A stretch of DNA of 64,000 nt, taken from positions 49,910,001 to 49,974,000 of the forward strand of contig OX597830.1 in assembly GCA_951406725.2 (NCBI GenBank). The letters are read 5' to 3'. Source of the DNA: Octopus vulgaris (lineage: Eukaryota). This document shows positions 1-64,000 of this stretch, piece after piece (the stretch's first letter is position 1; the number at the start of each line of letters is the position of its first letter). The translations under genes were made by a program, and so were the position numbers. The notes beneath the pieces were generated by a model that ran no database searches, was not told the origin of the DNA, and saw only the letters and a list, made by a program, of their open reading frames with translations.

Positions 1-1039
1 GTGATAGTACACGTCAAGGCCGAGGACCAGATGCAATAACGTCGCTAATTGGCCGAGGATTTGCTAAGCGATATGTTTGCCAAGTTCACACTATTTTCGT
101 AGTCAGTTCAAAACCGTCCACTGTTCGCATTAACTGCCGAAACCAACTTCACACTCTGCACCAAATACTGTGTCAGCTGTTCTATAAGAAATTTCCCGGC
201 ACCATCACTCACATCTACTGCCTCACATCGACCGCATGGCACTGGCTACTACATAAAACCGTTCATATCGGTTTCCAGCACATAACAGATCAACGTCGCA
301 CATCGTTTTCCAGTCCGAACAGAGAGCGGTGTTCCAATTCGCGTTGTACGAATGATAAATTATCTAAATCTAAATGATTTTGCTCGTAATAGTTTATTTC
401 ATGTGTATAATGCATATTTTCTTTACACTTTAATTGGCGCGGAATATGCTTACACATTTACTATACTAAGATATGTGCCAAGAACTGCTAATAGCACAGG
501 AGGACATGTCCTGGTATAAATTGTTTTCAAGAGTAATTATAACGTAAAGAAAGTAGCAACTGCCAAAGTCCCTGGTTATTTTCCTCCTCTTATCTGTGTA
601 TTACATATTCTATTTTAAAGCACCTGATAACGTTTGAAATCTTGCAAAATCTCATGTAGCCAAATCCGAAATAAAGACGATGTTACCATCATTTTTACAT
701 GAAGCATTTGAAAATTGCGAATTACAAAATATGAAACCCATGGTAGTGTGTAAGATCTACAAATATTGAAAGTATCCTCGAATGCAGTGGTGAGTACTCA
801 TTCGTACTGTTCGCCACTATCGTAAAATATTTCTAGAAACTTCTAAAGGGACAATGATATGAAGGAAAAAAAGATGGCGGAGAAGAATGTGGAGAAGCTG
901 GGGACGTTAGCTTTAAGTGTGTCTATTTGTGCTTCAGTCATACTAATTCTATAAGATACAGTAGGTGAAATATTGTCATGTGTGAAAACTATATTTGTTT
1001 CTAGTTAACTAAAACATGTTTTGTTTTAGTCCGGTTGTT

Positions 1040-1306
1040 TAGAACAAGAATAGCTCTTGGAAAGTCTGCCATGATTGGACTGAAGAAAATTAAGAAAGAT
1101 AAGTGAATGTCTTAAAGATGAAAGGAGAATGAGAGAAAGTGTGCTTGTGTGTGTATGTGAGAGCGAAAGAGAGTGAGAGAGAGAGAGAGAGAAGGAGAAA
1201 GATTGCTTAAATCTGTGGTATTACCAGTAATCATGTATGGATGTAGAAGCCCGACAATTAACAAACAAAATGGAAGGAAAATTGATACGTTTGAAATATG
1301 ACTATT

Positions 1307-1337
<31 letters not shown>

Positions 1338-1500
1338 TTATTATTATTATTATTATTATTATCATTATTATTATTGATATTATCATGGACGGTAAGAATA
1401 AACATAGATCAATACTGCAGCAAGTGAAATCTGAGAGTGGTTTAGTGGAATTGCTTGTAAGACAAAGATTAAAGTTGTTTGGTTTACGTGGGCAAATGAC
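1040..1500 (+). mobile_element. RTE (BovB-like) LINE fragment split by microsatellites
   Basis: Translates to RTRIALGKSAMIGLKKI / RLLKSVVLPVIMYGCRSPTINKQNGRKIDTFEI / HRSILQQVKSESGLVELLVRQRLKLFG, the RTE post-RT motif series. Confidence 0.8.
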
Positions 1501-1589
1501 ATAGGAAAAAAATTGAAGTCCAGAAAGTCCATTCGTGACCATCACGTCTTTTTGTCAGCTTGGCATGTGTGTGTGTGTGTGTGTGTGAT

Positions 1590-2231
1590 AAAAAGCTTGC
1601 TTCCCACCTCATGGTCCCTGGTTCAGTTCTACTGCGTGGCACTTAGGGCAAGTGTCTTCTACTATAGCCTCGGACCGACCAAAGCCTTGTGAATGGATTT
1701 TGTAAGAAGAAACTGAAAGAAGCCCGTTGTATACCAGTTGTCAAGCGGTGGTAGGAGGACAAACACAGATAGGACAGACAGGATATACACACACACACAT
1801 AGATACATACATACACTTGCAGTTACTCTATCCAGATTACAAGCTCAAGCTGATACCTGTAATTATTGGGGCCCTGGGATATGTAATGCACTACCCAAAT
1901 ACCAATCTTGAGAAATTAGGCTTCTCAAAACCAGAGAGGAGAAAGCAAATTCGAAGACTACAGATGTAATCCATCACTGGAACTGTAAAAATCTGTAAAA
2001 CTTTCCAGAAGTTTATCATTTAAATATATATGAGCATGTCTACATATGCAACTATATGCATGAGAAAATATACATAAAATATACAAATCAGCACATACAT
2101 ACATACATACATACAAAAATACCCTGTTGTTGGTGTTGAAATTCCAATGAAGGGACCTTAGGGACCTTAGATCTAGGTTAGAAACTGATTCTTTCTCTAT
2201 TGGCAAGAAATCTTGAAATAAACTGGATAAT

Positions 2232-2276
<45 letters not shown>

Positions 2277-2500
2277 GTGCGTGTGCATCTTTGTATATGC
2301 GTTTGTCCTCCCACCACCGCTTAACAACTGGTATGAGTGTACTTACGTCCCTGTAACTTAGCAGTTCGTCAAAAAAGGCCGATAGCATAAACACTACGCG
2401 TTAAAAATATAAGTTAAAGGGTTGATTTGTTCGACTAAAATCCATCGAGACGGTGTTCCAGCATGGCCGCAGTCAAATGACTGAAACAAGAAAAAGATTT
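1590..2500 (+). mobile_element. CORE-type tRNA SINE (family B) interrupted by a LINE fragment
   Basis: Head at 1590-1735 (CORE-like gtggcacttagggcaagtgtcttc) and tail at 2280-2500 (cagcatggccgcagtcaaatgactgaaacaag) match the full copy at 7685-8171. Confidence 0.8.
1816..2230 (+). mobile_element. R4/Dong-clade LINE 3' end (RLE C-terminus plus 3'UTR)
   Basis: LQLLYPDYKLKLIPVIIGALGYV...LEKLGF...LQM*SITGTVKICKTF; IPVIIGALG is the typical RLE C-terminal motif. Confidence 0.8.
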
Positions 2501-3520
2501 TAAAAATCTAAGATAAGCACAAAATTAATCAATATAACCTGTCTTTCCTTTTTCGAAATTGGTGTGGTTTGACTGCTATTTCTTACCTGTGTTGGGGTGC
2601 TTCCTTCTTTTTTCTCTTTTACTCCCCATGTCAGAAGAAGTGCGATTAATGACGATCCAGCCGTGACCATTCCACGCTTTATTTTAATATGTTACAACGC
2701 CTCCTATCGGTTGTATATTGCTGGCAAGCGAAATCTACGACTGAAAACGATTTGAAGCAGAGTTACTTAACTTCTTTCCATAAATTTCCGGTTGTTGTCA
2801 ATAAAGTTAGAAAAGCATATTTATATTCATATATTTACTTATTTATATATTTATATATTTCATTCAATCCATTTTCTATTAATATAAACCTCTGCAGTGA
2901 CTGAATGCTGATTCGCATGGAACATATGTCTCTAAGTGAGATAAGATATGTCCAAAGTTATCCAACCATTCTCTCCAACACATGATATTTTCATTCATCC
3001 TTCAGCAACGATCAACATTTACTTTATTTTTCCATCAGATATCTTCCAATACCAAGCGATGGTGGATCAGATACGATGGGAAAATGCTAAAACAAGTGTA
3101 ACCGTAGTTACTTGTTAACACACTCTCATCCGACAGTTCTGTCTTGTTCTTTCTCACTGCACTCAGAAGACGCGTTGCTGGAGAAATATCTATGGAAATT
3201 TTACATCTATCATCTTCTGACAGCAACCAATTTACGGATTTCCTGAGTGGCTTCAATTATTTCGTGTATGTTCTTCACTTTTCTCGCGAGATATCGAAGT
3301 ATTTCCTGGTGACACTTCACTTTTGATAACATATATCTGGTGTCAATAAACAACAGAAATCCATTCATTTTACACCGATCAGCTCCATACTTTAAAGTCT
3401 CTCTCTCTCTCTCTCTTCCTCTTTCTTCTTCTTCTTCTTGTTTTTATCACCAAATTGCTCTCTCTCTCTCTCTAAACTGATGTAAAACTGAAAGTTATTT
3501 CTTTAGAATGTTTAACTACG

Positions 3521-3552
<32 letters not shown>

Positions 3553-3568
3553 TATATGTATGAATGTA

Positions 3569-3622
<54 letters not shown>

Positions 3623-3740
3623 GTGAAAGAATATGTACAATTTCGTTGTCTTGGCATTTTCTTTAGTTTTTGCCGCCAAACTTTGAAATTAAACTATTAA
3701 TTCAAACGTGATACATAGTTATTTCAGTAGCTTTATATGT

Positions 3741-3776
<36 letters not shown>

Positions 3777-3952
3777 ACATGTATGTATGTGTGCGTATAT
3801 ACACACACACTACCACCACTACACACCACCACACATTCCTTTCCCACAAATACACACAGAACTGTCCACATAACCCATTCAAACTTTTCATTGGTGAAAA
3901 ACTGATAAATATCCTTCTGTTATACATTCGTTGCTTTCAACGTTAAGGCCAT

Positions 3953-4087
3953 ATCGCCTGAGGAAATGAACACATGAACAATGACCCACCCGATGTCTGC
4001 GGATTTTACGGACTGTAATGTAATCATCCTAGGAATACAGACTACGATCGTAAGAAACGCGTGATTTGTGGAAACACGTGTAGCGAT
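3953..4087 (+). ncRNA. Type I hammerhead ribozyme motif in a PLE pLTR remnant (long, degenerate helix II)
   Basis: Stem I atcgc/gcgat; CTGAGGA at 3958-3964; GAAA at 4071-4074; palindromic helix III acacgtgt; GUA triplet. Flanked by microsatellites. Confidence 0.65.
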
Positions 4088-4099
4088 GCATTAGAATAT

Positions 4100-4152
<53 letters not shown>

Positions 4153-4666
4153 ATATATATACTCTGAGCACTATTGCTTTGTAGCATATATATATATATA
4201 TGCTATAGTAGAAGACACTTGCCACGCAGTGGAAATGAACCCGGAACCATGTGCTTGGTAAGCGAGCTACTTACCACACAGCCAATCCGGGCCAAATCCT
4301 GAAGGTACTGCAATAACAGGCCAACCCGTGGAAAAGGAAGAAAAAACCCCCTTCGCCTCCTAAAAATTCAGTCTAATATCGATGCTTCCCAAATAGGAGT
4401 GGCGTCGTATGTATTAAAATGTTAAGAGTAGATATTAGACTTCGATCTTAGCCATAAGACTGAGAAGCAATATATATGTATATATGTCACAAAGTGAAGT
4501 TCTTAAGCACAGAATCATATCTGTACTTCTCTTTCTCTGTGTGCGTGTTTGTGAGTGTGTGTGTCTATATGATTGATTGATTGATTGATTCTAGTTTCAG
4601 CTCACGAGCTGTGGCCATGCTGGGGCACCGGTGAATATAGATATATGGATGTGTATGTGTGTGTGT

Positions 4667-4710
<44 letters not shown>

Positions 4711-5666
4711 GTGTGTGTGTGTATCCCACTACCTGTGATAGTGTATAGAGGAATATATTAATCAATGAAATTCCAATTAAGTTTGATTTTCACCTATCAT
4801 CATTTACAATTTTTACCATTTTACAACTTTCGTGCATTCATCATTTATCAGGTTTATGTAGTGATGGTCGTGTTTCTCAGTTGATAACTGTAATCCTTCG
4901 ATGGACTCCAAGCAGGCTGAATCTTACAAACTGTATTTTGACCAATCATTATATGGCATAGATGTCACGGTTTGATGAGCGCGCCAACTAAGTTTTAACT
5001 GAATGCGGCTTAGAAGTCACGGTTTGTTGGGCTCGTCAAGAATTCGTTTCTTTGAATGCACCTAAAGGAATAACTATCGAGCTGTATTTTGAAGTGTAAG
5101 CAACATTCCTGTTTTCATTGTGTTCTATAGTTACTATTCCGGAAATTTTAAATTTCAATCGAGTCAATGTCCGAGTGGTTGGTCAACACTACTACCACCC
5201 TTACCATCACCTTTGTTATTGCTGTTGTTAGTGGTGGCGGTGGTAGCAGTAATACGTATTATTATTATTATCACCATCATCATTATAATTATCACCGTTA
5301 CTATAACTGTCCATTTAGAACGGGTTTGAATTTATCAATAAAATTCTTTTCTCTGACTTCTCTCTCAACTTCACTTGAGTTGTGTAGTTTGTAGAATGGG
5401 AAAGTTATAAACTTTTTTTCTGACCACATGCTGCCAGATGGTTCCTCAAAGGGATCTGACAGGTAACAGGGCCTCTAATTTATTGTCGGTGCACACGTGA
5501 ATGCTCCAATAATTCATTCCCGATCCGACCGATCTCTTCACAATTCCGGCATTTGATGCAGTAAATTAAATTTCTGCTTTTGCAGTTCATATTTGCCTTT
5601 GTAAATATTCTTCCGATTTTTGTGTTCATGCATTGACCGGTATGAATGATTCGCCATTGTTGCTTA

Positions 5667-5880
5667 GCGGCGAGCTGGCAGAGTTGTTAGCACACTGGAC
5701 GAAATGCTTAGCAGCATTTTCCCCATCGCTACGTTGTGAGTTCAAATTCCGCCGTGGGTTACTTTGCCTTTCATCCTCTCGGGGTCGATGAATTAAGTAC
5801 CAGCTGCGCACTGGGGTCGATATAATCGACTGGCCTCCTCCCCCAAAATTTCAGGCCTTGTGCCTATAATAGAAAGGATT
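5667..5880 (+). mobile_element. tRNA-derived SINE family A (tail variant 2)
   Basis: gcggcgagctggcaga head, gttcaaattcc B-box and central gcctttcatcctctcggggtcgat domain; many paralogs in the window. Confidence 0.85.
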
Positions 5881-6629
5881 GTTGCTTAGGTCAAACTTTG
5901 CGTTTGTTAATAATTGTTTCAGCTCTTCGTCTGTCTATTTAGAATCACAGCCCGATCCGTGATTAATTATATCCTTTAATTCATTATTTTGAGCAATAAT
6001 CGGCAAGTTTTCTTTGGCAATACTAAAGATATTTTAGTGCCACGGATTATGCGTCACTATAAATGATATGACCTGTTTTTGTTTTCCTCCTTTTGGGGGT
6101 TGCCCTAAGTTGTTGCATTGATATTTCTATAGTACGCTGTATACCATTCTCCAGAAGTACAGATGGGTATTTTTGTTTGAGTAGAAATTCTTTGAATTCT
6201 GTTAGGCGTTTGTCTCTGGAGTTCACATCTTGGTTGTGAATACAAAATATCCCTACCGCCTAATCACCGCTTCAACCCACGAACATCATCCTTTCTCCCA
6301 CGTATTCCTACAGCCGTCAAACTTGTAGTCAACGAACGACATAAGCCACATTGGTCCGACTCCAAAGGTCTGCAACGCCCAGAGCCATTGCGAAAAGGAA
6401 GCAATGTAAAATAAATTTTAAATTCTTCTTTTAGTGAAAATCGAACTCTTGTCTAGAATTTCTAAATCGGACCATATTGCCTCCTCCTCTAAATTGATAA
6501 ATGATATGTAGATTTTTTTCTCTCTTTCAGATTCTAACTTCTCTGTAGAAGTTCACAATGGCAAAATAGAATGGAATTGTTCAGCAATTCATTCCTGGAA
6601 ATCTTTTGTCTTGTAAGCCATACATTACA

Positions 6630-6653
6630 ACATATGTATATACATACATGCAC

Positions 6654-6708
<55 letters not shown>

Positions 6709-7051
6709 CATAAATATACACACATATGTATATATAGTATATATATATATATATATATATATGTACGTGCATATGTATATACATACATATATACATATAT
6801 ATTTATATATATACATATATATATATGTATATATATACATATATAGATATGTTCATATGTATCTACATACATACACACACACATATATATTTATATATAT
6901 ATATATATATATATATACATTTATGTATATGTGTATAGAGGTATATATATATATATGCATGTATAAATATATATGCATATATGTGCGTATGTGTGTGTGT
7001 TTGTATATCTATCTATTTATCTCTCTTTCGATATATATATATACATACATA

Positions 7052-7100
<49 letters not shown>
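6630..7100. repeat. Compound (TA)n/(TACA)n/(TG)n microsatellite
   Basis: Visible directly; source of the YI-rich ORFs here. Confidence 0.95.
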
Positions 7101-7102
<2 letters not shown>

Positions 7103-7634
7103 CTGTCGTCACTGCTTCAGGTGATTTCTTTAGTCCATTCAGCGTCGAGAATCAATTTAGAATACATTGGAATCCATATCGATTCATGATGCAATGGCAA
7201 GGTGGGGGGTGGGGGTGGAGAGGTAGCAAAAACAAAATGAAGAAATAAAATTAGTTGACGAGAAAAGAATTTTAGGGGAGATTTTGGCTTTGTTTGTTTG
7301 TTTGTTTGTTTTACTTTAAAATTGTTTTTCGTGTATTTTGGTGTTTTTTAGATTTTTTTTTTTTTACGTTTTATTTTTTCTTGCTGTAAGAAAATGTCAA
7401 GAAATGCTATAGAAGAAAATGGAGTTTTTACAAACTTTTGGTATTTCTGGAATTGAGGTTTTGTTGGTCGTTATTTAATTATAACATAAACGACAACAAC
7501 AACAACAGCAATTATAAATAATTGTGATATTAATGAGTATATATTACCATGTTTAGAATCTTCTATAGAACCGTAAAGAATCTTCATCTCACGAGGCTAT
7601 AGCGTTCACATTATTGGAGTATAATAACAATAAC

Positions 7635-7684
<50 letters not shown>

Positions 7685-7685
<1 letters not shown>

Positions 7686-7878
7686 GGCGCAGGAATGGCT
7701 GTGTGGTAAATAGCTTGCTTACCAACCACATGGTTCCGGGTTCAGTCTTACTGCGTGGAACCTCGAGCAAGTGTCTTCTACTATAGCCTCGGGCCGACCA
7801 TAGCCTTGTGAGTGTATTTGGTAGACAGAAACTGAAAGAAGACCATCGTATATATGTATATATACATATATACATACA

Positions 7879-7961
<83 letters not shown>

Positions 7962-8171
7962 ATGTGTGTATATGTTTGTGTGTCTGTGTTTGTCCCACCA
8001 ACATTGCTTAGCAACCGATGCTGGTGTGTTTACGTCCCCGTAATTTAGCAGTTCGGCAAAACGGACCGATAGAATAAGTATTACAAAGAATAAATCTTGG
8101 AGTCGATTTGCTCGACTAAAGGCGGTGCTCCAGCATGGCCGCAGTCAAATGACTGAAACAAGTAAAAGAGT
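7685..8171 (+). mobile_element. Full-length CORE-type tRNA SINE (family B) with internal microsatellite
   Basis: aggcgcaggaatggctgtgtggtaa A-box, ggttcagtc B-box, CORE-like segment, internal (TACA)n(TA)n and tail gactgaaacaagtaaaagagt; sits in (TAA)n. Confidence 0.9.
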
Positions 8172-8178
8172 GCAAAGA

Positions 8179-8214
<36 letters not shown>

Positions 8215-8220
8215 CAATAA

Positions 8221-8425
8221 TCCTTTCTACTATAGGAACAAAGCCTAGAATTTGGGGGTGGGGAGACTAGTCGATTACATCGATCTCAGTGTTTCACTGT
8301 TACTGAATTTATCGACACCGAAAGGATGAAAAGTAATGTCGACCTCAGCGGAATTTGAACTCAGAACGTAGCAGACGAAATACCGCTAAGCATTTCGCCT
8401 TCGTGCTAACGATTCTGCCAGCTTA
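8221..8425 (-). mobile_element. SINE family A (tail variant 2)
   Basis: Reverse-complement match to 5667-5880. Confidence 0.85.
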
Positions 8426-8484
8426 TGATAATAATGATGGTAATGATGACGATGATTATATTCTTATTATTATTATTATTATTA

Positions 8485-8524
<40 letters not shown>

Positions 8525-8525
<1 letters not shown>

Positions 8526-8838
8526 TTATGTTTGACTTTTGCTTTGTATTTGTACAAGTTGGCTCCAAATCTCACCCAGAGACCTCAAGAGACAACAAGT
8601 TGGAAGTTCATGCTGGTGTTATGCCTAGGGTGTCATATATTTGGTTTTGTACATAATATTGTTCTTGAGTATGTTTAAGAAACCATAAGAAAATTGTTTA
8701 TTTTAAAACTTGAGATTACATAGAAAGTATTTTGCGTAGGATAAGAGCAGTTCCCATGAGCACTATCTTTTGAATTTCTGCCATTTGGGGGTTTCCTGGT
8801 ATCTGAGCTAGGTAGCAATCAGTCCCTTTTGCTATTAT
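8525..8838 (-). mobile_element. R4/Dong LINE 3' end with (TAA)n tail
   Basis: IIAKGTDCYLAQIPGNPQMAEIQKIVLMGTALILRKILSM* followed by a 3'UTR; the same 3'UTR recurs at 19163-19330. Confidence 0.8.
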
Positions 8839-9199
8839 TATTATTAGTAGTAGTAGTAGTAGTAGTATCAGTAGTAGTAGTAGTAGTAGTAGTAGTATGA
8901 AGACCACGAACTGGCAGAATCATAAGCGCATCGGACAGTATGCTTTGTTACATTTCTTCCAGCTCTTTACGCTTCGAGCTCATATCTAGTCGAAGTCAGC
9001 ATTGCTTTTCATCCTACTTGTCAAGTAGTAGGGTCAACGTAATCGACGTGCCCCTTCATCTCAAAATTAATAGTCATATGCTTAAATTTGAAGCAATTAT
9101 TATTGTTAGGACTCACTCATATACATGGACGCAGCTACGAGAAGTTGAACGCATCTTACCCGACGCGAAAAGCCTACAAAAACCGGAATAGTAACTGAG

Positions 9200-10100
9200 T
9201 CAAGTTGTACTTGACAGGGGGAATAATCAACAATAGCCGGTTGGAAGCCTTGGACAGAGCAATTAAATATGTCTGTGGTGTTTTAGTAAAGAGCTAATGC
9301 TATTGAGAAATAGATTAGAAGGCGAACTAGTTAAACTCAAAATAAATGGGAGTCAGAAATGGCGTCGCAACCAACGCATTCGCAGTAGGAATGACCATGA
9401 CTGTTTCTTCACTGAGAACAAGAAAATGCTACGTTATCAGAGCGAGACTTCGTGCGCTAAAACTAAAAGGAATACAAGCCGTTCGATGGGCACGTATGCC
9501 GGATACTTGACGTGGCGACAAAGCCACAATTCAAAGTTTGACGGTTTCAAGCAAATGTGCGCTACGTTCCAGCAGCACTGTGCTCAACTGTTGAGAGTGA
9601 ACGATAGACCAGGAGGTGGTTATGAAGTTTAGTGCCTACCTCGATGGCTCTCCCGGAAAAGACAAGGCACTGCGAAAGGCCAATAACAGCAACTGGAATA
9701 GAGAAGGTATTAAGGGGCGTTTAATATTCTTATGGTCAAATGCCAGATCTATTTGGTGACTTCTTGGCGAACGTTAAACGTTCGCCACCGGCAACAAAAT
9801 GGAAGAATATACAGTCTTGTGAACCGAGGCGTACTAACAGTATTCAGAAAGGACACCAACAAAGGGATAAAATAACTTCCAGCTCCTATATATAGAGTTT
9901 AAAATTTTGGCCAAGTTGCTGGCGAAGAGGTTGGCGTTGCCGTAGATGGTTTAGTCAGAAAAGCATAACTGTGTGCAAAACCCAATAGATCCATATACAA
10001 CACCCTCCACTTCAATCTACGGTATTGATAAATTTGGACAAGTCGAGAGCCCTCGATGGGGTCACCATCGCTACTTCGCTGCATTCCTAGAAGCAGCCGG
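9200..10100 (+). mobile_element. Highly degenerate R4/Dong-like LINE (pre-RT and RT N-terminal region)
   Basis: Fragments ELVKLKINGSQKWRRNQRIRS..FFTENKKM, SPGKDK and (Q/R)KDTNKG resemble R4 ORF motifs; many stops and frameshifts. Confidence 0.45.
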
Positions 10101-10506
10101 TTTGGGGCCTGTTTTCTGTAGTCAAAGCTGAGATTTGAAGAAGATTTGGTTACTATTTCTACCACAAAAGGATACACTAAAAAGTACCACAAAAAGTACC
10201 ACAAAAAGACACTAATCTAACTTTCTACCAATTCTACATCTTTTCAAGATATGACAAAATAGTAGGAATTAACTTCAAAGTAATAACTCAAAGTGGCATT
10301 CAAGTACGCCATTAACGGGATTTAAACGAAATTCTGGGATGTATTTAGGCATGCATCTTATCATCATGGATTTCCCTTTACATAATCCTTATTTCTCTCT
10401 GTTTCTCTCTCTTTTCCGCTCTCCCATCCTCACTCTCTTTTTCTCCATATCTCAGTCTCTCCTCCTCTCACTCTCTCTTCTTGCCTATCTCTCTTCCACA
10501 CAAGCG

Positions 10507-10563
<57 letters not shown>

Positions 10564-10752
10564 GTAAAAGTCAAGAATTTATTGTGTAAAGCTGATTTTT
10601 TTCTGAAATTTAAGGGAAAAAGACAAATCCTTTATTTAAGAAATCCAGATAATTTTGTTGGTGTTAAAAGGGAAGGATAAAGTGGCAGCAGCAGTAGCAC
10701 CGCTTATCTAAACAGTCATAAAGTAAATATATATATAACATACATATATATA

Positions 10753-10799
<47 letters not shown>

Positions 10800-11072
10800 T
10801 CTGTTTTCTCGACCCTCACTCTGAGAGAGAGAGAGAGATGAGAACACACACACACGTATGTGCCCAATGTCATAATTCAAAACTAACGCAGCGAAATGTT
10901 TAAAAAGTTCCCCCAGTTCTGAATAAATATGGATAAGATTCGACATGGGGTCGAGAATCATATGATCGTCTAGTGTATATATATATATGTTTGTCTCAAA
11001 AAAATTTACCATAATTTTTTTCCATTTTTTTGTATTTTTTGGCTATAACTAAAAATGCTTTATTTATTTCCT
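10753..11072 (+). mobile_element. Diverged non-autonomous Helitron copy
   Basis: Shares gcccaatgtcataattcaaaactaacgcagcgaaa...cgacatggggtcgagaatca...aaaaatttaccataat with 48341-48723; 3' CTAG is missing. Confidence 0.75.
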
Positions 11073-11104
11073 ATATACCTACATTATATATATACACAGA
11101 CACA

Positions 11105-11144
<40 letters not shown>

Positions 11145-11726
11145 TATATATATATATTCGTACGAGAAACAACGTGCAAACGTACATATGTATACAAATG
11201 CATACATACATACATACAAACATGTGTGTGTGTGTGTGTGTGTGTATGTATATATTTATTATATATACATTTCGTGAGATTTGTATCATTCTGTTTCTTT
11301 TTATATAATTAAATTTTTTGTATTGTATGTGTATGAGTGTGTGTGTGCTTGTGTATACACACATACACGCACACACAAACACACACATATGTATATATAT
11401 ATATATTCGTACGAGAAACAACGTGCAAACGTACATATGTATTCAAATACATACATACACACATACATACATGTATATATGTGTGTGTGTATGCATGTAT
11501 GTGTATGTATATATATTCTTATATATATGTGTTTAATGTATTTATATGTACGTTTGTAAAAGTTACACACACACATACTACACCCACGTATATACTCATT
11601 TGCATACATCCTTACATACATACATACATCAGACAGGGAGGTAGACAGACAGACAGACAGATAGATATACATGTACACACATTTGTATATATATATATTT
11701 ATGTATGCTTATGTACACATATGTAC

Positions 11727-11772
<46 letters not shown>

Positions 11773-11932
11773 ATAACAATAAGTATATACATATGTGTTT
11801 GTATATCTATATGTATGTATAAATATGTGTGGATGTTTGAAATTGAAAACAAAAAAAAAAATATATATATATTGTAATGCTTTCGTGCAAATATGTGTGT
11901 GTCTTTGTGTGTGTCTTTGTGTGTGTGTGTTT

Positions 11933-11977
<45 letters not shown>

Positions 11978-12261
11978 AATCTTTGTATCTGTTTTAAATT
12001 AGTTGCGCTGGAAGGTTATTTATTATACAACAATAACAAAGCAAAAAAATTTCAAAGTAAACCAGTGAAAAGTACAAAAGGAAAGAAAGAAAGAAAGAAA
12101 GGAAAATGGAAGAAAGAGAGAAGGAAAGAAAGGAAGGAAAAAAGAAAGAAACAAAGGAAGGAAGGAAGGAAACAAAAAAACCATAAAGGAGAAAAATATT
12201 TTTAAAATTTTTGTTGCAATAAATTCTCAAGTTTTAAACGTTCACTTTTGATTGATTGTGA

Positions 12262-12535
12262 TTAACGTTTTGATTGATGATGATTAACGTTCAGTTTGGA
12301 TTCATGGTAATTATCGTTCAGATCGGATTGCTGGTGGTAAATAGCCTGTTTAGATTGATGGCGATTGGCGTTCGGTTTGGATTCATAGTCATTAACGTTC
12401 CGATTGGATTGATGGTGGTAAACGGTCGGCGTGGATTGGTTGTGATTGATGTTCAGTTTAGGTTGATAGTGATTAACTTCTTCAATGTCTATATCTCTAG
12501 CTTTCTGTCTTTTACCAGAAATTTCAGTAGAATCA
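12262..12535 (-). CDS. Candidate terminal exon encoding His/Gln/Asn-rich 9-aa repeats
   Basis: 90 open codons: DSTEISGKRQKARDIDIEEV NHYQPKLNI NHNQSTPTV YHHQSNRNV NDYESKPNA NRHQSKQAI YHQQSDLND NYHESKLNV NHHQSKR*. Preceded by tactaac (branch-like) and tttaaag acceptor. DNA period is 27 bp. Confidence 0.4.
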
Positions 12536-12549
12536 CTTTAAATAATTGT

Positions 12550-12941
12550 TAGTAGTCGGAAGCACTCCGTCGGTTACGACGATGAGGGTTCCGGTTGATC
12601 CGAATCAACGGAACAGCCTGCTCGTGAAATTAACGTGTAAGTGGCTGAGCACTCCACAGACACGTGTACCCTTAACGTAGTTCTCGGGGATATTCAGCGT
12701 GACACAGAGAGTGACAAGGCCGGCCCTTTGAAATACAGGTACAACAGAAACAGGAAGTAAGAGTGAGAGAAAGTTGTGGTGAAAGAGTACAGCAGAGATC
12801 ACCACCATCCCCTGCCGGAGCCTCGTGGAGCTTTAGGTGTTTTCGCTCAATAAACACTCACAACGCCCGGTCTGGGAATCGAAACCGCGATCCTATGACC
12901 GCGAGTCCGCTGCCCTAACCACTGGTTCATTGCGCCTCCAC
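12550..12941 (-). mobile_element. tRNA-derived SINE family C (tail 1)
   Basis: Minus strand reads gtggaggcgcaatgaaccagtggttagggcagcggactcgcggtc...ggtttcgattcc (A and B boxes); head shared with 43239-43549. Confidence 0.85.
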
Positions 12942-13039
12942 TACAATAATCTTTCATTAATTTACCAAAGGACCATATACATCACGGATGCAATACAAAA
13001 AGTATTGTAAGGGAGTGGTGTGTGTGTGTGTGTTTATGC

Positions 13040-13520
13040 GCGTGACCCGACTTTTCATCCAACGTCACTTTGTCCACACTTTGTCCACATCTTTTGGTCG
13101 GACGTCTTTTTTGTCCGATGGGTTTTTTTTTGTCCAATGACTTTTTGTCCAATTTTAAATAAATTCTTTAGAAAACATCAAAATCAAATAATCATTGAGA
13201 ATTTTATTGACAGGATTCAAGTAAAATACTGAGTAAAAATGTATTTAAAAAGAAGTCATTTTAAAAAAAGTAATGAGATATAACTAATGATTTATGATCC
13301 CTTAAAATAGATGCAAATTATATGCCAACACTCTTCAAAAAAATCACTTTTTCTTGTTGACCCATATTCAATGACCAATCTTTTGAGGCGTTTAGTTATT
13401 CTTCGATATCGTGTTCATGAATTTGGCGGATCTCTTCGAAGAATTTGAGCCATTTTTACCTTGAACGAACCCTTCCTCTTTCTTCCGAGTTTTAATTAAT
13501 TTCCAAATGTGGTTGTTAGA
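13040..13520 (-). mobile_element. MULE (Mutator) transposon end with transposase C-terminal relic
   Basis: Minus strand with frameshifts: HIWKLIKTRKKEEGFVQ / MAQILRRDPPNS*TRYRRITKRLKRLVIEYGSTRKSDFF / YNLHLF*. Repeated subterminal ttgtcc(a/g) motifs at 13060-13150. Confidence 0.7.
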
Positions 13521-13811
13521 TTCCTATCTTTTTGTTTAGAATAACTTATCCCCTTCTTCCCACAAGCCCAAGAGACAAGTAAAAAGTGGGTAAGGGTATC
13601 ATCTAATACATCACTTCCTCCGCTGGTTAAGCCACGTAAATATATTATTACCTTTTACCTTTTACTTGTTTTGGTCATTTGGTTGCGACAATGCTGTGGC
13701 AAATCGATTCCAGCACTTACGTTTTAAAAGCTTGGCATTTATTATATCGATCTCTCTGACCGAACTGTTATTGTGCTACGACGTAAACAAACTAGAACCA
13801 GTTGTCATGGG

Positions 13812-13849
<38 letters not shown>

Positions 13850-13865
13850 ACGTATATGCCTAACT

Positions 13866-14190
13866 TGGAATTTCAAAGTTTCCATCATGGCAACCCAACG
13901 CAACAGGGGCAACCCCAGAATTATGGAAGCCCTCCATATAAGCAAATAGAAATAAGGCATTAACAACAGTAAAGAACTACATGAAGCAGACTGGTTGCTA
14001 TAGCGACAAATGTCCACGCATATCATCTGAGCAACAAATTTTCCAAATATTGCTTTTCCAAATGTCGTGAAGAAGGGTGGGGGGGTCTTCACTCCGAAAT
14101 ATAGAAATACAAGATGAAACTGCAAGTTTGTTCTGTATTCTTTTCCTTTTGTAGTTTACTTTGTACCTTCTCGCATTGTTCCGGCTTTAC
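13866..14190 (+). mobile_element. Penelope-like element 3' end: GIY-YIG C-terminus plus pLTR with decayed hammerhead
   Basis: WNFKVSIMATQRNRGNPRIMEALHISK*K*GINNSKE matches the EAL.I....IN end of PLE endonucleases. It is followed by gtgaaga (14067), a gggtg/cactc stem, GAAA (14096), atat and A. Confidence 0.7.
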
Positions 14191-14213
14191 TCAACTACAC
14201 GCACACACACACT

Positions 14214-14239
<26 letters not shown>

Positions 14240-14261
<22 letters not shown>

Positions 14262-15044
14262 AAAGGCAGTTTGTCTGTCTGTGTGTCTGTCAGGTTGTAC
14301 CCTCACCCTGGCCACGGCTTTCAACCGATTCTGATGAAACTTGACACACACATAGCCCAATGTCATAATTCAAAACTAACGCAGCGAAAATTTTGAAAAG
14401 TTCCCCCAGTTCTGAAAAAAAATCGATAAATTCGACATGGGTCGAGAATCTAAGCTTTTTATATGCAACACACTTTCTACAGACTGTCTAGGGGACGCAA
14501 CTCGACCTTTTTAACTCTCGGAACACGTGGGGTAAGTATCCCAAAATGTATAAAAATGTACAAAAACGGCAAAAAAGTGGGCAGCAATGTGAGTGACAAC
14601 AACGAAAAAGTCAAATGTGACCAAATTGAACAAACGAATGGAAAAGGTTTTTTGCTGCACACGACAAAAGCGGTTTATAATAAACAAAGAGTTTGCAAGT
14701 AGCGTCCGAGGACCCTTAGGGTACGCCAAAAATTTAAGGTAAAACGTTTGGGGTGGTAGTTATAAAGAAAGTGTAAACAAAAAAGTATTCGAATAACTTG
14801 CGGCTGCAGCAGCTATTAGCAGAAGTGGCAGTGTTAGGAGTAAAGTCTCGAATGCAATTTCTTACTGGTAGGAATTGGTTAGGTTGAATTATCGATAGCT
14901 GTTTGATAGTTATTTGGGAGTGAAGAGAAGACATTGCAACCTACACATGCGCCTTCGTTCCCTAGAGGGAAAGGACTAGATTGGGATTAGTCGTTGCCTA
15001 CTAGGGGCTCTTACATACCCGGGCAACGCCGGGCTATGCTGCTA

Positions 15045-15045
<1 letters not shown>
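14240..15045 (+). mobile_element. Non-autonomous Helitron with an alternative ~500 bp internal segment
   Basis: 5' ~270 bp matches 48341 onward; 3' hairpin cccgggcaacgccggg, then CTAG|T at 15042-15046. Confidence 0.85.
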
Positions 15046-15078
<33 letters not shown>

Positions 15079-15082
<4 letters not shown>

Positions 15083-16676
15083 TATTAAATTAGAGATAAA
15101 ACCACTATTAGGCAAATCAAACAGTGAAAATCATAAGCCAAAACATAGAAATAAAATTAATTAAAAAATATAAGAAATATAAAATATGAAATATAAAAAT
15201 CCAAATAAAATATTTAAATTAAAGTTTAAATTTTTTTTAATTATTCAAATTAATAAATTAAACTTATAAATTATTATTTTTATTATTATCTTATTTATTT
15301 TATTTATATATTTATTTTTTTTATATTTAAGATCTTTAAATTTTAATATTTTATAAGTCGAATCGTATAATATTATTGTTTTTTATGTAAATATCGTTGT
15401 TTATCTAATTATCGTAATTTTCTATATAATTATTAGATATTAACTTTTATTCGTATAAAGTTTATTCGTAAGAATTTACTTAGCGATAGATATGTTGTTT
15501 GATAGCAAGTATACGAGTTGTTTTAAGTTAGATTCATGTATATGCATGTATTAATAGCATTAATTGTAGTTTTAAATTTCTTATAATTATCATTTTATTT
15601 TAATTTATATATTGTCTTTTTAAATTGTTATTTGCTAGTTTTATTATATCCCCATTGATAAATATATTTATAGTATTTATTTGATACTATATAACTACGA
15701 ATTGATTATTTCTTTAAGTAATTTAAATATAAGATTTTTGAAAGTTATTATTTAGCCAACGAGATATAAAGATAGCTAATTTGCTATAGTATTTGTATTT
15801 TTGAAATTAGCTATTTCATCTTTAAATATGAAAAATTGATTTATTAGGTCTTTATTATATGTGCATATATATTTATTTATAGAGATTATTTTAGATCTTA
15901 ATTATAATATTTATATACATTTATATATTTTCATTGATAATTTATATATTATTTAAATTTCATATTTTAATAATATGAATAGTCATATTTTTGTAAAATA
16001 TTTATGTAATTAGATATTGACTATTACTGATATTAGATTATTATTAATATTTAACATTATAATCGTTGTTTTGACATAATCATAATCGTTAAGTTTCTAG
16101 TTTGACAATAGAGTTTTTTAAAAGAAAATTTATTATAGTATTTATTTCTTAAAAAATATTGTTTAAATATTTCTGATTATTTATTAAAATATTACAATTA
16201 ACCTGAAGATTGACTGTAACCATAATTCGAATTGTTAATTGAATTTAAATTATTATTATTGTTATTCGAATTGGTTACGAGCATGAAACGATCGTAGTGT
16301 TTTTACTTTTTATCTTATATTAAACTTTTAATACTTTTTGATAGTTTAAAATTAAGAATAAATAAATAAATAAATAAAATAATTATATATATATATATAT
16401 TTAAAATTTATAAGTTTAATTTATTAATTTAGATAATTTTAAAAAATTTAAAATTTAATTTAGATATTTTAATTGGATTTTTATATTTTATATTTTAAAT
16501 TTTTTATATTTTTTAATTAATTTTATTTCTATGTATCGGCTTATGATTTTCACTGTTTGATTTGCCTAATAGTGGTTTTATCTCTAATTTAATATGATAT
16601 ATATTTATACTATAAAATTAGATTTAATCCTAAATCTAATTTTTCCCTGTAAGTTTGGATTTACTCCCTAATATTT

Positions 16677-16678
<2 letters not shown>
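15079..16678 (+). mobile_element. Very AT-rich non-coding PLE-like element with ~194 bp inverted arms and an HHR motif
   Basis: Arms 15079-15272 and 16405-16598 (outer ~61 bp identical), plus an ~80 bp 3' extension; (TA)n on both sides; HHR at 16200-16300. Confidence 0.7.
16200..16300 (+). ncRNA. Type I hammerhead motif (extended helix II, weak stem I)
   Basis: CTGAAGA at 16203; helix II gtaacc..aattcgaat/attcgaatt.ggttac; GAAA at 16285; palindrome acgatcgt; GUA triplet. Confidence 0.65.
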
Positions 16679-16716
<38 letters not shown>

Positions 16717-16799
16717 TAATAAATAAAATATATGCATACATACATACATATATGTACGTACCTACATCTACATGTATATATACATGCATATATAAATAT

Positions 16800-17689
16800 A
16801 TATACACGTGAGTACAGGACACCAAAAATAGACGTAGAACTCAACGAGAAACGAAAACGTAAAAACAAGCATGGAACGGACCTTTTTTTAACAACGAAAA
16901 TACAGAGTACAAGACAAACTACACAAGGAAAAATCCTCTTCATCAGCTGTCCCTAGTTGAACTCCAGCGTGTTTCGAAGATGAGGACAGAACACGACTCG
17001 TCGAACTAGCCCTTCCTGCGAAAGAATTAAAATAAAATTACTTCGCGAGGGGTAAAAACAAGGAAAGAAAAAAATGTGACACAAACAAATAAACGATACA
17101 AATAAAATTACAAAATAAAATACAAAATAAAAATACAATTACAAAAAATTACAATACAAGAAATAAAAACAAACAAGAAAACAAACAAAGAGGGCTTTTT
17201 TTGGCCGCCTAGACGAGGAGAGATTCAAAGAGCGCAAGAAAAACCGTGTTTTTACAGTTAGGAGGCCGCAGGCGAAAGGAAGTATTCGGCCGGCTGTGAG
17301 AGAGATGAGGAGGAGTGAAAGAGAGAGAGATAGAGGAAGATAAGCGGCTGTGAGAGAGATGAGGAGGAGTGAGAGAGAGAGAGATAGGGAAAGAAGGGAA
17401 GCTCAAGCAAAGAGTTATAGAGTTTCGCGTCATAATTATATATAAAAACTGTACTTGGAGAAGAATAAAGGGTATGAAAGGTATTGGTGTCAGGAAAACC
17501 CCCTAAATATCGGGTCAACGCTAACTAAGTTTCACGTTCCCGTTCGTCGGACAACTGTCCGACGAACGGGAAAGTGAAACTCTGAGTTTTTGTGATATTT
17601 TTGCTGGTTTTTAATAAAGCATATTGCTCTACCTCTGGTATTCGAGTACTATTTTTCCCCTTGTTTCGCATTATGTGCTTACTCTGGTG

Positions 17690-17690
<1 letters not shown>
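16800..17690 (-). mobile_element. PLE-like pLTR remnant with an inverted terminal segment
   Basis: HHR modules at 16934-16986 and in the 17528-17581 foldback; two ~43 bp direct repeats at 17290 and 17345; microsatellite flanks. Confidence 0.6.
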
Positions 17691-17754
<64 letters not shown>

Positions 17755-17818
17755 GGATGGATGGATGGATGGATGGATGGATGGATGGATGGATGGATGG
17801 ATGGATGGATGGATGGAT
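17689..17818. repeat. (TAGA)n(TGGA)n tetranucleotide microsatellite
   Basis: Visible directly. Confidence 0.95.
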
Positions 17819-18599
17819 ATATATGCACATACGTACATATAAAAGCACATATAAACGACTGGCTTCATTCATTCAGTTTCCTTCTACGTGGCTATATTGG
17901 TTCCTTCTACGTGGTTATGTTGGAAGACATCCTAAATGCCGACGTGAGACTGAAGCCGGAGCCATTTGGTTGAGAAGCAAACATCATACCACACAGCCAC
18001 GCTAGCGCCTTAATAGCAGCGCCCTAGTATGGCTGCAACCCCATAAGTGAAATCAATAAAACTAATTCAAAACTCTAAAGCAATAATCAAATGTTTATTA
18101 AAAAAAAAAAAAATACTCGATTCAGCCACTGTGAAGAACTTCTAGACTGTCCAGAATTTATTGGTCAATTTCATTACCACACTGACAGCCGTCTCCCCAC
18201 CGATGTTGCGTCTCCTCCTTCGACTCATAATTCTTTTGGTGCTGTCTACACTTTACGCTCCATTTGAAAAGATTCCATTTCATGATTTCATCTTCTTAAA
18301 TCCAAAATATTGATTTAATATCTAATATACTTTACAATCTGTATTCTTCGTACTGGTGGCTTACTTTACTTAGTTTTAGTTATATTTAATAACAATTATT
18401 ATTATTCAAATTCCGCCTTCTGAGTTAAACATTCCGCCGAAGTCGAATTTACCTTTCATCCATTCGGAATCGATAAAATGAGTACCAGTTGAACACTGGG
18501 GTCGATGTAATCGACTTATCCCCTCCCCCAAAATTGCTGCCTTTGAGGCAAAATTTGAAACTGTTATTATTATTATGATGATTATTATTATTATTAAAT

Positions 18600-19128
18600 C
18601 GGTGAGCTGGCAGAATCGTTAGCACGCCGGGCGAAATGCTGAGCAGTATTTCGTCTGCCGTTACGTTGTGAGTTCAAATTCCGCTGGGGTCGATGTAATC
18701 GACTTAATCCCTTTGTCTGTCCTTGTTTGTCCGCTCTATGTTTAGCCCCTTGTGGGTAGTAAAGAAATAGAAACAGGTATTTCGTTTGCCGTTACGTTCT
18801 GAGTTCAAGTTCTGTCGAGGTTGACTTTGCCTGTCATCTTTTCGGGGTCAATTAAATAAGTACCAGTTATGCACTGGGGTCGATATAATCGACTTAATCC
18901 GTTTGTCTGTCCTTGTTTGTCCTTTCTGTGTTTAGCCCCTTGTGGATAGTAAAGTAATAGGTATTTCGTCTGACGCTACGTTCTGAGTTCAAATTCCGCC
19001 AAGGTCGACTTTATCTTTCCATCTTTTCCTGCATCGATAAATTAAGTACCAGTTACGCACTGGGGTCGTTGTAATCGACTGTCCTCCTCCCCACGAAATC
19101 TAGGGCTTGTGCCCATAGTAGAAAGAAT
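18600..19128 (+). mobile_element. SINE family A tandem multimer (three bodies)
   Basis: One head, then units restarting at ggtatttcg after aaagaaata-like ends (18776, 18960); the last unit carries tail variant 2. Confidence 0.85.
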
Positions 19129-19603
19129 TCTTATTACTATTACTATTATTATTATTATCATTATATGTTTGACTTTTGCTTTGTATTTATACAAGTTGAC
19201 TCCAAGTCTCACCTAGAGACAACAAATTAGAAGTTCAAGTTGATGTTATGCCTTGTGTGTCACATATTTGGTTTTGCACATAGTATTGTTCTAGAGAATA
19301 TTTAAGAAACACAAGAAAATCATATTTGTGTGCCTGAGGCGTTGAGCTGGCAGAATCATTTGGACGCCAAGCGAAATGTTTAACAGCATTTCGTCCGTCG
19401 CTACGTTCTGTGTTCAAATTCTTCCTTTCATCCTTTTGGAGTTGATGAAAAAGTACCTGTCGACTACTGGCGTCGATGTAACTGACTATCTCCTTCCCCC
19501 AATGATGAGGACAAGTATCCGTCGAATGTAAATAACCTAAGTAATTCCTCATTTCTTAAATATAGAACTGTAAATTCCCATATAACCGTAGTCTACACAA
19601 TTT

Positions 19604-19935
19604 GTTAGTTAGTTAGTTAGTTAGTTAGTTAATTTGACTCAAAAGCAAATAGCAAGGCCATGTAGGGGGACATGGAGTTAAGTACAGGGTGGTGTTCATG
19701 TAAAGAGTTCAGGCCACTTGAGGTCAAGGGAGGCTTTGAACAAAGCGGTCGTCGGCATCTTCACCATCTCGTCTGGCAGCTTGTTCAACGGATCCGCAAC
19801 CCGGACGGAGAAAGCTCCTCTCCTTCGATTGAGATGAAATCGTCGCAGGTAGAGCTTTTCGGAATGACCCCGTAGCCGACGCTCTGGAGCAGGAGTGAAG
19901 AACAGCTCTTTCAAGAGGTTACACTTTCCGCTTAA
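19604..19935 (-). mobile_element. CR1-clade LINE 3' end with (TAAC)n tail
   Basis: RLRGHSEKLYLRRFHLNRRRGAFSVRVADPLNKLPDEMVKMPTTALFKASLD is a typical CR1 ORF2 C-terminus. Confidence 0.85.
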
Positions 19936-20219
19936 AAGTATTTGTAGAAATTTTCACTTAGAAACATTTATTTTTTTAAAAGTTATGAAGAAACAGAGTC
20001 GTGGGTGGGGAGGCACGTTCGTGTAGATATGGCAGACTTACTGCATGGGCAACTGATAGTTTGCAAAGAAAGTCTTGTTCGAGCATACATCCCTAAGTGG
20101 AAAAGAAGCAGCAGATACATAGAAAATGCTAAACTAATGGAATTCTCATGCAAAACTATATTTTTGTTTGTGTGTTCACACACACACACACACACACATA
20201 CACATACACACGTATGAAG

Positions 20220-20830
20220 TAAAAAGTTTGCTTCCCTCCCATATAGTTCCAGGTTCAGTCCCAATATGCAGCACCTTGGGCAAGTATCTTCCATTACAGC
20301 CCTGGGCCGATCAATAACTTGTGGGGGAACTTCGTAGACAGAAACTGAAAGAAGCCCATCACAAATATTTGTGCGTGTGTGTGTGTGTGCATTTGTGTCT
20401 GCACTATACTGTTTGACAGCCAGTGATAATTTACTTAGTCCTCATAACTTAGCAGTTCGGCAAAAGAGACCAATAAAATATGTACATTAAAAGGTAATAC
20501 CTATTTCTTTACTACCCACAAGGGGCTAAACACAGAGAGGACAAATAAGGACAGACAAACGGATTAAGCCGATTATATCGACCCCAGTAACTGGTACTTA
20601 ATTTATCGACCCCGAAAGGATAAAAGGCAAAGTCGACCTCGGCGGAATTTGAACTCACAACGTATCGGCAGACGAAATACCGCTAAGCATTTCGCCCGGC
20701 GTACTAACGATTCTGCCAGCTCGCCGCCTTTAAAAGGTAATACCGGGGTCGATTTATTCAACTAAAAGAAATTCTTCGAGGTGCTGCCCCAGCATGGCTG
20801 CAGTTTAGCATCTGAAACAAATAAAGGATA
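20220..20830 (+). mobile_element. CORE-type SINE family B interrupted by a family A SINE
   Basis: Head and body at 20220-20485; tail at 20745-20830. Confidence 0.8.
20502..20729 (-). mobile_element. Young SINE family A with 15 bp TSD
   Basis: TSD ttaaaaggtaatacc at 20487-20501 and 20730-20744. Confidence 0.92.
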
Positions 20831-20918
20831 AAGGATTCACCTGGTGCCCCAGCATGGCCGCGGCCTTCCGGCTAAAACATTTTTAAGGATTTAAGGATTT
20901 AGAAGTGTTAAATTACAG

Positions 20919-21027
20919 GACTCAGTACAAGTGTAAAGAGCCTTTTAGAGTTATAAGGCATTAAAGTGCAAAGTACTCTTAAATGCCTTATAACTCTGAA
21001 AGGCACTTATTTCCTGTACTTCGAGTC
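20919..21027. ncRNA. Candidate pre-miRNA-like hairpin
   Basis: 22 bp stem ccttttagagttataaggcatt/aatgccttataactctgaaagg (one G-U), 63 nt in all; imperfect lower stem; CNNC (cttc) at 21019. Confidence 0.35.
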
Positions 21028-21579
21028 TCTCATTTCCGATCCTCAGCAGATAATCTAAGCCTGCCTTTCTTTTGAAATATTCATTGTTTGAATATTCTTT
21101 GAAATATGAAATCGAAATCTGAAGAATACACTTACCTTGTGAGCGATACTTACAAACATGGCTCTTTGAAGATCGTGTTTTAATTTCATTTCTACTTCTT
21201 TTGAGAATATTCAAAACTGTCTAAAACTTCATACGAGCGAAATCTTTCTAATGACTTTCCACATGAAATTATGTAACTAATACATCAAAGAAATACTTTT
21301 AGTCAATACTTCTTTTTCTAACAAGGAGTGTGTGCGTGTGCATCTTACGCGCTCTCGTGCTAATGCATATGTATATAGACATGATTATGTATGTATACAT
21401 ATATAGACAGAAGCACAAGTGAACAACCGCCCACACTAAAATATATATTGGTTTCAAATTATGGCACAGGGCCAGTAATTTTGAGGGAGGGTAAGTCCCA
21501 ATACGATAAAAGGCAAAGTGGACATCAGCAGAATTTGAACTCAGATACAAGACAGGTTTCACACACACACACACATACT

Positions 21580-22232
21580 GTTAATAAAGGTAATACCTTT
21601 ATGCGTTCCGTTAATTAAATGAAACAATGCATTATGAATAAACAACGACAGGTAAAAAAAAAAGCGTTTACGTATACTGAGTGTACAACCGGACGAAAAA
21701 AAGATACATGAGGTCCCTAATTCTTCATCAGTTATCAACCAAATTGTGATACTAAGTTTCGCACCATTAAGGATATAGAAAACAGCAAATAGCAAGACAG
21801 AGAATGTTTACGACCGGTCAGCTCCGCAACCGGTGGGAAAAAGGAAAGAATGAAAGGAAATCTGGGCACGGGTCACATGTCAGAAGCATGTAGGGGAGAA
21901 AAAGGGCAAGAGAGAGGGAGAGGGAGAGAGAGGGAGAAAGACAGACAGAAAACGAGGGAAGAAATGAAGGGGGAAAAGGATGTCTTCTAAGCATTACCCA
22001 CCATTCCTGTCTCTTTGGCCCTAACGCTGTATTTTGCTCGTTTCTTATCTATTTCGTCTTTGTTTATTGTCGTAAATTACATTTTGTTTTCTTACTTTCG
22101 TAAAGTCCACTCTGTGTTGTTTTGTTTGCTCTAGTCCCTACCTTCTGCGCGGCTTTCGCGGGCACCGCCAGCATAGGAAATTACCAGTCTTATCATTAAT
22201 AGTGCGAAACTGATGAAGAATTAGGGACCTTC
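21580..22232 (-). mobile_element. PLE-like remnant with an inverted, internally deleted copy of its HHR-like segment
   Basis: Minus 21715-21772 reads gtgcgaaacttagtatcacaatttggttgataactgatgaagaattaggg; plus 22202-22230 reads gtgcgaaactgatgaagaattagggacc, a deletion between aact microhomologies. Confidence 0.55.
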
Positions 22233-22244
22233 TCAACCTCATGA

Positions 22245-22530
22245 CCCCGGGTTTAGTCTCCTTTGATACCTTGGGTGTCTTCTACTATAGCCTCGGGCAA
22301 ACCAAAGATTTGTCAGTGGATTGGTAGACGGAAACTAAAAGAAGTCCATCGTTTGACAACCGATGCTGGTGTGTTTATGTCCCTGTAATTTAGTGGTTCG
22401 GCAAAAGAGACTGATAGAATAAGTACTAGGCTTACAAAGAATTAGTCCTGGGGTCGATTTCTTCAACTATAGCCCTTTATAGTAGAGCCCCAGCATGGCC
22501 ACAGTCAAATGACTGAAACTAGTAAAAGAG
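22245..22530 (+). mobile_element. SINE family B (internally deleted)
   Basis: Matches 7685-8171 without the microsatellite. Confidence 0.8.
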
Positions 22531-22620
22531 TGAACTCCAATCGATTTTCGAATCTTGTTGGTTACTGGGAAAATAGAACTAAAAACATAAATACATCTTT
22601 TATTTTATTTTATTTCACAG

Positions 22621-22654
22621 GATTTACTAAGTGACTCAAGGGCTGAGAGTTTCA
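22621..22654 (+). other. Isolated 34 nt candidate exon
   Basis: Strong T-rich acceptor ttttatttcacag and consensus donor gtaagt; frame 0 reads DLLSDSRAESF. No partner exons established. Confidence 0.3.
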
Positions 22655-23477
22655 GTAAGTGCTATGCACGAAACCCTCACTTTGCTGACTGGAAATAAAA
22701 ATTGTACCCAGGTACAACACCGACTTTCTGGACACTGGTGATCGGGAATCTCTTATATTCCACATTAATTCCCATGGCCCCAGACTGGTTTATTGCTGCT
22801 TTGCTCAGTATAGTATTAATAAACTTGTAACATTGGTACTAACGTTCAGGTACTAGTATTTTATTTAATTTTTAAAGTAAATTAACATTTTTTTTAGTTA
22901 ATGCATGAGCTGGCAGAATCTTCAGCGCACCAGGCAAAATGCTTGACGGCATTTCATCCGTCTTCATGTTCTAAGATTAAATTCCGCCGAGGTCGGCTTC
23001 GCATCCATCCCTTTTGTGGTCAATAAAATAGGTACCAGTTGGGTACTCAGATTGATGTAATCGACTTACCCCTACTCCTTGTGCCAAAATTTTGAAATCA
23101 ATATTTGTTTAATTTATAATTTGTTGATCAATGTGACCGTTCTTGTTTTGGAAAAGGCTCTGGAACCAACAGTTCAGGAAAATATAAAGATTTTCAAAAG
23201 ACATGACTAGATTACATACCGGCTCCCCTCCCTCAGCAATGCATAATGGACCAGTCTAATAATGCCATGCTGTTAATATTTTTTTAACACAGCTACTCAA
23301 TATCTCGACTTAAATATCTTTCTTAGACCATCTTCACTAACTCCATAAAACCATTCACTTTTATCATGAATTGTTTTTGTTCATTCTCCAAAAAGTAATG
23401 GTTTGCAGTGCCATATATGATTACCATTTATTTTATTATTATTTTTATTTATTTATTTGAAAATTCTACTCTATCTT

Positions 23478-23785
23478 AGGTGTGGTAAGAAGCTTGCTTC
23501 CCAACCACTCAGTTCCGGATTCAGTCCCACTGTGTGGCACCTTGGGGAAGTGTCTTCTACTATAGCCTCGATCAGACCAAAGCCTTGTGAGTCCACCACC
23601 ACTTGACATCCGGTGTCAGTGTTTGCATCTCCGTAACTTAGCAGTTCAGTAAAAGAGATCGATAAAATAAGTACCAGGTTTATAGAAAATGTACTGCGGT
23701 TGATTCATTCGACTAAAAAATTTTCTTCAGAATGGTGCCCCAGCATGATTAAAGTCTAACGACTGAAACAAGTAAAAGAAAAGAT
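23478..23785 (+). mobile_element. SINE family B (internally deleted)
   Basis: Head, CORE-like segment and tail all recognisable. Confidence 0.8.
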
Positions 23786-24722
23786 AAATATTAAATATAT
23801 TCACTTTTTCCTTCAAAAATAAGAAGAAAAAACATTAACTATGGGACTTAGGTTATATAAGATAGCCAACTTAGCATCTGTACACAAGTATGCAACTCGC
23901 CCCAATTTGCTTCCTCGTGACTTTCAGAGAAATGGTTATTTTTTTTTTAATGGAATTTTCTACAAATATCTTTTTAATGGTGTATATTACGATTACATCA
24001 GAATTTGTACTGAAAATTTTTTCGGGGCAGTTGGCCAAGGGTTTTCGATAATTTACATGTGTCAGTTTTTTTTCATCCTAACTTTTTAAAAAATGGTAGT
24101 TTTCATCCTAACTTTTTAAAAAATGGTAGTTTTTAATGAAATTTTCTACAAGGAAATTTCAAATGGTATAGATTCCGATTATATTGGAATTTAATATGAA
24201 AAAAATGGTAGGACCGCACGCATACATAATGACATACATCAAAATTTTTCTTTACATTTCAAGCCTTATTTTATAGATATATGTACGTATGTGTGTGTGC
24301 GTGTGTGTGTATGTATGTGTGTGAGTGTAGGTTTGATGCGTATGAGTATGCATGTATACACACCCACCATGTTTTCAAATTAAGTTCTGATATAATCATT
24401 GTCTACCCCATCTAAAAGCTAACTATCGATAATTCCATTAAAAAAATACTATTTTTTCTTAAAGTGATGATGAAACAAAGTCAGGTCGTGGGGGTGGGGC
24501 ACAGTTGTGTATGTATGTAGACTAAGTTTGCAATGTTATGTTTCAGCCGTCTGTACATTTTGAGTTCAAATTCCACCAAGGTCCACTTTGCCTTTTATCT
24601 TTCGGAGTCAATAAAATAAGTACCAGTTGAATACTGGGGGCGATGTATTCAACCTGCCTCCTTTCCTGAAATTGCTCACCTTGTGCCAAAATTTGAAACC
24701 GGTTTTACTATACTTTAATATA

Positions 24723-24952
24723 TCTTTCTTTACTACCCACAAGGGACTAAACACAGAGAGGACAAACAATGACAGACAAACAGATTAAGTCGATTATATC
24801 GACCCCAGTACGTAACTGGTACTTATTTAATCGACCCCGAAAGGATGAAAGGCAAAGTCGACCTCGGCGGAATTTGAACTCAGAACGTAACGGCAGACGA
24901 AATACCGATAAGCATTTCGCCCGGCGTGCTAACGATTCTGCCAGCTCGCCGC
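24723..24952 (-). mobile_element. Young SINE family A with TSD
   Basis: TSD ctatactttaatata at 24708-24722 and 24953-24967. Confidence 0.9.
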
Positions 24953-25756
24953 CTATACTTTAATATAACTATCCTTCAGTTATTTTAAACACAGTATTAT
25001 AATTATAGCACCAAAAAGCGAGGGAATTGTTTTTTTCTTTATTCCATAAATCTAACCAATTCTATGTCTCACGACATTTAATTATTTTTTTCTAAAATTA
25101 CTCAATGCGAACCTCCAGAGAAAATATTTGACAGTTTCTAGAGCTGCATTGAATAACAATATTCTATTGTCATCTTGTCACCTACCTTCATATATTTTTA
25201 TAACTTTGTTATAAATACTGCTTCTGTATATCTTATTAGATGGCTTTTAATTAATTACTATCACTTTCTTGTTGCTGTAGTAGTTCTTTATATCAAAGAT
25301 GTTCTAGTTGTGGTCGTTCTGATCTTTTTTCTATACATTCGGAGCATATTAGGACTATAGTGTTTGCTCTTTTCCAGAATATGGTGCCATTTGAGGAATA
25401 GTTGGTTGCTATTTCTAGAAGGTCGAATAACTTGGTAGAGGCTTCACGTTCAGTGTATTTGTGAATCAAAATTATGTCACACCAATATTTGTATTGAACA
25501 CTAGAGGTCTGTTGCACCTCAACAACAAAACAAAAATATCTTCCCTGAGAGACCTAGGTGCTGTAAGCATTTCTTCTTTAGGTGCAGGAGTGGCTGTGTG
25601 GCAAGAAGCTCGCTTTCTAACCACATGGTTCCAGGTTCTATGCCACTCCGTGACACCATGAGAAAGTGTCTTCTACTATAGCCTCAGGCCGACCAAAGTC
25701 TTCTGGATGGATTTGGTAGACAGAAACAGAAAGACGCCTGACGTGTATATATATAT

Positions 25757-26445
25757 ATTTATATATTCATAAATGAGGGTGAAAAATTAGATATTAATTT
25801 AATAATACCGTCAGTTTAACATCAAGTGGCCTAGAATATAAAAAACCAGGGACACAGTACAAATTTATACATAAATATAAGAGAGTTAACGTTAAGTGGT
25901 TAACTCTAGTGCTAGAAATAGCTCCTTATTCTGGTATAGCCACCGAGGTTGTTTCCACAGAAGAAACAACATTACCTTCAACGTAAGGGAAGCGAAATAC
26001 AACGAAAAGGTAGATTAATGCTGAACAATTGTTTCTTTATCAACATAATATGCAATTATACTCACATATTTGTCTATAAGTCATCGGCAGCATTTGTCCT
26101 CGATACAATTTATCAGACCCTCACGGGCGATAAATACCCCTGCGGTCTGATCGATTGCATACATAGTTGTGGTTTAGCCTCCCGCCAAAAGCATGCTAAG
26201 ACTCAGTGGAAACCAATACCGCATACAATATTTGCTGCAGCATATTTAATTTATAAATTCATATATGAGGATGAAAAATTAGATATTAATTTAATAATAC
26301 CGTCAGTTTAACACCAAGTAGCCTAGCACATAAAAAACCAGGGAGACAGTATAAATTTATACATAAATATAAGAGAGTTAACGTTAAGTGGTTAACTCTA
26401 GTGCTAGAAATAGCTCCTTATTCTGGTATAGCCACCGAAGTTGTT
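25757..26445. repeat. ~197 bp direct repeat pair around an HHR-bearing insert
   Basis: 25757-25953 and 26249-26445 align with few substitutions. Confidence 0.9.
26017..26094 (-). ncRNA. Type I hammerhead with U4C core (CCGAUGA)
   Basis: Minus strand: aatgctg CCGATGA cttat.aca.aatatgtga(loop)ttgcatatt.tgt.ataaa GAA acaattgt T cagcatt. 7 bp stem I, perfect palindromic helix III, GUU triplet. Confidence 0.75.
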
Positions 26446-27194
26446 AGTTCCCCTGCATTAATAATTTACGTCATATTTATAATTAAGAGACATTTTTGGC
26501 AACGCCAAATTTTAGTTTAACGGTTAAAATTTCACTTTGCAACGTTATGATACATATTTCTACTTATAAGTCCTAAAATTACTATTTACATATTAATTTA
26601 AAGTAATGGAATTCTTGTAACAATAAATTTGTAGTTAATTTCTAATATGGTTTTAGTATAATTTTAGTCTAGTATAATTTTAATTCCAAATTTGTAAATT
26701 AGAAATTTTAAATTGTGAGTTTAATTTTTAGTTTAACGTCTAAAATTCCATTTAACTGAAATAAGATGAATAACGTTTTTACTTTTCATAAAAACCAGTA
26801 AATTCTATCTAATTACTTATTTATCTAAATAAATTAAGCACAGAAATTAATTTTTTCCTTCATATATATATTTTTCTATTTTTTCCTATTTTTAATATTT
26901 GAAGTATTTTTATAATTATCTCCCCTACACCGGAAATCTTAAATAGAGGATAGTATTTTCTTTGGTACTGGTATTCAATAATTAAGAATTATCTCTCCTA
27001 CATTGGAAATCATATAAATAAAGGACATAAGTTCAGTAGCCATCTTGAATTTGCGGAGTTAGTTGGTGCTCATCAATAAGATAAGTCATGCTCTTACTTT
27101 TCTTTAATACTGTTAAATCTTATCAATTGTTTATAAATGTATAGTGTAATTATAACGTCTTCATTTATGTTGTAAATTTATTTTATGTTTTTGT

Positions 27195-27301
27195 GACCTG
27201 AAGAGTGGCTATATATCGTTGGATCAAAGAAATATTAATTTTTCAGATTATCGGTTTTGATATTGTAGATTTGTATACTTAGTCATGAAATGCGCGTCGT
27301 C
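27195..27301 (+). ncRNA. Type I hammerhead motif
   Basis: gac CTGAAGA gtggcta...tagtcat GAAA tgcgcg TC gtc; 7 bp helix II base, near-palindromic helix III, GUC triplet. Confidence 0.75.
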
Positions 27302-27366
27302 CTCGTGTGTACCGTTGGCGATTTTTTTCCTCTGTCTTCCCTTCTCTGGATCTTTCCTTATCCTAT

Positions 27367-27401
27367 GTTTCCGAAGAAGAGCTCCGCTCGAAACGTTAAA
27401 C
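27367..27401 (+). ncRNA. Minimal 35 nt hammerhead with U4C core (CCGAAGA)
   Basis: gttt CCGAAGA a gagc-tcc-gctc GAA acgt T aaac; helix III reduced to the acgt palindrome. Confidence 0.7.
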
Positions 27402-27543
27402 CCTCCTTCTTTCCTGAGCGTCCAATAATACTATATTTGTTCCACGTCCTCGCGTTGTTGTGTTTTTTTTTTTGTGCTTTCTTGTTTGGATTAACTATAT
27501 ATATATATATGCATGTATTTGTGTGTCTGTAGTTGTCCTCACC

Positions 27544-27684
27544 GGTACTACTTAAGAAGAGTGGTCCCGGTGCGCGCACTCGCGTACTCTCGCATCCGCA
27601 CTAGCTAGTCGTGACTAGTCGATCCTACAACGACTACCTAGCAAAGTAAATAAAACACCGGGACCACACTTCTTAAGTAGTACC
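27544..27684. mobile_element. Merlin-like MITE
   Basis: 29 bp TIRs ggtactacttaagaagagtggtcccggtg/caccgggaccacacttcttaagtagtacc starting GGTAC; 9 bp TSD gtcctcacc/gtcctcact. Confidence 0.85.
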
Positions 27685-27885
27685 GTCCTCACTATTGCTT
27701 GACAAGCGATGTTGGGGTGTTTACGTTTCTGTAACTTAACGGTCCAGCTAAAGAGACTAATAGAATAAGTACTAAGCTTACAAAGAATGAGTCCCAGGGT
27801 TGATGTATTCGACTAAAGGCAGTGATCCAGCATGGTCACAGCCAAATGAATATGAAGGAAACAAGTAAAAGAATAAAAGGAAAGA

Positions 27886-27918
<33 letters not shown>

Positions 27919-29278
27919 TACGTATATATGTATGTAATTGTATGTATATATATGTGTATGAGTATATATATATATATGTGTATATGTACATGCACAACAA
28001 GCTTCTTTCAGTTTCCCTCTACCAATTCTACTCATAAAGCTTTGATCAGATGTCATGCAGTGAGATTGAACCCAGAACCATGTTGTTGGGAATTAAACTT
28101 CTCAACACACAGCCACACCTGTGCAATATAAATTGCTTGGTTAATGATAAGTTTAACGTACAAATATACAAATTAAGATCCAATTGCTCTGAGTTGACTC
28201 ATATCCTGTAAATGAAACTGGGTTAATAGAAACTTCAGAAGCCTGTCAATTAGCCTGTACCTTTAGCAGGCCCAATTCTGCTGTGATCATGTGTGCCAGG
28301 TCTGAGAATAATACAAGCATATTGTTCTTTAATTGTTCCTTCTATTAGTTTTTGGAGAGTCATGGGAGTTGTTTTTCTTTCTTTAGTTCAAACCCATACA
28401 AAACCTCCCAGGCAATGCTAGATATATTCTCAAATAATTATAACCCGACAAAGTTCTTTACTTTTAACAAGTATTGGATTTCCATATATCTTTTCTCCAT
28501 GTCTGTCTCTTAGATCTGCAAGAATGAACGAGAAATGTCTTTCCCAGTTACCAGAATAATTCCAAGCATGCTATAATTAAAGCCATCAATTATTTTGAAA
28601 GTGAATCCTGCAAATTCAGTCTGCCAAATTTGGAACATTTTGATAAAAAAATTTGTGGTTTGGGATTGGAAATGAAGAATATTTTATTAAGCATTACAGA
28701 ATTATATTTTGCCAGACAGCAAAGGTGTTGTGGGAATTAAAATGCCAAAAAATTGAAATTCTTTTTGTCTTTTGAAAACTCGAAATTCCTAAAACATACC
28801 AAGCCAATATGCTATGAGATTTTAGTATGTCATGCACAAAAGAAATGTTTGAATAATGTGTCCCATTCTAACAATTATAAAGTTCAGAAAACAATGAATG
28901 ATTGTGTCACGCTGTACATAGAGACGTAATTATAGAAAGAAGAGGGGTAAATGAACAGTGCCTGTACACTGCAGAATACATGAATGGCCTCCACATACAG
29001 TGGGATAAATTATTAATAGACTCTGCCCATAGCTGGATGAATAAACAGTTCTGCACAGTGTGAGATTAATGAATGGTCCCCACACATGGCAGGATAAAAT
29101 GAAAGTTAAAACTGTGGCCATTCCAACAGTGTCACTTTAATTCTAATGGAACAACACACTGTAGTTTATGTTTTCATATTTTGGTACAACTTTATTTCTT
29201 TCAATTAACAACAGTATGGGACTGGCACAATGGGGAGCTGACAACACATCAAAAGCAACTGTTTCATTACAGATATAT

Positions 29279-29531
29279 CAGTGGTTCTCAACTGGGGGCT
29301 CTATGGCCCTTGAGGAGTCCATATAAGATTTTGTTGTTAAAATTTATATGCAATAATAGGCACAGGAGTGGCTGTGTGGTAAGTAGCTTGCTTACAAACC
29401 ACTTGGTTCTGGGTTCAGTCCCACTGCGTGGCACCTTGGGCAAGTGTCTTCTACTATAGCCTCAGGCTGGCCAAAGCCTTGTGAGTGGATTTGGTAGATG
29501 GAAACTGAAAGAAGCCTGTCGTATATACGTA

Positions 29532-29580
<49 letters not shown>

Positions 29581-29630
29581 ATATATATATGTATGTGTGT
29601 GTGCATATGTTTGTGTGTCTGTGTTTGCTT
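29279..29630 (+). mobile_element. hAT-Charlie-like end (29279-29355) followed by a family B SINE (29358-29630)
   Basis: cagtggttctcaac terminus related to 42883-43138, then a SINE B head with (TA)n. Confidence 0.7.
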
Positions 29631-30344
29631 ACTTGTGATACCATAGTTTCACTTTAAGGATGCTTATTTACCCATCCATTATGATATTTCGACTCTTGTC
29701 CATTGTTTCGAATACTTTTTAGCATTGTCATTCTAGCCCCTTTTAAACAATCACATATGATTCGTCCCAAAGAATCATCCTTTGAATAAGAATTTTGCTT
29801 CCACAAGCAAAAGCTATACATATCTTTCAGAAAGCTCCATACCAATTTAACTTTATGCAACATTCACTGTTAGTTTATGTGCAGGCTATGTGGGAAGAAA
29901 GAATAAAGGGGCTTTTGTTAGCTTTTCTCTCTTCGAAAAAATAGCTTCCTTTGCTGTTGAATAAAATAAACTTGCAGGGGGGAAGTTTCTGTGTCTTCCT
30001 TCAATTTCTTTACACCATTTATGTGGCTGTTTCTGACAAGAAATTTCGCATTCATGTAAAACAACTATATTTTGTGGTCATTATCCATAATCTACTCCCC
30101 AAACACTTCAGTAGCTCTACTTTGCTTCACTTGCAAACTTATATGTTCTATGATCATTATAGTGCAACAACCTCCACAATAACCAGCCTTCAATTTCATT
30201 TTCCACTCCTAAGTTAATCGGAAAAAAATAGATTGCCATGCTACTCATAAACCTTGTACATTGTTCAATTATTTGGTGAAAAAAATACTACCAAAGCAAA
30301 ATAAGTTGTCTGAAAAATGGGTGCGGTTCATCAACATAAAAAAA

Positions 30345-30688
30345 AATCAAATGGAAATTGTAGTTGTGATACCTGTGCTGGTAGCACGTTAAAAGCACCA
30401 TCCATATGTGGCCGATGCTAGTGCTGCCTTGACTGGCATCTGTGCTGGTGGCACGTAAAAAGCACCAACCGATCGTGGCCATTGCCAGCCTCCCCTGGCA
30501 CCTGTGCCGGTGGCATATAAAAAACACCCACTACACTCACGGAGTGGTTGGCGTTAGGAAGGGCATCCAGCCATAGAAACACTGCCAGATCAGACTGGAG
30601 CTTGGTGCAGCCTCCATGGCTTCCAGACCCCGGTCAAACCATCCAACCCATGCTAGCATGGAAAACGGACGTTAAACAATGATGATGA
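30345..30688 (+). mobile_element. Non-coding retroposon family D with (GAT)n tail (probably RTE-associated)
   Basis: ggagtggttggcgttaggaagggcatccagc...ggacgttaaacaatgatgatga; paralogs at 35180-35460 (-), 43808-43968 and 45961-46571. Confidence 0.75.
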
Positions 30689-31969
30689 AATATATATATA
30701 CATACAACAAGCTTTTTCCATTTCCATCGTCCAAGACTATAGTAGAATACACTTTCCCATGGTACTACATAGTAGGACTGAACCCAGAACCATGTGGTTG
30801 GGAAGCAAACTTCTTACTATCAGCACAGATGCCAGTTGACTGTCATAATGAATTGGTAGAATGGAGAATAAAATGGTTGGTTGGATTTGAGTTATGTTCC
30901 TTTGAATTCAGTTCTTTCTGAGGTTGACTTTCTTTCAATCATGGAATGTCAATAAAAAAAAGCTGTTGTACCAGTCAAATACTGGGGTATAAATTAAATC
31001 AAGTATACACCCTTCTACAAGAAGGGTCATTGTAATAGATATTATCAGTTTCAATGTGGCACTGAGAGCAGAGAACTAGCAGAATCCTTAGCTCAGATAC
31101 AAGGCTTAGCTGCATTTCTTCCAGCACTTTTCATTCTAAGCTCAAATTCTACCGAGGTCAACTTGGCTTTTCCCCCTTTCAGGATCTATAAAACAAGGGC
31201 CTACCCTAAATTCACTGGCCTTTTGCCAAAATTTGACTTGTTTCTTACAGCCAATCTTTAATTGCAATTAACAGCCATTCCTCTTCCTGCAGGTAAATTG
31301 TATTTATCTTGGCAAAGGTGAGGTGTCAGTTGCCTCAGCTGCAATAAATGAGAGCAAAAACAATGATGGGGCTGCTGTGTGAGCAATGGATCTGCTAAAA
31401 ATGGCAACTAAATTCCTCTTATAACCTCAATAAAAGAACATTACATACTGTAATTCTACATACTTCTGAAAAGAGCTGATCTTGATCAAAATGTCTGCTG
31501 GATCAAAACTGTCCTGGAGCTAAAAACCAATATCAAACACTGAAGACTAGAGCCTTTATGTGGTCGATGGAGAATCTAGAAATAGCAGTCAAATCTCCTT
31601 CACATTACATCTTGTAAACTCAGAACTAGGATAATGGATCCTGCAGTTCAGGTTCAAGTACACTCTTTATGATGAAGTGGGAAGGTCACAACTGCAATGT
31701 CTTTGACCATTGGTCTGCTTGGATCAGAGATCAGCTGAAGTTGTATAACACCATAAAATACATGTACATGCACACACGTGTATTCATGCACGCACACATG
31801 CTTATTCACAAACACTTCCAAACACTCACAAACAGATGTTTATACACTTACCCATTTACACACATGCATGTTCATGTGTACTGACACACACACACACTCT
31901 CTCTCTCTCTCCCCCCCCCCCCACACACACAGTGCATGGGTGGGAGTAAATTACCACAACATGACTTCA

Positions 31970-32187
31970 AGGCGGTGAGCTGGCAGAAACGTTAGCACAC
32001 CGGACGAAATGCGTTGCCGTATTTCGTCTGCCGTTACGTTCCGAGTTCAAATTCCGCCAAGGTCGACTTTGCCTTTCATCCTTCCGGGGTCGATAAATTA
32101 AGTACCAGTTACGCACTGGGGTCGATGTAATCGACTTAATCCGTTTGTCTCCTCTGTGTTTAGCCCCTTGTGGGTAGTAAAGAAATA
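31970..32187 (+). mobile_element. SINE family A with 16 bp TSD
   Basis: TSD taccacaacatgactt/taccacaacacgactt. Confidence 0.9.
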
Positions 32188-32575
32188 TACCACAACACGA
32201 CTTTAGGAGTGTTGGAACCCTAATACTTGTCACAACACCAGTCTAGAAGAGGGGCTGAATAGAACCCCTTAACCAAGGTGGGCAGAACATGAGTGAATTC
32301 ATATGCACTGTCCTGCTACCTTCCGGATTCGACCAGGAAGATAAAAGTTGGAAGAGTCCATTGTGGCAAGCTTCAAGGTAGTTTCTGACAGACTGCTGCA
32401 GCTGCGCGGAGGCGTTAGTATTTGCTTGATATCATTGTCTCTGACTTGTATTTAGTGCTCTAGTATGGCCACAGACATCAAACAGAAGCTTAGTCAAAGA
32501 ATAAGTTTTGTATTTAGCAACATCTACATTCTTGAATGTGTATAATTGTATATATACAAATGCCTGTGTATGCAT

Positions 32576-32612
<37 letters not shown>

Positions 32613-32671
32613 CAGACACATACACATATATGCAAGTATATATAGTTGTATACCTAGACATCTATGTAAGA

Positions 32672-32702
<31 letters not shown>

Positions 32703-32992
32703 TATATATACACACATACACATATAAATAGGTCTACATATATATATATTAGTAGATATATATACACACAAACATACATACATATGTTTCGGTATACATA
32801 TATGTATATATATATATATATATAAATGTGTGTGCATATATATATATATAAGCATATATATATATGTGTATGTGAAAGGACCTGTTGCATGTATTGTTGC
32901 ACACAGCATTTGACAATGTATCAGTGTGTGCACACATACCTATATATACATGCATATACATGCAAACATATATATATATACATACATATATA

Positions 32993-33037
<45 letters not shown>

Positions 33038-33439
33038 TTGATGTGTAACTATTGATGTGAAAATGAAATATAGTGCCATCTAAAAGGTCGTAACTGGCTG
33101 ACATTTTACAGGATGACTTCCTGCGAAAGTCTTGTATGAAAGCCATCATCTCTGGCAGAATTAAATGGTCGTGTGTGATTCCTTAAACATGGCTGCCAAT
33201 CTATTTGTCGTCTGCCAATAGAGATTCGATTCTCTTCTGAATCCTTCGATCTCAGTTCGCATTGACCTTTTGCTGGTATATAAACAGTGCAGGGATATTT
33301 TTGTGCTTTATGTGGGTGTGTATATATGTGTGTGTATAAATTCAAATATGAATCTATGTTTATGTATGTCTCTATATATGTGTTTGCATACACACATATA
33401 CATACATACATATAGATATATATATATATATATATATTC

Positions 33440-33516
<77 letters not shown>

Positions 33517-33832
33517 CATATATATATGTATATATACACATATATATCTATTAATGTGTGTATGTATATATATATATATATACACACATACATACATACA
33601 TACACATACATACTGGTGTATGTATGTGTACCGACATATGTATATATGCATATATATATATATATTATGTGTGTGTTTGTATTAATGTGTGCTGTGTTTG
33701 TGTTCATATTTGATTTTGTTGGATCATGCATTTGTGTTGATGCAAACATACATAGGTATGTAGTGCATAAAATATCTATAAATATGAATACTGGAGTGTG
33801 TATGTATGTGTATACACTCCCACACACACACG

Positions 33833-33866
<34 letters not shown>

Positions 33867-34147
33867 ATAAATATATATATGTGTGTGTTTATGCATGTTC
33901 TCTATTGGCGTTAGTGCATATTTCTTTATGCGGGACATCTATATTGCCATGTACATGACTCTCAATATACATATACATACATACATATATATATACGTTG
34001 TGGTGCACCTGAGCACAGTATACAATAATTTCATTATTATTATTTTTTATATATATATATATGTATATATACATATATATATATATGTATATATACAAAT
34101 ATATACATACATATATATGTGTATATATACAAATATATACATACATA

Positions 34148-34201
<54 letters not shown>

Positions 34202-34408
34202 CATACATACACGCACACACGCACACACACATGCACACACATCCATTGTGTGTGTCTCTCACTCTTTATACATCTAAGTATGTATACCTGTGTTTCTGTA
34301 TGTATGTATGTTCATGTTGCTGAATGTATATATCTATTTACGTATATTTGCATTCCCCTGCATATGTATTGTATTCAGATCTCTCTGTATGTGTTGTTTG
34401 TGTGTGTG

Positions 34409-34447
<39 letters not shown>

Positions 34448-35179
34448 GTGTATGTATGTATGTATGTGTGCATTTGTGTTCATGTAACCATTTGCTAGTT
34501 ATTAACTTAAGTTTGACCTTTCTGCTTTTTATTTTCCAGCTAATTTTTTTTATGTTTTTCTTATCGAAATTTCGGGAAAATATCTTACCAAATCTTCTTC
34601 ATCTCTTGCCATTTCTTCGTTGATTCTAAACCTTGTCGATTCTTTCTGTCTTCTTCTTCCCATTGTCCATTCCTTCTTTGACCTTTCTCTTGTACAGCCA
34701 GAACTTGGCTGAAGACAGAGATGTTACGGTGAAGACAAGTTTGGAAGTTCTACCATTGGTTACATTCTTGCGTCTTTTCAAAATATTATTGATTCCACAT
34801 CAAGTTTTGCATCAAAGTACCATTGTCTGTAAAACTAATCTCTCTTTCTCTCTCTCACTCTCCCTCGTTATATATATATATATATGTGTATGTGTGTATG
34901 TATGTATGTATGCATATATATATATATATGTATATTGTATCTTTTACTGGCTTCAGTCATTGGACTGCAGCCATGGTGGGGGTTTTAGTCAGACTAATCA
35001 ACCCCAGGGTATATTTCTATGTCTGGTACTCATTTTTCAGCCTTATTTGCTGGGTCACTTAGTTATGGGGATGTAAGCAAACCAACATAGGTTGTCAAGC
35101 GATAATGGAGTGGGAACACAAAAACACATACACACATATATAAACATGTATGTGTATGTATGAGTATATATATACATAT

Positions 35180-35460
35180 ATCATCATAATCGTTTAATGT
35201 CCATTTTCCATGCTGGCATGGGTTGGATGGTTTGACAGGTGTCTGGGATGTTAGGAGGCTGTGCAGGCTCCAGTTTGATCAGGCAATGTTTCTACAGCTG
35301 GATGCCCTTCCTAACGCCAACCACTCTGTGAGTATAGTGGGTGCTTTTTACGTGCCACTGGCACAGGTGCCACAGGAGGCTGGCAAACGGCCACGATCGA
35401 TTGGTGCTTTTTATGTGCCACTGGCACAGAAGCCAGTCAAGGCGGCACTGGTATTAGCCC
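35180..35460 (-). mobile_element. Retroposon family D
   Basis: Reverse-complement match to 30345-30688. Confidence 0.75.
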
Positions 35461-35464
35461 ATTG

Positions 35465-35521
<57 letters not shown>

Positions 35522-36034
35522 CACATGAAAGGCTTCCATACGGTTTCCATCTACCAAAGCATTGATTGGCCTGTGGTACGGTACAAATGGAGTACTTTTC
35601 TCTTAATTAAGTTGGGCATGGCACAATGTGTAGAAGAGCTGATGGGAGAATGTGAGCAAAGAGGATGTGCTATAGACATTAGGTGCATGCACAAAGTAAT
35701 GGGCAAAGGGGGTAGGATCAGACATATCCCACTTTCTCTATAAGGCTTATGGGGGAAATTGAGTATCACCAGTTGACACTGTCCTTCATCAGTTGTAACA
35801 TCTTGAGATCATTTATCACCAACTTTTCATAAATCTTGGTTTCCCCTCTTCCACAGGCATAATTCACCTTGAGTACTCAGCATCTGTCATCTTCCATCTT
35901 ACCATTGCAGTTTCCCCTTTTGCAGGCTACATCTGATTCCCTGGGGTTCATTCATATTTCATCGTTAATGCACACAAACAAAACACAGTCAGCAAAGCAG
36001 GCTCCTCTCATTTCTTTCTAGTCTTTACAGTTTC

Positions 36035-36585
36035 TCACCATTTGCCAAATTCTGAACGCCTTACTTCCCTGGGCATGGACACATTAAAACTCCGACGTCT
36101 GGCAGCTGACTTGGCAGACACCCATAAAATTATTAACCATCATCATCATCATCATCGTTTAAAGCAGACGTTAAACGATGATGATGATGATGATGATCTT
36201 ACAAACAATAACTCTGAGCACCTTTTCAAACTCCACCTGTCTAACACCCATGGACATGTTTACAAAGTCAGAAAACAGCACAGCTCCCATGACTTTCGGA
36301 AACATTTTTTCATGCTAAGAGTTGCTGAAGCATGGAACAAACTACCGGCATCAGTTGTTAGTTGTCGGAGCACTGCATCCTTCAAAACTTCCATGCTTCC
36401 TGAGATTCGCCAACACTACACCTGATTTTCTCCCCTCCATACACACACAAGCATGTATCTGACTCATACACTGTTTGCTTTCCAGACATTTGTACATTAC
36501 TGCATATACTTTATATGCACTTTTGACAAGTTGTGGTGCACCTGAGCACTGTATACAATAATTTCATTATCATTATTTATTATTA
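36035..36585 (+). mobile_element. CR1 LINE 3' fragment with a 57 bp insert
   Basis: ERLTSLGMDTLKLRRLAADL...THGHVYKVRKQHSSHDFRKHFFMLRVAEAWNKLPASVV; 3'UTR gtggtgcacctgagcac and (TTA)n tail. Confidence 0.9.
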
Positions 36586-37802
36586 TTTAAGGCCTGCATC
36601 TCACTGTCATGCATCAGCACACTTCACAGGCAAGTACCATATAAACTGTCTTAACCCTGAGAAATAAACCCTGGGAAACACTTAGAATATATGTATGATG
36701 AAAAACCGAGACCTCTGGAGATATGCTGTGGCTTCGAAGACCCGACAAATGAAGTAAGTTCATGGCTCGCAGGACGGCCTGCTGTGCTAACCTTGGTTCA
36801 TAGGGCAACCTGCTGTGCTTGAGGAGTCCTATTGAGTCAAGTACATCAACATCAAAATAAAAATCAAATGGATATTGTAATTATGATACCTGTGCCGGTG
36901 GCACGTTGGGCCTCACAGAGGAAATGACGAATTCAACTTTGCTTGGTTTTGTCAGTGATGAACACTTGACTGCTAGACGCAACAATGATTTATCTCCCCA
37001 CCAGTTACAAACAGGCTCTGATATCATGATTAGCCAGTTACCTTGCTAAAAATATATATTAGTGACAGAGACAGTGTTAATACCAAGGGGTAATGTTTAT
37101 CCCCCACTTAAACATGGATGTTCTGTCAGAACAAACTATACAGCAGAAAACGCCATGAAAAAAATTCCCATAATGGCTTTTTGGTGCAAAATGCACTTTT
37201 GCTTATTTTGCTAGTTGGGGAGATGAATGCTCTCTACCTCCAACATCAGACCACCACATCAAGTATTTAAAGGAAGACTCAGTGGGAAATAAACAAACAT
37301 TATTCTTTACCTTTACTGTATAACATGGAAATTCAAAAGTCATGTGTTTGGTGATGTGACACCGCTAAACAATATACATTCTTGTAGCAATTTACTGACA
37401 AGAGGCTGGTACCCAGAGATACATGATATCTCTTCTCTGGCCTTTCTTTTAAGTTCTTACATGTGCTATTTTTTTCACCAAACTTCTAGATGTCCTTGTC
37501 TTCTAAATATCTGACATTAAAGGTTAGATTGATCTTCTCTGAGGAGGTTTAATAAGACCAAAATATGTATAGAGTTATCAATACACTACCAATAGTCAGA
37601 CTATCTCCCCTAACCTATTGTATTCTATATTAAGGAAATTTGGGGTTGTGCCCCTTGGCTCTTTTTTTTTTTTTTACCAGAATTAACCATTAAGCTTGTG
37701 ATAATTTTCTTACTGTTATGGTTGGAATTTGGCTTGAAATTTCTTCGCTTGATATATTGTTATCTTTGGTTCTAACAGAATTTAACTGGGAATTATAAGA
37801 TA

Positions 37803-38216
37803 CTAGCAGCTAAGCCCGGTTTCACCCGGTCTGTTTGGATGATGTGTCGGTGATCGTTTTCAGTTAGGCATAATCTATAACAGCGTTTGTCAACCATATC
37901 ATTTCGGGTCCCCTGTTTCGATTGGAGCCCCCAGCTGTATGAAAATTTCCTGACCCCCACCCCGTCAGAAAACAGCTTCTAAGCAACTGGTTATTTTAAT
38001 GGCAGAAGAAAGAGGGAAATTCCATTAGAAAAGGTTTTAATTGATTTTCTCAGTAAGTATGGGGGTTAGGAAAAAAATACAAACCGCATTCCAGTCTATG
38101 CACCTGTCCCCACATGTGTGCCATTTTTCAAGCGAATCCACCCAGCCGTTTGGCTGTGAACCTCAAGACAAGAAAGAATACAACGATCGCCCATCTCCAA
38201 TTTATATTCTCGATGA
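37803..38216 (-). mobile_element. Non-autonomous Helitron (second family)
   Basis: Minus strand ends ccgggtgaaaccgggc hairpin, ttagctg, CTAG|T; 5' A|TC near 38213-38216. Confidence 0.7.
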
Positions 38217-38989
38217 TGGTCTGGCAGGAACTGAACATGTTTCAATACTAGATGCACATGAATGCTCACACACATGCAAACATACAACTACACATACACA
38301 CAAAAAGATACATACACATACATGCACACACACAGAAATACATATGCACAAATATACATACACACACAGAAGTACATGTGCAGATCAAGCAAATGCATGC
38401 ACTCAGATGTGCATACAGATATGCACACAAACACACACACATACAACAACAAATGCATGCAAATGCACACGCAGACATACACATACATGCACACTGCATA
38501 CACATGCTGACACACGCATAAATAAAAGAAAGATAATCACACACACACACGCACACACCCAAATGTATGGACAAAGATTTAGATGCATACAAATAGACAG
38601 TTACACACACACACACAACATACAAGTACGCAATTATACAGCAACACACACACAATGAAACGGACAGAAAATCCAAATAGATGAAATAGATAGAAAATCC
38701 CACACAAATACAACATAGAGAGAGGGGGAGGGGGAAGTGGGGGGAGGGGAAGGGGGGGGAGGGGAGGGGTAGAGAGATATGAATATGTTTGATGTGATAG
38801 AAAGTAATTATCGGCCTGTAGACTCTGTAGTCCCCTGGTTCTCGTATTTTGGTCACCATAAAATGTCTGCTCACATAATAAAGGACTGGACTCTTTAGAG
38901 TCCAAACATTGGCAGCACAAAAGCCTTTTTTTCATTATCTCCGTAAATCAATTCCATCTTTTGACGTCTGTTTGCCAGAATGTACACAC

Positions 38990-39100
38990 ACACAGACATA
39001 TATGCATGTACATATGTGCATGTATGTATATTATATTATATACATATATATATATGTATGTATATGTATGTATATATATGTATATATATATATATATGTA

Positions 39101-39146
<46 letters not shown>

Positions 39147-39213
39147 TATATATGTATATATATATATGTATATATATGTATATATATATGTATATATATA
39201 TATATATGTATAT

Positions 39214-39246
<33 letters not shown>

Positions 39247-39439
39247 TATATATATATATGTATATATATATGTATGTATATATATATGTATATATATATA
39301 TATATGTATATATATGTATATATATATATATATGTATATATGTATATATATATGTATATGTATATATATATATGTATATATGTATATATATTATGTATGT
39401 GTATATATATATGTATATATATGTATATGTATATATATG

Positions 39440-39475
<36 letters not shown>
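38990..39475. repeat. Compound (TA)n/(TATG)n and (GA)n microsatellite
   Basis: Visible directly. Confidence 0.95.
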
Positions 39476-40679
39476 GTAGGGGAGAGTCCTAAGGGTAGAA
39501 TGATCTTTTCATTCATGACTGAAATTGTGTTTTCTGGGTGAGTGAATGGTTTCCTATTGATATAAAGAGACTTATCGACAGAACACTTTTCATAAATATA
39601 CACTCCAATCCTGTACTTTTCATATGTGCTACATATGCATACATATATATATATTATATATATATACATGAATGTACTGTACGCACATATATACATATAC
39701 ACAGTGTATTTGTTGGTCACTAGCAAATATTCATTTAACCAATATATAATTTTAGTAATTGCTTATTAGTCTTTGCAAGTCTCAACTCCCAAAACACTTA
39801 CACGGCCATTGCGTTCAGAATATTTCCAAGAATTTTGTCATATTTGAAAAATGAAAATTGGCCGACATTATTGATGATCTTCTATGTTAATCATTTTTCC
39901 AACTGTTGGAATATATCTGAATGTTGTTTTTACTTTTAATATCTATTTATTTATTTGTTTGTTTTTTTTAGAACCAACCATTTATTGGTTTTTGCTAGTC
40001 ATCAGTCAATTCATTGTTGCTACTTTCATTCTAAACTCCCTAAACCATTGGTAAATGTGTCTTTCATTGGCTGTATTTACACTGCAATTCCTTTACTAAA
40101 GTGAGATGAATATATATATATATATAAGGGGTGGGAAATAAGCAGACAATATTACTGGCAGTGTGGCAAAAACGAATCCAAAAACCATGCTACTTTATAT
40201 ACCCACGTATCTATGCATTGTTAGATAATCTTCCAATTTGGAGTGTGCAGAGAATGGAAATCAACAAAAAACTGTGCATCAAAAAGGACTTTGATAGTAT
40301 ACACAGACTGTTAGGAGAATAGCTGAGACTTATGGAATTCCTCAAAAGCTTAACACCTTAACCCTTTTGTTACTGTATTTATTTTGAGATGCTCTGTGTT
40401 ACTTTCAATTATTTTAGATATAATAAAGAATTTATCAATATAACTTAGTTATCATTCAGCTAGTGTTAGGACCAAATTGTGACTATGACTTGGTGGAAGA
40501 TTTTAATTTAAAACTTATGAAAACAGGACAGTTGTACTCAGATCCAGAGCCGGGTTAAAGAGCCTGTACAGGGATACATGCTGCTTTATCAGAACTTGTA
40601 GTAGATGTACAGAGATCTTCAACATAGTCTTAGGAGTGTGCTAAAGCTGCATGTTATCTCCGCTACTGTTCCTACATAC

Positions 40680-42130
40680 AAGTGATTTTTGATGCAAAAG
40701 GCCATAAACGACCCACATCTTTGAATCAGGTGGAATACTTCTCATTTGATTTACCTGGATTTTGCAGATGACGTTGCCCTTTTCAGCAAATCAGAACAGT
40801 CGTGGCAGATGTTGACCAACAGCTTAGCAAATAACGCAGCTAAAGATGGTCTAAGGATCAGCTAAGAAAAGATGGTCATGCCAGTGAAGGAAGAAAAGCC
40901 TATGAAGACACAAGTGCAGATAAATTTGAGGGGTTCATCTACTTGGGTAACAGCATTTCCAAAAAGGGTTAAACAGAGCAAGATGTGCTGTGCAGAACTG
41001 GAAAAGCAGGTTCTGTTTTTAGGAGGCTCAGAAGCATCTGGCAATCTAATCACATGACTTTAAGAAGCAAGATAGTTTTGTACAGCTCTTTGATCATCCC
41101 ACTTGGCATCTATGCTAGTAGAATGTGGAAGATGATAGCAGGACTCATCAATAAGATGCATTCCACTAGAGGTGACTTCAATTACTTAACATCTCTTGGC
41201 AAGACAGAATGACCAATGACAAAATCTCTGGGAGAACCAAGCTGATAACCATTTAGCATCAGAGTGAAAAATCATTGTCTGAGGTTACTTGAACCAGTCT
41301 TTAGAATACTATCAACAAAGGCGGTGAGCTGGCAGAAACGTTAGCACGCCGGGCGAAATGCTTAGCGGTATTTTGCCTACCGCTACGTTCTGAGTTCAAA
41401 TTCCGCCGAGGTCGACTTTGCCTTTCATCCTTTCGGGGTCGATAAATTAAGTACCAGTTACACACTGGGGTCGATGTAATCGACTTAATACCTATGTCTG
41501 TCCTTGTTTGTCCCCTCTATGTTTAGCCCCTTGTGGGTAATAAAGAAATAGGTATTTTGTCTGCCATTACGTTCTGAGTTCAAATTCCGCCAAGGTCGAC
41601 TTTGCTTTTCATCCTTTTGGGGTTGATTAAATAAGTACCAGTTATGCACTGGGGTCAATATAATCAACTTAATCCCTTTGTCTGTCCTTGCATGTCCCTT
41701 CTCTGTTTAGCCCCTTGTGGGTAGTAAAGAAATAGGTATTTCATCTGCCATTACGTTCTGAGTTCAAATTCCACCGAGGTCAGGTTTGCCTTTCATCCTT
41801 TCAGGGTCGATAAATTAAGTACTAGTTACGCACTGGAGTCAATGTAATCGACTTAATCCCTTTGTCTGTCCTTGTTTGTCCCCTCTATGTTTAGCCCCTT
41901 GTGGGCAATAAAGAAATAAGAATACCATCAACAAGATACATGAAACCCTGCTTTGACTGGAAGGTGGAAAAAGGAAATGTAAATTCCCATTAATAACATG
42001 GAAGTGGACAGTTCTGAAGGATTTTGAAAGAAGAGGAGTTGAGCTGAGAGGATGCCAAATCCCTTACAGAAGACTGCAGAGGGTGAAGATCTTTTGTTGC
42101 TGCCAATATTCCATAGGGAATAAGATGAAC
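40680..42130 (+). mobile_element. Degenerate RTE LINE (RT C-terminal half) interrupted by a SINE trimer
   Basis: LDFADDVALFS catalytic motif at ~40755; RTGKAGSVFRRLRSIWQSNHMTLRSKIVLYSSLIIP. Confidence 0.85.
41319..41918 (+). mobile_element. SINE family A trimer within a single 16 bp TSD
   Basis: TSD agaatactatcaacaa (41303-41318) and agaataccatcaacaa (41919-41934); units rejoin at aaagaaata|ggtattt. Confidence 0.92.
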
Positions 42131-42882
42131 TAACCAAATAACTATACTAACTTTGTTAGATAATCTTTCTATTCAGATTATAGGCCAGCATATGTATCAT
42201 CAGACCCAGAAAAGCTCCTATTTGCAATTCTTGGCCTAGTCCCACCTGAAGACTATTGAAGACAATACCAATAGAACTGTAATGTCAGTGAAATTTCCAA
42301 GATGTGGGCAAACTATAAATTCTTGTTAGAAAACATTTAGAATGTAAAACAACTGAACAAAAAACATCAGCAATTGTCTGGCACTCTCCAGTGATTCTTC
42401 CAATCCACTACCCAAACAATAATAATAATAATAAGGGGTTAAGTCGATTAAATCGACCCCCAGAGCTTAACTGCTACTTATTTTATTGACCCCCAAAAAG
42501 GATCAAAAGCAAAGTTGACCTCAGCAGAATTGGGACTCAGCATGTCAAAATGTCACTAAAGATTTTGCCCAACGTGCTAATGATTCTGCCAGCTCGCTGC
42601 CTTAGATTCTTCTTCTTCTTCTTCTTTTTCGTCATCTTCTTCTTTTTCTTCGTTGTCGTCGTCTTCATTTTGTCACAAGGCCAGCAATTTTAGTGGCGAG
42701 AGCAGATCACTTACATTAACTCCAATATGTAACTGGTACTTTATTTTATCAACCCCTAAAGAAGGAAAGGCGAAGTTGACCTCAGCAGGATTTGAACTCA
42801 GAATGTAAAAAAAAAACTGAAGGAAAACAGTAGAACATTTTGTCCAGCATGTTGATAATTGTGACAAGTATTAATCTTGAGA

Positions 42883-43138
42883 AGTGATACTCAATCGGGG
42901 TCAATATGGCCCTGGAGGTTCACATAAGATTTGTTGTTGCTAAAATTTATGCACAGTAAATTGGTTTCTCTTCTACAATGTAAAACATATTTAAACGATT
43001 TTTTAAATACGATTTCTATTAATACTTAATTATAAAAATATAATAGGATGTTTTTAAACATTGAATGGCCATGGGGGTCCGTCCAACTAAAATAGGAATC
43101 AAAAGGGGTCCATAGGTGAAAATGGTTGAGAACCACTG
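42883..43138. mobile_element. Old hAT-Charlie-like MITE
   Basis: Ends agtgatactcaa and ggttgagaaccactg. Confidence 0.6.
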
Positions 43139-43238
43139 GTGAAGAAAAATATAAGATATTTTCATTTGTAGACATTGTACATTAGTATGATGTTTGCAAC
43201 TGTTTCCTTTGGCATTTGATATTGGTATTTGATATTTT

Positions 43239-43549
43239 GTGGAGGCACAATGGCCTAGTGGTTAGGGCAGCGGACTCACGGTCGTAGGATCGTGGTTTCA
43301 ATTCCCAGACCAGGCGTTGTGAGTGTTTATTGAGCAAAAACACCTAACACTCCACAAGGCTCCGGCAGGGGGTGGTGGCGATCCCTGCTGTACTCTTTCG
43401 CCACAACTTTCTCTCACTCTTTCTTCTGTTGGGCTGCTCGCTTAGCCAGCGGGGTGGCGTCATTTGAAGGCTAAAGCAATGCGAAGCGCATTGTGACCAG
43501 CAATGTGTAACAACATCTGATAGCCTGGTCGGTCACGGTGATCACGGTG
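43239..43549 (+). mobile_element. SINE family C (tail 2) with 12 bp TSD
   Basis: TSD atttgatatttt at 43227-43238 and 43550-43561; tRNA-like A and B boxes. Confidence 0.9.
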
Positions 43550-44365
43550 ATTTGATATTTTAAAAGGTTGTATGTTTGTGTTTACATCTGTATGTGTATG
43601 TGAGTTTTATGTATATGTGCATGTATACGTGCAGACAGACAGGTTGATAGATAGATAGATAAGTAGGTTGGTAATCAGATAGCCAGACAGACAAATAGAT
43701 AGATAGATAGATAAACACACATACAGGCACATTCATTCACCCAGTACAAAAACCTATACTTCATCCTTTAAACATTATGGTAGCATTAAACAATGCTATA
43801 ATGCCAGACTACACTCGCGGAGTGGTTGGCGTTAGGAAGGGCATCCAGCTGTAGAAACACTGCCAGATCAGACTGGAGCCTGGTGCAGCCCCTGGCTTCC
43901 CAGACCCCGGTCAAACCGTCCAACCCATGCTAGGGCACAAAACAGACATTAAACGATGATGATGATGATACACATAGAACCTGTTCTGTCTGTCTGTGCT
44001 GGCATAGCACTGTATACAGGCACCAATCTATAGCAAACATTTTTTTTTCTGCATAGATTATTCTCAAAGAAGAAGCAGGACATTATCTGGTGTGTGTGTG
44101 TTAGAGGGTGAGTGAGAGAGAGAGAGAGAAATACCCCTTTCTGGGTTTCAGTTAAAGATTTTTATTGTTGTTGGCCACTGAAGAATTTTCTGGGTTTGTA
44201 ATGGAAGGTCAGTCTTAGTGATGCAATTTTGACCTTGTTAGTGTTGGTCAGCCATCAGAAGAGATCCTCAGAGAGAGAGAGAGAGAGAAGTGACCCCTTT
44301 CTGGGTTTCAGTTAAAGATTTTAATATGTGTTTGATAATGATTATACTCAATTATTATATTTATA

Positions 44366-44650
44366 TCTCTCTCTATATAAACGGCAGTTTGTCTGTGCGT
44401 GTTTCTGTGTGTCTGTTTGCTTGTACCCTCACCCTGACCACGGCTTTCAACCGATTCTGATGAAACTTGACACACACATAGCCCAATGTCATAATTCAAA
44501 ACTAATGCAGCGAAAATTTTGAAAAGTTCCCCCAGTTCTGAAAAAAATCGATAAATTCGACATGGGGTCGAGAATCAGAAACACAAACCATAAACTGTCT
44601 AGGGGACGCAACTCCACCTTTTTAAATCTCAAAAAAAATTTACCATAATT
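44366..44650 (+). mobile_element. 3'-truncated non-autonomous Helitron
   Basis: A|TC 5' end and high identity to 48341-48625; no CTAG end. Confidence 0.85.
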
Positions 44651-44697
44651 TGTTTGATAACTGATTATATTCAATTATTATATTTATATTATATATT

Positions 44698-44924
44698 TAA
44701 GCAAATTAGACAGGTGAATAAAGTATATTAAATATATGAAATACAAAAAAATGTGTATATATGCATATATAAAAAGGATTTGTTATACTTTTCCTCCACC
44801 CCTTCAATTTTCCATTTCATTTGTATTCTGTGTAAATTGGACCTTTTTATATATATACACATATATACATTTTTTTTGTATTTCCTGTATTTAATATACT
44901 TTACATATTAATCTAACTTGCTTA
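44698..44924. repeat. Degenerate foldback related to 54384-54615
   Basis: Arms taagcaaattaga...tataaaaagg and cctttttata...tctaacttgctta. Confidence 0.65.
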
Positions 44925-45321
44925 TCCCTGCATTTACTTTTATACACACTCAAGTTTAAATCTCTTGAACAATAAGTGTATTCTACACGGAGAACATTTG
45001 GATCTCATCTATGAACTATATATTTAATGTTACATATTTAAAATTTTATATTGCACAACATCATCATCGTCATCATCATTTTCATGTCCATTCTTGCATG
45101 TTTACATGTGCCACACTGAATTCGTTGAAGCAGATTTTCTACTGCCAAATGCTCTTCCTCTTCACCTTTGCTTATTTCCTCTTCATCAGACAGGATTTCA
45201 CAGATGACTGGGAATGAAGGACGCTACTTGTAACTTCAATTTTCATTACTATCCCATGATGTCAAGACAATGAGACACTAACATACACAGCAGCATGCAC
45301 ACATCCGCACACCTAAACAAA

Positions 45322-45372
<51 letters not shown>

Positions 45373-45960
45373 ATATGTGTGTGTGTTTATATATGCATAC
45401 ACCAACAGACAGAGCACTGCCAACATCTGACCATGGAGATACACTGTCCCCTCAGATTGACAGCCAATCACTCTGAAATGTTAATATTGGAGCTTTTGGC
45501 ATGAATGCCAAGTAGTACAGAATGTTGTTTCCAAATTTCTGGCAGAGAGAATTGTGTCATGGTGCTGTTTTTCTCACAGATGGTGCCCAACTGACCCTAC
45601 TATACAGTGTAGTTGAAAAATCAAGCACAAACAATGTGCATGCATGAAATTAAAAGCATGGAATGGTGACAGTTTACCCATCGCACCCAGTATATGTATA
45701 TATTTATGTGTGTGTGTGTGAGTGTATTTGTCCACCCTGTCATCACTTGACAACCGATGCTGCTGTGTTTATGTCCCTGTAACTTAGCAGTTTGACAAAA
45801 GCGACAGATAGAATAAGTACTAGGCTTACAAAGAATAAATCCTGGGAGGTCAATTTCTTTGATTAAAACCCTTTAAGGTGATGCTCCAGCATGACAACCG
45901 TCAAATGACTGAAACAAGTAAAAGAATTTAAAAATACATATGTATGTATATATATATATA

Positions 45961-46571
45961 AGATCCGGCAAGCCAAGTGAGACCATAATCCATGGCCTAT
46001 GCCAGGGGTGTAACCAGCCCACTTATGCATACCTTTCCTTCATTGGACACTAAACTCTGCTTGCGAAGACCTGTTGAGGCAAGTGAAATCAGAATCGAAA
46101 TCAAATTCGTTGACTGGCATCTGTGCTAGTGGAACACTAAGAGCACCATCAGCGCATGATAGATGCCAGAGCAGCCGACTGGCTTCCGTGCTGGTGACAT
46201 GTAAAAAGCACCATTCAAGCGTGATCATTACCAGCGTCGCCTTACTGGCACTTGTGCCGTTGGCATCTGAAAAAACATTTAAGTGAGGTCGTTGCCAGTG
46301 CTGCTGGACTGGCTCCTGTGCAGGTGGCATGTCAAAAACACAATTTGAGTGTGGTCATTGCCAGTACCACCTGACTGGCCCTTGTGACTGTGGCACTTAA
46401 AAGCACCCACTACACTCTTGGAGTGGTTGGCATTAGGAAGGGCTTCCAGCTGTAGAAACTCTGCCAGATCAGAGTGGGGCCTGGTGCAGCCATCTGGTTT
46501 GCCAGACCTCAGTCAAATCGTCCACCCCATGCAAGCATAGAAAGCAGACGTTAAACGATGATGATGATGAT
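45961..46571 (+). mobile_element. Retroposon family D, longest copy
   Basis: Internal gtgc(c/t)ggtggca(c/t)gtaaaa-like sub-repeats; 3' gacgttaaacgatgatgatgat. Confidence 0.8.
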
Positions 46572-47295
46572 AATATATATATATATATATACATATACAC
46601 ACACATATGCATGTATGTGCATGTATATGTGTATGTGTGTGTTTCGGTGCATGTGTATTTATATATGTTTATTAGATAGCATATAAGCTGCTGAGAGTAT
46701 TTCTTATTTGCAACCACTCCTTCTTACGTAATCACTCCAAACTTGAAACTTTTAGCTGCAATGTATAATAAAAATAGACAATCACACACACTGACTCTCT
46801 GTTTCACATACACTCACACACACTCACACACACACACACGATGATATATACCTGTGTATATATATGTATACATACATATATAGGTGTTTGTGAATGTATG
46901 TATATGTATGCCACCAAAGTTATTTACTTTGAAAGTCTACGCAGTAAATTTGATGATGTTTACCTCCGATAAGTAGCAATACAGTCATTTAATGCCTTCA
47001 TCATACTGTCCTTTCATTGTCATCCTCATCATCCTCATCATCATCATCATCATCATTCCTATGGCTCTTGTAGTCGTCGTTGAGTTTGGTACTTATAGGA
47101 AACCATCTTCAACACCAATTTAGACTGTCGGCAGAAGACATGAGATTGCATTCAGGAATTCCAGTTCCTTGCCACAGATGGAAATTATAGACTGACTCTG
47201 GTTCTTTATTGAACCACCGAAGGATACTTGACTTTTTTGTGAGGGGTGTGGATGTACATGTATTACATAATATTAAAACAGATCGATGTGTGTTA

Positions 47296-47343
<48 letters not shown>

Positions 47344-47417
47344 AGTATGTATATGTATGTAAGTATGTATATGTATGTAAGTATGTATATGTATGTATAT
47401 ATATATATGTAAGTATG

Positions 47418-47448
<31 letters not shown>

Positions 47449-47758
47449 GTATGTATATATATATATATGTGTGTGTGTTTGTGTATATACATGTATGCGT
47501 TTGTGTATATACATGTATGCATTTGTGAATATATATATACATATACTCACACACGCACACATAAAGTATTAAGATATACGTACACTGACACACACAAGCT
47601 GGCATATACAAGAGACAAAAAATAGCTGAGTGTCCTTGGGTGGTTCAATATAGTTCTAAAGAGATTTCTATAATTTTCATTTATGGCAAAGAACAGAAAT
47701 ATCTGAATAGAATCATATGTTTGCTTGTATATGTGTGTGTATGTGTGGATATACATTC

Positions 47759-47814
<56 letters not shown>

Positions 47815-48340
47815 AAGATGTTTAGAATGTATAACAAGGTGCCTCAATTTAAGTACCTAATTCAACTGAATCTAGATTATATATAAGCTTGTGTACCCAT
47901 ATGTACATATATACCTACATGTATGTATGTATGATCATCATCATCATCATATGTCCGTTTTCCATGCTAAACGATGATGATGATGATAGTACATACATAC
48001 ATGTAGGCATATATGTACATATGGGTACACAAGTTATGTATGTATATATGTGTGTGTGTGTGTGTATGTATGTATACATAGTCACGCATGCAATATTGAT
48101 GCATGTAGGCAGAGGCGTAGCTGAGTGGTAAGAAGCTTGCTTCTCAGCTACATGATTCTTAGTTTGATTCCACTATGTGGACGAGTTCTGTGACATGTGG
48201 AGAAAATTCATTAGCAAATCTGTGCTCATGATTAGATTTTAGCACCTTCTAAACTCACCTGGCTAGCACTACCCATTTTAAAATGAAATCACTAAAAATT
48301 CCACAACATAGAAGATAACATTATATACACCAATATAAAA

Positions 48341-48723
48341 TCTCTCTATATATAAACGGCAGTTTGTCTGTCTGCGTGTCTGTGTGTCTGTTAGGTTGTA
48401 CCCTCACCCTGACCATGGCTTTCAACCGATTCTGATGAAACTTGACACACACATAGCCCAATGTCATAATTCAAAACTAATGCAGCGAAAATTTTGAAAA
48501 GTTCCCCCAGTTCTGAAAAAAATCGATAAATTCGACATGGGGTCGAGAATCAGAAACACAAACCACAGACTGTCTAGGGGACGCAACTCGACCTTTTTAA
48601 CTCTCAAAAAAATTTACCATAATTTTTTTTCCATTTCTTTGCTATTTTTTGGCTATAACCCTCTAAAAATGCTTTATAGTTATTTCCCTTACAAACCCGA
48701 GCAACGCCGGGCAATACTGCTAG
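48341..48723 (+). mobile_element. Complete non-autonomous Helitron
   Basis: A|TC...cccgagcaacgccggg hairpin...CTAG|T, with no TSD. Confidence 0.92.
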
Positions 48724-48849
48724 TAATATTATAAAATGTATTAGTGTTAGGAGGAGTATCGAGCCATTAAAAACCCTGCCAAAACAAACAGGAAAGCCTT
48801 GTGCAGTCTTTTGCCTGGTCAGCTCATGTCAAACTGTCCAACCCAATAG

Positions 48850-48997
48850 ATGTGGTGTGCAAAAGAGAAGACTATAGATTTGGTCATGTGATGCATACAG
48901 ATGAGGGCAACTATATAAAGAAATGCTGATCACTTGAAGCAGATGAAGCCTGAGGAAGAAGGAAACCTAGGAACATGTGGGATAAAACATTGAAGTC
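48850..48997 (+). mobile_element. RTE LINE C-terminal fragment
   Basis: FGHVMHTDEGNYIKKC*SLEADEA*GRRKPRNMW matches the WFGHV...RGRGRPRKTW pattern. Confidence 0.7.
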
Positions 48998-49660
48998 ACA
49001 GAAACCAAATGGTGGTGCTGCAAGTGATAGAGGCCTTCCAAGTGGATATCACTTGGCAACTGTAGATTCACCTACTGCCCGTGAACCTTGTAACTTGTCC
49101 AGCTCAGCAGAACTTGTGATTTTGGTATATTCTCTGATCATCTTGTTCACTCCATTCTGTTCTTGCATTACCTCATTTTGTATACATTCTTGCAATGTAT
49201 ACAGAAACCAAATGGTGGTGCTGCAAGTGATAGAGGCCTTCCAAGTGGATATCACTTGGCAACTGTAGATTCACCTACTGCCCGTGAACCTTGAAACTTG
49301 TCCAGCTCAGCAGAACTTGTGATTTTGGTATATTCTCTGATCATCTTGTTCACTCCATTCTGTTCTTGCGTTACCTCATTTTGTATACATTCTTGCAATG
49401 TATACAGAAACCAAATGGTGGTGCTGCAAGTGATAGAGGCCTTCCAAGTGGATATCACTTGGCAACTGTAGATTCACCTACTGCCCGTGAACCTTGTAAC
49501 TTGTCCAGCTCGGCAGAACTTGTGATTTTGGTATATTCTCTGATCATATTGTTCACTCCATTGTGTTCTTGCGTTACCTCATTTTGTATACATTCTTGCA
49601 ATGATATTCCTAGCATGGATCTTTCCAAAGCCCTTTGCTTGGAGTATCTGTCCAAAACTT
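48998..49660 (-). mobile_element. RTE LINE fragment triplicated as a 203 bp tandem repeat
   Basis: Units start at 48998, 49201 and 49404 and are nearly identical. Minus strand reads QRALERSMLGISLQECIQNE / AGQV.RFTGSR* / VAK*YPLGRP. Confidence 0.85.
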
Positions 49661-49937
49661 GATTTCAGTGCCTCGTAGCGCTGCAACAGGGGCAATGGTT
49701 GTTCACAAGCTATGGTAGCAGGGTGTATGCCCGAGGAGGTCCAGCCAATCTACAAAGGTACTGGAATACTGACTCTATTGAAAGACTATCATGCTGAATC
49801 AGTTACGGTGTCTATTTGTTAGAAGATGGAAGCTAGCTAAATTCAAAAGATAATCATGGTCGACCTACCTATCCAGTGGGACAGCATCATTTGAAAGCTA
49901 AAACATTATGAATATATACATTTCTCTACAAATGTCT

Positions 49938-50210
49938 ATACCTACCTACCTACATACCGACCGACCTACCTACCTACCTATCTACCTACATACCTACATA
50001 CATACATACCTACTTACCTACCTACCTACATATATACCTACCTACGTACTATGTACCTACCTAGCTACCTACATACCTACCTACATACATGCATACCTAC
50101 CTACCTACCTACCTACCTACCTACCTACCTACCTACACACCTACCTACCTACCTACATACCTACCTACCTACATACCTGCCTACATACATACCTACCTAC
50201 ATACATACAT
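49938..50210. repeat. (TACC)n/(TACA)n microsatellite
   Basis: Visible directly. Confidence 0.95.
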
Positions 50211-50213
50211 GCA

Positions 50214-51063
50214 TTACATGGAAAAATGTGAGCAAGAGAAATAATATTCTTAAGATTATTAAAACCTGGCAAATTACAGGACAATTTATTACATCTAGTA
50301 AAGTACAGAACAAGAAAATTTACCCTAATAATATTGCAGCTAAGGATAAAATTTCAAATAAAATATTTAGATTTAGAAAATATTAGCTTTTATTAAAACT
50401 TAAAATTTTATTACAAGTTATTACTTCTGTTTCTCATTACTGATTACTTCTATTAAAAATAAAAAAATAAACTCATTTAAAATATTTTTTGCACTTTAAA
50501 AAAATTCATTTTTGTAATTATTAATCAATAATTAGAATTTTAAAAATAGGTTATAAAAGATAGTAATAGTACATAATTAGTACAATAAATAGAATAATAC
50601 AAAAATCAGTTATATATTACAGTAAAATCTCCCTATAACAACAAATTCACAGTAAAATTTGCTTGAGTTATTGCTAAATCTTCACATTTTTAGCCTTGAC
50701 CCAATGCCCATATTTTACATAATGACTTTGCCTATCATATATACTATTCTATTTTGCATAAAACTTTAGCGACATTGGTACTTCTGGCTATCATTTTAAA
50801 AGTATTCTAGTGTGTCAGTATTTTAACAAAATGATGGTACCTTTTTTATTTATAATATTACTTAGTAAATCAAAATCAAATAATTTTTAATATTCAGATT
50901 TTATCCTTAGCTTCAATAATTTAAGTAAAAATTTTCTTGTTTTGTATTTTACCAGTTGTAATAACTTGTCCTGAACTTTTCCAAGTGTACTAACTTGTCC
51001 TGTAATTTTCCAGGTTTATAATCTTAAGAATATTATTTCTCTTGTTCACATTTTTCTATGTAA
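50214..51063. mobile_element. AT-rich element with ~150-170 bp diverged inverted arms
   Basis: aaaaatgtgagcaagagaaataatattcttaagattat... versus ...ataatcttaagaatattatttctcttgttcacattttt. Confidence 0.65.
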
Positions 51064-51693
51064 TTCATTTTTTTCCAGGCTATGTTATTATTCTAATTGA
51101 CCATGTGCCAAATGTGCCAATTAGTGGTGTCATTGATAATTTTTTCCTTACCTCAATGATGGCAGTGACATATATTACAAGTCTCTTACAGAAATATATG
51201 TATAAATAAGTATAGAACTATATTATCACTCTCAAATTTGAGAAACAGACACTTATGACTTTTCTCCTTTAAAACTTCATTGCATGAGACTGATACCATT
51301 AAATTCCTCGAATTGAGCTCTATCATTCAAGTTTAATTAAAATATAGTTTGTTTTTAAAATAAAAAAAGTTAATTATACTTAAATCCAATTTTTTGTCTT
51401 ATATTTTTTTCAGGATATTTTACCTCACAACTTTTTTCCAGCAAATTTTTGTTGCATGGGAACAAAACTATGAAATTCTTCATGCTTTCGTTTATCATCA
51501 AAGCTAAAATAAATATATTTTGCTTCTATAATAAAAATTTTTTTATTTAGATCTAAAATTGATTGGCGGTGTTACTTACTCTCCTAAAATGTTGCTACAA
51601 ATTTTGATGTAAACTTTTTTCTACAAGGTTAAGTCTCAATTTTGTTATGCCAAAATGTAGCTAAGGACCAATCCTCTTCAAAAATGTTAACAG

Positions 51694-51917
51694 TTTGCTT
51701 AAGAACTGCATTGTGACAAGCTCCGAAGATGCTGCATATGAGTAAATTTCGGCCTTAAGAATCTTATTCAACTACTACCATAGTTGAATGATACATACAT
51801 ACGTATATATGTGTATATAATTCAACTACAGTAGTAGTTGAATAATATTTTTGAGGCTGCAATTTACTCACATGTGGCATCTTTCAGAGCTTGTCGCTAA
51901 TTCAATTCTTAACCAAA
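51694..51917. repeat. Foldback with ~95 bp arms around a (TA)-rich spacer
   Basis: gacaagctc...tattcaactactac.atagttgaat and attcaacta..gtagtagttgaata...gagcttgtc. Confidence 0.75.
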
Positions 51918-51947
51918 TGAAAACACATTAATATTTTTGGTCCATAA

Positions 51948-52087
51948 GAAACTGCCTGCATCAGTTGTTGACTGCCATGACACTGCATCCCTTAAGGCCC
52001 TCATACTTTCCAAAATCCGCCGAAACTACACCTGATTATACATACACTTTAGATGAGTTCTAGTGCACCTGAGCACTGTACACAATG

Positions 52088-52122
<35 letters not shown>
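51948..52122 (+). mobile_element. CR1 3' fragment
   Basis: KLPASVVDCHDTASLK, 3'UTR and (TTA)n tail. Confidence 0.8.
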
Positions 52123-52128
<6 letters not shown>

Positions 52129-52819
52129 GTAATCTGCTCAATAGAAATATAGTCCCCAAAGCCTTAATTCTCACTGTCTATGTCTACTTAGTTATGTACC
52201 ATTTTGTGGGAAACTATTCAGTGGTAACAGTGGCCAGGTCAAAATAAAATTGGTTCAGGGGCTCGGCAGTTATGAATTTTGATTCCCTTGAGTGGCAACT
52301 TCGGTAGGTCTATTTTGCTACTGTCTTGGGTTAACCAAAACCTTGTGCGTAAAATTCAATGGATGGAAACTAAAAGGGAGTCCATCAGAAGCATGTGTAC
52401 ATACGTGATAGGGGCATCTTATTGTTGGCTGGTTGATAAATCTATCATTCAGTTTAATACCTCACCTTTATGTGCCATTAGCAGAAATACCCCTGTTGAC
52501 ATTATTCAAAGTAGGTGTTTGACTCAGTAAGCCATCATATTGAAAAGAAAAACTAACAATACAGTAGTTGGTGTTTTCTTCTTAACAGTTCAGCTTTCAT
52601 TTGTAGAAGGTTTATGTCTGTTGGTGAAGATGTGAGGTTCATGCATTGTTTAAATGTTAGACGAGGTGTGGCAGTTGGTGTTTGTTTATTATAGATTTTC
52701 TTTATAACATTCATTTCCAATCAATCAAGATAAGATTTCTATTATTGTGTCAAGGAAACTTCTAAGCAACTGGTTAAATGACTAGAAATGGCAGTCACTT
52801 CTCCATCAGATCATATACT

Positions 52820-53045
52820 TATTTCTTTACTACCCACAAGGGGCTAAACACAGAGGGGACAAACAAGGACAGACACTTGCATTAAGTCGATTGCATCGAC
52901 CCCAGTGCATACTGGTACTTATTTAATTGACCCCAAAAGGATGAAAGGCAAAGTCAACCTCGGCGGAATTTGAACTCAGAACGTAATGGCAGACGAAGTA
53001 CGGCTACACATTTCGCCCAGTGTGCTAATGTTTCTGCCAGCTCAC
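52820..53045 (-). mobile_element. SINE family A
   Basis: Full body match. Confidence 0.88.
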
Positions 53046-54300
53046 TTTTTTAAGGTGGTTTTTAAAAAGGCAGGACACGCCAGATAAAATGAGATATGAA
53101 AGGAAAACAGGATAGTCACAATTGGACTGTCTTTGCTCGTATGTCTGCTGGATCAGGGTCATACAACAATTTGTCTTGATTTTCTTCATACTGGGAGTCA
53201 TCTATGGATACTTTTAGGGAGCAATAGTGTGTTGTATCTTCTCAAATGCAACAGAAACATAAGTTAACGGATTTCAATTGGGGATTGAAATTGTGTTCAC
53301 TTATTTCACATATTGGCTATTTCCTTTACAAGTTGACAACACTCCCCTTTGGTTGGCATATTCTAATTTTAAAATCAATCCCCGAAGACCATGTTTTATT
53401 ATTTTCATGTTCTATAGAATTCCAAACATAGCTGTCACAGTTTCCAATTTAGTTGGCTACATTATAGATACAATAAGCTCCCTCTGTGCTAAATACAAGC
53501 CACAGATTCAGAATTACCATTATTGCAGAGAACACCAGTTGTACAGAGTGACCTGGTTTAAACACACAAACACATAGAATGTTATTTCGGGAATTGGTCA
53601 AAAAGAAAAAAAAAAAACAAAAGGTGACACATGGGAGATGCTAAGACATAAACAAAAATAAGCATAGTGGAAGAAATGTGTCGTTTGTCTAATATTGAGA
53701 GCCAAAATAGTAAAATCTTACTTTCAAATGGGATTTAAGATTGAGGCCGATTTCTTCAAGAACACAATACTATATTCCAATATATTGATCTGACAATGTC
53801 TTCACATATTCTTATACTTTTATCATCACTCCCATTTTAGCTTTTGGTAGCCACCTTTCTAACCAGTCTCTTACTGCTTGTCGTTATTGTTGGAGTTGTT
53901 GTTGTTATCAGTATTTTTGGCTTTTATGATGATATTTTTGTCATAACTATTTTTGGAAATATTGTTATTTAACTTGTTGCTATTTTCCTTGCTTATATTT
54001 TATCTGTTGATATTTTTTACTCATTGTGTTAGAATTTTTCTCCCCAAGGGAATAGAGGGTAAACCATACAATGAATGGATTTGAACTTGGTAACTAGAAG
54101 TAAAGTATGAGTTTCTTCGTGATGCAGTCTATGCTGCTAAATCTTTATTATTCAATATTATGGTAGAGTAGGAGAAGCATTTCGGTCTAGTTTCTACAGC
54201 TGGAAATAGACAATGGCAGTGTTTCAGAAAGGAGGTGGATAATGGTGGAACAGAAGTTGGGCAATGGTTCACAGAGGGAAGTGGAAAATAATGGAGTGTT

Positions 54301-54367
<67 letters not shown>

Positions 54368-54383
54368 ATATATATATTTATAT

Positions 54384-54615
54384 GAGTAAATGTAAGGACA
54401 AGTAAAATATTTATTTATAAAAAATAATAAATACATTTGATACAAAAACTTGTCATACATTTATATATAAAATGGTCTGACTTACATGAATAGAAATGAT
54501 TTCCTAATATCATTTCTATTCTGTGTAAGTCGGGCCTTTCTATATGTAAACTTTTAAATGTATTTAATATATTTGTATATCGACTTGCCTAACTTGCTTG
54601 TCCTTACATTTACTC
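54384..54615. repeat. Degenerate foldback
   Basis: gagtaaatgtaaggacaag/cttgtccttacatttactc and gaatagaaatgat/atcatttctattc. Confidence 0.75.
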
Positions 54616-54679
54616 CTCTACCTACTCTATACAGAGAACACCTCTCTCTAATCTATCTATCTATCTATATATATATATA

Positions 54680-54996
54680 TACAGAGATGTACTCACATAG
54701 CAAGTGATTTGATCTGAGATCGTGTGCTGGAACAAAAATAATTGCAGTGTGGGAGGTGTTTGTAAGCCATTTAAGAAACACACAAAAGCCGTTCGATTCA
54801 CTTCAACATTTAAGTTTAATTTGTCAAAATATTTTCGTTGCTAAAATCCGCGACCTGTTCACTGACAAAAATCCGTGCAGTGCGGATTTTAGCGACGAAA
54901 ATATTTTGACAAATTAAACTTAAATGTTGAAGTGAATCGAACGGCTTTTGTGTGTTTCTTAAATGGCTTACAAACACCTTCCACGCTACAATTGTT
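54680..54996 (-). mobile_element. PLE pLTR remnant with a near-perfect 115 bp inverted duplication
   Basis: Arms 54737-54851 and 54882-54996; (TA)n flanks; carries the HHR at 54820-54869. Confidence 0.8.
54820..54869 (-). ncRNA. Type I hammerhead with compensatory G3:C8 core (GUGAACA)
   Basis: Minus strand: tttgtca GTGAACA g gtcgc-ggatttta-gcaac GAA aatatt T tgacaaa. 7 bp stem I; the inverted arm keeps gcgac (perfect helix II); helix III is the aatatt palindrome. Confidence 0.75.
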
Positions 54997-55046
54997 ATAT
55001 ATATATATATATATACATACATGTATGTATATATGTATATATATGT

Positions 55047-55430
55047 GTGTGGCCATGTGGTTCGAATGGTGGATGAACACATGCTGAAACAGCTGTTTTA
55101 TGGTGAGCTCGCAGAGGAGAAACGCTATTGGCATAAACCTAAAAAAAGGTTTAAGGACGGCATCAGGGCTATTATGAAGTCACTTGGGGTCGATTCAGAA
55201 TACATAGAAACCCTTGCTTCGGGTCGAGTTGGATGGAGAACAAAGGCGTGGAGTGGAGTGAAAGCATTTGAAGAGGCCAGGATAACACAAGTAAGACTCA
55301 AAAAGAGATCTAAGGAAGAATGCTTATGATTGAGAAGGTGAATGACACTGACCTTTTTGTGTGCACAGTCTGTGACAGACCATGCCTCCTGGAAACTGTT
55401 CAGAGATGTGCAACCAAATGAATACCCACC
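55047..55430 (+). mobile_element. RTE LINE C-terminal fragment
   Basis: CGHVVRMVDEHMLKQLFYGELAEEKRYWHKPKKRFKDGI...RVGWR...GVKAFE, then an FVCTVCDRPC zinc-finger relic. Confidence 0.9.
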
Positions 55431-55436
55431 ATCAGG

Positions 55437-55868
55437 TATAATAATAATAATAAACATTGTGTACAGTGCTCAGGTGCGCTACAACTCATCTAAAGTGCAT
55501 ATATAATCAGGTGTAGTTTCGACGGATTTCGGAAAGCATGAGGGTCTTAAAGGATGCAGTGTCATGGCAGTCAACAACTGACGCAGGCAGTTTATTCCAT
55601 GCTTCAGCAACTCTGAGCATGAAGAAATGTTTCTGAAAGTCATGGGAGCTGTGTTGTTTTCTGACTTTGTAGGCATGTCCACGTGTGTTAGACACATGGA
55701 GATCAAAAACGGTGTTCAGTGTTGTTATTGGTGAGGTGGTTGACAACTTTGTGGGTGTTTACCAAGTCCGTCGCCAGACGCCGGAGCTTCAGTGAATCCA
55801 TGCCCAGGGAAACAAGGCGCTCAGAATATGGCAGGTGTCTGATGGAGGGTATGCGTTTGGTTGCACGT
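55437..55868 (-). mobile_element. CR1 3' fragment
   Basis: RATKRIPSIRHLPYSERL...TRGHAYKVRKQHSSHDFQKHFFMLRVAEAWNKLP. Confidence 0.9.
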
Positions 55869-56355
55869 ATCTACCATACTCTGAGCACCTTGCTTCCCTG
55901 GGCATTGATACATAGAAGCTCCGATCCCTGGCAACTGACTTGGTAAAAATTATTAACCATCGTGCCAACAACCACCTTGTGAGCACCTTTTTTGAGCTCC
56001 ATGTGTCTAACGTACATGGGCATGCCTACAAGGTCAGAAAACAGCACAGCTCCCATCCATGACTTTCAGAAACATTTCTTCACATTCAGAGTTTCTGAAG
56101 CATGGAACAAACTAAACTACCTGCATCAGTTGTTAGTTGCCGAAACATTGCACCCTTTAAAATCTCCATGCTTCCTGAAATTCGCCAACACTACATCTGA
56201 TATCCCACCTCCCTTCCATACGCATGCGCACATGTATATTATGACTCATACGCTGTTCACTTTCCTGACTTTTGTACATAATTCTATGTCCTGTACATGC
56301 ACCTGTGATGAGTTGTAGTGCACCTGAGTGCTATACACAATAATTTCCTTATTAT
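55869..56355 (+). mobile_element. CR1 3' fragment
   Basis: LPYSEHLASLGIDT*KLR...HDFQKHFFTFRVSEAWNKL plus 3'UTR. Confidence 0.9.
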
Positions 56356-56630
56356 TTGATAAAACACATGCATAGACAACAAGAACAATGTAATCATTGG
56401 TAAAATGTATTTTATTTATCAATTTATTTTATCAGTTTTTGTTAATAATAATAATAATTTTTTCTCCAAATTTTACAATAAAATACATGAAAATCTTAGA
56501 ATCCCTTTTGTGTCTTTAGAAATGTCCAATATTAGAGAAATGGCATCAGTTTTTCATTAACCATTAATTATATCATATTCTTGTAATATTACTATTACTG
56601 TTGTGATTATTATTATTATTATTATGATTA

Positions 56631-56665
<35 letters not shown>

Positions 56666-58874
56666 TTACACTATATTTGTATTGTTTCTTGCTTTCCTTT
56701 TTTTTTCTTCTTTTTTTTTTGCAGTATATAAAACTATCTGGGTGAGGGTGGGAGGTGAGTCAAAGGTGAAAGGTGAAGGTCAGAAGAGTGAGATATGAGA
56801 TGGGGAGGGATGAAGATGCTGTGATGTTGACCAGTGGAAAGTATAGAACGTGGATAGCAACTGGTCAGTAGTGGGTGATTGTGGGGGTGAGGAAGAGTGG
56901 GAGGGTTTCAGGTTATTCATTGATCAACAGTGGTCTTAATGAGGCACTGATTGGTCATTGAAAATCAGGTGGGTGCTTGATTAGACAATGATTGGTGCAT
57001 TCTATAACTAAATGATTTCTAATTAAAAATCTGTGAAGTGTAGTAGTAGTAGTAGTAGTAGTAGTAGTGAGGGTAGGCCTTATTCTTGTACATTGTATGG
57101 AAAGTGGGGTGAAAGGAAAAGTAAAAGAGAGACTGAGAAGGAGATAGAAATATAGAAGACTTTGGGGGTAGGGCAGGAAGGGTGGGAGACATTTGAAATC
57201 AATGAGCTGTTGTTGTTTAGCCCCAGGTTAACCTTGATCTAGTAAACAGACAGACCTATGATCAAAGATACTCCAGCTGTGATTTGAAGGTGATTGTGCT
57301 GCTATTTCTAGCAGAACAATTAACCGCATAGGGGCTCTTTCGTTGGTTGAAAGGGAAAAACGAGAAAGACGGAGACAGAGTAAGTAAAAGATTGAGAGGT
57401 AGAATTAAAGAGAAGGAGAGAGGGAAGAATTTGTGGAGGAGAAGGAGAGGAAAGTAAAGGGAGAGAAACAGCTGAGAGAGAGGGAAAGAGTGAAAGAGAG
57501 AGAGAGAGAGAGTGTGTGTGTGTGTGTTTGTTTCAGAGAGAGTGGGGAGGGAGTTTTTTGTTGATAATAACCTTGATTCTTGATAGAAATCCATTAGAAA
57601 TCTCTAAGATTAATTATAAAGTGTTAATGAATATCTCATTGTTGTTGTTGCTACTAATCATCATCATCATCATCATCATTATTATTATCATCAACTAAAA
57701 CAAAAATAACCAATTTCTGTCTCTTTTACAACGGCACAAAATTGAAATGTAGATTTGGTTGTTAATGCATGGCACCTCCCACATGCACATGGCTAAAATC
57801 TGGGGTCATCAGAGTCCCTTGTGAGATCCCTTATTCTTTCCGGTAGGATTTTGCCTTATGTCAGAAAGAAGCTAAAAATGTGTGTGTGTATGTATGTTAT
57901 ATTTCTAAATTTCTTGTGTATGTGTTATATTTCTGTTAAATCTGTTATATTTCTATATTTCGTTGTAGATTGTAAGTAGTGTGTAGAAAATATGGTGGTT
58001 GGGGTACTCTAGTTTAGCCCAATTAGAGTACGTCTCACTGCCAACATAGTTAAGTACAACCATAGAACTTGCATTTAAGTTTTAATTATTATTTAGCTGA
58101 AGGATATACCTGACAGACCAAACTTATGATCAAAGACCCGCCTTGTTAGGAACCATCCTGACTTGGTCGCAATGCTCCTAAAATCATGTTGTCTGTGTTC
58201 TTTCTGTAAGAGGGTTTGATGTGGTTTGGCTACTATTTCTAGCAGGTCCAAAGGATACCGCAGAAGTTCTCTGTAGGATTTCAGCAGGGCTTTCATTCTG
58301 GTTAATTGGAGAAAATGGTCTGTGATTTAGAACTCTTAATGCTGATCCTGTGGTTAGTAAATTCTCTTCTAGGGGTGGGTGTATGCTATCAATCTTTAGT
58401 CAAGATTCTCAGGTATTAATCAAATATGAAAGGTGGGGAATAGCTTTATCTAAATCTAAATCCACCAACCACAGATGTTGTCTCTCTCTAAACAACCACA
58501 TTTTAAGGATAAAACAGATTATGGAAAATAATCTGTTTAAAACCAATAACAATAATTTAAAACAAATTATACACCCAAATTAAATTGTAAATTTAAGATT
58601 ATTTTCCCCAGCACAGATGTGGTGCACCCACACATAACTGCAATTCACCCTTGGTCCTAAGCATGCGTTTCCTACCTATGGACTAATAAAAGACAGATTT
58701 CTCACTGGACAGGGTGTCTTACAAACTGAATGGGGTAGGGAGGCATTCAGGGTATATCCACCCCAGTACCTGATTATTATTTTCTATAATTTTGTAAAAC
58801 TTTCTTGAAGGATGGAAGAGAAAGTTAACTGTGGTGAGATTTATGCACAAAAACAAAACACATAACTAAATACC

Positions 58875-59071
58875 TATTTCTTTACTACCCACAAAGGGCT
58901 AAACACAGAGAGAACAAACATGGACAGACCCCAGTGCGTAATTGGTACTTATTTAATCGACCCCAAAAGGATGAAAGGCAAAGTCGACCTCGGCGGAATT
59001 TGAACTCAGAATGTAGCAGCAGACATAATACTGCTAAGCATTTCTCCTGGCGTGCTAATGTTTCTGCCAGC
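58875..59071 (-). mobile_element. SINE family A inserted in an older family A copy
   Basis: TSD ctaaatacc/ctaaatgcc; diverged SINE body on both sides. Confidence 0.8.
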
Positions 59072-59657
59072 TAAATGCCATAAGACATTTTGTCCAGAAG
59101 GGGTAGCTATTTGAGAGAGATTTAGCTACTATTTTCTGAGTGACTGAGTAAAACTTCATAATAATGGGAGGCTACAGCTTTCAACTAATAATAACTCTAA
59201 TTTTGAGAAGACCTGATATTTTGTGGGATGGGGGCAAATTAATATCAACCTCATTAAGAGGAAAAGCAAACTCAAGCTCAGTGGAACTCTAACCCTGAGC
59301 ATAAAGACAGACAAAATGCTAAAAGCATGTTAACAAGTCTATCAGCTTGCCACCTTAATAAAGTTATTATGGGGTTAACTAGATCAACCTTAGTATTCAT
59401 TGACTCCAGGGAGATTAAAAGGAATGATCAACCATCAATGAAATATGAACTTAGAACATAAAGGGTCGTAAAATTGTATGTCCATCACTTTTGCCAAACA
59501 ACTCAGTGGTTGTAGTAGTAGTGACTTCTTAAAGAGGCAAAAGGCCAGGATTTTGGGGAGGGTATAATTTGGATTATATGGACCCAGGGAAAATGAAAGG
59601 TAAAGTTGATCTTAGTGAGATTTGAACTTAAATTATAAAAAGCTGTAACTAGATACC

Positions 59658-60072
59658 TATTTCTTTACTAGCCACAAGGGGCTAAACACAGACAGGACAA
59701 ACAAGGACAGTTAAACGGATTAAGTTGATTATATCGACCCCAGTGCATAACTGGTACTTATTTAATTGACCCCGAAAGGATGATAGGCAAAGTCGACCTC
59801 GGTGGAATTTGAACTCAGAACGTAGCAACAAACGAAATACCTATTTCTTTACTATCCACAAGGGGCTAAACACAGAGGGGACAGACAAGGACAGTTAAAT
59901 GGATTAAGTCGATTACATCGACCCCAGTGCGTAACTGGTGCTTAATTTATCGACCCCGAAAGGATGAAAGGCAAAAATGAAAATTGGCGGAATTTGAACT
60001 CAGAATGTAACGGCAGACAAAAAACGGCTACGCATTTTGCCTGGTGTGATAATGTTTCTACCAGCTTGGCGC
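59658..60072 (-). mobile_element. SINE family A dimer inserted in an older family A copy
   Basis: TSD ctgtaactagatacc (59643-59657) and ctgtaactaaatacc (60073-60087). Confidence 0.88.
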
Positions 60073-61440
60073 CTGTAACTAAATACCACAAGGCATTTCT
60101 TCTGGTATTCTAAGACCTCTGCCAATCCATCAGCCAATAATGATTTGTAATATAGGTAGAAAGCGACAGGGTTGTTATGTTGAACCCAGTATGTAACTGG
60201 TACATCACTGACACTATAGGACCAAGGCCCTAATTGTGGGAGAGGAACGAACATTTGAATCTATAGACCCTGATTTCTTACACTGACATAAAGCCAGAAA
60301 ATGGAGTGTGAAGTTGGGAGATGATATAGTAGAATGAGCCCAGATTGTGACTGGTATTTCTTTTATCAACAATCAACAAGACTAATAAAATGTTTCAATT
60401 GTTGGCACAAGGCCAGCAATTTTAGGGAGAGGCCATTGCTCTATTACATCGACTCTCCCCAGTAGTCAACTGGTACCCTACTTTATCAACCCTGAAAGGA
60501 TGAAAAACTAAGTTGACTTCAGCAGGATTGGAACTCAGAATGTCAAGAGCTGGAAGTAAATCTGCTACGCATTTTGTCTGAAGCACTTATGATTCTGTTA
60601 GGTCATTTGCTTGAATAATAACAATAATAATAATAACAATAATAATAATAATAATAATGCTGATGATAAACTTGAAAAAAATTTGTCAATTGGAGAAATG
60701 TTTGAAAATCTGAATTATTGATGCAAATATATTTTAAAATATGGAATATTCTGGAGAGATTTCCATCAATTAGAAACAAAAAAACAAAACAAAACAGAAA
60801 TATACATCCTCATATATACATACATATATATATACATATTCACATATACATAATATACATATGTATACATATATATATAATATTCTGTGTATATTTAAAA
60901 TGTTTACCAATAGTGATATTATGCGGTAATATAACAAAGGTACAAAGGTTATCAGAATTAACAAAACGGTAGATTGTTGTTGTTGTTGTAACCATAATTA
61001 TTATTATGATTACAACATGACAATAGGAATATTGATAAAAATATAGATTTTTTTTTTCTGAATATTTTCTGGGTAATTTTTCCTTTTTTTTTCTTTTTTT
61101 TTTTACTTTTGAGTTTAAAATCCTTTCAGTTTGTGATTGAATATTCTCTCCATATTTTATTCTGCAACTGTTTTTCACTGGAAATGGTTAGCAATGGAGG
61201 TTTTTGTGCGTTGAAAGTTTTTACAGTAAGTTGGATGTATGGTCTGTCCTAGTTACTGTATGAAGAGGTGAGGCGTTCAAAGTCTACAGTTTCTAAAATT
61301 AGGTTCCAAGAAGTTTGGTAAAAAAGCTGAAATAATTTACAAGAATGAAAAGAAATCTCTAATATTTAGTCGCACTATAAACACTACATACATACATACA
61401 CACTACAGACACTACAGGCATATATATCGAACAGCCAACT

Positions 61441-61530
61441 GCCATCTCTGAAGAGCACAGGGCTATGTAATCGAGCAGTTATCTAACACTCCATTGAACC
61501 CCGAGTGCAAAACTGATTGGTAACATCGGC
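61441..61530 (+). ncRNA. Decayed type I hammerhead (G12A)
   Basis: gccatct CTGAAGA gcac.ggg...ccc..gtgc AAAA ctgattgg TA acatcggc; followed within ~35 nt by (TA)n. Confidence 0.6.
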
Positions 61531-61564
61531 TGTTACGGATACATAATACTGTACATTTCAATTA

Positions 61565-62080
61565 ATATATATATATGTATATATATATGTGTATATATGT
61601 ATATATATATATATGTGTATATATGTATATATATATATATGTGTATATATGTATATATATATATATGTGTATATATGTATATATATATATATGTGTATAT
61701 ATGTATATATATATATATGTGTATAAATGTATATATATATATGTGTATATATGTATATATATATATGTGTATATATATGTATATATATATGTATATATGT
61801 GTATATATGTATATATATATATATGTATATATGTGTATATATGTATATATACATATGTATATATGTGTATATATGTATATATATATATATGTATATATGT
61901 GTATATATATATGTGTATATGTGTATATATATATGTGTGTATATATGTATATATATATATGTATATATATGTATATATATATATAGGTATATATATGTGT
62001 ATATATATGTATATATATGTGTATATATATGTATATATATGTATATATGTGTGTATATATATGTATGTGTGTATATATAT

Positions 62081-62135
<55 letters not shown>
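61565..62135. repeat. Long compound (TA)n/(TG) microsatellite
   Basis: Visible directly; source of the 200-276 aa YI-rich ORFs. Confidence 0.95.
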
Positions 62136-62136
<1 letters not shown>

Positions 62137-62964
62137 TAAACATATATATCCAACAGTCAACATGCACTTGTACCATACAAACACTACACACACACACAAA
62201 CACATATATATGTACACACATGCACTATAAATGCAACAGGCACATATATCCAAGACATGCATATATACTATACAGACACTATATACATATACACCCTATA
62301 TATATATTCAGATACTATGCTATAGGCTTCATCGTCAACATTCAGACACTACATATCTACATTATACAGGTGCATACACACCACATGTACAGGTACATAC
62401 TATAGATATATTACATATATGCATGCTACGCATACACTATAGAGATGATACATACTTATATATTATAGAGAACATTATACACTAACACACCTCTACAAAC
62501 TATACAGACCCATTACACACACAGACATTACCTATACACACTATACACTCATATATATGTATTTACATATACACACAACCCATGTAATACATACTACAGA
62601 TACATATATACACAAAACAGATACTTTGTAGAGATAATATGCAATTATATATATATATATATACATACATATATATATATATACATACATATATACATAC
62701 ATACATACATATATATATACATACATACATACACATATATATATACATACATACATACACATATATATATACATACATACATACACATATATATATACAT
62801 ACATACACATATATATATACATACATACACATATATATATACATACATACACATATATATATACATACATACATATATACATACATACATATATATATAT
62901 ATACATACATACATATATATAGATAGATAAACAAACAGACAAATAGATAGATAAGTATATAGAC

Positions 62965-63171
62965 CAGTGGTTTTCAACCAGGGTTCCTCGGAACCTTAGG
63001 GTTCCGCCAGTACAGTCCAGAAGTTACAAAACTGCTAAAATCAGCAGTAATTTTTAATTCTCCTGTGCAGACATGTGTGCATAAGACTATTAAATTATTG
63101 TACAGGGGTTCCTCGAGCCAGTGGAATGTTTCCTTGGGGTTCCGCTCCAGCAAAAAGTTTGAAAAGCACTG
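62965..63171. mobile_element. hAT-Charlie MITE
   Basis: TIRs cagtggttttcaa/ttgaaaagcactg; perfect 8 bp TSD atatagac with central TA. Confidence 0.9.
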
Positions 63172-64000
63172 ATATAGACTATAATTATAATTACGGCACA
63201 AAAGCCACTGTGGCTATATGCTAGAAACAAAGCCACCAAATATCACCAACCACTACAAGATTCACTTCCGTATATATGGTTGGACGCATTTGGCATCTTT
63301 TTCTAGAATATAGGCATAGTAGTTTCTGAGCCCTTAATTATTATTATGTTCTATATAATTATATATCCATACACAGATTTTACCTAAAAGGTGTCTTTTT
63401 TTTTATATGCTGGTCCCAGATAAAATTCATTTGTTTTTAATTATTTTTTTATCTAATTATGTTGAGATGTATTTCATTCACTGCTGGACAGTTTATTTAC
63501 TTCTGTATTATTCTGATCAAACACACAAGTGTTGAAGTGAACTATGAAATTTGATTGGTATATATTTGCGGATATTTATATGTACTCGTATTTATGCGTG
63601 TGCATTTATATGGGTATGTATATATATTTTAATTTATTTTGCTTGGTATATGTTACTAATCATGGAAGAGTTATACTTATCCAGAAATTGATCAATCTAG
63701 GATTATCCAAATTATTTTACAAATTTTTTGGTTTGTCCACTTTTCCCACTTTTAGAATGTGTATATCAAAGTGAATTTTATAGTGGTTGAACATATTTGG
63801 TGCCTTTTTCTAGCACATAGGTACAGTAGCTCCTCTGCCCTTAATTATAATTATATTCTGCATGATTATATATCTATATACGGATTTTACCTGATAGGAT
63901 TTTTTTATGCGTTGACTACTGATAAAATTAATTATTTTTTAATGATTTTTATCCTTTAAATATGTTTATATATATATATATGTATAGATACACACACACA

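What the first reader, a model, noticed from the sequence alone, without database searches (positions are those of the whole stretch)
54820..54869. Natural G3:C8 base-swapped hammerhead (GUGAACA)
Seen on the minus strand: UUUGUCA-GUGAACA-G-GUCGC(ggauuuua)GC(A/G)AC-GAA-AAUAUU-U-UGACAAA. All helices are in register, and both partners of the core 3-8 pair are exchanged relative to CUGANGA. The adjacent inverted arm preserves the perfectly pairing GCGAC. Established: C3-G8 is a Watson-Crick pair in the active HHR, and compensatory swaps partly rescue activity. Inference: a selected variant, also unusual for its UUU triplet, all-A/U dimer helix III and extra G after A9, and invisible to canonical motif searches. 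I cannot confirm it is undescribed.
Basis: partly seen in the sequence, partly recalled or inferred. Interest (0 to 1): 0.8.

Follow-up and report, generated by a model that had tools for sequence, protein, structure and literature searches.

The report
Transposon hammerhead with swapped core pair
This 50-base stretch is one of thousands of copies of a hammerhead-shaped RNA motif carried by a Penelope-type jumping gene, in which two paired core letters are swapped compared with sister elements; the parent element's version likely still cuts itself slowly, but cutting is untested and this truncated copy is probably dead.

Summary
The motif is in the sequence as described. It is the minimal type I hammerhead in the terminal repeat (pLTR) of an endonuclease-bearing Penelope-like retrotransposon, about 55 bases before the ORF start. 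G3:C8 is the family norm: 6,609 of 7,244 pattern matches genome-wide, with no C3:G8. Three related families in the same genome carry C3:G8 in the matching motif, with compensatory changes in all three helices, so the swap is derived. The extra base after A9, the A/U palindrome and U17 are normal for Penelope hammerheads; only G3:C8 is unusual. Against a strictly needed catalyst: 227 copies have an unpairable G3:G8 core, and 93 of 97 unbiased copies were inserted with the cut site intact. The window copy is 5'-truncated, has a helix II mismatch, and its inverted arm would bury the ribozyme. Eight literature searches found engineered G3:C8 (partly active) and natural U3:A8, but no natural G3:C8; key papers were unreadable. 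This scan noted G3:C8 cores before on other DNA (phages, Penelope-like tails; unchecked). New variant of a known kind; cleavage untested.

The parts
54820..54869 (-). Minimal type I hammerhead motif with G3:C8 core pair
54863..54869 (-). Helix I, 5' strand
   Evidence: pairs with 54820-54826
54856..54862 (-). Core strand G3-U4-G5-A6-A7-C8-A9
   Evidence: family norm
54855..54855 (-). Extra nucleotide (G) between A9 and G10.1
   Evidence: invariant in the 17 aligned copies of four families; an extra base here is typical of PLE hammerheads
54837..54854 (-). Helix II (5 bp, C-A mismatch in this copy) and 8-base loop II (54842-54849)
54834..54836 (-). G12-A13-A14
   Evidence: invariant in alignment A1
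54828..54833 (-). Six-base A/U palindrome, predicted to form helix III between two copies
   Evidence: duplex on its own is marginal, -0.2 kcal/mol
54826..54827 (-). Predicted scissile bond, after U17 (54827)
   Evidence: by hammerhead numbering; cleavage untested
54820..54826 (-). Helix I, 3' strand
54680..54878 (-). 5'-truncated copy of the Penelope-like element's pLTR
   Evidence: 93.5% identical over 199 bases to the pLTR in front of the ORF in L118
54678..54770 (-). First 31 codons of the element's ORF (ATG at 54770), with a stop in this copy
   Evidence: N-terminus matches the sister family's by eye
54680..54736 (-). One-sided 'tail' present on the main copy only
   Evidence: one-sided tail described for PLEs in PMC8557442
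54882..54996 (+). Inverted, more deeply 5'-truncated second copy without the G3-A9 strand; forms a 115-bp inverted repeat with 54737-54851
54996..55044 (.). (TA)n microsatellite flank, likely insertion target
   Evidence: TA-rich flank also at 54648-54679

Best explanation
This is a 5'-truncated genomic copy of the hammerhead motif in the terminal repeat of a Penelope-like retrotransposon family whose norm is G3:C8 instead of C3:G8, and in the parent element it likely still works as a slow ribozyme that would need a second copy or the element's protein to cut after U17. Shown: motif, copy number, parent ORF with C-terminal GIY-YIG, position before the ORF start, canonical-core sisters, pairing-preserving changes. 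Inferred: the swap keeps the 3:8 Watson-Crick pair that places the 2'-OH of nucleotide 8, so chemistry survives at a reduced rate; two tandem pLTR hammerheads pair through the palindrome; cutting would remove the first ~58 bases of the element RNA or release unit-length RNA from tandem transcripts. Most short genomic copies, this one included, were made from uncut RNA whose 5' end likely lay about 22 bases before G3. This particular copy is probably inactive.
For: Parent: ORF of 995+ residues with an RT-type YVDD motif, a C-x3-C-x2-C linker and a Pfam GIY-YIG hit above cut-off, flanked by this motif. Sister family B (54% protein identity) and families C and D have C3:G8 in the matching motif. 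In the 17-copy alignment 6 of 15 pairs change on both sides, including 3:8; 0 of 500 shuffles reach the score, and slid controls give 26-44% paired cells against 83% (about four lineages, not 17 events). Between older and younger sub-families the ORF differs at 29% of synonymous sites, yet 0 of 42 structured positions differ in majority against 4 of 8 in loop II (Fisher p = 0.0003). A common helix I variant is a G-U wobble (10 of 94 copies). Engineered C3G/G8C partly rescues a PLE hammerhead, which needs its protein (PMC11167929 passages). U17 avoids the G3-C17 trap implied by PMC3884650 (passage, data not shown there).
Against: No cleavage data. G3:G8 copies number 227 against 22 C3:C8, two are full-length elements, and they are as old as old G3:C8 copies (8 vs 34 copies, p = 0.85): an unpairable core also spread. 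Most listed copies of sister family B have C9 instead of A9. The 52 bases downstream of the motif are also conserved (3 differences; p = 0.25 against the structured part), so the constraint is not clearly specific to the ribozyme. Only 1 of 97 copies starts at the cut site. In the one tested PLE, hammerhead mutants did not affect insertion in vitro. The swap is a single event; two changed bases pair by luck about one time in three or four.
Confidence: 0.6

Rival explanations
1. Hammerhead-derived but no longer a working catalyst: the fold and core letters are kept as a protein-binding, promoter-proximal or template signal in the first 70 bases of the element RNA, and G3:C8 is a near-neutral outcome.
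For: 227 G3:G8 copies including full-length ones; C9 in the commonest sister sub-family; 93 of 97 copies span the cut site and 43 of 97 start 19-26 bases before G3; downstream UTR nearly as conserved; hammerhead mutants do not block insertion in vitro.
Against: All other catalytic positions are invariant across families whose proteins are 54% alike while the flanks barely align; the lineage that went on to the young burst has the paired core; no cut-site read ends were seen for the canonical, active Anolis hammerhead either, so uncut templates do not show inactivity.
Confidence: 0.33
2. The letters are fixed by protein coding or are a by-product of the inverted repeat, and the hammerhead look is incidental.
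For: The motif overlaps a 115-bp inverted repeat; monomer folding is not significant; Rfam gives no hammerhead hit.
Against: The ORF starts about 50 bases after the motif, and loop II is 8 or 9 bases long in different sub-families; the inverted repeat is made of two element copies, not of the motif's helices; Rfam also missed the C3:G8 sister motifs in L130, L181 and L190; canonical homologues sit at the same place in sister elements.
Confidence: 0.03

Closest known systems
Minimal type I hammerheads of metazoan Penelope-like elements (Cervera and de la Pena 2014, PMC4209133; main text parts 1-2 of 4 and supplement file 2 parts 1-2 of 3 read)
   Same: Sits in the pLTR; extra base between 9 and 10.1; G10.1-C11.1; longer helix II; short palindromic helix III; mostly present as solo or opposite-strand copies by the thousand. 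The Drosophila virilis row also shows a six-base A/U palindrome and the oyster row a UUU triplet, as read from machine-extracted text.
   Different: G3:C8. Of the 56 representatives in their Fig. S3, 53 have C3, 3 have U3, none G3; the extra base is G in 1 of 56.
Natural U3:A8 core covariants (Perreault 2011, PMC3088659, passages; Schistosoma min-HHRs in PMC4209133)
   Same: Natural compensatory exchange of the 3:8 pair.
   Different: U3:A8 needs two transitions and keeps pyrimidine 3/purine 8; here two transversions reverse the pair and put a pyrimidine at the general-acid position.
Engineered C3G/G8C double mutants (Anolis Poseidon hammerhead, PMC11167929, passages and section 3 part 1; review PMC8495972, passage)
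   Same: Identical core; reported partly active, single mutants inactive.
   Different: Laboratory constructs; here the core is the norm of a family with over 6,600 copies.
EN+ Penelope-like elements with the CX2-5CxxC linker (Neptune and Nematis clades; PMC8557442, passages)
   Same: RT then C-terminal GIY-YIG, cysteine linker, partial tandems, inverted 5'-truncated copy, one-sided tail, (TA)n targets.
   Different: Clade not placed by a tree here; the thumb and RT motifs look Nematis-like from recall only. The tail is about 57 bases, longer than the 30-40 described.

Membership tests
Hammerhead ribozyme (type I) | Core U4, G5, A6, A9, G12, A13, A14, A15.1-U16.1, H17 in register | tested here: met
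Hammerhead ribozyme (type I) | Consensus letters C3 and G8 | tested here: not met
   G3/C8 in 6,609 of 7,244 matches; 0 of the 20 doubly changed copies is C3:G8
Hammerhead ribozyme (type I) | Watson-Crick pair between positions 3 and 8 | tested here: met
   C-G in 11 and G-C in 4 of 16 distinct rows, 1 unpaired; by sequence only
Hammerhead ribozyme (type I) | Three helices around the core with pairing-preserving variation | tested here: met
   changes on both sides in helices I, II and III across four families; outer helix I pairs are not kept outside family A
Hammerhead ribozyme (type I) | Match to an Rfam hammerhead model | tested here: inconclusive
   no hit, but the C3:G8 sister motifs were missed too
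Hammerhead ribozyme (type I) | Site-specific self-cleavage after N17 | not testable with these tools
   needs an assay; 1 of 97 genomic copies starts at the site, which is uninformative
PLE minimal hammerhead | Located in the pLTR on both sides of the RT-EN ORF | tested here: met
   L118 has it before and after the ORF
PLE minimal hammerhead | Extra base between 9 and 10.1; G10.1-C11.1 pair; palindromic 15.2-16.2 | tested here: met
   criteria
PLE minimal hammerhead | Activity as a dimer or with protein help | not testable with these tools
   the six-base duplex is marginal alone
EN+ Penelope-like element | Single ORF with RT and C-terminal GIY-YIG | tested here: met
   GIY-YIG 25.5 bits over cut-off 22.6; RT motif seen by eye; Pfam RVT_1 did not hit this ORF
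EN+ Penelope-like element | Partial tandems, inverted truncated copy, one-sided tail, microsatellite targets | tested here: met
Neptune/Nematis clades | CX2-5CxxC linker before GIY-YIG | tested here: met
   C-x3-C-x2-C in family A
Nematis clade | RT phylogeny with reference elements | not tested
   no reference sequences fetched

The most novel reading that the evidence does not exclude
A successful animal retrotransposon family crossed a fitness valley in its ribozyme core, from C3:G8 through a mobile but catalytically dead G3:G8 stage (still seen as about 200 fossil copies) to a rescued, active G3:C8, helped by U17. The genome then holds a dated natural series of live, dead and rescued hammerheads on one element type, which would show that PLE self-cleavage is dispensable in the short run but selected in the long run.
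Probability: 0.25. Interest if true: 0.68.

Novelty: new variant of a known kind. Interest (0 to 1): 0.43.

Why it matters
If it cuts, it is a natural, family-wide example of the reversed 3:8 pair that I could find in print only as an engineered rescue mutant, and it shows that motif searches fixed on CUGANGA or U3:A8 miss whole high-copy families. The genome also supplies natural controls on related elements (C3:G8/A9, C3:G8/C9, G3:G8, G3:C8), which makes the open question of what Penelope hammerheads do directly testable. It does not change the known chemistry, and the locus itself is one probably inactive copy among thousands.

Tried and rejected
Rfam gathering and E-value scans gave no hammerhead for this motif or its C3:G8 sisters: uninformative. 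Monomer folding is not significant. No run on record as RNA was listed as a holder: no evidence either way on expression. The four laid runs were contigs, so they show no starts, ends or strand; among the 40 variant rows shown none fell in the 42 structured positions, but 31 rows were hidden and the organism labels may not be separate species, so I give it little weight. A pile-up of 5' ends at the cut site was looked for and not found (1 of 97, at an inversion junction where helix I microhomology explains it). Coding constraint on G3/C8 was rejected. A C3:C8 sub-lineage was not found (22 copies, background level). The direction of the G3:G8 lineage could not be settled: the ORF tree nests two such elements among old G3:C8 copies (support 86 and 93, distant root), the ages do not differ, and G8 occurs on several flank types. 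A search of earlier scan notes by sequence found nothing. Not readable in the library: Lunse et al. 2017 (PMC5785218), Przybilski and Hammann 2007, Hammann et al. 2012, Seehafer et al. 2011, Martick and Scott 2006, and supplement file 1 of PMC4209133; any of them could report natural G3:C8. No protein homologue search or structure prediction was run.

Full report
1. Observation. Folding alone is unremarkable (z = -1.2) and Rfam finds nothing. A relaxed descriptor that allows any Watson-Crick 3:8 pair hits the window once, here, and 1 of 60 simulated windows.

2. It is a repeat. A 141-base query gave 958 candidates in the window's own 2.8-Gb genome. A 19-base pattern over helix I, core and helix II with positions 3, 7 and 8 left free has 7,244 matches. 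Of these 6,609 are G3/C8, 410 keep G3 only, and 20 change both, none to C3:G8. To avoid selecting on the core I took 99 of the first 100 listed places of a downstream anchor (7,909 matches), which gave 97 distinct copies: G3 in 73 of 75 and C8 in 80 of 81 that reach those positions.

3. The parent. [quoted passage not shown] In L118 the motif stands both before and after the ORF. The ORF starts about 55 bases after the predicted cut, at window 54770, so G3 and C8 are not coding. The window copy shows the anatomy described for Penelope-like elements in PMC8557442 (passages): a 5'-truncated copy (54878-54680), an inverted and more deeply truncated copy at its 5' end (54882-54996), a tail on one side only, and (TA)n flanks. 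The inverted copy lacks the G3-A9 strand. A minus-strand transcript through both arms is predicted to form one long hairpin that takes up the 3' half of the ribozyme, so this copy is probably inactive.

4. Sister families. The RT search also found family B (54% identity over 815 residues), which has a hammerhead at the same place before its ORF, with C3:G8. A C3:G8 pattern has 5,291 matches against 10 for the control and adds types C and D. Type D (one copy, L181) shares the inner helix I and U17 with the window's family and lies behind a related endonuclease fragment; type C was tied to the group by its downstream sequence, not by an ORF hit. In a 17-copy alignment, with a structure I specified, 83% of cells pair, and 6 of 15 pairs change on both sides, including 3:8, one pair of helix II and one of helix III; slid controls pair at 26-44%. 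These rows stand for about four lineages and one 3:8 event. With C3 in 53 of 56 published PLE representatives, G3:C8 is the derived state.

5. Is it under selection? Older and younger sub-families differ at 29% of synonymous and 5% of non-synonymous ORF sites over 538 codons. Between 22 older and 106 younger pLTR copies (many picked through the core or by similarity), none of 42 structured positions differs in majority, against 4 of 8 in loop II (p = 0.0003) and 3 of 52 downstream (p = 0.25). The structure is therefore constrained relative to its loop, but not demonstrably more than the rest of the pLTR. Against strict need: G3:G8 has 227 copies where the mirror change C3:C8 has 22, so an unpairable core was itself amplified; two full-length G3:G8 elements nest among old G3:C8 copies (18 copies, distant outgroup) and G3:G8 copies are of the same age as old C8 ones. 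Whether they are a relic intermediate or a back-change is open. Most listed family B copies have C9.

6. How it likely works. From established hammerhead chemistry, G12 is the base and the 2'-OH of nucleotide 8 the acid (PMC6155905 passage), with nucleotide 8 paired to nucleotide 3 (PMC3884650 passage); G8C is rescued in part by C3G (PMC8495972 passage). In the one PLE tested, the double mutant cut in part, cutting needed the ORF protein, and mutants did not affect insertion in vitro (PMC11167929). PLE minimal hammerheads cut poorly and as dimers. I infer the same here: slow, dimer- or protein-assisted cutting after U17. A G3-C8 variant was reported more active with G17 than with C17 (data not shown there), which suggests a G3-C17 trap; this family has U17 in 93 of 93 copies while most B and C copies have C17. 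This fits, but D and some B copies have U17 with C3, so it is at most permissive. The genomic copies show what was used as template: 93 of 97 span the cut site, 43 of 97 begin 19-26 bases before G3, and 1 begins at the site. With internal RT initiation downstream of the ribozyme, as shown for the Anolis element, these short copies would be products of uncut RNA copied to its 5' end; an excess of G just before that end hints at a cap. Cutting, where it happens, would remove the cap-bearing first ~58 bases or release unit-length RNA from tandem transcripts. These steps are inferred.

7. What is known. The extra base after A9, G10.1-C11.1 and the palindromic helix III are listed hallmarks of PLE minimal hammerheads; the supplement shows a six-base A/U palindrome in Drosophila virilis and a UUU triplet in oyster, as read from extracted text. 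Natural 3:8 covariation in the papers I could read is U3:A8 only. Eight searches and term look-ups in PMC7229834, PMC6155905, PMC6962438, PMC6765202 and the 2026 retrozyme preprint showed no natural G3:C8 and no description of this family's ribozyme. Five relevant papers were not held, among them the survey of small PLE-associated hammerhead variants (Lunse et al., seen only as a reference), so absence from print is not established. Earlier notes of this scan report G3:C8 cores in two phage windows and in three Penelope-like tails; I did not check them, and they are not support.

8. Verdict. Real feature; hammerhead homologue in a Penelope-like element with high confidence (about 0.95); still catalytic in the parent about 0.6. 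It fails the consensus letters at 3 and 8 but meets the pairing they stand for. New variant of a known kind, interest 0.43. Its value lies in copy number, canonical sisters and a G3:G8 lineage in one genome, which make a clean test set.

Noticed in passing
L129-L131, L175-L204 (family B): A second high-copy PLE family (ORF 1,311-1,312 residues) whose commonest listed hammerhead has C9 instead of A9; other copies keep A9. The C3:G8 pattern allowing A9 or C9 has 5,291 matches over families B, C and D.
   Followed up: partly
L121, L134, L031 and 227 genome places: G3:G8 sub-lineage of the family, including full-length elements; origin (intermediate or back-change) unresolved.
   Followed up: partly
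L118:2395-2425; corresponds to just beyond window 54878: 5' ends pile up 19-26 bases before G3 (43 of 97). Among 29 copies stopping there the next base is G in 17, C in 9, T in 3, A in 0, where the element has C or T: suggestive of a copied cap at an initiator-like start, though some G can come from the inverted arm. The same place also looks like a branch point, pyrimidine tract and 3' splice site.
   Followed up: partly
L223, L225, L262, L264, L269, L289: Six unlinked copies share the same inversion junction, so a palindromic two-copy unit may itself have been amplified.
   Followed up: no
window 55506-56201: Nested long inverted repeats (arms 76-91% complementary), foldback- or MITE-like; 55452-55542 is also inverted against 52000-52090.
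   Followed up: no
window 55050-55310 (+): Open frame that reads like the C-terminal end of a LINE ORF (label from recall).
   Followed up: no
window 4282-4471 (-): U2 snRNA match, 67.9 bits, with altered stems: possibly a pseudogene.
   Followed up: no
window 41367-41918 and 59653-60009: 184-base tandem units that I recall as an octopus SINE. With the 2.8-Gb genome and microsatellite load this suggests an octopus host; recalled, not tested.
   Followed up: no
window 48998-49603: Three near-identical 203-base tandem copies (98% match).
   Followed up: no
L095:1927-4365; L120, L128: An unrelated PLE ORF (RVT_1 hit), and canonical CUGACGA min-hammerhead candidates of another family.
   Followed up: no
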